A DNA stretch of 64,000 nucleotides from contig MU004186.1 in the NCBI GenBank assembly GCA_010093605.1, forward strand, positions 637,765-701,764, read 5' to 3'. The notes below the pieces were generated by a model that did no database searches, had not been told where the DNA came from, and worked only from the letters and a program-made list of their open reading frames with translations. Within the stretch, counting starts at the first letter, position 1; each line of letters starts with the position of its first letter. Both the position numbers and the translations under genes were made by a program. Below are positions 1 through 64,000 of this stretch, piece by piece. The stretch is from Lophium mytilinum (lineage: Eukaryota).

Positions 1-741
1 GACATCGAAAAGATCATCGTCAACACCCTGAGTGTTGTCAAAGGCGCCCTTTTTATCGCCGGCAACACGCATCTCACAGATATCTCCATGCCTAATCTCC
101 TCTCAGCTGGGAGCTTGGATATTCGGAACAATACCTTGGTTGAGTCGATCGATGGGTTCGGCCAACTTGGTAAAGTGATTGGGAATGTCGAGCTTGGTGG
201 CAACTTCAGCAAGTAAACGTTTTGGCCTCTTCTCGCGCATCGCTTTCATATCTGACCGCCGATTAGAGTCCTGCTTCCAGACCTGAAAAGCGCAGGCCCG
301 CTCTCAATCAACACTACGAATACCGCCATGGACTGCGCGACCTTCGACGACTATCTGAACGAAGGGATTCTGCAGTCCTACACCTGCAATGGGAAAGTAC
401 ACCAGGCAGTCGGTAGCCCGTCGACATCTGTGTCCTCGAGCACGTCTTCTCCTGCACAAACGTCTACAACCGGAAACAAAGGTCTGTCCGTGGGTGCGAA
501 GGCGGGGATAGGTGTTGGCGTCGCCGTCGCAGCTGTAGCCTTGCTCTCTGTCGGTGGCTTTCTTCTCTTCCGGCGGCGTAGACGGGGAGCTCAGCCCCCC
601 ACAGTTGACGCGGCTATCAAACCTGAACTCGACGGGGAGGATCATTGGGGGAAAACTCGAGTCGAAGAATCCCAAGAGCTACCTACTGGTCAAGATGCTG
701 TGGAGCTGGAGGCTCCTCATCATGTTAGTGAGCTTGGCTAA
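1..741 (+). CDS. 3' part of an Ecm33/Sps2-like (receptor-L-domain repeat) cell-surface protein with Ser/Thr stalk, one TM helix and cytosolic tail; exons <1-212, 267-741
   Basis: Frame 1 reads DIEKIIVNTLSVVKGALFIAGNTHLTDISMPNL...GNVELGGNFS. Intron GTAAAC(213)...CTGAC...TAG(266) joins in frame to KVLLPDLKSAGPLSINTTNTAMDCATFD...YTC (Ecm33-type repeats and terminal Cys pair), then GLSVGAKAGIGVGVAVAAVALLSVGGFLLFRRRRR (TM). 5' end lies outside the window. Confidence 0.75.
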
Positions 742-859
742 GTTTTACTCTACTTGTCAGGGAGTAGCAGTAAAGACTCCGACAGGCGCAAGTCACTTCT
801 TGTATATAGCCTCACCCTCCTCCAAATCAGTAATGTTATTGGACTGAAGTGGAGCCGCG

Positions 860-1420
860 GAAGTCTTTACTCTACTCCACTCTAGGAAAAACGTAATCAA
901 GCTCTGTATATAATGCTAAGATAAGGAGAGAGGGAAGAACCTAAGGTAGCCTAGCGCAGATACACCACGTGCAAGGCTGGAAGGGGGGAAAGCTAGCTAA
1001 AGGTTAGCTATTAAGTATTATAGACTTTACAACATTAATCCATATCAAGTAAATGTTCCTGTGATAACACTATCTCACTCCCTTCTTCTTCTTCTTCTTC
1101 TTCTTCTACGTCTTCCCCTCCTCTTCCTCTCACGTCTTGTTATCTAATTAAGTAAGTTCTTATTTCACGCAATGTAACATCAGTTGATATTCTCTTACAA
1201 ACCTTATCAGAACCCCTGCAGCCCTGATAGCCCTTCATCCATTTATGTAGCAGGCTATTGAGACTGGCTCCAGAAGTAGAAGTAAAGCCTCCATCTACTC
1301 ATTTCTTATTAGCTGCAGTGAAGAAAAAATCACGGCTCTAACCCTCTCTTTCTTCTTTATTATTATCACCTAATATATCACGTACACGGCCTACGTCTCC
1401 TCCTTCCGTGACACCACTGC
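860..1420. other. TpA-rich degenerate sequence, possible RIP-mutated repeat/transposon relic; includes a (CTT)n tract at ~1082-1107
   Basis: Excess of TA/TAG/CTA words and no intact ORF; the minus strand holds an acidic poly-Glu-like remnant. No terminal repeats recognised. Confidence 0.3.
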
Positions 1421-1499
1421 TTCCGCTTACAATCGAAATCTACTTTGTCAGGTGCCCATTCTCGGCTTGAACTTCTTTTGGTATATGTAGCATCTGAAC

Positions 1500-3190
1500 T
1501 CATTTGTATCTACTAAAACACAAACTCGCATTTGTGCCTCCGAAGCCGAAGCTATTCGATAGTGCAACGTCGACATGATGGTCTTGAGGAGTGTGCGGGA
1601 CGTAATTGCAATTGAAATCAATCGCAGGGTCGCCGGGGTTATCAAGGTTGAGCGTTGGCGGCAGAGTATTCTAACGCATCCGTAAGTAGAGATATAGAAA
1701 AAAGAAATCAGCAAACTCACATGATGCAGTGCCAGAATAGTGAATATGGCCTCCACCGACCCAGCCGCGCCGAGCACATGCCCAATCGCGCCTTTAGTAC
1801 TGCTCACGTTGATCTCTGACGCCTTCGCCTTACCGTTTTCTCCGAGGAGTAGGTCTTTAATCGCTCTATTCTCCGCCGCGTCACCCAACGGCGTCGACGT
1901 GGCATGAGCGTTGACATAATCAACTTGTGCTGGTTCAAGACCAGCATGCTTCAGCGCCCGCCTCATCGCCAAAAACGGCCCCTGCCCATCCTCCCTCGGC
2001 GCCGTCATGTGGTGCGCGTCAGACGAGAGGCCATACCCGCTCAATTCAGCATAAATCTTCGCCCCGCGTGCCTTTGCGTGCTCGAGCTCCTACATCCCAG
2101 CATTAGCACTACCCCAAAACATCCTTCCAATCCTTCCAATCCTTTGTTAGGCTTTGTATACACGCACCTCGAGCACAACAACCCCAGCCCCCTCCCCAAT
2201 AACGAACCCCGCACGCTCCCTATCAAACGGTCGCGACGCCAGCTGCGGTGCATCGTTCCACGCCGTAGCGAGGCTCCTCGCGCGCGCGAAACCCGCGATG
2301 GCGAGCGGGTGGATGCAGGCCTCGGCGCCGCCGGCGACCATGACGTCTGCGTCGCCGAAGCTGATGAAGCGCGCGGCGTCGCCGATGCTGTGGGCGCCGG
2401 TGGTGCAGGCGGTGGTGGCGGCGTGGTTGGGGCCCTAGAGGATTCTCAGTAACGGAGCGCGACAGTGAGGAGATGGGGATGTACAGACTTTGAAGCCATA
2501 GCGCATGGAGATATGGCCAGCGGCTAGATTGATAAGGAGGCGGGGGACGAAGAGGGGAGAGACTTTGCGGTAGCCCTGGGGTAGATTAGACACGTATGTG
2601 AAGAAACGGGAGGAACGGGAAGACCTACCCCCTTCTCATATGCCAGCGTAGTATCATAAACATCATCCAAACTCCCAATCCCCGACCCAATATAAACCCC
2701 CTACCCCCCAATCAGCCTCACCATCCTCATCACGTGATATCATTCACGCCACACATACCGTCGCCATCAAATCCTCCTCCGCCGTAGGGTACCAACTCGC
2801 ATCCGCTAACGCCTCCTCCGACGCAACCATTGCATACTGCGCAAACTTCGCCATCTTGCGCTCATCCTACCACCCTAGTCAGCGTTTGAACCCCTTAGTA
2901 GTGCAAGAAGCTCACCCCAGCCCTCAACCACTCCTTCGCATTCCACCCGCCATCCGCGCGCGCTCCCTCAGCAACGATCCCAGCAACTTGGCTCGGTAGG
3001 GCTGCGAACTGTGGGCTGCGGGCGGCGATGGAGACGATGCCGCTGTCGCCGGTGAGGAGGCGCGTCCACGTGCGGCGGACACCTGGGCTTCATGTCGGCC
3101 GATGATTCGGTTCAGAGTTCAGTGAGAGGGGAAATTACCTATGCCGAGCGGCGTGATAGCGCCGAGGCCTGTTATCACCACTCTTCGCAT
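1500..3190 (-). CDS. CEM1: Mitochondrial 3-oxoacyl-[ACP] synthase (type II FAS beta-ketoacyl synthase, OXSM/Cem1), multi-exon
   Basis: Starts [18 protein letters not shown] (ATG 3190). Contains [18 protein letters not shown] (catalytic Cys), [14 protein letters not shown] and [15 protein letters not shown]; ends [18 protein letters not shown] (stop 1500-1502). Several short GT-AG introns. Confidence 0.92.
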
Positions 3191-3886
3191 TGCATGGTTT
3201 GATGGGTGGTGGTGGTTCGAGGGGACTTTTTTTGATGATGCAGGTGGTGGTTGAGGGATCGCAGGGATCGTTAAAGACTGGCACGCTACTGCGAAGCGAG
3301 GTATGCTGGTGGGAGATCGGGATCGGCGGGGATGAGTAAATACACTTCATGGGTATCTACGCGATGAGCGCGGGGATTTGGCGTGTGATTAGTGACATTG
3401 GTAATCGGAATATCCTCTGTCAAAGTCGTGCGTACTTGCTAATGCGATTCATTCGCACAGATATGCATGCTACGGAAAAAATCGCGATTTCGTTCCGATT
3501 CGCTTACCATCTTGTGGTTTTATGCATCATACTATTCACAGTCGTAGCATCACGAAGTAAGCAGGCAAGCAATTGAAGTACCCAGTAGTGTGTAGGCATC
3601 ATTTGATTGCTACTACCGTCCAGATAGCCTCCAGGATCAAGACCGACCGACATCGGTCACGAATCGAATATATATGTACAATTGGAAACCCCCAAAGCGC
3701 CGCGCATAAAGTGTCGGGCGCTTTTCCATTCCCCACAGATGCGCCATGTACTCGTAAACCCAAACCCCCAGACAAACATGACACACAATGACTGCTTAGC
3801 CAACACCGTAGTTAAGACCGAAGCATAGTTCCTGATATTCCCGAGTATTCCCCAGAACAGCTAGAAACTTGAACGGGTAAAAACGT

Positions 3887-5851
3887 TCAGTGCTTGTGCA
3901 GATGCGCCGCCAAATGGCGGCGGTGCTTGGGCTTGTAGCCGCCTGCGCCGGGCCCTACAGTAACTGTCTCTGTGTTGGTCACGGTGGTGTAGATCGTCTG
4001 CTTTCCACCACATGCACCTGTACCAACTGCACCGGCTGTCACGTGGACAGTAGGAGTGATAGTAACATAAACGGGTGCCTTGCAACCGCCTTCGGATGGA
4101 GAAGTAGGAACGGCCGCGGCGGTAGAGACGGCAGCGAGGGATGACGCGCCATTGGGTGCGCCAGGGCTTGATGCCACAGGGCTAGAGACGACGGCCGCAA
4201 CTGAAGTCTCGCTGGCTACGGCGGGAGATGAGGCACTATAAGGGACCTCAGGGCCTCCGGGAACGGCGCTAGACTTGACAGCCGCAACTGAAGTCTCGCT
4301 GGCTACGGCGGGAGATGAGGCGCTATAAGGGACCTCGGGGCCTCCGGGAACGGCGCTAGACTTGACAGCCGCAACGGTGGTCTCGCCAGCTGGGGCGCTG
4401 CTGGCTTCGGAAAGGAAAACGAAGCTCGCGCTTCCGGTGCTGTATGCAGCGCCCTCAGAGGTAGCAGTAGCCTCGCCGACGCCTTTACCTGGGAGACTGA
4501 GGCTGAAACCCGCGTAGGTCTCGGTCGAGCTGACATCAGCTGCTTGGACGGACGTCGAGCTATAAGCGGCGGACGTATCAACCTTGGAAGAGACTGCGGA
4601 CGAGGCTGACGAAGCCGCGGATGACACGACCGAAGAAGCAGCCGCAAGAGACGTCGCAGCACTGACATAGCTAGGCTTGGGCGTGCTGATCGCGGTAGCA
4701 GAGTAGCCGGCGCCGGTGACGGCAGTAGCGAGCGCAGGACCGTACTGGAGAGGGTTGCAGCCAGGAAGCTTCTCCATGAATTCAATATCGTCACCGGGGA
4801 ACTCTGGGGTAGCGAAGCAGTTCTCGTAGTTAGAGTCATCCGAGTTGACGTTTTCTTCGCCGAAGAATGCGTTGAATTCGTCGTCGCCACAGCCGCAACC
4901 GCACTGGAGACCGTCTGCGCCGATGGCCTTTTCGAGGATGCCATCTTCCCATCCATTAGCCTGTTCGCGGCGTTAGTGGTGACAGACTTTGTTAGATCAA
5001 TAGTGACGGCAACTTACAAAGTCAGCGTGGAAGCCCTTGCCGGTGGGATCGCCGTTGGACAGCGCCCAGGGGGTCTCGTCGGCGGTGTAGGAGCCATCAA
5101 AGGAGGTGACGTCCCACCAGAACTCGATGAAGATGGCAGGGAAGCGAGCCTTTTGGAAACCAGTGGGGCACTTATCGATACCTGAGCCTGATCCAGTGGG
5201 GTAAGCCATGTGCGCATTGGGTTCTTTCGGGTCGATGGGGTTGCCGTTCCAGCATGACGGGAAGGTAAGCTGTGTAGCGAATCCCTCGCTGCAAGACGTG
5301 AAGCCCGACGGGAATCCAGGCTTGTCACCGATACGGCTGTAGTTGTCGCCCAGGCAAGCCCATGACACGCCAGCATCTGCTACCATGTCGTCGTCGCTAC
5401 GAGCCTTGGATTCTCCGGCAATCATCATGAAGTCCTTGGGAAACATGTCGGGCTTGTAGGTGACATCGTTGTCGCCGTACTTATAGTAGACCTTCTTGTA
5501 CAACTCTGGGACTTTGTAGAAGCCAGTGTCGTTCTTGAAGTGGAGGGTAGGGTTCCAGTAGATGGACTTGTCCTGCTTCATCTTGGCCGTGGTGCAGGTA
5601 CTGGCCTGCAGTTGGGAGGTGCTAATGGTCGAACCGATGTTGTTGCCACCGTCGAAGGAGTGCAGATGAGGCGACTCGGCGCCAGGGTTGATAGCGGGAT
5701 CGATCCTCTGGTAGCTCAAGGACTTGCCGCCGCGGTTGTACATGGAGAAGTATGGACCATAGCAGAAATCGCCAGGACCGGTGATAGCGGTGGCGGTGGC
5801 AGCGAGGCCGGCCAAGATGGCAACGGCCGAGGTTTTGAGATCGGTATACAT
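3887..5851 (-). CDS. Secreted DUF1996-domain protein with Ser/Ala/Pro-rich C-terminal tail; one intron at ~4961-5017
   Basis: Signal-peptide-like start; DUF1996 motifs RIDPAINPG-SPHLHSFDGG, DKSIYWNPTL, FPSCWNG, GDPTGKGFHADF|ANGW (spliced via GTAAGT...CTAAC...CAG); continues into ORF 3887-4777. Confidence 0.85.
4194..4367. repeat. Two near-identical 87-bp tandem units inside the DUF1996 gene (VKSSAVPGGPEVPYSASSPAVASETSVAA x2)
   Basis: Unit starts gccgcaactgaagtctcgc at 4194 and 4281; a partial third start at 4368. Confidence 0.9.
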
Positions 5852-7729
5852 GTTGGGGAGGTAAAGTGGGTCTCGTTTTGGTTAGGTCGCTAAAGGGTTG
5901 ACTGTGGTGGATCTGGGTTGCGATATTTCCTAATGTGGTAATGAGTGTGGTCGGAGTCTCAGACTCGCGAAGAAGAAAGGAGTGACTGAAGCGATGGACA
6001 AGAAAGAGAGCGGTAGGCCTGTACCTGAAGCTGGATGCCCGAAAAGAGTGAGGCAGAGGGTGGTGAAAGAGAGAGGTGGGGGGTGGAGGGAGGTTATTTA
6101 GCTGGCTGACGATGCAACAAACCGCTGGAGCCCTGCGTGCGCCACCGTCAGGGGTCTCGCGGGGCACACCAACACCGGGCCAGCAAACGAAACAGCCAGC
6201 GGAACGTTGTTTTGCAGCGCCAGCGCAAAGACGGCAGCATTCCCTAGTGTAATGCTTGGTGCTGTATCTTACAGCTATCTGTCGCTTACGGAGGACTACC
6301 TGGCCAATTGAGATGCCTGCTGCTGCTCCTTGCCGTTCCTTACCGCCAGGAACAGGAAAGACGCCATGCCACCGGGAAATGCTAAAAACGCCACGTTCCT
6401 CCCGCCAGGAACACGAAACAACACCATGGGCAGCGGGAGCGGCCCAGGCTTTTGGCGCTGACTGCCGAAATTGCCAGCCACAGGGGTCAAGGGGCCAAGG
6501 ATTGTGATATCTCCCTAGCCTAGAATAGCTTGACCCCTTGCTCAACACCAAGCGCGAGAGAGTTGCTTTCACCAGCGCCATCTTCGCATCGCGAGAGCCA
6601 AACACACGCCTTCAGCTCTTCACGCTGCGCTGTCACAACCTGCTGTGCGCCCTTGGGATAGCGGCGGTTGCATGGCTGGTGTGACCAGTCCAGCGGCTGG
6701 CGAGCGCGCGATTCGCTGTGGCTGATGCTCAAACACTGGCCCGATGCGAACCTCCTTCGTCAATCTCCTGCGTCTCACCGTGGCCCGTTTCCTCGACTCC
6801 CTTTCTTTCCACCGCCCCCGCGTCACCGACCCCATCTCGGAGTCTGCGCCGTCTGCATCGCCATCCGCTGGGATCACCGTTGCTTATTCCAGCCGTATTC
6901 CAGGCCCGCGAATCCTTTCGGTGCAGTCGAGCGACCCGACCGAGTCGGGATGCCGGCCGGAATCGTATGCCGATAGCTCGTTTTTCGGACCACATTGGGC
7001 ACGCGAGGATGCCTTGAAACATCGTCTCTAGCTGGATGAGTAAAATGTATGTTTATAGACTGGAACATAACTGTGCCAAAGAAAGGACCAAGCGATGCGG
7101 CTTTGTTTACCAGTCCAGCTCGTTAACCCAGGCGAGTTCACTTGAGCCAGCCTCTGTAGTTTTCTGGATCCCCACCAAAAGTATGACACGCGTGTTCTGT
7201 AACCTTCTCGGAAATAGGTGGCGTTCAATAAATAACCTCAGAATAGCCTTTTCATGGATAAAAATCCTCCTTATATAATGCACCGTACTTTTGCCAATGC
7301 CAGCCGCGTAGGATCAAAGCCCTACCTACATAGTATGTGCGGCTCGGTCTTTCGATCCTTTGAATAGGTCAGATTAACCAATAAGCTCAGGGATCTTCCG
7401 GTGGGTGGACTGGAAGAGGCCTGCGTCTTGTGGATGGGGGACGCCAGGTAGGCTATGCTGTAGCCCTCGCATTCGCACTGGCCTTTTCGATTTACGTCCG
7501 TGTCGACAGAGAAAACGGACGGAGCAAGTCCATGTTCTGTTGACATCCCAGCTCCCGTCAAGGGTTCTTCATTGAACCTCCTTGTTCTGCTGCTCCTAGT
7601 ATTCCTTCCGATGACCTCTTGTTTTATCTTCAAGAAAACAATCAAATAGGTCCACATGCGACATTGAAGACTTGCAAGCTCCCGACCGTTGTTTGAGGTG
7701 GCGCTCGATTGATGACGAAGAAAAAGTCG

Positions 7730-8520
7730 TCACGCGTCTGATGGAAAAGACCATTCGAACTCATGATAATGCCACTGCGCTCTACTCTTAATTTCGTGTA
7801 CAATCTCCTCGCCCTGTTCGCGATTCTGTGCCTCGAATATACATTCTTTCACTTCATTGCCATCAACAGCGAGCTTGACCTCGTCGGGACGTAGTCTCCC
7901 GGTTTTACGGTCCGATATTTTGCTAATTGGTATTTCCGTAGTCTTGCCCGGCTTGAGGTTGAACGGCAAGTCACTAGGCCGTATTTCTAGCCAGTCGTGT
8001 AGGTAGTCCCCATCCAGCATGACGGTGCACTCGCTCTTGGGACGGAGCCGTTTGATGCGCTTCACAGTATATTTGCGGATAGTGGGTCAGTCGTCTTTGA
8101 CGTCCTTGTTCTCCAGGCCTGGGCTCGGATCCTCGTCAAGATGGTCGAAAACATTCGGCCGGATGGCTTCCGCACTCGCGCTGGACGATTTTTGGCCCTG
8201 CTTTTAGGGATGAGGAGCATATTTTTATGAAGACTACCAAAGTGACGACTTACAGCTGAACCCACAAGAGTTTTACCACTAAGTGTATTGTCAAATTCCA
8301 TTTGGTTGAATAGCTCTTCCATCTTCTGCAACTTTCTCTTTTCGCGTTCAGTGAGCTCGGCGTCAGCATGTTGCAATTCGTCTCGATGTCGGTTCGGCTG
8401 CTCGCCAGTCATCACCTCCCCTTCACCGTCCTTATTGTTGGGAATAAAGGCTTCAACCGTTCTTTTCCCTCTCTCCTCACTTGGAACTGAGCTATGAACT
8501 ACTCCTCCGCTCCGAGAATC
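7730..8520 (-). pseudogene. 3' remnant of a gene ending in a SIN1/Avo1-like PH domain; in-frame TGA at 8087-8089; 5' part lost in an AT-rich/MULE island
   Basis: Putative intron 8198-8253 (GTAAGT...CAG) links ORF 8062-8415 in frame to ...KDVKDD*PTIRKYTVKRIKRLRPKSECTVMLDGDYLH...PGKTTEIPISKI...FEAQNREQGEEIVHEIK, which resembles the SIN1 PH consensus as recalled. Confidence 0.55.
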
Positions 8521-8617
8521 ACTAGTATTTATTTATAGGCTTATAGAAGAAAAAAAGTAGCTTAATAGTAAAATTAATCTAGTAGAAATTACTTTTAATT
8601 AATATCTATTTTTTAAT

Positions 8618-9476
8618 GGGGGCTAGTACTGGTACCCCCCCTAATTAGTGCAAGTACACCCCCTTTTTGGTGCGCGTACACCCCCCATCTCGTCCAGTCT
8701 TCTGATTGGCCCGGAGGGGTCCTCCGAGGCCTCCAATTCGCTCGCTTAACTCGCCCACGATTTTTGAATGCTCTCGCCAAGTGCGGCGTGCCTACAATCT
8801 ATCACATCCTTATCCTCATCCTCCACAATACACCCCCTCCACCTCTCACCATGGCTCTCCTGCCGCCACAGCTTAGCTACTACGCTACGGCAGAGGAAGC
8901 GCATGCTGCTATATAAGCGCACGCCTCTGCGCAGGGCTACGGCTTAGTGAAGTACTGTAGTAAACCGGACAAAACTGCGGCTAAAGTCATTCGTAAGATA
9001 TGGTATAGGTGTGATATGGAGGGGTTGATGGATCAGGATAGCTAGGGAGGCGCGGCGGCGATGTAGGGGGGCCAGGTTTGATGCGGAGAGGCCGTAATAA
9101 GGTGAGGATTTAACTGTTTTGGCATGCTTATAGGCATATAGGCACGTAGGTAGCAATATAACCGCCTATATACACTATAGGAAACGGGAAGTATGCATGG
9201 TAAAACGGGTATGCTGCACAGCCTTGCCATAAGTAGCCTTATCTACGGCTTTATCTACGGCCTCATCTACGGCCTCACGCGCAGCTGAGTATAGGCTGTT
9301 AGAAACGGTAAGAATGCACGATGAAATGGGAAGGCTGTGCAGCCTTACTATGAAGCGCCGGAGCAGTGTTCCGAGCCCTCCGGGCCAATTAGAAGACTGG
9401 ACGAGATGGGGGGTGTACGCGCACCAAAAAGGGGGTGTACTCGCACTAATTAGGGGGGGTACCAGTACTAGCCCCC
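8618..9476 (+). mobile_element. Internally deleted Mutator-like (MULE) DNA transposon, 101-bp TIRs, 8-bp TSD TTTTTAAT
   Basis: 8618-8718 is the reverse complement of 9376-9476 (2 mismatches); TTTTTAAT at 8610-8617 and 9477-9484. From ATG 8851 it reads MALLPPQLSYYATAEEAHAAI*AHASAQGYGLVKYCSKPDKTAAKVIRKIWYRCD, a typical fungal MULE transposase N-terminus with a CAA>TAA-type stop. Confidence 0.9.
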
Positions 9477-9733
9477 TTTTTAATACTTCAATAGAGAAAT
9501 CTATATAATTAGAAAAAATAGCTAAGAGTAATTAGAAACTTAAATAACTAAGTAATTAATTACGCTATACTAGCCGTTTTCTACTAATATAATAGAGCTG
9601 TAATCTCTACTTAAAAACTAAAAACATAAATAAATAGTCGGCTGGTTAATTTCTTTGCATAATCTAGCGACAAGGTAGAGCTAGACCCGAAAAAACATCA
9701 AGCAATAACTTTCGAAAGCCATCAATAAGGCTC

Positions 9734-11425
9734 TTACCCCTCGGTCTCCGTCACATTATTTCCAGCATCTACAAGCTTTATAGCCTCCAAGATGGTTAAC
9801 CTCGGCTTCAGGTCTCTTACCTTAGGCTTTAGGTCTGAATACCCTCTTCGCAAAAACAAGAATTTGGAACTCACGGAACTAGTCGCACACTTCGTCCCTG
9901 TGACATCTTGACAAGTGCCAGCTTCAGATCCACAGTCGGTGTTGATGCAACGGTCGCTACCTGAACAGTCGGCGTCACTGTTGCAATCGGCCCCACAGCC
10001 TTCGTCACCGTCGACGCAGACTCCTGCGCCGGTAGAGACAAATGCGAAGCAAGTGCAATCCGTGCCCGATCCGCAGCTGGAGTACGAGCCACTGTTTCGC
10101 ACGTACGGGGATGAACAAGAATAAGAATCTGTTGTCGCCAATGGCGTTGCTGTTGCAGTGGCAGTCTCTGTGATGGTCAAACTCACGGTTGTCGTCGTAA
10201 TCATCGTCATAATAGTCGTAGCAGTTACGTCGATAGTTGACGTGAGGGATAACGTCGTTGTTGTAGTTGCCGTCACGGATCTGCGGAAGAGTCAGAGACC
10301 TGGCTTGGAAACTGCTGATTGGAAAATACTGATTTTTTAAACTTACGCGGTGCTTGTTGACGTGACGCTGGAAATTCCCGTCGCGGTGACCAAGTTGCTT
10401 ATTATTGGAACAGAAGTCACGGTGGTTGTGAGAGGTTTTTCGATGCAGGTACAGAGGCTGGCTACAACTGCACTGCCACTGAATAGCAAGCTGCTGAAAA
10501 TCGCTACTGGGCCAGCTTGCGTTGTTGAGGTAGGTGTGGTCGAAGGAGCCTTGGCTGAGGGAGACGTGCTCGAAGGAGCTTTGGCTGAGGGAGACGTGCT
10601 CGAAGGAGATTTGGCTGAGGGAGACGTGCTTGAAGGAGCCTTGACCGAGGAAGACGTGCTCGAAGGAACCTTGGTTGAAGAGTGCGTGCTCGAAGGAGCC
10701 TTAGCGGAGGAGTGCGTGCTTGAAGGAGCCTTCGCTGAGGAGTGCGTGCTCGAAGGAGCCTTAGCGGAGGAGTGCGTGCTTGAAGGAGCCTTGGCTGAGG
10801 CTGTAGGCATGGTTAAAAGAGCCTTGGTGGTAGTTCATTCGGTACAAGGCTTACTTCGGGGTTTAGGCGTGGGCGAAGTAGCCTTGGGGGCGGGGGTCGA
10901 GCTCGAATGACCCCCGTATGCTTGAGCAAAGCGCTTCTTTTTCTTGTCATTTGAGGCCGCCACTGTTACTGTTACCGTGACGGTGGTTTCAGTGTCGGTC
11001 TTTATCGCCGTGTAGGTCTGCGTGTAGGTAATCGTCAAAACAGTTACAGTAATGCTATCAGTTGAAACTGTGCTCGTGATTGTTGCGGTATCGACAGTGG
11101 TGGTCCTGTTCACTTGTTAGCTAAATTAAGAGATAAGTAGCCCATTCTAGCTAAAAACTCACGTTGCGAGCGAGGCAGACACGGTCGTAGTAGAGGTAGT
11201 AGTCGCCACTGTCGTTGTCACAGTTGACGGGACAGCCGTCAGAGTGACAGTCGCCTTGGGAACGGGGAAGTGGGAGGAACAGTAAGATTGAGCAACAGAA
11301 CAGCTAGCTAATTCTGAGACGATAACTTCATTAACACTGCCGCAGCTGGCTGCCGCAATAAGGGAGGGAAGGAACAGTAATGCAGACAAGGCATCGTAAA
11401 GCCGCGTTGATCGGAGAGAAACCAT
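9734..11425 (-). CDS. Secreted Thr/Ser-rich (mucin-like) protein with Cys-rich C-terminal domain; multi-exon; in-frame TGA at 10835-10837 (45-nt intron or nonsense mutation)
   Basis: Signal peptide MVSLRSTRLYDALSALLFLPSLIAAASC; introns ~11109-11162 and ~10281-10346; Thr-rich tracts, KKR site, C-terminal CSSP...CGSGTDCTC...CVDGDEGCGADCNSDADCSGSDRCINTDC. Confidence 0.7.
10541..10800. repeat. 30-bp coding minisatellite, ~9 units (SAKAPSSTHS/SAKAPSSTSP)
   Basis: Recurring (c/t)gaaggagccttggctgagg(gagac/agtgc)gtgct every 30 bp. Confidence 0.95.
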
Positions 11426-11667
11426 TTTTGGCAGCACTCAATGAGAGTAAGAAGGATGATGCTTTTACGACCCAAGGGGAATTGACAGACGAGAAAAAGT
11501 GCTTCGGCCAGGAGCCATATAGGCGAGGTAGGAGGTACTACAGCACAACTGCCTTACGCGTTCGAGAATTGAGGCTTTCGTGCCCATGCTGAGATCTGGT
11601 TCTGGCCATTGTAAACTACCCTTGCCGCCACCTACACGCTATCCACGACATGCGAGAAGGGGCTGTA

Positions 11668-12057
11668 CTGTGGTATCCGGCGTATCTTTTGTACAGTCTT
11701 TTGACACGTCCGGTGACCCAACGCTAAACTGAGTCGATCCTGGTATTCCTCTTTTCCGGGCTAGAACTTAAGCGACTCGAGAATTGGTTGGTCAGAAGGG
11801 TGCTATTCCTCCCTAAAGGCGCTCGGAGTCGCTCCTTTATACGGTAAGTTTGTGGCTTGGTATTAGAGGTCCACCGGACGTGTCAAGCTTTTGTAGGTGG
11901 AGCCGCTAAGGATGTCAGCAGCGGGGATCAAAACACAGACCAAAACAAGGGATTTCACCAATCAACTCTTCAGAATTCACGTTACCGAGAAGCCGTGCGC
12001 TTACCGAGATGAAAACACTAGCGGCTCCACCTACAAAAGATACGCCGGATACCACAG
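11668..12057. mobile_element. TA-flanked MITE (host element, ~188 bp without insert) with 39-bp TIRs; left TIR interrupted by a second MITE
   Basis: TA|CTGTGGTATCCGGCGTATCTTTTGTA[insert]GGTGGAGCCGCTA ... TAGCGGCTCCACCTACAAAAGATACGCCGGATACCACAG|TA: a perfect inverted repeat once 11694-11895 is removed. Confidence 0.9.
11694..11893. mobile_element. 200-bp TA-flanked MITE (Tc1/mariner-type), same family as 13195-13398, nested in the host MITE's TIR
   Basis: TA at 11692-93 and 11894-95; ends CAGTCTTTTGACACGTCCGGTGA...CCACCGGACGTGTCAAGCTTTTG; internal blocks (aaactgag, cttttccgggcta, ggtaagt.tgtggcttg) shared with 13195-13398. Confidence 0.85.
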
Positions 12058-12558
12058 TATGTATTGAAAAGCGCCATTCGTCGCCGAAGCAAGCCTAGGC
12101 AGCCACGTGTACGCCACCGTCGTGGGAGAAGCCCGAAGGTGGCTGGCTGGAAGACCTGGCGTGCCTGGCTGTAGTCCAGAACGAGCAAGCGACTCTTAAT
12201 CGACGCGGTACCTGGGGGCATTGTAGCGCTAAAATTCTTCGTAACTATAGCGCGTGCGCTTGTCAAGCCCACGGGAAGTAGCTCAGGGACAAGCTTTGCG
12301 CCCAGAGCGTTGCGCCCAGCCGACTCTTCGAGATGGGGAGCTACTGGGAGCCTGTGAGCCTGCCACCGTTGACAGCCATGGAATCAGGGGGCAAAGTCTT
12401 CAATATCCGCAAGTAATCCCCGTACAGGATTTTTACGCGTCCAGGGAGTTAGCGCGCAGATCAAGCCACAAAGTAGCCGCTGAACAGTAGCATTGTTGTG
12501 AAAGTGACGCCTCATAGCCTCGAAGTACCGTCCTTTTAGCAAAATAAGCTCCGACCGG

Positions 12559-13192
12559 TTACGAATCTGAGCGATGACCGGCGCGTTCCCAGGGCGTGTC
12601 GGGTTTCCGCCCTCTACCTCTAGGCTCTTCGTCTTCTCCATCTGATTCGTAGTCTCCACGTCGTAACCGGGCGAGTACAGTGTCCGCTATCCGTTGTCGC
12701 CTATGGTCTTGACGTCGTTTCCGAGCGTCATAACTCATCGCTTCCTCTTCCCTATCTTCCTCTTCGTTGCCAAGAAGAACTTCAAAATTAGCTGCGGCTT
12801 TGTCTTTCTCTCTTTGACTCCTTTCCCCTTTTTGAAATTGAAGGTAGTATTTTCTTCCTCTCAGCCTCAACTGCTCGTAATGGGAAATCGATCGATTCGG
12901 AGAATTAGGAGAACTCGGAGAACTCGGAGAACTAGGAGAACCGCCTATATCCACCTCCTTTCCGCGGATCTCGCCCAGAATCTCTGAAACCGATCTTTGC
13001 CGCATAGCTCCAGACGAAACACGAGTCAGCTGGCGCGGCGACCGGATTGTCGATTGGTCATCCTTCGTTACATGGCCATGCGCATCTTCTACTTCGACAT
13101 AGGCGTGAGTGGGCTTACCACCAAGGCTAGCCTCAATTCCCTTCAATGTCTCACTAGGTGCGCCTAGTAGGTGTGGGAAGTCGTTGTCGGAA
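12559..13192 (-). pseudogene. Original C-terminal ~210 codons of the large chimeric gene, cut off by the MITE at 13195-13398
   Basis: Removing the MITE plus one TA joins ...AATRA-Y-SDNDFPHLLGAPSETLKGIEASLGG... in frame with ORF 12559-13146. Confidence 0.75.
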
Positions 13193-13194
13193 TA

Positions 13195-13398
13195 CAGCAG
13201 TTCACTACGTCCGGTGACCTAGCGCGAAAACTGAGACGACCCCAGTCGACCACTTTTCCGGGCTAATGGTGATTTGGCTCAAAGACTGATTGGCTAGGAG
13301 GCTGCTAATTACCCTTAAGGCCGGCCGGAAAAGCTACCTTAAATGGTAAGTCTGTGGCTTGATTTTAGCGCTTGTTCACCGGACGTGGTGAACTGCTG
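13195..13398. mobile_element. 204-bp TA-flanked MITE with ~24-bp TIRs, inserted in the last exon of the chimeric gene
   Basis: TA|CAGCAGTTCACTACGTCCGGTGA ... TCACCGGACGTGGTGAACTGCTG|TA. Confidence 0.9.
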
Positions 13399-16300
13399 TA
13401 TGCTCTGGTGGCAGCATCTCTAGGATCGGTATTTTCCTCGACCTACGACATAACGTTAGCTCAGCTCTCAAGCGCTCGGTCCCCAGCAGTTTCGGGGTCC
13501 TGAGTCGCCTTTGGCGCAAGCAGTGGCAGGCGGCGATGGATAACCTACAATTTTAGAGTGGCAATACGGGCAGAATGCCCCGTCCTCAACTCTAGAATCG
13601 GTGTTTTCCTTGACCTAGGATATAATGTTAGCTAGCTCTTGAGAGCTTAGTCTCCAGCCATTTCGGGGTTCTTGCTCGCCCTGAGCGCAAGCAGTGGCAG
13701 GCAGCTGTGTGAACTAGGCTTTGTTGGATAACTTACAATTTTGGAGTGGCAATACGGGCAGAATGCCTCGTCCTCATGTCTGGAATCGATGTTGTCCTCG
13801 ACCTAAAACATGATATTAGCTCAGCTTTGAAGCGCTTGGTCCCCAGCAATTCTGGGGTTCTTGCTGGCCCTTGGTGCGCAAGAAGTGGCAGACAGTGGCG
13901 CGAAGTCAACATCTCCGGACAACTTACAATTTCCGTGAAATCAGAGTGGCACTTGGGGCATGAGAGCCCGTGCTCGTCGCTGTACCATTCGTTTTTGCAT
14001 TCGTGACAGAACATCAAGTCGCGCGCAGCTGTCTGTGGCTGTTGCGCCAGCTGTTGAGGTGATCGGTTCATGTTGGGCCGGACTTCATCACCTGTGATAT
14101 TGTCGTCTACCGTCTTCTTTAAGCTGCCAACCGGAAGGCTGCCCTTCCGATATTCGGCGCCCATCCTCTTCCACTCTGCGACATTTGGTACTCCAGCATT
14201 CTCAATAGCTTCATGGGCGTTAGGAATGATTTGTAGGGTTTCCATGTCCCGCATCTCTAGATACGATAACGGAATCAAGCCGGGGCCTCCCAGGCGAGTA
14301 ATAGGTTTCGCAACGACCCACTCCTTGTTAGATTGCGCGACGATAATGACGGCTTCACCGTTGGTAACGTCCATTTCGTCGGGCCCCGCGGCTTTGAAAT
14401 CGTATAAGACCTCCCCATACAAGGTGGCCCTGGGATCGGGTTTGGGCGCCGGCTCCAAGTGATCAGTCTCAGTATCTCTTGACGGTAGCCCTTGTTCCTC
14501 CTGTTCGCTTGCTTGCTGCGTGTCGTTTTCCTGGAGCTCAAGCTCAGCAAGACGCTGTCGCATCTGATTCTCGAGTTCCTCTTCTTGCTTCTTCTTCTTC
14601 TTAGCCTTCTCCTCCTCCTCCTTAGCCTTCTGCTCTTGAAGGAAAGCCTCCCAATCGGCCTTCTCCTTATCTTCCTGCTTCTTTTTTTCCATCTCAAGCT
14701 GAAAGATGAGCTCCTCTTTCTGCTGCTTGGCCTTTGCTGCGTCATCCGACTTCTTCCTCTCATACTCGGCAATGGCGCGGTCGCGAGCCTCCTTGGCCTT
14801 TGCTGCGTCATCCGACTTCTTCCTCTCATACTCGGCAACGGCGCGGTCGCGAGCCTCCTTCGCTTCAGCCTCCTCTTCGGCTTTCTCCTTCTGGTAGGCA
14901 TCGATAAGACGCTGTCTTTCCTTTTTCTCCTCCTCATCTCGTTGCTCTATCTTCTGATTATATTCGGCGATGATTCGTCCCCGCTCTTCATCTCGGTCTT
15001 TCGCTCGCTGCTCCCTCGCCCTTTCATCCCTCCCCTGCGTCAGCTTCCCGTCCGTGTATCTCGCTGTCTCTTCCCTGGTACGGTCTTTGGGGTCGTCTGC
15101 ATCTGGTTCGTTGCGGAAGTTTCCATCGAGTTGATCATCTCGCCTGGCTTCATTCTCAATTGCTTCCTGGGCGTAAGGATCGCCTCCTGCTTCTACGCCG
15201 TCGACTTCAATGTTGTAATCGCCTCCCAAAGGCCCAAAGGCACCAGTGTCTTCTGCGTGAAGGAATGAATCGAAGTCGAAATTTTCGGAGACATCAGGTC
15301 CATCGACTGGTGGGAAATCGAGGCTGTTAAACTATTCATTATCAGTGCTGTCGTCAAATCTCGTGATAAAGCGAATCCTACTTCTTCGCCCAGGCTTCCG
15401 AACGGAGCCCTAGGATTGTCCATAGGAGGTTGTTGTACTTGAGGTGCAGGTGCCGCAACGGACTGTTGCGATTGCACGTTGCCCTGTTGCCCGTTCTTCT
15501 GGCTTGGGTTGAACAAGTCCGCCCCCGGATTGTCCATGCGGAGGTTTCCCTCGAGTTGATCATCTCGTCTGGCTTCATTGAAGACCGATGAAGTTTCAAG
15601 GCTTCGTTGTGGTTTCTCCTTAGAGCTAGTTTGCTCTGCCCTTGCCACAGAAGCCGTCGCCGGTAAGACTACCCACTTAGGCATTTCCTCGATTTTCCTA
15701 ACTATGTGCCTTTGCAGTGCCAGTGCTGACTCATCGTTTCGGTGATACTTCTGCAACATGCGCGCTACATCATCCACAAAATCGCTCGTAGCCAAGTAAC
15801 CGCCACTCTTGAGCTTCTGTTCCATGGTCACCAGATCTAAAGGCTGTTTGGTGAGATCGAAGCCACGCGGAACTGCATCACCGATTACTGGCACCAGGAA
15901 AAGCCTCGCGAAGGACTCCGTTTTCATCTCGTCGAGAAGCTTGACCAAATCATTGTAGCTAGATCCAGATTGAGTAGCGTGAGTCGAAGCATTGTCGTTA
16001 CCTTCCTCATCTCCGTCCGAGTCGTCTATGGGCTTTACTTTGTCATGGTCATATTCGGCAGGATCTCTCCAAGCAGCCATAGTTTTGATTCCCCCTTCAA
16101 GCTTCCCGTCGAAGTGTGCAAGAAGATGGTCGTTCCGAGAATCCCAAGATCCAAAGTAATTGCCGCACAATCCGCATCTCCGGCTAAAAGTCGCCGCATA
16201 ATCTTGCTTCGATTGCTCTACTACCTCGTCCGCATCGGCATCAGGGTGGGTGTCTTTGATGTGTTGTAGCATCTTGTCGCGGCTACCAACGACGAACATC

Positions 16301-19300
16301 TTTTGGGGAGAGGCAGTCCTGCAGATCTCACATACCCAAAATTCCTGTGGCCAATGGGTTTCCTCGTGCTTTTTCCAATCGAACGCGTTTTTAGTTGTGT
16401 ATCCGCAGAGAACTGTAGACATATACTGTCCCCTCCTGGCCGTCCCAGGACAATCTTCTCTTGTACTGTTCCTGACACGCTCCGCGTACTTTTCGATAGC
16501 TTCACGAGCGTTTTGGGACACGTAGTCATAAGGAATAGTGTCCTCTGGCGACACGTTTCTTTTTCCAGTTCTTTCTTTGGCATCAGCCGGAAAGTCGAGG
16601 GGTTTGTCGAGATCAGTATCTGAGAAGAGTTCGTTAAGATTCTGACGTACAGCGTCAGTTGTTCGACGGTCGGTGCGCTCGAAGCTGCCCTCTTTAGTAG
16701 CGGCCTGGGTGGAGGAGGTATCCGTGGCTTTGGCCGAGTCGAGTATGCTTCCAGCCACTTCCTTCGTACCATCTGCGGCTGCTTTTTCCGCTACTTCTTC
16801 TTCCGACTTCTTGATCTTGGCACATAGCTCGGTATCCGGGAAGTGGTAAGTAAAGTCAACCTTCAAGTAGGGGCCACGAAGTAACGACTTAGCGGTAGGG
16901 CGTTCAGAAGGGTCGCTAAAGGCCATCCAATTAGCTCTGGGTACGGAGTGACGCCAATCTGACTTGAAGACTTACACCGTAAAGCAATCATAAAGAAACG
17001 CAATGCCATCCATACTAGCCGCTGCCATCACATCGTCGGGTATTGGTGGTGCTTCGCTGAGAGAACCAAGCTTGTAGATCGCAGCAACAGCCTCTTCTTT
17101 AGACCACGGTCTACGACCCGCCATCATCTCTAGCACGATGCATCCAAGGCTCCATATATCGGTCTTGTCAGAGTAGCCCTTCCCTGAACTACGGACAACT
17201 TCTGGCGCCATCCAGAATACGGCACCCGTCATATCTGAGGACTCTTCGTCGGGCAAGTCGCTCATTCTGGAGGTGTCGAAGTTAAGGCAAAGCTTGCAAG
17301 TACCGTCTCTTGTGTCGAGCTGTATTTCGTCTGCTTTGAGGCTCCTATGGAGGACGCCCTCACGATGTAGATACTCAAGCGCCTCTGTTGTCTGTCTAGT
17401 GACGTTACGAGTGACAGAATCTTCGAACTTGCCATATTTCCGAAGGAGAACTCCAATGGAAGAGCCTGGCACGTATTCTTCAAAGACTGTGAAACTACTT
17501 TTGCTCTCCTCTTGACCCAGGATCTGCACCAGGTTAGGGTGGTCAAGGTAAAGATAAAAGGTGTCGATTTCCATAGCCAGTCGCTTCTGGTACTCCTTTG
17601 ACCTGACGGCATACTCTTTCACTACAAGGAACTCTCCGCTTGTCATGTTGATGCCTAGATAAGCCCGGCAATGTGGCCCTTTGCTTATCATTTGTCCTTT
17701 TCTCCACGTGAGAGTCTTACCTTTTTTGTTGGTAGTGAGATGAGTGGTATCCGAACCCGAACCGTCTTGTCTCGATGCTGATGTTTCCGAGGCATTCGTT
17801 ATACTCCCCGCTTCTTTCATTCTGCCTGCACTAAAGTCCAGTTTATTCTCAAGTCCGACATCTGATGGCACTTCCGGCACCTTCTGGGACGGTTCACCAG
17901 CACTTGCATTGCCATAGCTGCCGGGTGGTCGCAGGGGAACCCCGAAAAGTGAGTCATTGCTTGACCCCCCAAAAAGTGAGTCGGTGCTTGACCGAGCATC
18001 TGGATTTTCAGAGACGCTGGAGGATTGTGGGGGAGGCTCAGGAAACGTTAGAGATCCTTTTGACCAAGAATTTTGAGATCCATGACTGCGCGCTTGCGGT
18101 GCATTACTGCTGGCCTGCGAGTCTTCATCTCTAGCACCACTCCTCGGTAAGGAAAAGCAGGCGATTGCCTCTAGATGATAGGCTAAGTGAGTTTGCATGC
18201 TCTCATCCGACGGGAGTTGCACTAAACAAAACGGGCACTTCTTCCGCTCGTCTATTAGATAAGTCTCTGCGACTTCTGCAACGTCAGCTACCTGCTCGTC
18301 GGTCATATCCTGCGGATGGTGCGACTTGAGGTGGTTTCGAAATCCGTCAGCTGAGCCAAAAACCGCGCCGGAATGCTCGAAACATTGCCAGGCTTTCCGG
18401 TGCGCGGATCCTTCGTGTTCAAGCCACTGGCGTCGGCTACTGAACATAGTATTGGACTCCGCACAGTCCGGATAAGTGCACATGTATGGTTGTAAGTCTT
18501 GAATGATATGAGCCCTGGTGGTTTGTGAGTACGGGCCAAGTGATATAACCCAAATGCGAGCCAAACGTACCTCCAAGATCGTCCCGTCCCGTGCCTAGGA
18601 GGACAGAGGACCATGCAGTACGGACAGACAAATCCAGATCCGGTACCAGCCCCTGGAGGGGGTGGGGGTAGATCAACTCCTTTCCCATCGAAATTGTACA
18701 CCGTGGTAGCATAAGAGACAACGGATTGAGTCTCCAGGAGGTCATCAAGCTTTTTGTCATAAGTAGTCGCCTCCGTCCCAGAGAAGATGGATCTCGAAAG
18801 AACGCTAGGCGTGGCGTCAAGCCTAATGAGCTTTTCGCGAACTGTCAGTCCGCCAGTGTCTAGGCCACGAGATTGGTGTTGCCGGGCTGACTGACTTTCT
18901 CCATCATGGTGTTGTTCGAAGGGTGTGTGGGCCGTAGCAAGTTTGCTTCCATGTCTTTTCCAATACCTGAACTGCTTACGCCGCCGAGTAATAGCTCGAC
19001 CCAGTCGATCTATCAGAAAAGAATTTTCGACTTCATCGCTAGAGCTAGACTTTTGCAGGCTATGTAGCAGCTCGGAGACGTAAAGAGAATCAAAGACTGC
19101 GTACTGGGAGTACAGCTCCACGCCAGTATCTGGGTCTACCTCGGTATATGTTGCAGTTTTTCTCGTTTTTGCTCTTGTCGTAGTGCTTCGTATCTTGAAA
19201 GACAGCTTATAAAGGTCTGCTATGATGTTGTTGATGCTTGATAAGCGCTGCCGCAGCTCTGATCTAGGAACAGCAGGCTCGTCTTCGGAATCCTCACTGG

Positions 19301-19664
19301 AAGTTTCGGAAGCCTCATCGTCGTCGTCAGAATCGCTTGTCTGCGTTTGTAGCTCGAAAGGTAATCTCGATCCTGATACAACCGCCGCGCTCTCGTCTAG
19401 ATTGCTTCGAAGCTGGTCTAGGAGCTTGATGACGTGCGCCTGCATGACACTTGATTCTCGAAGCCGGAAGTCCAAGGAGCCATGGCCTTGCTGAAGTGCC
19501 CCGAGGTTCCCCAGCCAAACCTTGTAACGACCGTGGTTCTCTTCGACTAGACTCGGGGGCATGTGGTCGAGGAGCTCCGGCTTGATACCAGGCTCGGTAA
19601 GTGCTTTGCGCAGCATCCCGAACAAACGGAAGCATGCTGCGCTGGCATCGTATATGGAGGCCAT
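13365..19664 (-). CDS. Large chimeric multidomain protein (~1,926 aa): helical N-terminal domain, C2H2 fingers, Bck1-like pseudokinase, second C2H2 cluster, Gcn5-like bromodomain, Som1-like segment, coiled coil, Bem1-like SH3-CI, RING-E3-type zinc ribbon plus duplicated CxxC micro-exons. Exons 19664-18571, 18514-16976, 16915-15382, 15331-13928, 13802-13737, 13614-13549, 13442-13365
   Basis: All six introns have GT(A)-donors and YAG acceptors, and each junction keeps the frame between ORFs 18303-19664, 16972-18576, 15193-16926 and 13733-15229 (checked by codon phase). Domain calls come from recognisable motifs. Confidence 0.8.
13420..13945. repeat. Tandem triplication of an intron+exon unit (~172-190 bp)
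   Basis: Three copies of intron GTA(A/G)GTT...TGCCACT(G/T)CTTGCGC...CCCC(G/A)...GCTAA(C/T)...TAG followed by exon GTC(G/A)AGGA(C/A)AA...CGAT; two complete 66-nt exons ending TTCTGCCCGTATTGCCACTC(C/T)AAAATT. Confidence 0.9.
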
Positions 19665-20148
19665 AAAGAGTGTTCGTAATGCATCAAATCTCCGAGCGGG
19701 CTCTTACAGCCCTTCTGGGTTTGTTGTGGTTGGCAAAGGCCCGTCTGGCGAGGCTGTGGTGGGATGAAGGATGCTTGGCCGCTGAGTCGAAATAGCAGGG
19801 GTACTAAAGCGGAACGAGCTATGCCTCTTTTGGCGACATTCACGTGAGATATATTTCTCTGAGGCCAAGAAAAACCGACATCAAAGGGTTTATGCTTGGA
19901 GAAACAATTTGTACTGACATGGATCATTCGACGCCTTTTTAGGTGGGCAAATTCGCAAACGAAAGTTGAAAGTTTTGTGCCCTTTTCAGCCCCCACCCAC
20001 GCTTTGCCGAGACGACGTTACGAAGCAAATCGCCTCTCCAAAACTCAGCCGTGCCACCTTTCCAAGTCAGCGTCCCCCGAGCGAAGGCTGAAATGGGCGT
20101 TCTGTTACGCCAGTCTCCGTCAGTTCTCCGAAGTCTGCAGCTGCTCCG

Positions 20149-21988
20149 ATGTCAGGCATCGAGATCGCCGGCCTCGTCCTGGGCGCGATACCTTTGGTAA
20201 TCGCAGGCCTCGAGTATTACGAGGAGGGCCTGGGAAAGGTGAAAGCGTTCTGGAAGTGGGAAGATGAACTCTCTGAAGCTATTCGCAAGCTTTGGGGCCA
20301 GTATAGCTCCTATGAGCTCACCATTCGCGGTCTTCTTGCGTCTATCACATCAGAGGCCGAGCTCGAGGAAATGATGGGCGACACCACCGGTAAACTTTGG
20401 AAGAGCGAAGACATGTGCGAAAGACTTCAGGAGAAGCTTGCAACTGCATATCAGCCATATTTATATACCGCGTCCGAGATAGAAAGGATTATCCTAGAGA
20501 TGACAGCGTGCCTAAATCTCAACAAAGCTACCCAGGTAAGAATATTGCCGTATCACGTTTACCATCGATGTTGACAAGAAATTAGATAACCCGCAATGAG
20601 CTCGAGGCAGTAGTAATTGCCAATCCCAGGATGATGAAGAGTGGCTCTTCTCGTGACTTCCAATTTCAAAAACGGATCAAATTCACCATGAAGAAGCAAA
20701 AGGTCAAACGACAACTAGAACAGTTGGAAAGTTGCATTGCCAGGCTTGATACCTTCACTGAAAAGGCTGAGAAGCTAGAACCATACAAAAGCAACAACAA
20801 GTCGAAATTCACAGTCCCTCTCCACCGCATACAGCAATATGCCAAAAGCTTGTACCAAGTTCTGAATCGATCCTGGGGTTGTGATGCTCATGCAAGTCAC
20901 GCGATCAATCTCTTATTAGAGCAACGGATGGTGCTTGCGAAAAAGAAAATGAGAAATTTGACATCTTCAATGGACAAGAGCTCCGACGGTGTCGCTCGCT
21001 TCGTGCTGTCGATTTCTGACCCTTCCTTACCTTCTGGATGGAGAGATGCTGAGGTTCAGGTCATGGAGGAGTCGGAAGTGTCAGCAAAGTACGTATAAAA
21101 CTTCTCCGGTGAGTGACTTATACGCGCTCACGCTCTGACTCGATACACAGTAGCAAGAGTAAAGTAAAAATCGCAGTCTCCCCGCCATCACCGACCACGC
21201 AGAGTGTCACGAATGCCCTCAAGGCACTCAAGGAGATCACGAGTGTCTGCTCGGCACTACAAAATTATCCGTTCGCTACGACGTGTCCAAGATTCTACTT
21301 AGACCATGACGGCAAACTCAAAGGGATATTTGGCGCACCAAAGCGGCTCACGGTCCATGACAGCAACTTCATGACTCTAGACGAACTGATTAGGGATGGT
21401 GCTATACCTGGTACGCAGAAACTGACTAAAGAAGAGGGCTATCTGCTCGCTGTGACGCTGTCCTCTTCTCTTCTACAACTTCATTCCACACCATGGCTGC
21501 GGAGCCGGTGGAGTAAGCGAGATATCTCCTTTTTAAAACTCACCCAGTCCCAAAAAGACAACGGCGGAAACCTTGTGCAAGTCAGATACCCCTATGTAAC
21601 GCAGGAGTGGTCTCCACAAGATCTCAGCGCTCAAGATCCTCTATCCGATGTAGAAGGCGATAGCTCGAAACTCCTCGCTCTTGGGATAGTTCTTCTGGAA
21701 ATCTACTTCAACCAGCCCATTGAGAGTCTCCGTGCCAAAACATCCAGCGGTATTTCTCAACAACCAAACGATTATGAGGACCTCAGTATTGCCAATCGCT
21801 GGGTTAGACGGGAAAAAGGGAATCTATCGTGGGCCTTTCAAAATGCAGTCTCGCATTGTTTGAAGTGCTTTGCGGACCCAAACGCCGATCTTCAAGATCC
21901 AGACTTTCGCCAAGGAGTGATTGATGAGGTACTTATTCCTCTCCAGGACGAATTGTCTCTTTGGACGGATGGACCCCCAAGAGGATAG
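20149..21988 (+). CDS. Protein with HeLo-like/4-helix-bundle N-terminus and C-terminal kinase-like lobe (DUF7580-type as recalled); exons 20149-20535, 20586-21088, 21151-21988
   Basis: N-terminus MSGIEIAGLVLGAIPLVIAGLEYY; C-terminus LAVTLSSSLLQLHSTPWL..WSKRDISF, YPYV, LLALGIVLLEI, AFQNAVSHCLKC, FRQGVIDEVLIPL. Both introns preserve frame. Confidence 0.82.
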
Positions 21989-22920
21989 CGTCATGAAACG
22001 TCATAGCCTTAACCTGATACTTTGTTTGGCGTACCTTGCGCCACCTTCGCGCGCTTCACACAAACAAGCGCTATCTGGAACACGAGCACTGCACAGGCCC
22101 ACAGTACTACCCGTGGACATCAAGCGGTGCCAAGTGCCAGTCTCGAGTTTCAAAAAAACGGCTATTGTAGTCTCCTAGAAAGGAGCTTTGGAGCGTTATA
22201 TAATGGTGGAGGGGCCGGGGAGGAAGACGATATTACGGTCCCGAGATTTTGCAGGATGGGGTAGAGAAATAATATAGGAAAGGTGGGAGAGGAGACAGAA
22301 GGGTAGGTATATACGAAGCTGCACAGGAAGTCCCTAAGGGAATAAGAGCAATGGGTCTTGATTGTATAAATCCATACTACTCAGCTGAGTATACAGCAAA
22401 CATGAAAAATCTAGTAGAGGTTGGGGGTTCTCTATTTAAAGGAGCAGGTCTACAAGCTCCTGCCACGTGCCCTGTGGTTGCTCAAGGCATGGATGCATCC
22501 TCCAATGTTTCTATTTTCGCCATCATCGGTCACCGCAGTGGCGTTTCTATTGTAACTACTATTTACACAGCCCGAACCCCTTGTACGACAGCGCACCAGG
22601 TACTGCCTCGTGAAACATTGAGCACCATTGGGCTCTCCTTGAAGAGGATAAGTTGATCCTGGGCTCAAATTGGTCGTTTTCACACCTTACTGATTTTATT
22701 TCACATCCTCCCGCCCCCTGAACTTGATCAAGCTCTCGTGCGCAAAAATTGAGCCCGATTTCCGCTATTCAAAAACTAAATCATATTTGATGCTTGCGAC
22801 AGCCCCTTAATCGTTCTCTCAGTGGTCCCTACTTCCTATGTGTTTCTAGACTGGTTTCTCGCTGATTATCTGCTTCCTAGTTCACTGTTCGATTACTTCC
22901 ATTCCTTTTTTCTGGTTACT

Positions 22921-23951
22921 ATGGCCACGTTCGACCCGAACCAATGGTACCGTGTTACCACTGGTATCGACGTGAACCCCGGCCTCGCCATGGACGGCAC
23001 ATCCCTCTACCACGCCGGCCGCGGCTCCGTCCTCTTCAAATTGACAGACACCACAGACAGCGAGGAGCAGTGGCAAATCTTCCCCGTTAACGACTCGACC
23101 TACATATTGCGTACGAAAGCCTCGGGGCCTGGAGGATTTCTAGGCGCTTCATACTCTGCCAACGAGACAGAACCGGGGAACACGCGCCCGCGCATGGCGA
23201 ACCTCACGCTCAGCGATAAGACTATGTATTGGTCATTTACGTCGGCGGGAAATGGCTTGTTCTTCATGTCCAACGAGCAGAATGGGACCGGGTGGCGTTT
23301 ACATATGAAGGAGACCGGATTGATGTCGATTAGTGGGAACACGACGGCAACACAAAATGAGCAGGGTTTTATGTTCAAGGAGATTGGGCCGATTGATAAT
23401 GGAGAGTTTTCGAGTTTAAATGTGAGTAGGTTGGTGATGGACTCTGGGTTTGGGTTAGTGTGCTAACGCCGATGCTGTAGACTGCTGCTTATTCTGTCGC
23501 TGCGACAGTAGCTCCGAGTAGTTATACTACTCTAGCTTCATTATCCGCAACGTCTACATCGTCCGCAACGTCTACATCAGCCACAACGTCTAACTCATCT
23601 GCAACATCTACATTATCGGTTTCGCACAGCCTCTCCACAGGAGCATCTATAGCAATTGGATTTGTCGTTGGGTTTGCTGTTTTGACAGCAATAATAGCGT
23701 TGGTATGGCTACTTCTTCGAAGGAGAAGTCGAGCGCGCGCAAATATTCAGCATATGTCGGCATGCCCACAACACCCGCCACAAGAGTTGGATATATCTCA
23801 CGAGAGGCAAGAGATGCCAATCTCATATGCTACAGTCAAATACGAAATGGCCGCGCTACCCTCGGAGCTCCATGGGGATGCCGTAGTTGTACCAGTTGAA
23901 CCGAAGAACAAGTGTGAAGGTAAACCCCACAAGCGACGTAAGGAACAATAG
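22921..23951 (+). CDS. Single-pass membrane protein: beta-rich (ricin-B/beta-trefoil-like) N-domain, Ser/Thr stalk, TM, short tail; intron 23422-23480
   Basis: MATFDPNQWYRV...EEQWQIFP...MYWSF; intron GTGAGT...CTAAC...TAG in phase 0; SLSTGASIAIGFVVGFAVLTAIIALVWLLLRRRSR. Confidence 0.7.
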
Positions 23952-24449
23952 TCACAACCATTCCGGCAGTGCCAGTCCCCTAGAGATGTATACTCGGAGC
24001 TATCTGGACATAGCCCTTGGGAAAGAAGCCCATCTTGTCCATGAACGCCATCCGGGGGCCGGAATCAACGCTTCCGTAAAAAGCAAGGAGACCATGAAAG
24101 CGCAGCAAAACTCATCAACCATCATCAGTTGAGTCGTCATTACCGGACAAGAGTAGTAATTTACCGCCGCTCCCATGATGGTCTTCGATACTCCCAGATG
24201 TCCGTTGACGAATGCCCCGTCCTCGAGATCCGGCACATTCATATGTAAGTGTACCTACCCTGCGCAGATCAACGCCACCTTTACTCGTACCCTCACACCT
24301 CCACGTGCTCCCCTGCCGCGGCGGAGCGATGGGAATTGACCCGGAAGCGGGTCCGGGGAACCTTTTAAGAACGAAACACCCATATATCAGACCATCCTCC
24401 ATCACCACTCCTCCCCGGACACTCGGAAACCCCCCACGCCATTCTCGCC

Positions 24450-25419
24450 ATGGCCGCCTCAACATCCTCAACCTCCAGTCCCCCGGCAATCGGCAAGCCA
24501 AAGGAAACCCACCCATTCCTCCTCTCCCCTTCCGCTTTCGCCAAATTCGCCGCAATATGTGGTCCACTAGCCATCGTGTTCTTCTTCATCATGCTGCCCG
24601 CCGCCAGCTTCCTACCGCCCATCTCGCCTCACCGCAGCGCCGAAGCTGTAGCGCATCATTACCAGCGCCATGAGACCGGGCTCAAGGGCGGCATCGCGCT
24701 CATGACTTTCGTCGGCTTCTTCTTCCCAATGTACACGAGCGCTATCGGAGGCCAAATGTCGCGGATCCCTGGCGTCCCAACCACGGTGCTGAATGCACAG
24801 CTTCTCGGTGGATGCCTTGGCGGACTGTTCCTTACGCTGCCGGCGTACTTTTTTGCGACTGGGGTGTATAGGACTGATCGTGCGCCGGAACTGATTCAGC
24901 TGTTGAATGATCTTAGCTGGATCTTTTTTGCTATGGTATGCTTCCTTCTTTTTATAATGTGTCAGATTAAACAATATTTGAGAAGTGCACCGCTGATGTT
25001 GGTGATAGCCATTTGCAAGTCTGCTATGCCAGGATCTCGCGTTCAGCTGGGCAGTACTCTTGGACCGGAGGGAAAAGCCGCTATACCCGCGATGGCTGGC
25101 GTTCCTGACCACGGCGCTGACTTTGTGTTTTTGGCCGGCGCTGGGAGTGCATTGTGTCAAGAGCGGCGCAATAGCGTGGAATGGTGGTTTGGCATTCTGG
25201 ACAGCAGGTGTTGGAGGAGGCGCGCAAATCTGTATCATATCTTTGATGACATTTCTGGCAGCTGGCCGAACGGACTTGCCGAGCGAGGTGGACGTTAGAG
25301 AGGGAGCGTTTCTCGGCGAGGGGGCATCGAGTGGAAGATTTGTGACTAGAGTTGAAGTTGAGAGGTTGGTGGAAAGGCTGGTCGCGGAGAGGACCAAAGG
25401 TGTGAAAGAAGAGAATTAG
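24450..25419 (+). CDS. Integral membrane protein of unknown function (~6 TM); intron 24936-25008
   Basis: Hydrophobic ORFs 24450-24935 and 25009-25419 joined in frame by GTATGC...CTGAT...TAG; motifs YRTDRAPELIQLLNDLSW, PLYPRWLAF, GAIAWNG. Confidence 0.75.
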
Positions 25420-25600
25420 ACCATGAGGGAGGCTGGGGACTAGATCGGGGCTGGTCGAAAAGGAAGAACGCAGAGCTAAATCCAATGTATTGAAGTAATC
25501 TGCAGTCTTCGAAATGGCAAGACCCATTCCGTGCAGTGCCATCATTACACGACTGCAACATCCCAATGTGTTATCAACCTCATACTTCCTCCGATCCATT

Positions 25601-27551
25601 TCAACCACCTGCACGAAGCATCATTATTTGTAGCTGCTTAGACCCACGATGCTTGCGGATCTTGCGGATCCAGTCGATGATGTCCCCTTCATAATTCCAT
25701 ATCCTGCGCCGGTTCTGTAGCCCCTTGAGACTGCGCCAGTTGCGCGTAATCTCAGAATAAAGCTGGTACCAGTTGATTCTCTCAGCTGGTATTGTCCAAA
25801 CTAGGTCTTTCAGAGCTTCAGCTTCACACTGAGCGATTAGTGCAGCCTCCCTGCCCTCCATAATGCTTTCCTCTGCGCCCTGCCACATGTCAAGAAGTTC
25901 GGGCATCTCCTCCCGTATCACCCTCTTGTAGCAAGCGAACTCTTCGTAGAAGACTTGCTTGTCGGCTTCCTCCTTCTTCAGCGCCTCGACTGGAACCGTG
26001 CTCCAGATATAGGGCTTCTGGTCACTCCAGATCTCCCACAGCCACGGCATATCTCGCTGAACAAATTCACGCCAAAGAAATATGGGCATTTGGTAGAAGT
26101 TGCGCGATGATAAACGTAAGCTCGCGATGTCTTTTGGACTGAGGTAGCCTAGAATTTCCAGCCTCAATTCCAAGGGTAGATTGTTGAATGGATCATCCTG
26201 GATTCGGCTAGGAGTCGACACGAGGCCCGTAAATGCTCCAGCTTGAGAATCAAAGTTTGGGCCGTCGGACACTACTGAACGGAGTATTTGGCTTAGTCGA
26301 GGCATGAAGACCGGATTGGCAGCAAGATACTCGGTGCCATCAGCGTGTATCCACCATTGGTTTTGGCAGGCCCTACGGTCCTTGTCCTCTATGGATCTAT
26401 CAGTCCAGGGGTATTTCGGTCCAGCGCGGTACCATGCACATAGATCATCGACATCGAATTCCCCGAATGCTTGTTTTGACATTCGCATGAAGATGTCTAG
26501 ACATGTTGTATGAAAGGGCATGCATTCTTCTCCATTCTGAATTAATCAGAAGTCAGCAACAGTAAGAGTGAGCGACGACAGTAATGAGTGGTATTAGTGC
26601 TGCATAACTTCAAATCTGAAGAACTTACACCCCATATATGGTCTGTTGCGTCGACCTCCTCAACACCGTGTCGTGCTGGGATGACTTGTGGGTAACCGCC
26701 ACTGTCCGTTGAAGGCATGTGGCCACAAAGTCCGGAGAGAAAATGAGTGCTCGCAGCTTCGAAATCTTGATCGTCTCCCTCGGGCCTCCACCCTCGAGAT
26801 TTCCGAACAAAGCATTGAAAGGTGTTGCAGCCACGCATTTCTTCGGCAGCAATGTTGTGGCCGTTGTAACCGCGCTCGCATGTACAAGTTGGTCCCGCTA
26901 TGTGTTCGTACTCTACATTCTATTAGCAAAGACTGTTATACTAGAGGTACCTATTTCGCAAGAGAAATTTGACAAGCGCCTACCTTGTGCCTCTTTGTCA
27001 TCCAATTTCGTTTCAAGTTTGATAACAAGCCCCAAACGTTCTTCCACGGGTAGTTTCTCGGCCGCCATGAGATTTGGATCAATTCGAAGGCGTGGGTTGT
27101 CATACTCATATGCAAGACCAGAATTGCTCTTGAGAAAACGGATGTACTCGGGCTCCGAGTCCGCATCTGTCATCTCCACATCATCTTCCATCCCCTCCGC
27201 AACCTCGCTCTCATGATCAACAAGGTCGTCGTCGGACTGAAACTCGTACTCTTCATCCCCGTCGGAGCTTGCATACACGTAGTCGGAATCGTTCTCGTTG
27301 TCCTCATCTATCGCGATCGCGCGCCATTTTCCGCTTCGCCGCAAATCTGGAGGATCTTTTCCTCTCCAAACGCCATAGCACGCATCCTCGCTAGTACAGC
27401 TCGAGTCCCATCGTTCTTCAGCTGGGACATACCGCATGTTTCCGTCTCCTGTGTTCATCCAAGCATGCGACTCTGGCTCGTCCGGTTTTCGGATACGGCT
27501 AATGTTGAACACAACGTCGCAGAGGCGACAATGCACTTCTGAGTAACCCAT
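25601..27551 (-). CDS. F-box domain protein, three exons (introns ~26913-26983 and ~26542-26628)
   Basis: N-terminus MGYSEVHCRLCDVVFNISRIR; EHIAGPTC...GYNGHNI..EEMRGC; PFHTTC; F-box DPFNNLPLELRLEILGYLSPKDIASLRLSSR; C-terminal LKGLQNRRRIW. Confidence 0.8.
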
Positions 27552-28074
27552 TGTTGAATGAATTGATGGTTTGGAGGAAGGAGGAAGCAGGAGGAAGAAA
27601 TTGGGGTTTTTGAATGCGGCAAGGATTTTAGGTAGCAGTCAGGTACCTAAAAGGGGGTCCAAATATAGTGCCAAACGCGTTACCTCTTTCGTGTTAGGCT
27701 TCTAGACCCTGGATACCATCCCGAGGTCTTATCTAACCTCAACCCATCATCACAACTGTACAACACGATTCTAGAGTTCCTTTCATGATATGGCAAGACA
27801 GCTCGTGCCCCAACGCGTCTTCATGCGTTGAGAGGGCTCTCTCAAGGCTTGGACGATGTCATACCACCAAACAAGTTTTCTAACCTAGCGTAAGCCTGAT
27901 TACACCAACCGTGGTAGAGATCAGGCCACGATATTAAGACAAAATCCCCTCAACTCCCAGTTTCTTCTCTCAATCAAACTTGTGCCTACTACCACGATAC
28001 CAAGTCAGCTCACCACCTTACTTACCATCATAACCACTTCCAGGATCCAGAAATCAACCCACCAAACCACTACC

Positions 28075-28602
28075 ATGGCGACCGCCGCAGACGTTACACT
28101 CTCTGACCTCCACGCCCCCAAGGAAGCCTCCATTACAGCTTTCACATCCGCCCTGCCTGAAATCAAGCGCAAACTCCTCTACCATCGGCACCAAGACAAC
28201 AGTAACCACCCCATTCCCTCAAGAACTCTTCTTCTCTCCTTCCATCCACCCGACTAACACACGAACTCAGTACATGATAAAGGGTACTTCCGCGCCGTCG
28301 CCTCCGTCGACAACAAGGACCTCGAATCATTCACTGCCTCCGACCTCGAAGCCGTCCGCGTTGGCTCCACCGCCTACGGTCTGCACCTCTTTTGCAAGGT
28401 CGCGCTGCCCGCGGCGCCGGGCTCGTACATCCATGTGAGGTTATTCATAGCTGCTGAAGATGGGACGGATGGAGCGAGTCTGGAGGACCGCGTGGCGACG
28501 GTGCATTGCATCCATACAGAGGAGGTCGTGAAAGAGGGTGCGCCTCGTGAATATCGGGCGATCTTTGGAAAAGAGGATGCGTTGGAGTGGTTTGATACTT
28601 AG
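28075..28602 (+). CDS. Small hypothetical protein (~150 aa); intron 28202-28270
   Basis: MATAADVTLSDLHAPKEASITAFTSALPEIKRK... spliced (GTAACC...CTAAC...CAG) to HDKGYFRAVASVDNKDLESFTASDLEAVRVGSTAYGLHLFCKV...YIHVRLF...KEDALEWFDT*. Confidence 0.75.
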
Positions 28603-29797
28603 ACTCGGTTCTGGTAGTGTGTCGGTGAGAAGGTCGAGACGTTTTTTCGCATGATGCTCTTTATTGATAGTAGCTCTTCATCTTGTAAAATGACCACATC
28701 GTTCGCAATGCTCTCTCAGAGAAAGACCTTGAGATCTTGGTGTTCTCCCATCTCGTTCTATTCTTCTTTCTTGAAGTGCAAAGTCCTTGGGGTTATCTTT
28801 TTGATTAACCAGCTTTCTCTGAAACGACCGACATCTGTAAAGGGACAGTTCGAGGCTGGACCAGATATCAACCTTGAAATCCGGTCTACGAGATAGCGCC
28901 ATGGCAAAAATCTGCGCGCTCCTGCTCACCACTGTCTAAGGTCCTTCGTTGTATTAGCGAAACTCAATTCAGATGTAAAGGTCACGACAATGCAGATCGG
29001 AGCAGCGCCAAACGCGTCTAATCGACATGTTTCCGGGGTTTGTTCGGGGGTGACCGAACGTTGCAACGGACGTACTTCGTTCTGTAACGACTGTAACAGT
29101 CGACTTTGCGCGTTGAAGTAAAGATTGCCGTCGACCCATGGCATGAGCTGCTATTAGCACAGTTACTGTTCCGTTTCCCAGGTTAGGTATCGATATGATT
29201 GGACGAAATCATATACCGGCTTCGAAAGGATTGAAAGGATTGAAAGGAGCTATAAGCACTTGACTCTATTCAGGGATAATTATCTCCGAGCCTCGGAGGA
29301 ATATCAGCTTACTCCCGAGTTACTACACGGATACCGCAGCCGTATGTGCAACCTAAAACATGGTCAAGTGCCTTTTTTCTACCAGACCGCCACTGACAGG
29401 GAAAGCCTTACGCTATCGTGGCGAGTTTATAAGAACTTATAAATATTACTGTTCGATACTACTAATTGAGTTATTGAAAGCGGTGACAGGGGCTGTATGC
29501 CAATCGCAGTCGGGGAGCCACGAGATGGTCCGTAACAGCAGGTACGGTATTATATCCGAGAGTATCTAACCTCTAGATCCGCGCTGCACGCACGGTCTTG
29601 ATACAGCAAGGGAGTAACAGGTTAGTATACAAGGGTACCGATAGCTCCTCTAAGCTTAGGTTTTGCGCTTGCACCCAACCCTTGTATGCGGTGCGGTATC
29701 CGTCTATTTAGTCTGCGCCTTTCTCAGACCTCACGTCTTTCGCAAGTAGGTTTCCCTCTCAAGCATCGAGGTTCACCATTTGTGTTGATTAGCCACC

Positions 29798-30776
29798 ATG
29801 ATAAAGCCTATCCGAGTTTGGTTGACGCGTGAGTGACATTCATGAACGAAACGCCACAGAGCGGTAACTGTTGCTGAACTCTACTAGCTGCCGGTCCAAA
29901 CCCTTATAAGGTATTTCATATGGACGGATTCGAATATGCAGACGTGTATTGACTTCTGGGCGTAGGTCATCATCGTCTTGGAGGAGTTGAGAGTACCTTA
30001 CGAGACTAAATCCTTCACCTACCCAGAGGTCAAGAAGAAGCCTTTCACCGACATCAATCCCAATGGCCGTGTTCCAGGTAGCTCTCATTTAACCCAGAAA
30101 ACCAGTCAAGTCGGGGTGCTGATAAAACTAGCGATTGAGGATCCTAACACGAACCTTACACTTTGGGAGTCCGGTGCCATCGTCCAGTATTTGGTCGAGC
30201 AGTACGACCGGAGAAGCTCTTAACGTTCGATTCTCTGGTAGAGAGGCATCACTGCAACCAATGGCTGATGTTCCAGATGAGCGGGCAAGGGCCTTACTTC
30301 GGACAAGCCACGTGGTGAGCATCCACAAATAGCAGGAGTGTCTTGGGCACTAACATCTCAGGTTCAACTTCCTGCACGCTGAAAAGATACCATCGGCCAT
30401 CGAAAGGTACAATAATGAAGTGAAGCGCGTTGTTGGACTTCTGGATAGCTGTTTGGACGGGAAACAGTGGCTGGTTGGCGATAAATGCACGTTTGCCGAC
30501 CTTGCTTCCGCGCCTTGGAATAACGTAGTCGGAACCATTTTTTCGCTCCCCACAGATCAAATGTTTGATGAATTTCCCAATGTTAAAGCCTGGCATGACA
30601 GGATAACTTCCAGGCCCTCGTAGAAGAAGGCGATGGAAACTCGGGCGAGGTTGATGGATGAGCAGGGTCTCTAATGGAAGGGCATGCCTAAGGACATTAG
30701 CAGCATTCAGCAGTACGAGGAGAACACAGAGCAAGACGGCTTATCGAAGGCTACTGAAGGAAGTCTTGTATGCTAG
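29798..30776 (+). pseudogene. Glutathione S-transferase (Ure2/Gst-II-like) pseudogene
   Basis: Spliced reading gives GPNPYKV, INPNGRVPAIEDPN, LWESGAIVQYL, FQMSGQGPYFGQA, WLVGDKCTFADL. It carries a 1-nt frameshift near 30210 and in-frame stops TAG 30621-30623 and TAA 30672-30674. Confidence 0.85.
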
Positions 30777-31502
30777 AGTATAGCGCGATAGAAACCCTGA
30801 CATCGAAACCGAAATCTACATGATACATGAAGCTTGAAGTAATAAGGCTAGAAAATGAAGGTGGATACGCAAAGTATCATAACAAAAGTGAACAGAGTGA
30901 TAGCTACCGAGCACATGAGGTGGCAACGTAGCCGTTAGTATTTTTGGTCAGCAAGACATTATGGGTTGTCTCGTAAAGATCCAACAATCAAAGGAGCTGT
31001 CTGAAGTCTCTACAGAGCCCGAAGATGCTCATCGGAAGAACTTACTGTGCATATTTATAGTGACGGGACGGGATGTTCGTGGCGCCACGGAGCCTACGAT
31101 GGTACCATGCTCACAGTCAACCTTTCCTTATTAGGTCCGCTGTTACTGTTACTAGTGCTTCTAGTGAAGCCGAATCTAACCGGAAAAGTACATCGTCCAT
31201 GGGAGGCGGGAGCGTCCGCAAGCTCAGCTCGACATGGAAGACAATAGCTATTCTGGCCGTCGAGCCATGGAAGGATAGAAACACGTACCTGTTTCGCCTA
31301 TTTCGCCTTCCCTACTTCTATACTTCAAGTTAGTTGTCAAGGACAGGCATGGTCATCGTATGTCTCATAGCTCATATCCGTTTCCAGTGCCTATTCGCTT
31401 CCAATGCCTATCCGCTTCCCATGCATGTTCGCTTCCAATGCTCGTGTCGACTCTCATTTCTGCAGTCTCCCTTTCGCTTTCAGGGGGTGCTCCGAACAAC
31501 CC

Positions 31503-32431
31503 TCAATAGTTGTCATCGTACCTCTCCTGGTTCCTTCCCTGATCGTAGGCATTATCGACGTTATCATCGAACCTCTCGACCCTTCCATCCTCACGTCCCG
31601 CCCATCCAGCAATATCCTCCGGAACGTCCTCGACGTCCTGGACGCCATTGTCCCACTTGTTCTCGATATCCTGAGGAATATCCTCCACCTCCTGCGTCTT
31701 ACGCCCAGCCCAGCCCGCAAGCTCCTCAGGAGCATACTCGACGTCCTGGACGCCGTTGTCGAACTTGTTCTCGACGTAGTTGCCTGCGTTGTCGGCGTCG
31801 TAGTCCAGGCGCTGTTCGTCGCGGTCCCAGTCCTGCTCTGCATCTTATCAGCTCAATCCATCAAGCAGGTCAGGATAACACTCACTGACGTCCTCCCCCT
31901 CGTGCATCAGCAAAGCTCCACCCGCAAGTCCAGCAACACCTGCAAGCGCCATGTTGCGGCCGGAATGGTCAGGCTTCTGCTGCTGCTGTTCATATTGGCC
32001 ACGTTGTTCTTGGTCATAGCCCCCGCCATACTGTTGGCCTCCTCCATACTGCTGCCCTCCGCCATACTGCTGGCCACCGCCATACCCCTGCTGCGGGTGC
32101 TCGAAGGTGCGCTGACCGGTTTCCCGGTTGATGTAGATCCAGCTGGAGCCTTGTTAGCTTGGCTTACTTGGCATACTGCTTGGCAATCCGCTTGGCATAT
32201 TTTCCCAGACGGGTATCCTCCGAGGTCATGATAAAGTATGGATACTTACCGATCATCCTGTCCATCCCACTCAGCAATCCAGGGCGCCGGAACAGAAGGC
32301 GGTCCGTTGTTGGACTGCTGGTAGGCTTGCTGGCCGTAGCCGCCCTGTTGTTGGTAGCCCTGGCTCTGGCCTTGAGACTGGCCTTGGCCCTGGTGAGTGA
32401 AGTCTTGGACAAGTTCTTTGAGGAACGACAT
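31503..32431 (-). CDS. Gly/Gln/Tyr-rich protein with WW-like segment and acidic C-terminal repeats (hydrophilin-like), multi-exon
   Basis: MSFLKELVQDF...PPSVPAPWIAEWDGQDDR|WIYINRETGQRTFEHP; YGGG repeats; GLLVGGALLM; repeated ENK(F/W)DNGVQDVE..PE..AGWAGR. Confidence 0.75.
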
Positions 32432-32616
32432 CTTGGATACAGGGGTATGTTGTGCTTGCTATTCCAGTGATTTGGAGTCTCGCTGATATCAAGTGGGGGA
32501 CTGAAGTGACAGCTGGCTAGTGCTCTAGCGCCCGATCGCCATGGGTTTATCCGGCGCTAGCTAAAACTTGCCTATCTAGCGCTGCTCCCTATCACCGTAT
32601 CTGGCTGTTGATCAAT

Positions 32617-35600
32617 ATAGCGGTTTTTCTCCCACACCCACACGAGATTGCCCACACGCCCGATGAGGCCTGGCGGCCTCGCACGGGCGTAACGCCTATA
32701 TAAATTAAGGTTAGCCACGTATTTAGTGTATAAGGAATATAGCAAGGGGGTCCCTATAATTTAGCTAGCTAAAAAGGGCAATATTAGAGGGATTTTCAGC
32801 TAAGGTTCCGCGGCTAAGAAATTACTATAGAAAATTTAGTTTTTTAAGGTTTTTTATAAGAATAAGTAATAATAAGTTTAATAATAGGTTTCTACTACTT
32901 TAGGCAGCCTTAAATTAATAGGAAGATTAACTCTATAAGGCTTAGCGTAGTATTTAAGCTCTAGATAGGCGTGCGCACTTCTAAACGCCTTATTTTAAGT
33001 AGAATCTTAATAATATAGATAAGAAGGTTTACTATTAAGAGACCTAGTAAGTATATATATAGTAAGGCTGTATAGCCTTACTATATATATATTATAGCCT
33101 ACCTATTTTAATGCCGCGGCTAATAGTTTATTAGGTTCCGCCCGCATAAAATCTAATAGCTAGCACCTATATTATTTAATATAGATAAAAAGATAAGGTT
33201 TAATATATACTCTACTACGCCTAAAAAAGTAATATATACTATAGCTAAGCGCCTAGCATACCTAGAGAGGTACTACTCGCATATAATATGCATGGGGCGA
33301 AGTAGATTCTAGATATTAGAGGTTTTTAATAGCTTAATTAAGCGGCTATATAATAAGTAGAAGGACCTACTATATTAAAGGCCTTAGCTTAATAAGTATA
33401 TAATACTTAAGAGGTATACTAGAGCTCTCTAGAGACAGGGGTATAGTAGAGGGCGAGTATAGGGCTCTATAGATAGTACTTTCTTTAGATTCTATAGGCC
33501 TAAGAATAGTTAGCGCTAGCTTACTATATACTCCGGATATTATAAAGAAAACGGGCTAAAGTATTAGTTAATTATAATACTAGATAGACTCGCTTCTTAT
33601 ATATCTATGCCCTTCTTAGCGCTAAGTAATAACTAGAATATCTATTTATAATTAGAAGTAATTAAGAGGCTCTAGAATATCTTTATTAGTAAGCCTATAT
33701 TATATTTATATAGTAATAATATATATAGAGAGAGCTATAGTTATATTTCTCTATAGAGTAACTAGAGAGGGTTTAGATAGTTAATATATAAGCAACTATA
33801 GTTAAATTATAAGCTTAGTAGCGCTAGAATTATAGTAGAGAATACCTTTAGAAAGATTAAATAGCTATTTACCTATAATTACCTTAAATAGAGCCTCTAG
33901 TATAGTAGCTAGCCTCTTGCCGCGTATTTTATAGTGTTAGTACTCTTCTATAATATTTTAACGTGCCTCTAGGGCATAATAGATCTAATTGCAAAGTAAT
34001 TTAAGTGCGAGCCGCCGTCTATAATAGAGTATCTAGGTATAGAAGTAGTAGAAAATAGGCCTAAGAATAAGGCTATAGAAAATAGGTAGTATATAGAAAA
34101 TAGGTTATATATAGAAAAATAGGTAGTATATAGAAAGTAGATAGTTTCTAGGCTATAGAATAGAATAGAAGTATTAAAATTACGCTAGTATATACTAATA
34201 GCCTCTTAGTAATTTACTTAATTTAAACTCTACTAATTAGAATATATAGATCCTTGCTAAACCCGCTACTACCTACTATTACCTAAACCTTATTCTTGCA
34301 CCTACCTAGCTTAGTAGCTACTAATTAGTTAGATTCTCTTATTAAAGCTCTTTTAATATACTTAAACCTAACCTCCTATACTAATCTACTACCTATTCTA
34401 CCTACCTCCGCGCTCTAATAGCTGCCTTATTATTGCCCGTAGGTTATTATTTACCTTCTACTACTTAGTACGGTCCTTCTATATCTCCTAGCAAAGCCCG
34501 GCGATGTTAGCCGGCCTAGAAACTATCCTCTTATAAAGTTTAAGCTTACGGCGCCTTATTTCTAGTTTCTTCTTTCTCTCTTTATATTAGATAGCCTCTT
34601 AAGACGCTATAGCATTAAAATAGCAGTTAAATAGCTAGTTTATAGCCTCTATAGAATACTAAGCGTCTACTATAGCTTAATAGTAAGAAGTATCTAGGTT
34701 TATACTAGTATATAGCACCACGCATCTCTCTCTATTCTCTTTCTCTTCTCTCTTTCTCTTTACTACGCGCTGGAGGCAGCTAATAGCTATCTTATTCTTC
34801 TCTCTCTTCTCTCTATCTAGCTCTTCTATTAATTTCTTTTTATCTAAAGCTTTCTAGTTTACTATTGCAATAATATTATCTACGCGCGCGTTAAATTAAT
34901 TAGGATTCTTACGCCCTATGCCTTTATTCCAGCCTATAAGATAGGCCTCTTAGTGCCTAATCTAGCCCTTTAAGTAGATCTACTTACTATCTAAACCTAT
35001 ACTATTTTTCTAGCTAAAAATTATATAGTAGAGGTTTATAGGTTTAAACCCTATTTTCTTCTTATATTCTACTATTATATCTCTATAGAAAGCCTTATTA
35101 CTCTTAGCCTTTATATATAGCTTCTTACGGGCAATAAAGAGAGTAGCTACCTCTAGCTTAAGGCTATCTTTCTACTCCACAGCTTTACTACGCATCTTCC
35201 GCTTTCTACGTGTAGTTATATAAAACTTCTAAATATAGCTAGTAACCGGTGCAATATTCTTATCTATAGGTGCCTTAGCGGCCTTTCTAGCGGCAGCTTA
35301 TTTCTTTAGCGCTACTGTTTTAGTAGGGGCAGAAGAAGGTAGGTTCTTCTTCTTATCCTTCTTATTATTATCTATTATTATAGGCTTATTCTCTTTAGTT
35401 TTCTTAGCCTTGCTATTATCCTCTATAGCCTTTCTATTCTCTTTTCTCTTTCTCCGTGGTGTAGCCTTTCCTTTGCCCTTTAGCGCGGCTACTTCCGCAG
35501 CCTAAGGCGCGCCCAGTTCCGCAGCCTAAGGCGCGCCTAGTTCCGCAGCCTGCGGCGCGCGCGGTTCTGCAACTAGAACTGGCGGCGATAAAGCTATTAT

Positions 35601-36434
35601 AATAGGCGGCCGTAAGGGCGTTAATATAGTAGTTAACTATAGAATATACTAGAGAGAAACTAAATAAGTTTAATACATCTTATAATATAGCGGCAGTATT
35701 AGAGCTAGTAAGCTTGCAAGTATTAAAGTAATAGGCGATAAAGAGATTATATATACTTTTAGCTAACTATTATTATAGTATAGTTGCGGCGCGTACTACT
35801 ACTGCCTCTATAGAGGACTTAAATTCTATAGCGTAATATTATATATATTACTATACTTATAGCCTATACTATTATAGATAGAAGGGGGGCCTTATAGCTA
35901 AGGTTAAGGCAGGCTATAGGCCTAAGGTTAAGGCAGCCTACGGGCCTAAGGCTGCTAGCTAAAAGGCGTAGAAGGATTATATACCGGCCGTGTAAGGTAA
36001 AGAAAAGGTAATTAGGTAGCTATAGGTATATATAGGTTACGCCCTATATATAGTAGCTGTTTTAAATTATTTAAATTACTATAAGAACTTATACTAATAA
36101 AAATATAGGTGTAAATTTAAATAGTATATATAACGCGTTAATATATAATATATATAATATTAATTCTATCTATATACTAAGCTACTATATTATTCTACTA
36201 AACCTTATATAGCCTTCTCTCTATATAGGTAAGCTACCTATATTATAGGTGAGCCGCCCACTACCCACTAATTTGTAAAGGAGTTGTGTAAGCCCCTTTA
36301 TTTCCGTGCTAACGTGTTAATTTGGTGGCGTACAGGGGCCTCAACACCAACCTTTCCTCTCACGGGCGAGCTAGCCCGTGCGGGGTGTGGGCGGCGTGTG
36401 GGCAGCCGTGTGGGTGAGGGAGAAAAACCGCTAT
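32617..36434. mobile_element. Full-length but RIP-inactivated PIF/Harbinger DNA transposon (~3.8 kb), 28-bp TIRs, likely 3-bp TSD AAT
   Basis: ATAGCGGTTTTTCTCCC(A/T)CACCCACACG at both ends in inverted orientation, flanked by AAT. Reversing RIP changes on the + strand (~33450-33870) gives VWGSIDGT..FCRP...YSGYYK..GLKYQ....PDG, LYGD and ARI.VENTFG (Harbinger DDE nuclease). A degenerate second ORF appears on the minus strand (~34200-35900). Extreme TpA excess. Confidence 0.88.
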
Positions 36435-36567
36435 AATAACCACTTCTGCGACGTCAACATTGCATGTCCTATACGTAGGAGCGTTGATATCACAGAGCCA
36501 GCTACGGAAGTGACGGGTTCCTGCTTGGCGTAGACATATCGTAAAGTTTTAGCCCAATGGACAGCTC

Positions 36568-38443
36568 CTACACCAGCCTTATGCTTTCTCTAGGTTCTTT
36601 AAATGCGTCCATCGAATCCTTTACAAAAATCCTGCCCAACCCGATTCTTTCATATGTATTCGTGTTCTCTTTGCATTTCCTGAGGAGTAGCACTTCTCTA
36701 ATTGGATCAGCAGTACGGTTAGGGGGATGAGACAGCCGCAGCCGGGTACTGATCTGGATGCAGGAGACCACCGCGCCCGCTTCAATCAATGACTCATAGT
36801 CAGTTTTGAGATCAATCATACAGTACCCTGGATTGGAGTACTCTGCAGTGCTCGAGTCTTGACCCTCGATATGCCGTCTTCCTCTAACAAACGATAGAAG
36901 CCCGCATCCTGTGCCCTTATAATTCCAATCATGGGATGCCTTAGCGAACTTTTGCCTGCAAGCGTGGTCCGAAGAGATCTTACGCACTTCGGCTATGTCT
37001 AGACAGCCTCGAATTACGAGATCATTGCGGACGAGTCGTCCAGTAAACTCAGGTCCATCCCAATCGCACTGTAACTTTTCAACCTCGGCATTTAGTACAT
37101 ACTCGACTCTGGTTATTATATCTTTCGTGCGTCGGTGGTCAATTGCTTCGTTGACTGACAGCCAGGACCACGATGGCATAGGGAATTCGTAACTGTGAAA
37201 CCGCGTTCCAAGGTCGGAGGCGTTCCAAAGTAATCCAAGAATCAAATCACTTTTCCAAAGCCCTAGAACTGGTATATCTTTGGTCCGCTGGGCGAAATAC
37301 TTTATCACGCCGGTGATTGCCGCCAACCGATCAGACTCATAGGTGAGTTGCCTTCTTGTGTAATCCTCGATCCAACGCCACCATTGAGCCTGCGATATAT
37401 CATCGCTGGATCTAGTTCTAACGTAAAAGGAATCAGCAAGCAGATCCTCCCCTTCGTGGGTCACCATCTGCACCCTGGTCTTGCATCCCCACTGGAGTAC
37501 TGGTGCACAGAAGGTTATCGATCTAAAAGAAAGAAGATCCTCTTGAAATGCCCAAGCCCGACCGTAGAGTGGAGAGTCTAATATTTGCAACTTGCGATAG
37601 ATTTCCTCTTTCCACTTTTGTTCTTGTGTAAACCAGTCATTTCTCAAGAATCCGTCTTGACAGTCAGCAGCTGAGGCAGCCGTAATCGTTATGGACGCGT
37701 TCTGATAGACTGAAGCCATTTTCCCAGCTTCGATAGCCCAGTCCCCTGGATGTGTCCTAATGCCATCGTCGTCTTCCAACAATACCTTCTGAATGATGCA
37801 CAATGCATCGACGTAAAGGTATTGAAGACCGAGCTCCCAGGTGACGAAGATGGCGTCTTGGATTGTCCGCGGCAGACGGTTCCATGGTATGCATTTCTTA
37901 TGCTCTTCTAGCCTATTGATGGTAGTTTTGTAATTGGCCCCCGAGGTCCCCCAGCAGTACGACAAAGCAGCATAACTACCCTTTTTCCCGTCTCTCAATA
38001 AGACGAATTGAGTCTATCTCGTTTGCCTGGCCAACGTCAATGACCCTGGTGGGTAAAGTAGTGATGCCGACTCGAGACGAGCCACATCTGGGATGGTCTG
38101 CGTTGCACTTATCAACCCATTTCCGTACAGAAGAAAGAAGTAGAGTGACTTTATCATCTAGGAGAAGGGCCTCTAAATGCGCGCCATTAGATGAAACAGC
38201 TGGAGCCAACGAGACCGAGGAATCACTGTCATCGGGTCCTAGATCAGCTCTTTTGCTCAGGTTCTCTGATATGATTCGACTTCTGCTAGAGTTCTTCAAA
38301 TGGCCTTTTGCGAGGAGCAAGGGCTTTGTCGACTCCTCCGAGTCGCTGATGGGCAGTCGCCGGCGTTTGTTCGGAGGTGGCCCCACCGGCATGGGATGAT
38401 TCCAAGGGCTCCTTCGTGGCCTCTTGGATTGGTAGCCTGACAT
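36568..38443 (-). pseudogene. Heterokaryon-incompatibility (HET) domain gene with a frameshift at ~37990
   Basis: WVDKCNADHPRC...LPTRVIDV...IRLIE in one frame; YAALSYCWG, LPRTIQDAI, YVDALCIIQ, MASVYQNA, RAWAFQE, RQLTYESDRLAA, PSWSW in another. No intron signals at the shift. Confidence 0.8.
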
Positions 38444-39331
38444 CCTGTAAATCCAGATAGAAAAACGTGGCCTCGACGGCAAAGAAATAGTAGGCTGACA
38501 GCTCTGTCGAGGTATGGTGTCTAAACAAAGATTCGGTAGAAGAGGAACGCGATTAGAAGACGAGCCGTTCGCGGGCCGAAAGCGAAACAGAAACTGTATG
38601 AATCAATAGACTTGGGAGGGTGAAGAAGTCTAGATGTTTGATCACTGTAGCGCGATCTAGGGTGCAGTCGCTCTGTTCTAGTACCCTGTTATTCATGCAG
38701 ACTGACGTGGCGTGAGGGGCTCATCATCTCTTGGAATCTCAGCCTTGTCGACGCTGGTAACTTGATAGGTCATGAGATACGTAGCTGCGCGTGCGGCTGT
38801 AGGTGCCGTTGCAGCCTCGTCCGCCCGGTGAAGGCACAGCCCGTGTGGTGGCTTGTTTAGGTATCCATGCTGCATGCGGCGCAGCACTCGACCCTCCAAA
38901 TTCCAACCTTCTTGCGATGCCAATCCCACGATACTGATAAGGGTCGCTGTGGGCGGCAATGATTGTATTTTTATTGGCGAAAAAGCTAGCTAATCCACGA
39001 GCCGGAGAAATGCATGATAGAAGTTGCTGTGTAAGCTACTAGACGAGAACCTACGACACGCCGACTGGCCTTGCAACTTTCAGTAGCCTTGAGATTTGCA
39101 GTCGGGATTGGGACCGTGATGTGAACGATGAGACAAAGTAGTGCAGCAAACTTCGTGGCCAAGGTGGCGGATTGCTTCCTACATTTGCAGATGGCATTGA
39201 TACTCTTGGTCTATCTTGTGAGTCTTTCAGAATTCCACTTTTTACGCAGACAAGTATACCGTTCATATAACACGAAAGAGCAAAGCTCTTCTTCAAGCTC
39301 CACCACTAGACACTGCCAACCACCAGGCCCT

Positions 39332-42300
39332 CTACTTTCCACTTCGTCCTCCCAACTTGGCAAGCAACCTCTTCTGAGTATCGCCTAACCTCACGAATGG
39401 CAGAGTCTTCTCCGTCGGCTGCGGCAAGAAGCCCACCTCAATCAGGAACGCAAGATACACCTCCACCGTCTGCAGTTCTACCGCTGCTCCCTTCGAAACG
39501 TCATGACCAGTCCACTTGGCATCCAGCTTAAGCGCCTTCGCTGCGTTAGCGTCGTCGAGTTCCGGGGCGCGCGTGTCGCTGGGCAAATCGCCGGTGACGA
39601 AGTGGTAGAGAGGTAACAGTGCATGCTCCTCCTTGCCCTCTCGGATGTAATCATCTAGCTTCTGCTTCCATTCCTCGTATGATACTTTCTTAACCCCATA
39701 GGCAGCTAGTGCCTCGGTGAATTGATTGAATGTCAGGCGGGGATGCGAAGTGACTTGGGCAACACCAAGGGGCTCTGTTGGTGGGTAGAAAGAGGTTGCC
39801 ACGACCACGCGAGCCACGTGCGTGACAGGAACCATGTTGACGGTGTTATTCATATCGATGGACACGCCGATTTGGATGCTGCCTTTCAGCATACGGACGA
39901 GGAAATCATCCGTATTGGTAGCTGGTGAATGTTAGCCTTGCACGTCCTCAAGGATGAAGTCCAAATGAGATAGGTAACTCACTTCCTTTCTCCGGATCGC
40001 CAGTCACATAACCTGGCCTGATAATACACCCTTTCAGGCCTCTTTTTCCAGCGGCGCGGACGAGATATTCGGCAGCCCACTTGCTCTGGCCGTAGCCGGA
40101 TCCGAGACCCTTCCTCGACCCTTCTAGATCATCGGCTTCGCTGACTCCAGCACCGCCTTCCGCAATGCTCTGCTCTGACACCTTGATATAGTGCTCATTG
40201 TCAAGAACAGATGTCGAGCTGACGAACCCGAGCTGCTTGGCCTTTCCTGTCGCACACAAGGAGAGGATGGTCATGGTACTGAGGACGTTCGGGGCACGTA
40301 GTCGCGAGTAGGGAAGAACCCAATGGACTAGTGCTCCATTGTGAATAACCACATCTACGGTGTCTGCGAGCCGATTCCAGACGTCCGGGGCGAGTCCAAA
40401 GTTTGCTTTTTCGAGATCGCCAGGCAAGCACTCCAATCGAGACTTCCAGTTGTTACTCCAGACATCCCATATACCGTAAGCTTGGCAGATATCCGTAATT
40501 CTGCTGAGCGCTGCTTCTCCGTCTTTCGCTCGCACAAGGGCAACGACTTTGACTGTTGGAGATTTCCTAGACAGCAGATCTTGAAGGATGAAAGCCCCTA
40601 AGAAGCCTGTAGCTCCAGTAAGGAACACAGTATGCTCCTTTGTAGGATCCAGGTCGCGGGCTTCGAACTTCTCGATCAATTGCTTGCTGAGATCTCTTGC
40701 GTCGGCTGAATAATCTTCGTCTTCTGGGTCGTCATCAACCGCCTCGCCGACGTCAAGTCGAAGACCGACAGGATCTAATGCTTGGTCTACATTCGCTGAG
40801 AAGCCACGAAGTGTTGGGTATTGAAAAATGATGGACATCGGGACATCGATATCCCTCCACTTCTTCCTCACAGCCATAAGCATTTGTTGGGCAATAATGC
40901 TATGGCCACCAAGGTCAAAGAAAGAGTCGCTTCCGCCAATGCTATCTGGGTTTACTCCCCGGATTAAGTTGGCCCAGATTTCGGCCACGGCCTTCTCTGT
41001 TGGCGTGAGTGCTTTGCCCAATTGTGAAGGCCTTCGAGCTCCGGCAGCGGCTAATTGTCCTGGCTCGGGGAAAGGTAATGCGGGACGGTCAATCTTCCCA
41101 TTAGGGTTCAAAGGGAAACGGCTGAGCGGAACCAAGACGGACGGAACAGCATACGCTGGTAGCTTCTTTTTCAAGTGCTCCCTTACGTCGTCTCGCAGAA
41201 ATTTGAAACGCTTCAACATGCCTACCATGCTGGTGTCAGTCGAGTCATCGATCCTACCATGGTCTTCGAGCCATTGATACCACCGCTTCATTTCGGGAAC
41301 GATGTAGCCTTGGCGCGTTAGCATACGGTTGCAACCATAGTCTGAAGTAATACTACTCACTAACGAGTGTCGGTTCTTCGTAAGCGTCACGCTTCAGCAG
41401 GGTGACATTCTCCCGAACTAACGGGTGGGCGGCAAGATGGGAATCGATTTCTCCCAATTCGATCCGGAACCCGCGAATTTTGACCTGTGAATCAACCCGT
41501 CCCGAGCAGTGCACGTTTCCATGCTCATCGTAATATCCCAAGTCACCAGAACGGTACAACCTGTCCCTTGGGCCCTTCCAGAACTCCCGCCATGGGGCAG
41601 GGTTCTCAGCTGCTTTGACGTTATCCTCCTTAACCCATTTCTCGTTGTCGACAAACCAGTTCTTGACAAATTTCTCAGATGTCAGGTCTGGAAGCCCTAG
41701 ATATTCTTCTGCTAGACCTCCTGCACGAACATATATTTCGCCACTCTGTCCCACCTTGCATATTTTGGTTCGGTCCTCACGGTCGACGACAAGTAGTTGG
41801 ACGTTGTTCATACCTCGTCCCGCAGGAATGACTTCGGGCATCGTATCCAGGAAGTCAGGCGAGTCATTACGGCTAGGAAGCTCGTAATAGCTCACCGCTC
41901 GCTGGGTTTCTGTGGTTCCGTACATGTTCACGATCCGCACATTTGGAGCCAGCTCCTGCAACCTTCTGCAATCCCGCTTGATGAGCAAATCCCCGACGAA
42001 GAACGAGTGGTGCAGGCTTTCGAAGATTGCTGCCGCGCCCCCGACCAGAATTTGTCCCATGGCAGGTGTCAGGTGGGTTACAGTCGGCTTGTACTTCCGC
42101 ATCCATTCAGCTAGCTTCTCATGCTGGATGTCTTCTTTGCTTGGGACAAGCAATTGTGCTCCGAGGAAAAGCGGCGTGAATATGTCCCGCTGAATAGGAT
42201 CATGGGCTATACCTGAAAGCATCGTGAACCTGTCATTGTCCGAAAGTCCGAACCTCTCGGCCATCCACGGAAAGTAATGTGTCAGCGAGAAGTGCCGTCC

Positions 42301-43021
42301 TCTGACGCCCTTTGGACGCCCTTCAGAGCCAGATGTAAAAGACAATGTCGGCGTCGAGTCTGGGCCGACAACAACGGGTGTGAACGTGTCTAGTTTCTGC
42401 TGCTCATCTAGACAGTCTTGCTCATTGACCTGCCCTCCTACCACTGTTCCATCATCAGCGAGACGTAGGCCAGGAACTTCCGTGCGCAGATCTAGATGTT
42501 CCGATATATATGAGCGAACTTGCTCGGACAGGGGCCCTGCTTCTTGTGTGGCTTTGTCGATAACCACTAGGGCTCGTGGTTGGGAGACTTCTAGGTATAT
42601 GCACTGACGGTCAGGAGGGTATCTGGGAAGAAACAAGTCTGTTAGCATCCGAAATAAGACGTTCACAATGTGAAAGGCCTTACAGAGGATCTAGAACAGA
42701 GAACGTGGCTCCCGCAGCCAAAGCAGCCATGATTGCAACCACCAGATCAACACCTCGGTGGGCAAAGATCATGACCACATCTCCCCGCTGTATGCCGCGT
42801 TCTACGAAGTGAGTAGCTAGAATTGCAGATGCCCTATAAATCTGCTTGTACGTGAATTCGCGCTGCGGTGAGGAACTCGAGGCCGTCTCAACCACACATG
42901 TTCGCTCTGCGTACTGTCCTTGGGCATTTCGTCCAAAGATATCGAAGATAGACCCCTTGAAATCCGACCAGTATAGATCCGCGGTGGGATCCGGCAGTAC
43001 TGGCCCAGACTCCATGGCCAT
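39332..43021 (-). CDS. LYS2: L-aminoadipate-semialdehyde dehydrogenase (alpha-aminoadipate reductase; A-T-R domains), multi-exon
   Basis: [10 protein letters not shown] start; [65 protein letters not shown], reductase [10 protein letters not shown] and GYGQSKW. Confidence 0.96.
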
Positions 43022-43613
43022 TGTAAGGGTCAGTTGGGTATCAATGAAAGGTGCAAACGGTAATTCTCTGCTCCAGCGACGGGAGTGGTGGAGACCAGTC
43101 TAAAGACGATGTTTGGAGCTTGTAGAAGGTCAATTGAACTCCATGTCATCGGGGTTTCCGCTCAAAATCCTTTTCGAGTCACACATACAGGAAATGGCGC
43201 AACAAGGTGGGATGGATGGAGTCATGCGAGATCGGCCTGTAGAAAAATATCTGGGGAAAGGAACAAACCTCCGCCGACGCCGAAGACTTGGCAAAAGCAG
43301 GGGGGAACCTTCCATTGGGACACCAAAAAGTTCACCGCGATCGTCACTCCGCATCTTGACACGACGCCTCTTTAGACACCCCCTCTACTCCTCGCTATAT
43401 CATTTCTTCGCGTCTTGCCTACGCAGCCCCTCCTTGTCTCCACTCTCTACGTCCACTTCTTCTTCCATTATCTCAGGCCGCGTCACTGCGCCAGGGGGCT
43501 TTCGGACTGCAGACGAGCACAAGACGTGGCCGTATCCTCTTCATTGAGTGACTTCTGATGCGGAACTAAGCCTTCTGCGCCCTCTCTTTCCTCGTCGAGT
43601 CCAGTCTGCCATC

Positions 43614-45488
43614 ATGCCTGTTCAGCGCACCTGCTGTGGGCACCCCATTGTCCTACGGATGCCGCCCCGACGCTTCCAATTACTCTTTGGCATTATAACA
43701 TTCATAATTCTCTCTCTAGTCCTGTTTGGACCACCTTCTAGTGCGGACATACCCACTGTAGAAGAGCTCAAAGAAACCATCAAGAATCCAAAGCTTCCGA
43801 AGGTCCCATCCGTGCACAACCCCTTCGGCCAAGGGGCTCACAAGTCGCCCATCCAACCAAACAGCACTAGTGGCGATGCCACATGGTTCTCGGATTGGAC
43901 ATGGAAGAACCCTTTCTCATCATCCATCACTCTGGACGAAAATCGCGCTGTCTTACCTCCCTTGACCAATCGACCGCCGATATACACATACTACGAGTCG
44001 GGGAAGAAGCAGGACGAGGAGCTCTCCAAGGCAGAACACGCGCTACTTCTAGCATGGAGGCGGGCTTGGTGGGCACAAGGCTTCAAGCCACAGGTTTTGT
44101 CGCGTGCGGAGGCTCAGAAGAACCCGCTGTACGAGTCTTTGCAGCGCCTCCGACTTGATTCCAAATTGGAAATGGAAGTCGTGAGATGGCTGGCGTGGGG
44201 CCACATGGGAACAGGAGTGCTAGCTAATTGGCTGGCCTTGCCAATGGCATCTCATGATAATCCCATGTTGGCCTACCTGCGTCGAGGGGAGTATCCTATC
44301 CTGAGTCGCGTGGAGAGTCTCCAGAACGGCATTTTCTTTGGAGAAAAGGCCGCCATCAACGGTGCGATTAAGAAAGTCCTGGAGGATTCTATTTGGGCAA
44401 ATGCAACCGCGAACAAGGACAAAATTGAAGGATTAGCGAAAGACGGTGGTGTAATGATCAACCTTCTCGACAAGGATACGCTGGACGAGGACAGAAAGGC
44501 GGACGGCATTGCCTTCTACGACACGAACACGATTGTATCAAAATACAAGACCGTCGCCGAAAAGATAACCAACACCACGAATCCCGAAGGGCTAAGAAGC
44601 CTCGCAACGCTCATAAACTCCCACCTGCATCTAACGTGGCAAGAATCGTTCCCGTCCGGCGTCGCAATCCTCAAACCCCTTCCCGAACACACCACCGCTC
44701 TTACCGAGGAAGCTATCGACATCGCTAGGAACCTCACCCAATGTCCCGACTCCCCTATCGTTGCATCATGCCCACCAAACAAACCAAAGTGCAAACCGTG
44801 TGTCGCTTCGAGCCGAATGCGCATGAAGCTCCTCCCCCACTTCCGCAACGACACTACCCTATACACCATCGGCTCCGTCCCGCATCCATACACCCTCACC
44901 AGCCTCCACTACACCCGCGACAACATTGACAAGACCTTCATCCGCCGCAAAGCGGAACGAGACATGTGGATCTTCGCCGCCACCCAAGAAATCCTCGGCT
45001 CCACGTCATCCGGCCAACGGCGCGTCGTGCGCTTCAAGGAAGCAGTTGCGTCCCCTCGCACAGCATCGCACTCTCTCTGGCTGACCGCCGAGCGCGAGTC
45101 GCAGGTCGATCTGGACTGGATCTTCGGCTTCAACCTCCCCCAGTCCTCGTGGAACGGCCAGTCGGAGCCCCCGGTGCCAGGTCCGGAACGGCGGCCTCCC
45201 CCGCCAGAAGAAATCGAGGGCGTCAAGAAGCCGCAGGATAATGAGCTGCGCATGGAAAAGAACAGGCTGCGGAAGGCGAGGGAAGCGATTAAGAGCAAGG
45301 ATCGCAGGATGCAGGAAGCGGTTGGTGTGATAGAGGCGTGGAATCTGGCGGACACAGAGGCGTGGCGGTTCGCAAGAGCTTTCAGCGCAAGGAGGAGGGT
45401 GGAGCGGAGGAAGTGGGAAGAGGAAGAGCAGGGGTTTGCGGGTGCGGAGAAGAAAGCTGGTGTGGGCGGCGGGAGGTGGGAGGACTGA
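43614..45488 (+). CDS. Conserved fungal hypothetical protein, N-terminal signal-anchor (type II membrane)
   Basis: Single long ORF; TM FQLLFGIITFIILSLVLF; motifs DWTWKNPFSSSITLDENRAVLPPL, LLAWRRAWWAQGF, EAWNLADTEAWRFARAF. Confidence 0.8.
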   Translation: MPVQRTCCGHPIVLRMPPRRFQLLFGIITFIILSLVLFGPPSSADIPTVEELKETIKNPKLPKVPSVHNPFGQGAHKSPIQPNSTSGDATWFSDWTWKNPFSSSITLDENRAVLPPLTNRPPIYTYYESGKKQDEELSKAEHALLLAWRRAWWAQGFKPQVLSRAEAQKNPLYESLQRLRLDSKLEMEVVRWLAWGHMGTGVLANWLALPMASHDNPMLAYLRRGEYPILSRVESLQNGIFFGEKAAINGAIKKVLEDSIWANATANKDKIEGLAKDGGVMINLLDKDTLDEDRKADGIAFYDTNTIVSKYKTVAEKITNTTNPEGLRSLATLINSHLHLTWQESFPSGVAILKPLPEHTTALTEEAIDIARNLTQCPDSPIVASCPPNKPKCKPCVASSRMRMKLLPHFRNDTTLYTIGSVPHPYTLTSLHYTRDNIDKTFIRRKAERDMWIFAATQEILGSTSSGQRRVVRFKEAVASPRTASHSLWLTAERESQVDLDWIFGFNLPQSSWNGQSEPPVPGPERRPPPPEEIEGVKKPQDNELRMEKNRLRKAREAIKSKDRRMQEAVGVIEAWNLADTEAWRFARAFSARRRVERRKWEEEEQGFAGAEKKAGVGGGRWED

Positions 45489-46147
45489 TCTTGGAAGTTC
45501 AGGTGCGTTGTGTATTATACGGGACGCGTTTTTTGCGGGGGCGTTGGGGTTTGCGACTCAAAGAGCCGGTTAGGGCGTTAGGTAGAGTCGCCGCATTCCT
45601 ATTCGGAGTGTGGTTGGCATTAGATCATCTGAAGAATCCAGAAAGAGTTGAGGTCTCTGTTCTCTTTAAAGTCGCATTGCCTTGGCCACATCCAGAATAT
45701 GTTCCTTGTCATGAGGAGAGCTTCTACCTCGTCAAGTATTCGAGTTCCATCTTTTCGAGGACATGACCGTATTGCTGGCAACGCTCAAGACTTCTAAAGG
45801 CGGCTTCACCCTGTCCACACCGACGCCGCAGGGACTGGTAAACAAAGCTTTGCGAGTTATTGTTGAAACGCCAGTGGACAACCTCACAGTGACACTCAAA
45901 TGTAAGCAGACCGTCTCAATACTGTATTCAGCTACTGTGCCAGTAACAAACGCGCCATAAAGCCGTCAATCAGAACTCATGTGGGAATCATAACCCCCAA
46001 AACGCCGACGGTTGTACACACAGTGTATCCTCCAAGTCCCTTTTCCTGCCCAGGAATCAAGAAACGCCATGCCCATGCCCATGCCGCTGAAAATGCAAAA
46101 ATGGTCTCCACCAGCCAGAATGGCCCCGCGGAACCAATTCGGTCTTA

Positions 46148-47238
46148 TTAGACGTGAGCGATATCATCGTCCCCCCTAGGACCAAGACGACACGCCCGGA
46201 CCAACCACGCCTCCCACCAATTCCGCACGCCCATCACCGTTGCGCGCCCGTCATTGTGCCCGTCCTGGCCAGCGGGATCGCCGAGGATGGCGGAGAAGAA
46301 CCAGAAGAAAGCTGCCACCCAGCTTGCCACCGCAACGCCTACAGCAACGAAGGGAGCGAACAGCTGTACGATGACAAGCATGGACGCACTGTAGCGATTC
46401 GGTCGAGCTCTGGATTGTATAAAGCGTAGTTGCTGATTTAGCGGAGGGGCGAGGAATATAGCGAGCTGTTCGTTGAAAGTCGGTCGAAAGCTGCAGAAGC
46501 GAAGGGGTTGGAGTATGCAGGTGATGACGATGGCGAGTAGAGTCCATATCATAAGAACGAATGAGAAGATGGCGCAGGGTGCGGCGAGGTAGAGCTGTGG
46601 GTCTGTTAGCTAGCTTGTCACGACGGCTGACAGCTCTGCCGTGCACTCCTCCTGCTGTTCGAGGTGCCTTTGGGAAGTTCATTCAGGGTTCAACAAGATG
46701 AACTGCAGAGTGCTAAGAATACATCCAGGGCCTCTCAACAGCGGTCTACCTCGAGACAGTCTCATAGTCCTACAAAGATTATACGTACATTGACTCGTAA
46801 AACATCCATCTCTGGAGCTTCGTCGTGGTGTCCCTGATCGGAGGTGCGTCTTCGTTCTGGGTCGGATAGTGATGGGTGGGTTCGTGATGTTCGTGGTTGG
46901 GGGCTCGGTGGGAAGCCATTCTGCTTTTCCAGATCCAATTGGGCGCGCGGAGGGAAGGTGATGCTGGGATGCGATGTTCCTTCTGTTTGCGAGTGTCTAG
47001 AGGTGATGGAGACAGGGCTTGGCGGCGAGGAGACCTTCGGCGAGAAAGGGTGCGATATGACCGAGTCCCGACTTGGAACAGACGAATGCATCCGCGGCGA
47101 GCGCGAGTATTCCGATATAGGCGTTCCATAGGCACAATTGGGCGGATGGGGTGCGTTGAAGGTTGCTGCGCGACGTCGGTCGATGTCGCTGTCGGGAGCC
47201 ATGGCCATGGCAGGCCGGGAGCGCGGCGGAGCAGCCAT
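46148..47238 (-). CDS. Hypothetical membrane protein; intron 46595-46788
   Basis: ORF 46762-47238 is joined in phase 0 (GTACGT...CTAAC...CAG) to hydrophobic ORF LYLAAPCAIFSFVLMIWTLL...FFWFFSAILGDPAG.DG.NDGR. Confidence 0.75.
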
Positions 47239-48554
47239 AGCGGAGAAGGTGCAGTCGAAGCGGGCGGCAGTCGTCTATGGGTTGGGTCGCGGAGGGAGAG
47301 ATGGGGATACCATGATATAGATGGCTTCCCCTCAGGAGAGGCTTGGAACAGAGGTTACATGCCGTCAACCACGAAGTGTCTCTTGGAAGCCCGCTTGGCA
47401 CTCCAGGCTCTTTCGACACTTCGCCTGCTGCCAAGTCTGCCGAGGGCTTGGTAGTGGGTGTGTTGAGGGCGGTGGCCAATGGGGTCGCCTGCGCGGAGGA
47501 GGCCTGCACGATTGTGCTTTTGCTTCCAGCACCACAAGGCTGATGCAGAGCGGACAAGACGGATTGCCCGGCACGCCGCGCATTCGCCGACAAACTGCGC
47601 GCACTTGGCCGCTTGGTGTTGTGCTCTGTTTGCTCGGCCTGATGGTCACGGTCGCCGCGCCAGCTCCATCAGGAGCGCCAAGGGCCGCCGTGCTCGCTGG
47701 GCGCGTTTGTGATACGTCCGCTGGCCTTGTGGATGATATATCCTCAGGAGTCCAAGCGGATGCGTGATGCCCAGGCTTCTCCGCCCAGCGCTCAGGATGC
47801 AAACGTTTCAGGGCCCCGCGTACAGGCGTGCCGTGTGACTGTGACTTGCGCATGATGGAAAACCAGTAGGGTGCTCGTCCGTGGTATGAGAGTGGCCAGG
47901 TCCAGAATTACTCGCCGTTTGCGTTGCATTTTGTCTTTGGGTCAATGACGCGGTGCGAGGCTCCAGAGATGTGCCAGCCGAGGGACGAGATTTGGTGGCT
48001 TGGCAATGTGAGATCGGTGAAGGTGATGCGACACAAGGGCTGAACGCAGGCGAGGCGATGGCGAAGGCGTAAGCAAGGGCAGCAAGCCCGATTCTCACGA
48101 TGCAGTCCTGGTGTTGAGTTCCAGAAGGCTTCCCGTCGTCGTCCGCGACACCACGCCATCCAAGTGTGGGCTAGCTTACGGTCACGTGATGTTCTTACTA
48201 GCGTGTCCCGCTCGTGTAACATCGCCAGGCAGCTGCCATTTCAGCTTCAGCCTGATGCTGCCTCCTCGCTGCCTGCGGCCATAGTATAGATCAACAACTC
48301 TGTAGTCAATTGGTTTTGTTCTGCTTTGCATCTCCTTCCTTTTCATCTGTCAACAAGCCTGATCTCAGTGGAGAGCAGACACGTCTTGACGCCTGCGAGG
48401 TCTGATTGCATTATCACCTTCAACAATCGTTCACCACTCTTGACGCCACTCGTTTCTTCTCCTTAGCTCTAGTAATCTAGCCAGAGCTTTCCATTCCAAA
48501 TTATTCCCTGTGTTATCCTAAACTTGAGGACACTCCTCGACCCCACCAGCAAAC

Positions 48555-51500
48555 ATGGCTAGAACTGTTGCGGATACCCTGCGAGAGGTCACGGAGGAGA
48601 TGACCGACCTCGCAACTCGCGGACAGCGCATCGCGTTCGGCTTGATGGCAATCAACAATGTCACTGCCGATCACAATTCCACCCTGAATTCGGTCGTCTG
48701 CAAGCTTTTTGCCCTTGTCGGCGTGTCCAACCTCTTGAAGGACCTCCTCAAGGTTGGATCCCGTGACAAGGATCCAGTTCTACCTCTCTTAACTCTTCAA
48801 GATCTTCGACATGCAACAGATTTGCTACAGACGTGGAAAGTCGCGCTTCTGAACGTTGGGCCGCTCATCATCGAGTCGGATACCCACATATATTCTCAAC
48901 GATTTCGATCCCCTACCACTGGTCCACCTAATTGCCGTTTCCCTGAGATAGCGATGGCAAACTCACTCGTTCGCATCTCGGATTGCTTGAAGGGCTTCTC
49001 TCTTCTCGTCAGTTCTGCACGTATACAGGAACTTCAGCGACAATTTAGTGGTAACTATTCTACTGGGTAAGTGTTCAATTTCTGCTATCGCTGCTCATTT
49101 GCCTCGGCTCCTAGCTTTTCAGCGGCGTCTTACTAATATTGCCTTGCAGAAACGACACGCTCGAGAGCGAGTCGAGAAAGGAAGAGTACAGACTCGTAGA
49201 GACTACACAGAGCCTCAGACGCCAGAACGATCGCACGTCCGTGCTAGGGACCGGACCGCCACTTCTTCAGTCCCAGCAGTCTAGTGGGGGGGTATTCGGC
49301 TTTCAGACCCAAGCCCCATCTCTCGTGAGCTTGAATCCCTCACAGACTTACACCGCCGTCGACATCAAAGAACTACAGCACCCACGCGGATTCCGAGGAC
49401 GATATGGAGAGCCCGACTACCCATTCTTGGATAAGCGACCACACGTCCAGCTAAACCCGCCTGAATTCGGGTTGACGTTTAACAAAAGCTTTGAAGAATG
49501 CGAGTTGGAACGAAGGGAACTCAGGTTTGTCCGGAACATGCCTTACAGTCACGAGCTAGCTACTGATGCCTGTCACAGCCGCAAAGGGAAGTATCCTGAA
49601 TCAGTGATGTTTTCGAATTGGCCACCTGCGTTCGTCAAGAACACCGTTCAAGGCCCGCAAGAGGTGCCTGAGAAATTACCCGAGAAATCCGACAGCAAAG
49701 CACAAATCTCACAAACCATTGAGAAAAGCCATGAACAGGTGACGAAAGAAGCAGATTCGACACCTAGGTAAGCAAACAACGCACATTGAAGGATCCCACA
49801 AGCTAACAAGATGAAATAGACTCCACCGGGAAGTCTCTGTTGATACTAAATCCGAATTCGAGGTCCTCTCGCACTCCGAGGCCGGGGTCAACACGCCGAA
49901 CACTACCCGCGATAACACTCCAGTCCCAGAGCCGAAATCCGGAACACCCGTGAAAGAAGAAGAATCTCGCCAAGATCAGAAGACTGTCATGCCTGTGTCA
50001 GCTACAACTCAAAAGTCCAATGGACCTCAGCCAATCAAAGAAGATGTTGCTACATCTACCGAAAAAGCGGATTTTGAGGATGTCATGGAGGCCTATATGC
50101 TTACTCCTTGTGGGGAGCAGATCCGTGATATCGTTGAATGGTCCACTAAAATTCACAAGATGCCTCTGGAGCCGGAGCAAGTTGCCGCTCATGTGAAGAA
50201 GCTGGGTAAAAAGTACTCCGTAATTGACACAATCGCAAATATAAGCCCAGAGGAATGGAGGACCATCCGAGCTTATGCCAAACCGCGAAGTGGAACCGTG
50301 GTGTCTATTCAGAGATCCCACATGTCCAACATGCCTACTATGCTTGGCGTTATTGCAATCCCATCGCTCATGTTTGTTATGAAGATCCCTAAGATTCCCA
50401 GTAATATACGATCTGGAGACAACGCATCCATTGCATCTGAACCGTCTTCTCAATTCGGCGGGTTCAGGGGTGGCCTTTTCGGCCGCAGCCAACCCAACAC
50501 CATGCCCAGTGGTTTCTTTGGTACAAAGCCAGAGGAAGAGGAGCATATCGGAATGACGCGACGCCCGTCGTGGGACCCTGAAGCTACAAATGGATTCGCC
50601 AACACTGGAAGGCTAGGCGGGCTTTTTGGCTCCCATCAACCTACAAGTAGTCTGTTCGGTAATCCTAGCAGCAGACAGCCGTCGCTCTTTAGCAACTTCA
50701 GCAACGCTCGCCCATCGCTATTTGCCAATACAACATCATCTACTGTCGAGAACGCGCAACCAATGTTCCACAGCATGTCCAACGATGCACTGCCGTCGCC
50801 CTTCAGCAACTTTCAAAACGCGCAGCCGTCGCGGGTCAGCAACTCTCAAAATGTGCGACCATCGCCGCTCAGCAACGTACAGCCAACAGCTTGCAGTAAT
50901 CCTCAGCCATCGCCCTTCAGCCAGCCCAACAACAATCAGCGGACAGGGGGTCTTTTTGGCTCATTATTTGGGGCCACGCCAAGACAGCCAGCACAACATT
51001 TCTCTAACTGGGGAGTTCCTGTCTCTAAGCCAGCTTCTGCCTCTACAGGAGGCTTGTTCGCAACCCTCGGTGGAGTTACAACGGCTGGCAATACTAGCAG
51101 CGGAGGTTTCGGTGCCAACTCCGCTAGGAACGATGCTCCAAATACTAGCACAGCCGATTCTAAGGTCGTTAACTTAGGTGAGGGACCTAAAGACTTAGCC
51201 GCCACAGCCGGTGCAGAGTCATCTCAGCCCAAAGCTCCAGAATCGAAGAAGGAGGGACCTCGCGCCACTCCCGTCGAGGGTCCAGACTCGAACATCTCTC
51301 CATCCGCAGAATGGTTCGATGAACTTCTCTCAACGCCGTTCGGTCACGTACCCTCATTCAGTCTCTTTACACCTGCACCGCCGAACCCCCAGCCAAAGCC
51401 GTCCCTCTTCGGAACCCCTTCCTTGCCTGGCGCAGAAACCCCAAAGCCCTTCGGTACACCACCCTCCTCTGGCCCGTTCGCCCAATACGCCGGTCCGACC

Positions 51501-51965
51501 TCCGCGTTCGCGACCTCCGCGCCCGAGAAACAGGAGTCCGTTTTCACGAAGAAGACCAGCGAGCCGGTCAAGGGACCGGGCCCAGCACGGACGTTTGGGC
51601 GGAAGGAGCACTTTAGAGCTGGGCCGTTCCCCCCAGTCCCAGGTGTTGCGCCGCCGCAGAATCTGCGGGACCAACGACAAGAGGCAGATAGTCAAGTCAT
51701 CATGGGAAGGGAGGCGCAGGATTTAATGATGACGATGCAGATGATGTGGCAGGAAAAGCGGATCGCCGGCATAATGGCGGCGCAGCAGGCTGAGAGCGCC
51801 AGCGCTGGTGCCGATGCGAGTGCCAGTAGCTCTCCTCAGACGGAGATGCGGAAATCCCTTTTTGGTGCTGCGGAGTCGGCGACGCAGGAGGAAGAAGAGG
51901 TTTCGAAGACTCCGGAGGAGGCGGACGAGTCGGTGGAGGGGAAGGTGAAGGAGACCCCTAAGTAG
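48555..51965 (+). CDS. Large hypothetical protein with low-complexity FG/GLFG/SLFG-rich region; introns ~49067-49149 and ~49767-49819
   Basis: ORFs 48555-49070, 49139-49771 and 49950-51965 are separated by GTAAG...CTAA(T/C)...AG introns; more than 10 xxFG/SLF motifs. Confidence 0.7.
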
Positions 51966-52529
51966 AGTGACTAGTTTACAGCGTTGATCACAGGGATATT
52001 GGAGATTGATTGATCGATCGAAGGAGTTGGAATATATCGCTCTGGAGCCATGGAGTTTTGCGATTTTAGCGGGAATACCAGAATGAATTAGAGATGGTTT
52101 ATTTTCAACGGAGAATGCCTGGAGGGTAGGCTGATTGGGAGAAAGTCACATTTCTAAACATCAAAGTGATGGAAGCGGAGAGAATTTTACATTTCGCAAC
52201 TATGTATGTGAATTTTGAGTGGTGTGAATTAGACACATGTGAGTTGTGAAAGACCGGCGGGATGTGAATTGATCAACAGTGACTTGAGACATATGAGCGG
52301 GGGCTTGTCTGGAGTTTGCAGTGAATCGATGCATAGTATTGCTTTGGACTGTAAATTAAGAGAATGGCGGGGGTAAACGAGGGGTGTGACTTTGATATTA
52401 GATAAAGGGTGAATTGCAAAGACTTAGAAACAAATTACTTCGTAAGGCTGGCTCTTGCGACTAAGAGCAGAGCTAAGCAAACCCTTGCTCGAACCTATGA
52501 ATTAAACTGTGGAATTGGGGGAATGTTGG

Positions 52530-53105
52530 AGGGTGTGAAATGTGCTAACGGGAGCCAGTCCGCGCGATTTGGAGTTAGTTTGGGCATACTATTGCTGGAG
52601 TCTACAAATTAGACAGCTGCACGATGTGAAAGACTAGCTAATGTGAATTAGACGTCAGGAAAAGGGTAAATTACAGTGTGGTGAGGTGTGTTAACTGGAG
52701 CCAGTCCGTGCGATTTAGCAACAATTTAGGCATACTGTTGCTAGAGATTGTGAATCACACACTTGCCTACAGTAAGAGTTTGGCGGGTGTGAATTAGACG
52801 TCGAGAAAATGCTATTTTACAGTATGATGAGATGTGCTAACGGGAGCCAGTCCGGGTGATTTCAATTCAATCTCAGCATACTATTGCTCGACACTTTAAA
52901 TTAGAGCGTTGAATTGGGTCACTTTTTGACGATGTGAGATGTATAAACGGGAGCAGTCCGTGCGATTGAGTGTCGGTTTTGGCATGCTATTGCTCGACGC
53001 TTTAGATCAGAGCATCGATTTTAAGGTACCTTTTAGGGGTGTGATATGTCTAAGCGGGAGCCAGTCCGTGCGATTTGGGGGTCGATTTTGGCATATTATT
53101 GCCCG
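52530..53105. repeat. Degenerate direct-repeat array, 5 copies of a ~65-bp core at 146/145/107/107-bp spacing
   Basis: Core (G)ATGTG(C/T)TAAC(G)GGAGCCAGTCCG(T)GCGATTT-N~10-T(T)GGCATA(C)TATTGCT, with GGAG(C)CAGTC at about 52551, 52697, 52842, 52949 and 53057; GTGAATT(AGAC) words recur from ~52200. Confidence 0.8.
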
Positions 53106-53556
53106 AGCGTGGGAATGAGGGGGAGTTGTGATGGGTATGGAGATTTTGTTCGAGTATTGTAGATTAGGTTCTCTACTACGCATTTGGTATTTATTGCGCC
53201 GGAAACCCCCGTAGCCTATCATTGCAATTCACACGCACTTGTAAGGATGTGAGTGAGCTTCAATGATGACCCACTAATTGAGCATCCAGGACGTATTTTG
53301 CTATTGTGACTGCTTCTGCTTGTGGCTTTTCTTACTACAGGCATGGGTTGTAGCCAAGCGAAAGCGGCGTTGATTTTAGGTGCAGAAACATGATAGATGT
53401 GGAGACTCACTTGATACACTAGGCTTGGAGAATCTTGCTTTTGAGAAGTGACTCGCTTCATGATTCCAGATGTGACCAAGACCTTCCCAATGCCATATAT
53501 TGGACCAGTATGATACAAACTATTTCTACAAAAGTTACAAGTTGTACAGCGCTGGC

Positions 53557-54746
53557 CTACCTGTCCGTCAACATGTTCTGTATCGCGCTCCAGTATTTTT
53601 GGTTGACCACTTTTTGCACCTCCTCTTTTGTAAGCCACTTGAAGTCTTTAATACCGAGCTTGTTGTCCTCGAGACTTGCTTGGCCTGCCATTATCCGCGC
53701 CTTCATGAAGAAGATTTTCTCACCCAGCGCTTCCACGTTCGCGCGCTCCGGATGTGGTCGCCGTTTTACGTAGTCGAAGCTGTAGTGACCGACTGGCACA
53801 TTGCCAACAACCCAGGTGTTCATATTGAGGCCACCGTTGTGAACAAGAACACGCTCTGCCGCCTGCACATCATCACGTTAGCCAGCGTCTCTCCCAAACA
53901 TCTCCAGACCATCCACTCACCTGATGCAAGGTCTCCCTCCCTTGAATTTGATCATCGGGCAACACCCACCGGCCCTCCTTATTCTGCACCACAAGATACA
54001 AGCTCCGCTGCATCAACCGATCCAAGCTCCTCTGATCTCCCTTCCGATCCGCCTCCGTCTCCCGTGGCATCGGCCGCTCTATAGGCTCCGCCTTCTTCTT
54101 ACTCGCCTCCGCGGCGATCTCCACGCCCGCCTCTGCTACCGCCGCCCCCTCCATCCCCTTCGCCGCATCAGCCCCCGTGCTCTCCGGCGCACTCGCATCC
54201 GCATCCTCCAGCAGCCGCTCCACCTGCCACGCGGGCTCCGCCTCTTTCGCACCCACCAACACCTCATCATTCCAGCCCTCCGGGCCATATGGATTGTAGA
54301 CCCCAATGTCACGGGCGGGCGTGAGGCGCTGCTTCATCTTGCGCTTCCAGTCGATGTCGGCAGGTGTGTCTTTCTTGAAGTAGAAGTATCTCGGAAACGG
54401 GAGTGCGAGGCGCTCATTTAACCGCCGTTGATAGAGAAAGAAGGATTTCTCGAAGGGGTGGAGGTCGCGGGTCAGGAGGGGCGGGCGGGAGAGCACGACG
54501 CCGGCGCGGACTTGGTAGGATTGGGCGAGGGAGGTCGAGGTAACGGGAGGGATGGAGGAGAGCTGGGCTTGTGTTTCGGGCGCCGGGGCGGTGGCGGTTG
54601 CGGCGGAGGAGTAGGGGGAGATGCGGGCATGGCATATTGAGGGCCCTGGGATGGAGGTTAATTGGGGGTTGGAGGGGATGGGGGAGGGCATTGGGTGTAC
54701 CTTTTCGAGAGGCAATGTGCCTCGCGCTTCTGTGACCGGCGTTCAT
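53557..54746 (-). CDS. MRPL17: Mitochondrial large ribosomal subunit protein mL46, multi-exon
   Basis: AGVVLSRPPLLTRDLHPFEKSFFLYQRRLNERL, RETEADRKGDQRSLDR, GLNMNTWVVGNVPVG, EKIFFMKARIMAGQ, DFKWLTKEE. Confidence 0.9.
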
Positions 54747-55929
54747 GATGGCGGTTGCATTGCCTGGTGTGGTGATAGGTCTGGCGCGCTCAATCCTCAA
54801 TATCATGCCGTGTCGTTTGGAGTCTCGCGTCCAAAAATTGTGAGAGATGAACTAGCGGCAGCACGTGATGTAAAACGCACGGGCCCTCCCTTCGAGACTT
54901 TTCTTCGAGATTCTCGAGTTCTGTTCTTCTTCATCTACACGGCACAATTCCTTATCACCAACAGCTCGTAATTCTCCGGAGCTTTTGGCCATTTAAAGGT
55001 GCCTAGAGAAGATGAGGGCAGTCTTTTTCGCTAGCGATACCTGAAGCTTTATGGTGTATGGCTAGATAGATTTTGCGCACATATTATCCTGCTGAGGGTG
55101 TTTTGACATCAAGACCATTATTCGTATTCAGGAAGAATAACTTAAGAGAATGCAATTCGAGATGGAAAGATTGTAATTGTTGCTGCGGACAGAGTATCCA
55201 AGCAAATGCCTGGTCGAAAGGATATCTAGTGAAGGGACCCGTAGACGACCAGCGTCGGTTGATATTTTCTACGTTGTATACCAAATTTTATATTGATCTA
55301 CAGGAGTATCATTGCACTCATTCGTGCAAACCACATCCTATTGAAAAATTCCAAAACGCTTCTCACTACGCTCCTCCTTGTTCTTCCAGTTGGTAAGGAA
55401 GCATTCCATCTAGACTGTGAGACTTCGTGTCTGTCCCCGCGCCCACGCCTTGTTGATGACTCCTCCTAGCTCAGTGCTTCCACACAGGCAATTGGACATT
55501 CAAGACTAGGAGGGCTATCAGAGGGGAAACAGCCATTGTGTCTACGGCCAACTCTTCTGTTACAAAAGCGCAAATTAGCCTCCAGTAAAGCAGTAATTTT
55601 ACCAGATATAGGCGCTGGTGTTTTCAAAGATTCTTAGAGTGGTTTGAAGAATAGCGTGATGGAAGGAGTGCCTTAGTTGGAAAGAATCGTTGCTTTCATG
55701 TCAAGGTAGTAAAAGCAGACGACAATTATCCTGTATGATTTACTCACCAGTATGGTCAATCTCGAGTGCTTTAGGATTGAGTGCTTAGCCAAAAGACGCA
55801 TTGCCTTAAAGTGCCCCAGAGGAGAAAATGCTATTGGACATCATAACTAGTGTTACACTACTCACACAATCATAATATAAAACAATTGAATAGTCATTTA
55901 CAAGAAAACTCATCCCTACCGAGAAACCT

Positions 55930-57008
55930 CTACGCATCCGCCTTCATCAGCTTACTCTTGAGCTCGACAGCCGGAGCTTCTTCTCCAGGATCCCCTTTAA
56001 ACGTCCACCCAGCCGCAATCTCAGCATCACTCGCTTCCCCCAGTCTCCTCACCTCCCTCCGCATCCAGCTCACAATCTCCGCAATCGCCTTCACATCGGC
56101 GGCGGGGTCGGCTTTAAAGACATTCCGCCATACCGCAGCGGCCAAAACGGCATCGCCCTTCACTAATCCCTCGTCATAAGCGGCCAGCACGCCACGCCAC
56201 TGGATCCACAAGTCTTTGAGATACTTGTTCCGCACTCCGCGCGCAACCATGCCGTGGTAGGTCTCCATGCGGTCCTCCGCATTGTGAAAGAAGTGGTCCA
56301 GGAGATGCTGGTGCCAGGCTGGAGCATGAGCTTTAGGGAAGAGGCGGAAGCGCACAGTAAGGAGGTACATATGAAGGAAAGTAACTTGGGCCCAGGTGTT
56401 GAAAGTCGGAGTCAAGCCCAGAGCTGGATGGTATTAGCGATTGATTCCCGCACTCTGCATAGAACTCAAAGGTGCTCTTACAATCATACCACCAACCCGT
56501 GCCCACGCCCAAGTCTTCGCCTGCGTCGTTCTTCGGCGCGACGCCCCCTTCGTCAATCTGGGGTACTGTGTAGTTGCCGGCCCGCGAGCACTCGAGGAAT
56601 AGTGGCTGGGTGGCGCCATATGCGATATAGGTTTCCGTGGTTCCCGAAGCTCGTTTCCTGAGCTCGCTTGCTAACCTTGCTGTTGTGGAAGCTGGTAATG
56701 GCGACTTCCCAGGAGATGCGACCTTGGGGGGTGCGGTGATAGACTCGGCACCTTCGATCACTTTGTCGGACTCTGCGGGCGCACCGGAGGTAGGTTTCGA
56801 GTTGGATTTTCGAGGCAGCTGGATTTCAGAGGCGAAGGCTCTTAAAGAGGTATTGGGGAGGAGATGCGATGGTTTATGCGGTGCTCGGCGGGCCTACAGA
56901 AATTAGAGGTGGTACGTATAGGAGAAGGGCATTACGGACCGGCGCAACGACCTTCGTCCGTTTGACAAGAGCGCTTAAGCATGCGCTACAGGTGTAGTTG
57001 GAAGCCAT
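55930..57008 (-). CDS. CBP3: Ubiquinol-cytochrome c reductase assembly chaperone (Cbp3/UQCC1), multi-exon
   Basis: TETYIAYGAT, PTFNTWAQVTFLHMYLLTVRFR, LKDLWIQWRGVLAAYDEGLVKGDAVLAAAVWRNVF. Confidence 0.92.
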
Positions 57009-57325
57009 TGATAGTGAGGTGGGGTGGACTGCTGGCTTTTGCGCGGTGGTGGAAGTTACACATGCAGCTTGAGAAAAATCGCGAGTCGTGTATGGATGAT
57101 CTCACCATTCAGGCGCCCTTTTTGTCTGTGCAGAATTCTCCACCGTCGTTCGGAACCAATCAAATAATCTTAAATATAATAAAACATTGTATGTTTAGAT
57201 TAAAGTCATGCTTGAAGAAGAGCATGCTAGATTGCATAAAACTCTATTTGTTGCATTGATGCTAAGTTGAAAGCACTTCTTTATTCACCTATATACACAT
57301 GATCGCATCACGTCGTGTCCACCCC

Positions 57326-58228
57326 TTATAGGGCTCCCAACTCCTTTAGCTTTCCAATCATGCCATCAACATCATCGACCTTCACGCCGCCCTTCCTTGG
57401 TGGTGGTTCCGTCACCTTGAGAGTCTTTAACCTCGCCGAAAAATCACCCTCATAGTCCTTCAACGTCTTCTTCGCCAATGGCTTCTTCTTCGCCTTCATG
57501 ATATTCGGCAAGCTGGCATATCTCGGCTCATTCAACCGCAGATCCGTCGTGATGATTAGCGGTAGCTTCGCCCTCAGCGTCTCCACGCCCCCATCCACCT
57601 CCCTCGTAACCGTCACACTATCCCCCTCGATCGTGACCTTCGACGCCTGCGTCGCCTGCGGCCAATTCAACAGCCCCGCAAGAACCTGCCCCGTCTGATT
57701 CGCGTCATCATCGATGCTCTGCTTGCCCAATATGACCAAGTTGCTCTTCTCCTGCCCCACCACCTGCTGTAGTAGCTTGGCGACGCCTAGCGGCTCTAGC
57801 TGTTCCGATTCCTCGACGACAACGTGGATGCCGCGGTCTGCGCCCATGGCCATGGCGGTGCGCAGTACGTCTTGCGCTTTTGGCGGCCCGGCGCTGAAGG
57901 CGACGATTTCCTCGACGGGGACTTTACGCTCGCGGAGACGCACGGCTTCTTCGATGGAGAGCTCGTCGAATGGGTTCATGCTGTGTTTTACATTTGCGGT
58001 TTCGACGGCGGTTTGGGCGCGGTTGACTCGTGGTTTGACCTGCGGTATCGGAGCTGTTAGCAAAGGATAGTTGGGATGAAAGGTAGTAGATTTCGAAGGT
58101 CCCAGGAGTTATATTGTAGAGCCAATGTAGCATATGTCTTTGAAGTGACTTGAAAAGAGGGAAGATTCAGTGCGTACAGCATAGTCGATGACCCGTTTGA
58201 TGGGTACTAATATCCTGAGGCCAGACAT
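57326..58228 (-). CDS. ETFB: Electron transfer flavoprotein beta subunit; one intron
   Basis: MSGLRILVPIKRVIDYA|VKPRVN, SMNPFDELSIEEAVRL, LGKQSIDDDANQTGQ, DLRLNEPRYASLPNIMKAKKK. Confidence 0.96.
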
Positions 58229-59030
58229 GGTGCGATGTGTGGGAAGAGTGGTGGTGAAGCTTGCTCAGGAGCTATAGGGATTCTCTGTAGTGCCAGGGTG
58301 CAATTGATAGCGTTGTCAAGCTTCAAGAGGCGTCAAGGTGACAACAAGGTGGAAAGTCGTCGAGCTTTGGAAGATCTCGGGCCAAAGTCGTGCACGAAGT
58401 CCTCGGCTGCGGGGAAGAGCCGGGTTTAGCCACGCGATCACCGCCTCCTTTGGCCCTTGACAACACCACGACACAAGTTCGTTTTAGAATTATATTTTGT
58501 CTCTTTCGGGAATACTTTGCTACTAGTCTCATCACTACTCCTCGAGGGTAGCTCTCTAAACGCGTAACTAATAAGAATATCTACCAAGTGCATCCCTTCA
58601 AGCTATCCAGTCGGGCAGAACCAGGCTCAAAAGTCCCTGGGTAAGCTGCAAATTTAATCTAGCATCACCAGACAATGTCGAACGAAAAAGAAGGAAGAAA
58701 TCGTTAGACACTTTAAACTGTCCTCACTACGCAAATGCGAAGTTCATCCTGATATCCTTTTCACTCTATTACCGCTTCCTGAAGTCCTCCAATATCTTCC
58801 CAGATATCCAGACCATATCTAGAATGCGAAAGCGCGTAAATCAGACTCCTAGCAATGTAGATTTTGATACTCTCCTGCCAGCGTCTGTTGTCCTTCGTTG
58901 CTTTTTCTAGTCCAAGCAAAATGTCAAGAGCTAGACAACGCAAACAAACAGCGTTCCCGAAAGGCTATGATCTATTACGGTCACATATTTCTAGAAAGCA
59001 GAGGATATACGGAGTAGGTACTATCCCTTT

Positions 59031-61261
59031 CTACCAGGTCTCCTGCTTATATCGTCCACTCTTTTCCATGCCATCCATGTATGCCTCCGCGTCCTCACGG
59101 GTCAGACTGCCTTGTTGCTGAAAGACCTCAATGAGAGCTTCCCGTACGGCCTGTGGCATTTTACCAGAAGATCTGTGCATCCACTCGTCAGCTCGAGGCT
59201 CAAGGCATTTGGAGATTCTCTACTAGCGTCTGCTTACCCACAAATATACAGGATTCCATTCTGCGTTGCAAGCGCCTCGTAGACTCGGGATGCATGAGTG
59301 CGAACGAGATCCTGAACGTAGACTTTACTCCTCTACCGAATGGGTCAGCCAGGAATATCACGCAACCAAAAGCTGTTCCAACGTACTTGGTCTCTCGAGA
59401 AAGCGGGAAAGACATCAAGCGCCACGCCATCGCTCTGTAGCCCTGCCCACTCGTCTTTGAAGAAGAAATCCGCCTCCGCGTTCCGACAACCGAAGAACAA
59501 GACATCTCTCAGGCCGTGTGTATCTTTATTTTCGTTCGTACCATGGAGCACGTCGTGCCTTCTCCAAGCCACCCGCTCATATATGAGCGCCCTCATCGGC
59601 GCCACACCTGTGCCCGGACCTACCATAACGACTGGCCGGTCACTATCTGCGTTTGACACGCCCAAACCGCCTTTCTGGAGCGTGACACTGAGAGATTGGC
59701 CTGGTTGCAAAGAAGCAACGTAGCGTGTGCAGACTCCTTGCCGTAATCGTTTGATGACTGTACGGTATTTCACTATGGCAATCAGAAGTTCGAACCGAGT
59801 CTCGCTTGCATGGTCCTCCTTCTCACTTCCATGTTCTTGACCATCCCTAAAAGCCGCGTCTTTGAGCCTACCACCGCTTGCAATACTAAACTGACGCCCC
59901 CGCATCGCAGGTATGACCGAGCATACGCGTTGCCAAGGTATCTGTACGCTTTCGAATTCCTGCAGCACCTCGAGGATGCTTCGACGGGGTCGGGTGGTGT
60001 AGTCGTATAGCTCGTCGATGTACTGGGGATCTGTGAATTCCAAAAGTCGGTCTCGGTGATAAGTATCGGCTGTGTAATGGGCTAGCTGCGAGAAAAATGA
60101 GCGTCTCGGGATAGCCATTATATCGAGGTGTTTAGTGAGAAGTGATCGGAGGGTTGTAGACGAGCCGGGCGTCAGGTTTGGGAGCGGACGTCCTTGAGTG
60201 GTGGTGTTTTCGGTGGTGGATGTGGAGATGAACTTGATTGAGACATCGGCTATATCGGTCCAATTCATTGCGGTCAAGAACAGGTCGACGTCGGGTGCAA
60301 AGTTCTTGGGGTAGATGGTTAAGATATCTCCTGGATTGTAGGTTTGGTGTCCTGGTGTGGTAAGAGTGAGATGGCGGACATCTTGCCAGTGAGTGTCGGG
60401 CGTAACGCGGGTGTTCGAGGCAACTGTTGCGGTTAGGCTGTTTGTCACAGCAAGGAGGTCTTCGAATGGGATATCCGGAGCCCCGATGTGATCAGTAGGT
60501 CGAGCAGAGGGAGTGCGAGAGACATCTACGGTATCCGAAGTTTCGAGGAGCCACTTCGGTTCAAGCAAGACGTCATCGTGAATTGGTTTAAAGTCTCCCG
60601 GGAGAGGGTAGGCTTGCAGCAAGGACTCGCGTAGCTTCAGCAACCAAGGAATAAAGCTGCCGTCTACCCTGGATAGAGCGTTAGCATGTCTGACGTTGGT
60701 CCGGAGTCAAAGACAGGTGACGAACCCTTCAGGATGCTGTTCATCAGACTCCCCGCGGTCGCATATTGTGTCTGCACCAAGTTGGATGAGGCGGTTATAC
60801 AGCTTCCTGTGCGCCCAGTTGAATCTGTGCAATGTTCAGTACCCCTGGAATGACGGTTCGGGAAGCTAGGAGCTCACTTGGGATACGATGTATCTCCCAG
60901 ACCAAATGAGGCAAACCGTAACCGACTTAAGCATCCCGGCTGCAGCCGCTTACTGCGCAGAGCTCTCCAAAAGGTGAGGGCATTCGCCGGCAAGTCGCCT
61001 TGGCCGGTGGTGGAGATGCTTATGAGGACAACAGAGTACTGCAACAGTTGCTTCTAAAGATTCTATCAGCTACAGAGAGACTACGAACGCTACCCCTATA
61101 TCACATACAATGCTAACCGAATTGAACTCGCACACCTGAGTGCTAAATCGAAGACGCTCTGCCGTCCGGCCCAGCTCCTCGGCCACCTCCTGGGAGTTGC
61201 CTGTCTCGGAACCGTACAGAACGAGCGCAGTCCTACCAGCAAGCGCAGCCTCCATAGCCAT
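59031..61261 (-). CDS. TAH18: NADPH-dependent diflavin oxidoreductase 1, multi-exon
   Basis: LYGSETGNSQEVA flavodoxin loop, STTGQGDLP, LYDYTTRPRRSILEVL, RQFSIAS, MVGPGTGVAP, LFFGCR; ends RYKQETW*. Confidence 0.93.
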
Positions 61262-62137
61262 TCCTACTCACTTCAGAACTTGTCTCTCACCTGCAGCTTG
61301 AGAGCGAGGGCCACGGGTCTTGCCGTACCGCAGTGGGGTCCAAGGGCCTTTCTATAGGTAGTTCTTTGCGCTTGCAACAGTGAGAAAAGGTGGCGGCCGA
61401 CATCGGTCCCTTTGGCTGGCAGGCGCGATATATCTGTCTCAAGGGGCTAGTCAAACAACGTCCAGGTGGATCATAGGCTTCCTATAGGCGCCTTCGTACT
61501 GCCTGGAAGTGTGCAGAGTGCAGGGCAGGAGGGTGTGCACAATGAATCTCGTAATAGAGTGGAGCTGTGGGCTGTGGCGGCTTCCACCCGACTTCTAGCG
61601 CGTCCACGGCGCCCCAGTGTTCCTCCTGCACCCAAGCAAGATGCAGCCTCGATGCCGCTGCAGCAGAGTGGAGCTGTCGCTCTATCAAGGCGGAGGCAGC
61701 TGTGACGAAGTAAAATACAGTAAGATACAGCAGCGGCGCAGGGCGGACGCGCTCCCATTGGCTGCCCTGCCGCATCATCGTTTCGCCGGCGGCTAGCGCA
61801 CCTGGCACCTTATTATTTTCTCCTGCGAGACTCCTTTCCAACTCCTCGTCAACGTCAAGTCAAACACAAGTCCACCAAGCTCCCATCAACCCAGCACCCA
61901 TCCACGCTCTTCGGGCACCTAGCTACCCAGCACAACTCCCTCTCGTCAACCAGTTCCACCACCCGGCGGTCAACGACAACCCCCTTCCACCTCCAAAACC
62001 AGTTCACAGGCAGCCCTCACCGGCCACCAAGGACACCAGAGTTTTCCTCAACCTCTGCACGACTCTAGTACTTCGCTCCAAGAAGTACTTCAGCCCATCC
62101 ACTTCAGTTCGTGTCATCAACCAAAACTTCAAGCACC

Positions 62138-64000: not shown

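Follow-up and report, generated by a model that had tools for sequence, protein, structure and literature searches.

The divergent gene pair in the Lophium mytilinum window (the whole stretch of DNA analysed, 64,000 nucleotides of contig MU004186.1) belongs to a two-gene module that is conserved among filamentous ascomycetes. The main new result is this linkage, with the gene pair recurring across many fungi. Genes encoding the N-terminal module (N-module) of the left protein stand head-to-head with a DUF7580 gene wherever upstream DNA is present, and the two families co-diverge. Such recurrence had been suggested as a check in a first-pass annotation of the locus, which read the pair as a decoy-bearing sensor and a cell-death executor. 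Its assessment covered 79 N-module loci from metagenomes, seeded by two peptide patterns that come from one subfamily. Of the 56 loci that have 460 nt or more of upstream sequence, 52 show a DUF7580-type tblastn match upstream on the opposite strand. Dereplication at 90% nucleotide identity gave 38 clusters; the head-to-head DUF7580-type gene is found in all 35 clusters that have at least 700 nt upstream, with a start-to-start gap of 259 to 652 bp in 32 of these. All 564 DUF7580 HSPs are upstream on the opposite strand and none is elsewhere in 616,663 bp. The arrangement is independent of the sensor C-terminus, whether Macro, ankyrin, TPR, SesA, CBM21, or kinase. As exceptions, the L028/L054 cluster has a partner 2.6 kb distant in L054 and no hit in L028, the gap is approximately 836 bp in L058-60, and L070-74 have only a partial weak match (3.6e-5). 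The identities of N-module and partner co-vary over 21 pairs (Mantel r 0.60, which none of 2000 permutations reached).

The L. mytilinum pair has the following gene models.
13365..19664, minus strand: left gene (BU16DRAFT_537163), 7 exons, 6 introns, 1926 aa
19664-18571, 18514-16976, 16915-15382, 15331-13928, minus strand: left-gene exons 1-4, spliced model
13802-13737, 13614-13549, 13442-13365, minus strand: left-gene exons 5-7, spliced model
19665..20148, no strand: shared intergenic region, putative bidirectional promoter, 484 bp
20149..21988, plus strand: right gene (BU16DRAFT_316252), 3 exons, 2 introns, 575 aa
20149-20535, 20586-21088, 21151-21988, plus strand: right-gene exons, spliced model

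The divergent arrangement, with ATGs at 19664 (minus) and 20149 (plus) and 484 bp between them, is borne out by these models and by the deposited proteins P0001 (1926 aa) and P0271 (575 aa), which have the same lengths as the independently spliced models; for the left gene the model and P0001 also agree by eye. Both genes are real, and their spliced forms are present in contigs of the public run X1. All eight predicted introns (6 in the left gene, 2 in the right) are missing from these contigs. One 6578-nt record joins left-gene exons 1-3, and further contigs carry the exon 3-4 joint and the exon 4-7 joints, each with the GT..AG borders of the model. Coverage extends to all 30 depth bins, and a contig spanning both genes covers the intergenic region. 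The composition of the left gene looks implausible at first, and X1 has no one contig that contains it whole; the contig pieces break at 14582-14809, within an internal repeat. Even so, the joints, the coverage, and the agreement of the independent model with the deposited protein leave next to no likelihood for an assembly chimera, or for an artefactual gene model fusing several genes, and this explanation is largely refuted.

The left gene had been thought to extend to 12559, which is rejected, as the stop codon at 13367-13365 ends it. The open reading frame at 12559-13218, where an Eaf1 piece had been considered possible, lies behind this stop codon; it matched no Pfam family and no tool gave support for Eaf1. 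A stretch of approximately 210 bp just behind the stop (13192-13400) recurs elsewhere among the transcript contigs.

The left protein contains the following, all on the minus strand.
18633..19664: conserved N-terminal module, residues 1-344, a helical bundle with the motifs GRxxVWxGNLGA and SLDxRLR
18169..18632: C2H2 finger region, residues ~345-480, PF26082 (zf-C2H2_AcuF) in the precomputed Pfam lists for P0001
16807..17712: Bck1-derived pseudokinase and Bck1 C-terminal tail, residues 633-914, containing intron 2
16111..16413: second C2H2-like Cys/His region, residues 1046-1146, read from the sequence
15664..15984: Gcn5-derived bromodomain and Gcn5 C-terminal tail
15257..15331: acidic piece opening exon 4, with FDFDSFL, read from the sequence and annotated earlier as a Som1/Flo8 C-terminus
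14462..15064: Lys/Glu-rich low-complexity stretch, coiled-coil-like by eye
14120..14434: Bem1-type second SH3 with Cdc42-interacting (CI) extension
13928..14014: possible zinc ribbon (Zn_ribbon_19), a type that RING E3 ligases have N-terminally
13365..13927: three tandem intron+exon units (CPYCHSKI half-ribbon), 79% mean column identity

The N-module and fingers are, as proposed earlier, widespread in fungi, with 2338 cluster representatives for the module (E<=1e-3). PF26082, present in the precomputed lists, had no match in our own Pfam-A scan of P0001. Intron 1 interrupts the C2H2 region directly after a conserved 'WR', and many database relatives stop exactly at this 'WR'. The AF2 model of the N-module has a pLDDT of 72, with residues 1-110 above 90. 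Plant NLR CC/SD domains and MLKL fill its top rows in VIA at Z 8-11, a predicted likeness to CC/4HB domains that is not decisive, since unrelated helical bundles score in the same range.

Behind the fingers, the L. mytilinum protein is a unique, fast-evolved, open-frame mosaic of Bck1 kinase, Gcn5 bromodomain, Bem1 SH3-CI, and, tentatively, zinc ribbon pieces, connected by long low-complexity linkers. The Pkinase match (residues 637-895, E 5e-43) shares 53-58% identity with true Bck1/Mkh1 MAPKKKs (55% with Mytilinidion Bck1) and reaches the Bck1 C-terminus. The best solved match of the bromodomain (Pfam Bromodomain 8.7e-7) is fungal Gcn5 (8xuw_A, 1.4e-12), with the alignment extending to the Gcn5 C-terminus; for 9ynv_N (1.1e-11) it runs up to chain residue 402 of 405. 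The SH3 piece matches 2rqv_A (1.4e-20), CI extension included, as well as 2rqw_A (4.9e-20) and 2kym_A (7.5e-18), the next SH3 being at 7.5e-5. These three pieces uphold the earlier view of degenerate copies of conserved regulators, Eaf1 falls away, and the zinc ribbon is a doubtful assignment at 30.9 bits, the cut-off being 30.8. The second C2H2-like region had no family match in a Pfam search, and a literature search found no mention of the FDFDSFL motif. The loss of catalytic and ligand residues in an open frame was correctly described: in the kinase HRD has become HRS, the catalytic-loop N is E, DFG is NFD, and the G-loop is degenerate, and in the bromodomain YN has become YH. Of 2000 trials with random substitution at 0.27 per site, 0.05% kept the kinase piece free of stops, and none of 2000 did so for the entire C-terminal part (1407 codons). 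Such outcomes being rare, the open frame of the mosaic is not neutral.

It could be argued that the pair is functional while the mosaic tail is an accident, a set of lineage-specific duplicated fragments that is tolerated rather than used, with function confined to the N-module, fingers, and partner. No orthologue of the mosaic was found, nor any other protein combining its Bck1, Gcn5, Bem1 SH3-CI, and zinc-ribbon pieces. The branch of the Bck1 piece is 3.99 long against a median of 0.05 (~80 times), which may equally reflect relaxed constraint, and the lost residues and the linkers fit the same picture. Tandem duplications, namely a recent 66-bp x2 duplication at 14726-14860 inside the Lys/Glu-rich stretch (TRF, 98% matches) and the three intron+exon units, speak for ongoing structural churn. 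However, the frame has stayed open, every tail intron is correctly spliced, including the three duplicated ones, and the SH3-CI is still Bem1-specific against yeast Bem1. Individual pieces of housekeeping regulators occur in relatives as well (CBM_21, PAH, HSF, GDH2_N, RA, and FHA+kinase, the last as FHA+Pkinase in P0133). An accidental tail is considered unlikely.

Variable captured C-terminal domains among homologues, as anticipated, are evident in the 72 N-module family members scanned: Macro in 20, NACHT/NB-ARC in 11, Pkinase in 7, repeats only in 8, DUF6590 in 3, AAA in 2, HET in 1, others in 3, and none in 17. In the paired metagenome loci, sensors carry Macro, Ank, TPR, CBM_21, SesA+ULD_2, or Pkinase. 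The description of the system as NACHT-less suits the 61 of 72 members that have no nucleotide-binding (NB) domain; it fails for the 11 with NACHT/NB-ARC, and one member has HET. Macro is the commonest C-terminus, which suggests that the ancestral input may have been ADP-ribose sensing rather than decoys.

These C-termini also bear on the idea that the pair is a regulatory module, in which the DUF7580 pseudokinase would serve as cofactor or anchor to a C2H2 regulator that binds DNA or chromatin, the two controlling transcription or signalling (e.g. stress, secondary metabolism) with ordinary regulatory domains at the variable ends. The conserved fingers could equally mean a DNA-binding regulator, and the zf-C2H2_AcuF name derives from a biosynthetic-cluster gene. 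Domains associated with chromatin or DNA stand at many C-termini (HSF, PAH, Myb, HMG, RPA_C-like, bromodomain), and an ACCCCGC motif in 14 of 29 shared intergenic regions (10 or fewer in 100 shuffles) is compatible with autoregulation. The family nevertheless holds NACHT, NB-ARC, HET, SesA, Macro, and ankyrin/TPR/WD40 domains, the fungal non-self-recognition toolkit, and the first helix and HeLo-like features of the partner, described below, are unexpected for a nuclear cofactor. The family is also highly copy-variable: in the N. crassa pangenome, zf-C2H2_AcuF is among the most copy-variable families, with HET and ankyrin (PMC13412767). A purely regulatory role seems improbable.

The right protein has two recognisable parts, both on the plus strand.
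20149..20535: hydrophobic Gly-rich first helix (MSGxExAGxxLGxxPL, from conservation), followed by further helices
20823..21958: DUF7580 domain, residues 209-566 (PF24476, 3.4e-27, 96 bits)

The first helix is kept in 20 partner N-termini from other loci. ESM-Atlas gives the N-terminus HeLo-cluster-like features (0.93; 176/256 features, 7/30 hits), so a HeLo-like character is hinted at by the language model, although the HeLo/SesA/Helo_like Pfam models matched none of 21 partner N-termini at E<=1. In the DUF7580 domain, no G-loop, HRD, or DFG is recognisable in alignment A1. All 50 Foldseek matches listed (of at least 500) for the partner model are protein kinases or kinase-like domains (E 4e-3 to 1.2e-2); among those listed, TKL-type kinases (BRAF, TNNI3K, Pto) are nearest and the MLKL pseudokinase is at rank 17. 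VIA aligned 150-196 residues within ~260-570 at Z 9-10. The AF2 model behind these matches has a mean pLDDT of 57, with residues 1-37 under 50, and the sequence profile gave 0 hits to solved kinases (E<=10), so that a kinase-like fold of the C-terminal half is tentative. According to these models, the partner may have a helical, HeLo-like N-terminus followed by a kinase-fold domain, an MLKL-like layout. The earlier claim of a HeLo/MLKL-like start with a kinase-like lobe has tentative support from the structural and language-model comparisons and, for the HeLo part, none from the Pfam models. A literature search found no paper on DUF7580.

Close homologues of the partner are patchy, with 7 long relatives found, in distant classes. 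This distribution, the joint inheritance of the pair, the captured Bck1, Gcn5, and Bem1 fragments, and the recurrent stretch behind the left gene would suit a selfish or mobile two-gene unit (toxin-antidote, killer, or cargo-capturing) that spreads and collects host fragments. Transposase, integrase, and reverse-transcriptase domains were not found in the scanned large open reading frames of the window or in the scanned loci, however, and the neighbours in the window are ordinary genes. Such a unit is very improbable.

The proposed check by complex modelling came out in favour of a physical pair. The N-module and partner model has an ipSAE of 0.77 (0.76-0.77 over three runs) and the best of three controls 0.00; the runs share at least 74% of contacts, with partner pLDDT of at least 75. 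Among solved complexes, 51 of 78 came up to the mark used for this score, a model confidence computed without the alignments of this analysis; among mismatched pairs, 2 of 108 did. The modelled interface comprises residues 38-58, 72-84, and 134-164 of the N-module and 32-61, 519-524, and 564-574 of the partner. The N-module is predicted by these models to bind the partner via its most conserved motif.

The linkage in 35 of 35 clusters, the variable C-termini, the complex model, and the MLKL-like layout lend partial support to the sensor plus executor interpretation. As a whole explanation it is plausible, its chance being put a little short of even. The left protein would be the input subunit, with its variable C-terminus perceiving a cue, upon which the N-module would hold or release the MLKL-like partner. 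The partner might then act on membranes or set off a cell-death or defence response; that it causes cell death is conjecture. In L. mytilinum the cue could be an agent acting, by binding or modification, on look-alikes of hubs of cell-wall integrity, chromatin, and polarity; the mosaic pieces would act as decoys for attackers.

The parent genes, encoding the Bck1/Mkh1 MAPKKK, the Gcn5 histone acetyltransferase, and the Bem1 polarity scaffold, have clear domain-level homology to the mosaic pieces, and the Bck1 and Gcn5 copies retain their parents' C-terminal tails. Unlike the parents, the mosaic has fragments only, with catalytic or ligand residues replaced and extreme divergence; in a relative, the true Bck1 is a protein of its own, 1808 aa long.

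NLR pairs of plants that carry integrated decoys include RGA4/RGA5, RRS1/RPS4, and Pik-1/Pik-2. The integrated-decoy concept for such pairs is outlined in PMC12258605. As in these pairs, the L. mytilinum genes are head-to-head over a short shared region, here a putative promoter, and one partner has copies of host proteins while the other is the presumed output subunit. Unlike them, neither protein has a nucleotide-binding domain, the output partner is predicted to be kinase-fold and helical rather than an NLR, and several unrelated host-derived pieces stand in a row in the sensor.

Some fungal HELL domains are fused to kinase or pseudokinase domains (PMC12881547). Like these proteins and animal and plant MLKL, the partner appears to combine a helical N-terminus with a kinase fold devoid of canonical catalytic motifs, and its HeLo-like features (ESM-Atlas) recall MLKL. 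It differs in showing no Pfam HeLo/HELL/SesA match and no sequence-profile match to solved kinases, in belonging to DUF7580, and in having a conserved divergent partner gene in place of a known activating kinase.

In fungal NLR/effector clusters of the nwd2/het-S type, receptor and HeLo-type executioner genes are genomically coupled and the receptors variable (PMC12881547, PMC4344463). The N-module pairs likewise couple a putative receptor gene of variable architecture to a gene with HeLo-like features; the coupling is predicted to be through a folded helical module binding the partner rather than a short amyloid motif, and most sensors of the family (61 of the 72 scanned), unlike NLRs, have no NB domain.

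In Sordariales NLRs, a CHK-2-derived Pkinase has been proposed as an integrated decoy, and head-to-head NLR pairs are reported as rare (PMC12258605). L. mytilinum, and P0133 likewise, share with these the fusion of a housekeeping signalling kinase copy to a fungal receptor-like protein. Whereas the Sordariales cases are single domains on complete NACHT NLRs, the L. mytilinum carrier has no NB domain, its kinase comes from Bck1, and pairing is the rule in the N-module family.

The two genes of the head-to-head pair were modelled from open reading frames (ORFs) and splice signals, with the following layout:

19664-13365, minus strand: left gene, ATG at 19664, stop codon 13367-13365, 1926 aa, seven exons (19664-18571, 18514-16976, 16915-15382, 15331-13928, 13802-13737, 13614-13549, 13442-13365)
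19665-20148: spacer between the two ATGs, 484 bp
20149-21988, plus strand: right gene, ATG at 20149, 575 aa, three exons (20149-20535, 20586-21088, 21151-21988)
12559-13218, minus strand: ORF behind the left stop codon, 219 codons, rich in Ser-Pro and Arg/Glu

The modelled lengths are those of the deposited proteins, P0001 for the left gene and P0271 for the right. Among database proteins, the translated second exon of the left gene is matched best by hypothetical protein BU16DRAFT_537163 of the dothideomycete Lophium mytilinum (1926 aa, 100% identical). The first-pass annotation had drawn the left border at 12559, which is too far out. The ORF at 12559-13218, included there as a possible Eaf1-like piece, lies behind the stop and has no Pfam family. 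A 992-nt contig of the public sequencing run X1 covers 12400-13025, and the region may represent a 3' UTR, a last exon used alternatively or a small gene of its own.

The library type of X1 is recorded as "RNA?", a guess. The run contains 88% of the sampled words from 12400-22100 and covers 30 of 30 depth bins over the region. All eight predicted introns are exactly skipped by its contigs (56, 60, 50, 125, 122 and 106 nt for the six of the left gene; 50 and 62 nt for the two of the right), with GT..AG ends, or CT..AC on the other strand. One contig of 6578 nt holds left exons 1-3, the spacer and the entire right gene, and the joints of exons 3-4 and 4-7 of the left gene are present in others. 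This is the appearance of spliced transcripts and, with every predicted splice joint in place, an assembly chimera can be dismissed. No X1 contig holds the whole left gene; the contigs break inside an internal repeat at 14582-14809.

One X1 contig is unbroken over 15485-22100, from the left gene through the spacer into the right gene, and the spacer is thus itself represented. This may come from 5' ends that overlap, from antisense transcription or from a share of DNA in the library; a contig spanning both genes does not show one transcript. Directly behind the left stop, a stretch of about 210 bp (13192-13400) matches a separate X1 contig at a higher depth of 333. That contig has two base differences and flanks unlike the window on both sides of the match, which suggests a second copy expressed elsewhere, as a small 3'-region repeat. 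No Rfam family was found over 12300-13600.

Exon 1 of the left gene (364 aa) encodes the conserved N-terminal module. At E<=1e-3 a search with it returned 2338 cluster representatives, of which 163 remain at E<=1e-30, and the named relatives are from the Dothideomycetes, Sordariomycetes and Eurotiomycetes, all of them uncharacterised. Many predicted relatives terminate exactly at a conserved "WR", the site of intron 1. The closest relatives of the module, both of them short, are P0121 (60% identity) and P0122 (53%). The region that follows has a CxxC...H...H pattern conserved in the 25-sequence alignment of the family. The Pfam family zf-C2H2_AcuF (PF26082) is in the precomputed lists for P0001 and 14 of 17 long relatives, and was without a match in our own Pfam-A scans. 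In a Neurospora crassa pangenome study, zf-C2H2_AcuF is among the most copy-variable families, beside HET and ankyrin families (PMC13412767), in keeping with a role related to conflict.

The AlphaFold model of the module is a helical bundle (pLDDT 72, above 90 for residues 1-110). Foldseek found no match to it in the PDB at E<=0.001. An exhaustive structural aligner placed plant NLR N-terminal domains on top (Sw-5b SD, Z 11.2; Rx CC, 10.8), with NRG1 CC-R (8.8), MLKL (8.7), AtMLKL3 (8.4) and HET-S HeLo (7.3) in lower rows. The resemblance to NLR CC/SD domains and MLKL may be taken as a lead only, such Z values being common for helical bundles. For the module the ESM Atlas returned ascomycete clusters without names and nothing else.

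What follows the module is highly variable, as the first-pass annotation had expected.

C-terminal domains behind the N-terminal module, from a Pfam scan of 72 representatives among the 150 listed (all 70 with a length of 700 aa or more, and P0121 and P0122)
Macro: 20/72
NACHT/NPHP3_N or NB-ARC: 11/72
Pkinase (one with FHA): 7/72
TPR, WD40 or ankyrin only: 8/72
DUF6590: 3/72
AAA: 2/72
HET: 1/72
Other: 3/72
Nothing recognisable: 17/72

Occasional additional pieces in the family are PAH, HSF, RRM, EVH1-like, GDH2_N and RA. Single pieces of housekeeping regulators (CBM_21, PAH, the HSF DNA-binding domain, GDH2_N, RA, FHA with kinase) are found at metagenome locus L016 (11003-12571) and in P0126, P0158, P0215, P0262 and P0133. 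The CBM_21 is presumably as in PP1 regulatory subunits, and the PAH as in Sin3.

The pairing itself was analysed in metagenome contigs scanned with the module, using the eight closest sequences of the family alignment. This gave 79 loci, in which partners were sought with seven proteins of DUF7580, the Pfam family of the right gene. In 23 of these the module is at the contig end or within about 240 nt of it, and they were left out. A DUF7580-type match is upstream on the opposite strand in 52 of the remaining 56 loci, and three of the four without one have merely 461-510 nt upstream. Dereplication at 90% nucleotide identity left 38 clusters. The 35 with at least 700 nt upstream all have the head-to-head match, so that the recurrence proposed by the first-pass annotation holds in these clusters. 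The start-to-start gap is 259-652 bp in 32 of these 35, against 484 bp in the window; the exceptions are the L028/L054 cluster, described below, L058-60, with a gap of about 836 bp, and L070-74, with a weak partial match only. As an internal control, 564 of 564 HSPs are in the head-to-head position, with none elsewhere in 616,663 bp. Pairwise identities of the module and of the partner are correlated (Mantel r 0.60, 21 pairs, reached by 0 of 2000 permutations). The pair is inherited as a unit.

Downstream of the module, 29 loci had 166 ORFs of 100 codons or more. Of these, 63 were picked by hand and scanned, and they belong to 26 of the 79 loci. The C-termini in paired loci are Macro, ankyrin, TPR, CBM_21, SesA with ULD_2, or a degenerate kinase. 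The pairing therefore goes with the N-terminal module and not with the tail. It is clear that the head-to-head module is conserved across many fungi, in a modular family with swapped C-termini that include NLR parts. This arrangement was not found described in the literature searched. Its strict conservation and the co-divergence of two unstudied families are a solid comparative-genomics result even if a role in cell death is wrongly assigned. Two near-identical loci with a TPR C-terminus differ: the DUF7580 gene is 2.6 kb off in L054, and there is none within 9.8 kb in L028. This suggests an insertion in one and partner loss in the other.

The first-pass annotation had read the pair as a sensor and an executor of cell death. 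One of the two main alternatives is that it is a regulatory pair, the fingers being DNA binders. Consistent with this, ACCCCGC is enriched in the shared spacers, being present in 14 of 29 (the window and 28 related loci), where 100 mononucleotide shuffles gave a maximum of 10 and a mean maximum of 7.4; AAGGCTG is present in 12 of the 29. By eye, AAGGCTGA is seen about 60 nt upstream of the right-gene ATG in the window. Other genes in the neighbourhood are:

22780-23466, plus strand: ORF adjoining the right gene, with a weak ricin-B-lectin-like match (E 8.8e-4, below cut-off); the Ser/Thr-rich ORF after it has a hydrophobic stretch that, by reading, is a possible membrane span
36568-38013, minus strand: large ORF with a HET domain (E 9.2e-22), about 15 kb from the pair
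39948-42690, minus strand: NRPS-like gene of the carboxylic-acid-reductase type, with AMP-binding, PP-binding and NAD_binding_4 over two adjacent ORFs

Under the sensor-executor reading, the right gene would encode the executor. Its sequence places P0271 in DUF7580 (PF24476; 96.3 bits against a cut-off of 27, E 3.4e-27, residues 209-566; 88.3 bits for exon 3 alone). Relatives of the same length are found in Glonium stellatum (56%), Endocarpon, Lobaria, Echria and Rhinocladiella. In the literature searched there was no mention of DUF7580 or PF24476; only PF26082 was found there. The AlphaFold model is poor overall (mean pLDDT 57) and has long helices, of low confidence, at the N-terminus. Foldseek counted at least 500 matches; the 50 listed (E 4e-3 to 1.2e-2) are without exception protein kinases or domains like them, with the MLKL pseudokinase at rank 17. 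The VIA aligner gave Z 9-10 over 150-196 aligned residues at about 260-570, the best being TKL-type kinases. From a model of this quality, a C-terminal protein-kinase fold is predicted. No GxGxxG, VAIK, HRD or DFG is readable by eye in the partner alignment, which is not structure-based, and H-x-TPW and K-x-D-I occupy the expected place of the catalytic loop, also by eye. A sequence profile of the partner had no match among PDB sequences at E<=10, and so to no solved kinase.

The N-terminus of the partner, MSGxExAGxxLGxxPL..., shows striking conservation when partners of other loci are compared. As to the HeLo/MLKL-like character ascribed to it by the first-pass annotation, its language-model features in the ESM Atlas resemble those of HeLo clusters (0.93, 176 of 256 features, 7 of 30 matches), and the Pfam models HeLo, SesA and Helo_like matched 0 of 21 partner N-termini at E<=1. 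At the level of models the partner appears to have an MLKL-like layout. MLKL has a helical N-terminus and a pseudokinase; here the kinase fold is by model and the HeLo likeness by language-model features rather than Pfam. Fusions of some fungal HELL domains to kinase or pseudokinase domains are described in a 2025 review (PMC12881547).

A complex was predicted between the 364-aa N-terminal module and the full-length, 575-aa partner, in runs that did not use the alignments of this analysis. It scored an ipSAE of 0.77 (0.76-0.77 between runs) against 0.00 for the best of three controls, with at least 74% of contacts shared between runs and a partner pLDDT of at least 75. In calibration, 51 of 78 solved complexes attained this mark, as did 2 of 108 mismatched pairs. 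The predicted interface involves residues 38-58 (with the GRxxVWxGNLGA motif, its GNLGA at 52-56), 72-84 and 134-164 of the module. In the partner it involves helices near the N-terminus (32-61) and the helix that closes the kinase-like domain (564-574). This supports, and does not show, binding of the module to the partner.

The tail of the left protein in L. mytilinum carries pieces of other regulators.

Pfam matches in the full-length left protein
Pkinase: residues 637-895, E 5e-43
Bromodomain: residues 1203-1266, E 8.7e-7
SH3_1: residues 1697-1743, E 2.1e-9
Zn_ribbon_19: residues 1829-1857, 30.9 bits against a cut-off of 30.8

Sequence matches identify copies of Bck1, Gcn5 and Bem1. The kinase piece is 53-58% identical to true Bck1/Mkh1-type MAPKKKs from many ascomycetes, and its alignment with Mytilinidion resinicola Bck1 begins where the kinase domain begins and continues into the last residues of the protein. 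The intron at 16916-16975 is in this piece. Compared with the latter it has HRS for HRD, E for the catalytic-loop N, NFD for DFG and SKGPHCRA for GKGTFGRV, and it keeps the beta3 Lys and the APE motif. Having lost the Asp of HRD and that of DFG, the Asn of the catalytic loop and the Gly-rich loop, it is predicted not to be an active MAPKKK of this type. The bromodomain piece has fungal Gcn5 as its top match (8xuw_A, 1.4e-12; 9ynv_N, 1.1e-11), extending to the Gcn5 C-terminus, with KYH for KYN and PRGF for ADYY. The Asn of the bromodomain YN motif binds acetyl-lysine. With this residue and the ZA-loop Tyr replaced, the piece is probably not an acetyl-lysine reader. The SH3 piece can be assigned by sequence to the second SH3 of Bem1 with its Cdc42-interacting (CI) extension, with 105 residues aligned to 2rqv_A (1.4e-20), where other SH3 domains reach 7.5e-5 or worse. 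The FDFDSFL motif of the piece annotated as Som1/Flo8 was not found in the literature searched.

The 3' end of the left gene (13365-13927) consists of three tandem intron and exon units of about 190 nt, with 79% mean column identity, each encoding a CPYCHSKI half zinc ribbon; these were seen by direct alignment and are not reported by TRF. A 66-bp duplication (two copies, 98% identical) is at 14726-14860 in a Lys/Glu-rich stretch. A third internal repeat, with the motif NEARRDDQL(E/D)GN, is at 15579-15514 and 15154-15089.

Among the long proteins listed, the finger region and a Bck1-type kinase are combined only in P0001, the other 119 being ordinary Bck1 that cover about half of the query. 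The C-terminal 1400 residues had no likeness among the 150 module representatives beyond generic kinase (25-28%). When the mosaic copy is put in a tree with the kinase domains of 24 Bck1 proteins, its branch measures 3.99 substitutions per site (median 0.05), and because of this long branch it is not placeable among the Bck1 clades. A simple simulation at 0.27 substitutions per site, with 2000 trials, left the kinase piece free of stop codons in 0.05% of them and the 1407-codon tail in none. Neutral decay of the tail, as in a simple neutral pseudogene, is therefore rejected. The tail is a mosaic found in no other protein examined, with an open frame and with disabled copies of three signalling hubs. 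The second main alternative is that the pair is functional and the L. mytilinum tail an unused accident.

Returning to a sensor and an executor, the logic would have death or defence as output, with the mosaic as bait. Recurrent pairing, predicted binding and the MLKL-like layout of the model favour the two roles; the decoy and the death output we infer. The observations of the first-pass annotation were mostly right and its interpretation is partly supported, and can now be tested on a gene family rather than one locus. At its widest, and we consider this unlikely, the reading would be of a widespread, undescribed two-component surveillance system of filamentous ascomycetes. In it a DUF7580 MLKL-like executioner would be bound and controlled by a modular sensor with lineage-swapped input (Macro, NLR modules, repeats, kinases). 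In L. mytilinum that input would be a series of integrated decoys, which copy the MAPKKK of cell-wall integrity, the acetyl-lysine reader of SAGA and the scaffold of Cdc42 polarity. If true, this would be the first integrated-decoy receptor that is independent of an NB domain, and outside plants the first to have a paired executor dedicated to it.

If the pair works in this way, a folded adaptor module docking onto an MLKL-like protein would be a third route to regulated cell death in fungi, beside the two already described, all-in-one NLRs and amyloid-coupled NLR/HeLo clusters. Fusion of host-hub copies to a sensor would have arisen independently of NLRs. Two uncharacterised Pfam families, DUF7580 and zf-C2H2_AcuF, would gain a testable joint function, and dozens of natural sensor variants with one common output would make a convenient system for the coupling of input to executioner.

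The analogy with plant NLR pairs holds in part. Plant-type paired NLRs are head-to-head, and this arrangement is conserved in the relatives of the L. mytilinum pair (35/35 clusters). In the plant pairs the integrated domain copies a host protein that is the target of an attacker's effector, and the copies of Bck1, Gcn5 and Bem1 would be putative decoys of that kind. In plant-type pairs, however, both partners have NB-ARC or NACHT, whereas P0001 and P0271 have no NB domain; 11 of the 72 left-gene relatives do have one. Integrated decoys in fungal receptors have been proposed previously, as CHK-2-like kinases on NLRs of the Sordariales, where head-to-head NLR pairs were found to be rare (PMC12258605). 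In contrast to the Sordariales decoys, the carrier here lacks an NB domain, the putative executor is no NLR, and the genes occur in pairs as a rule.
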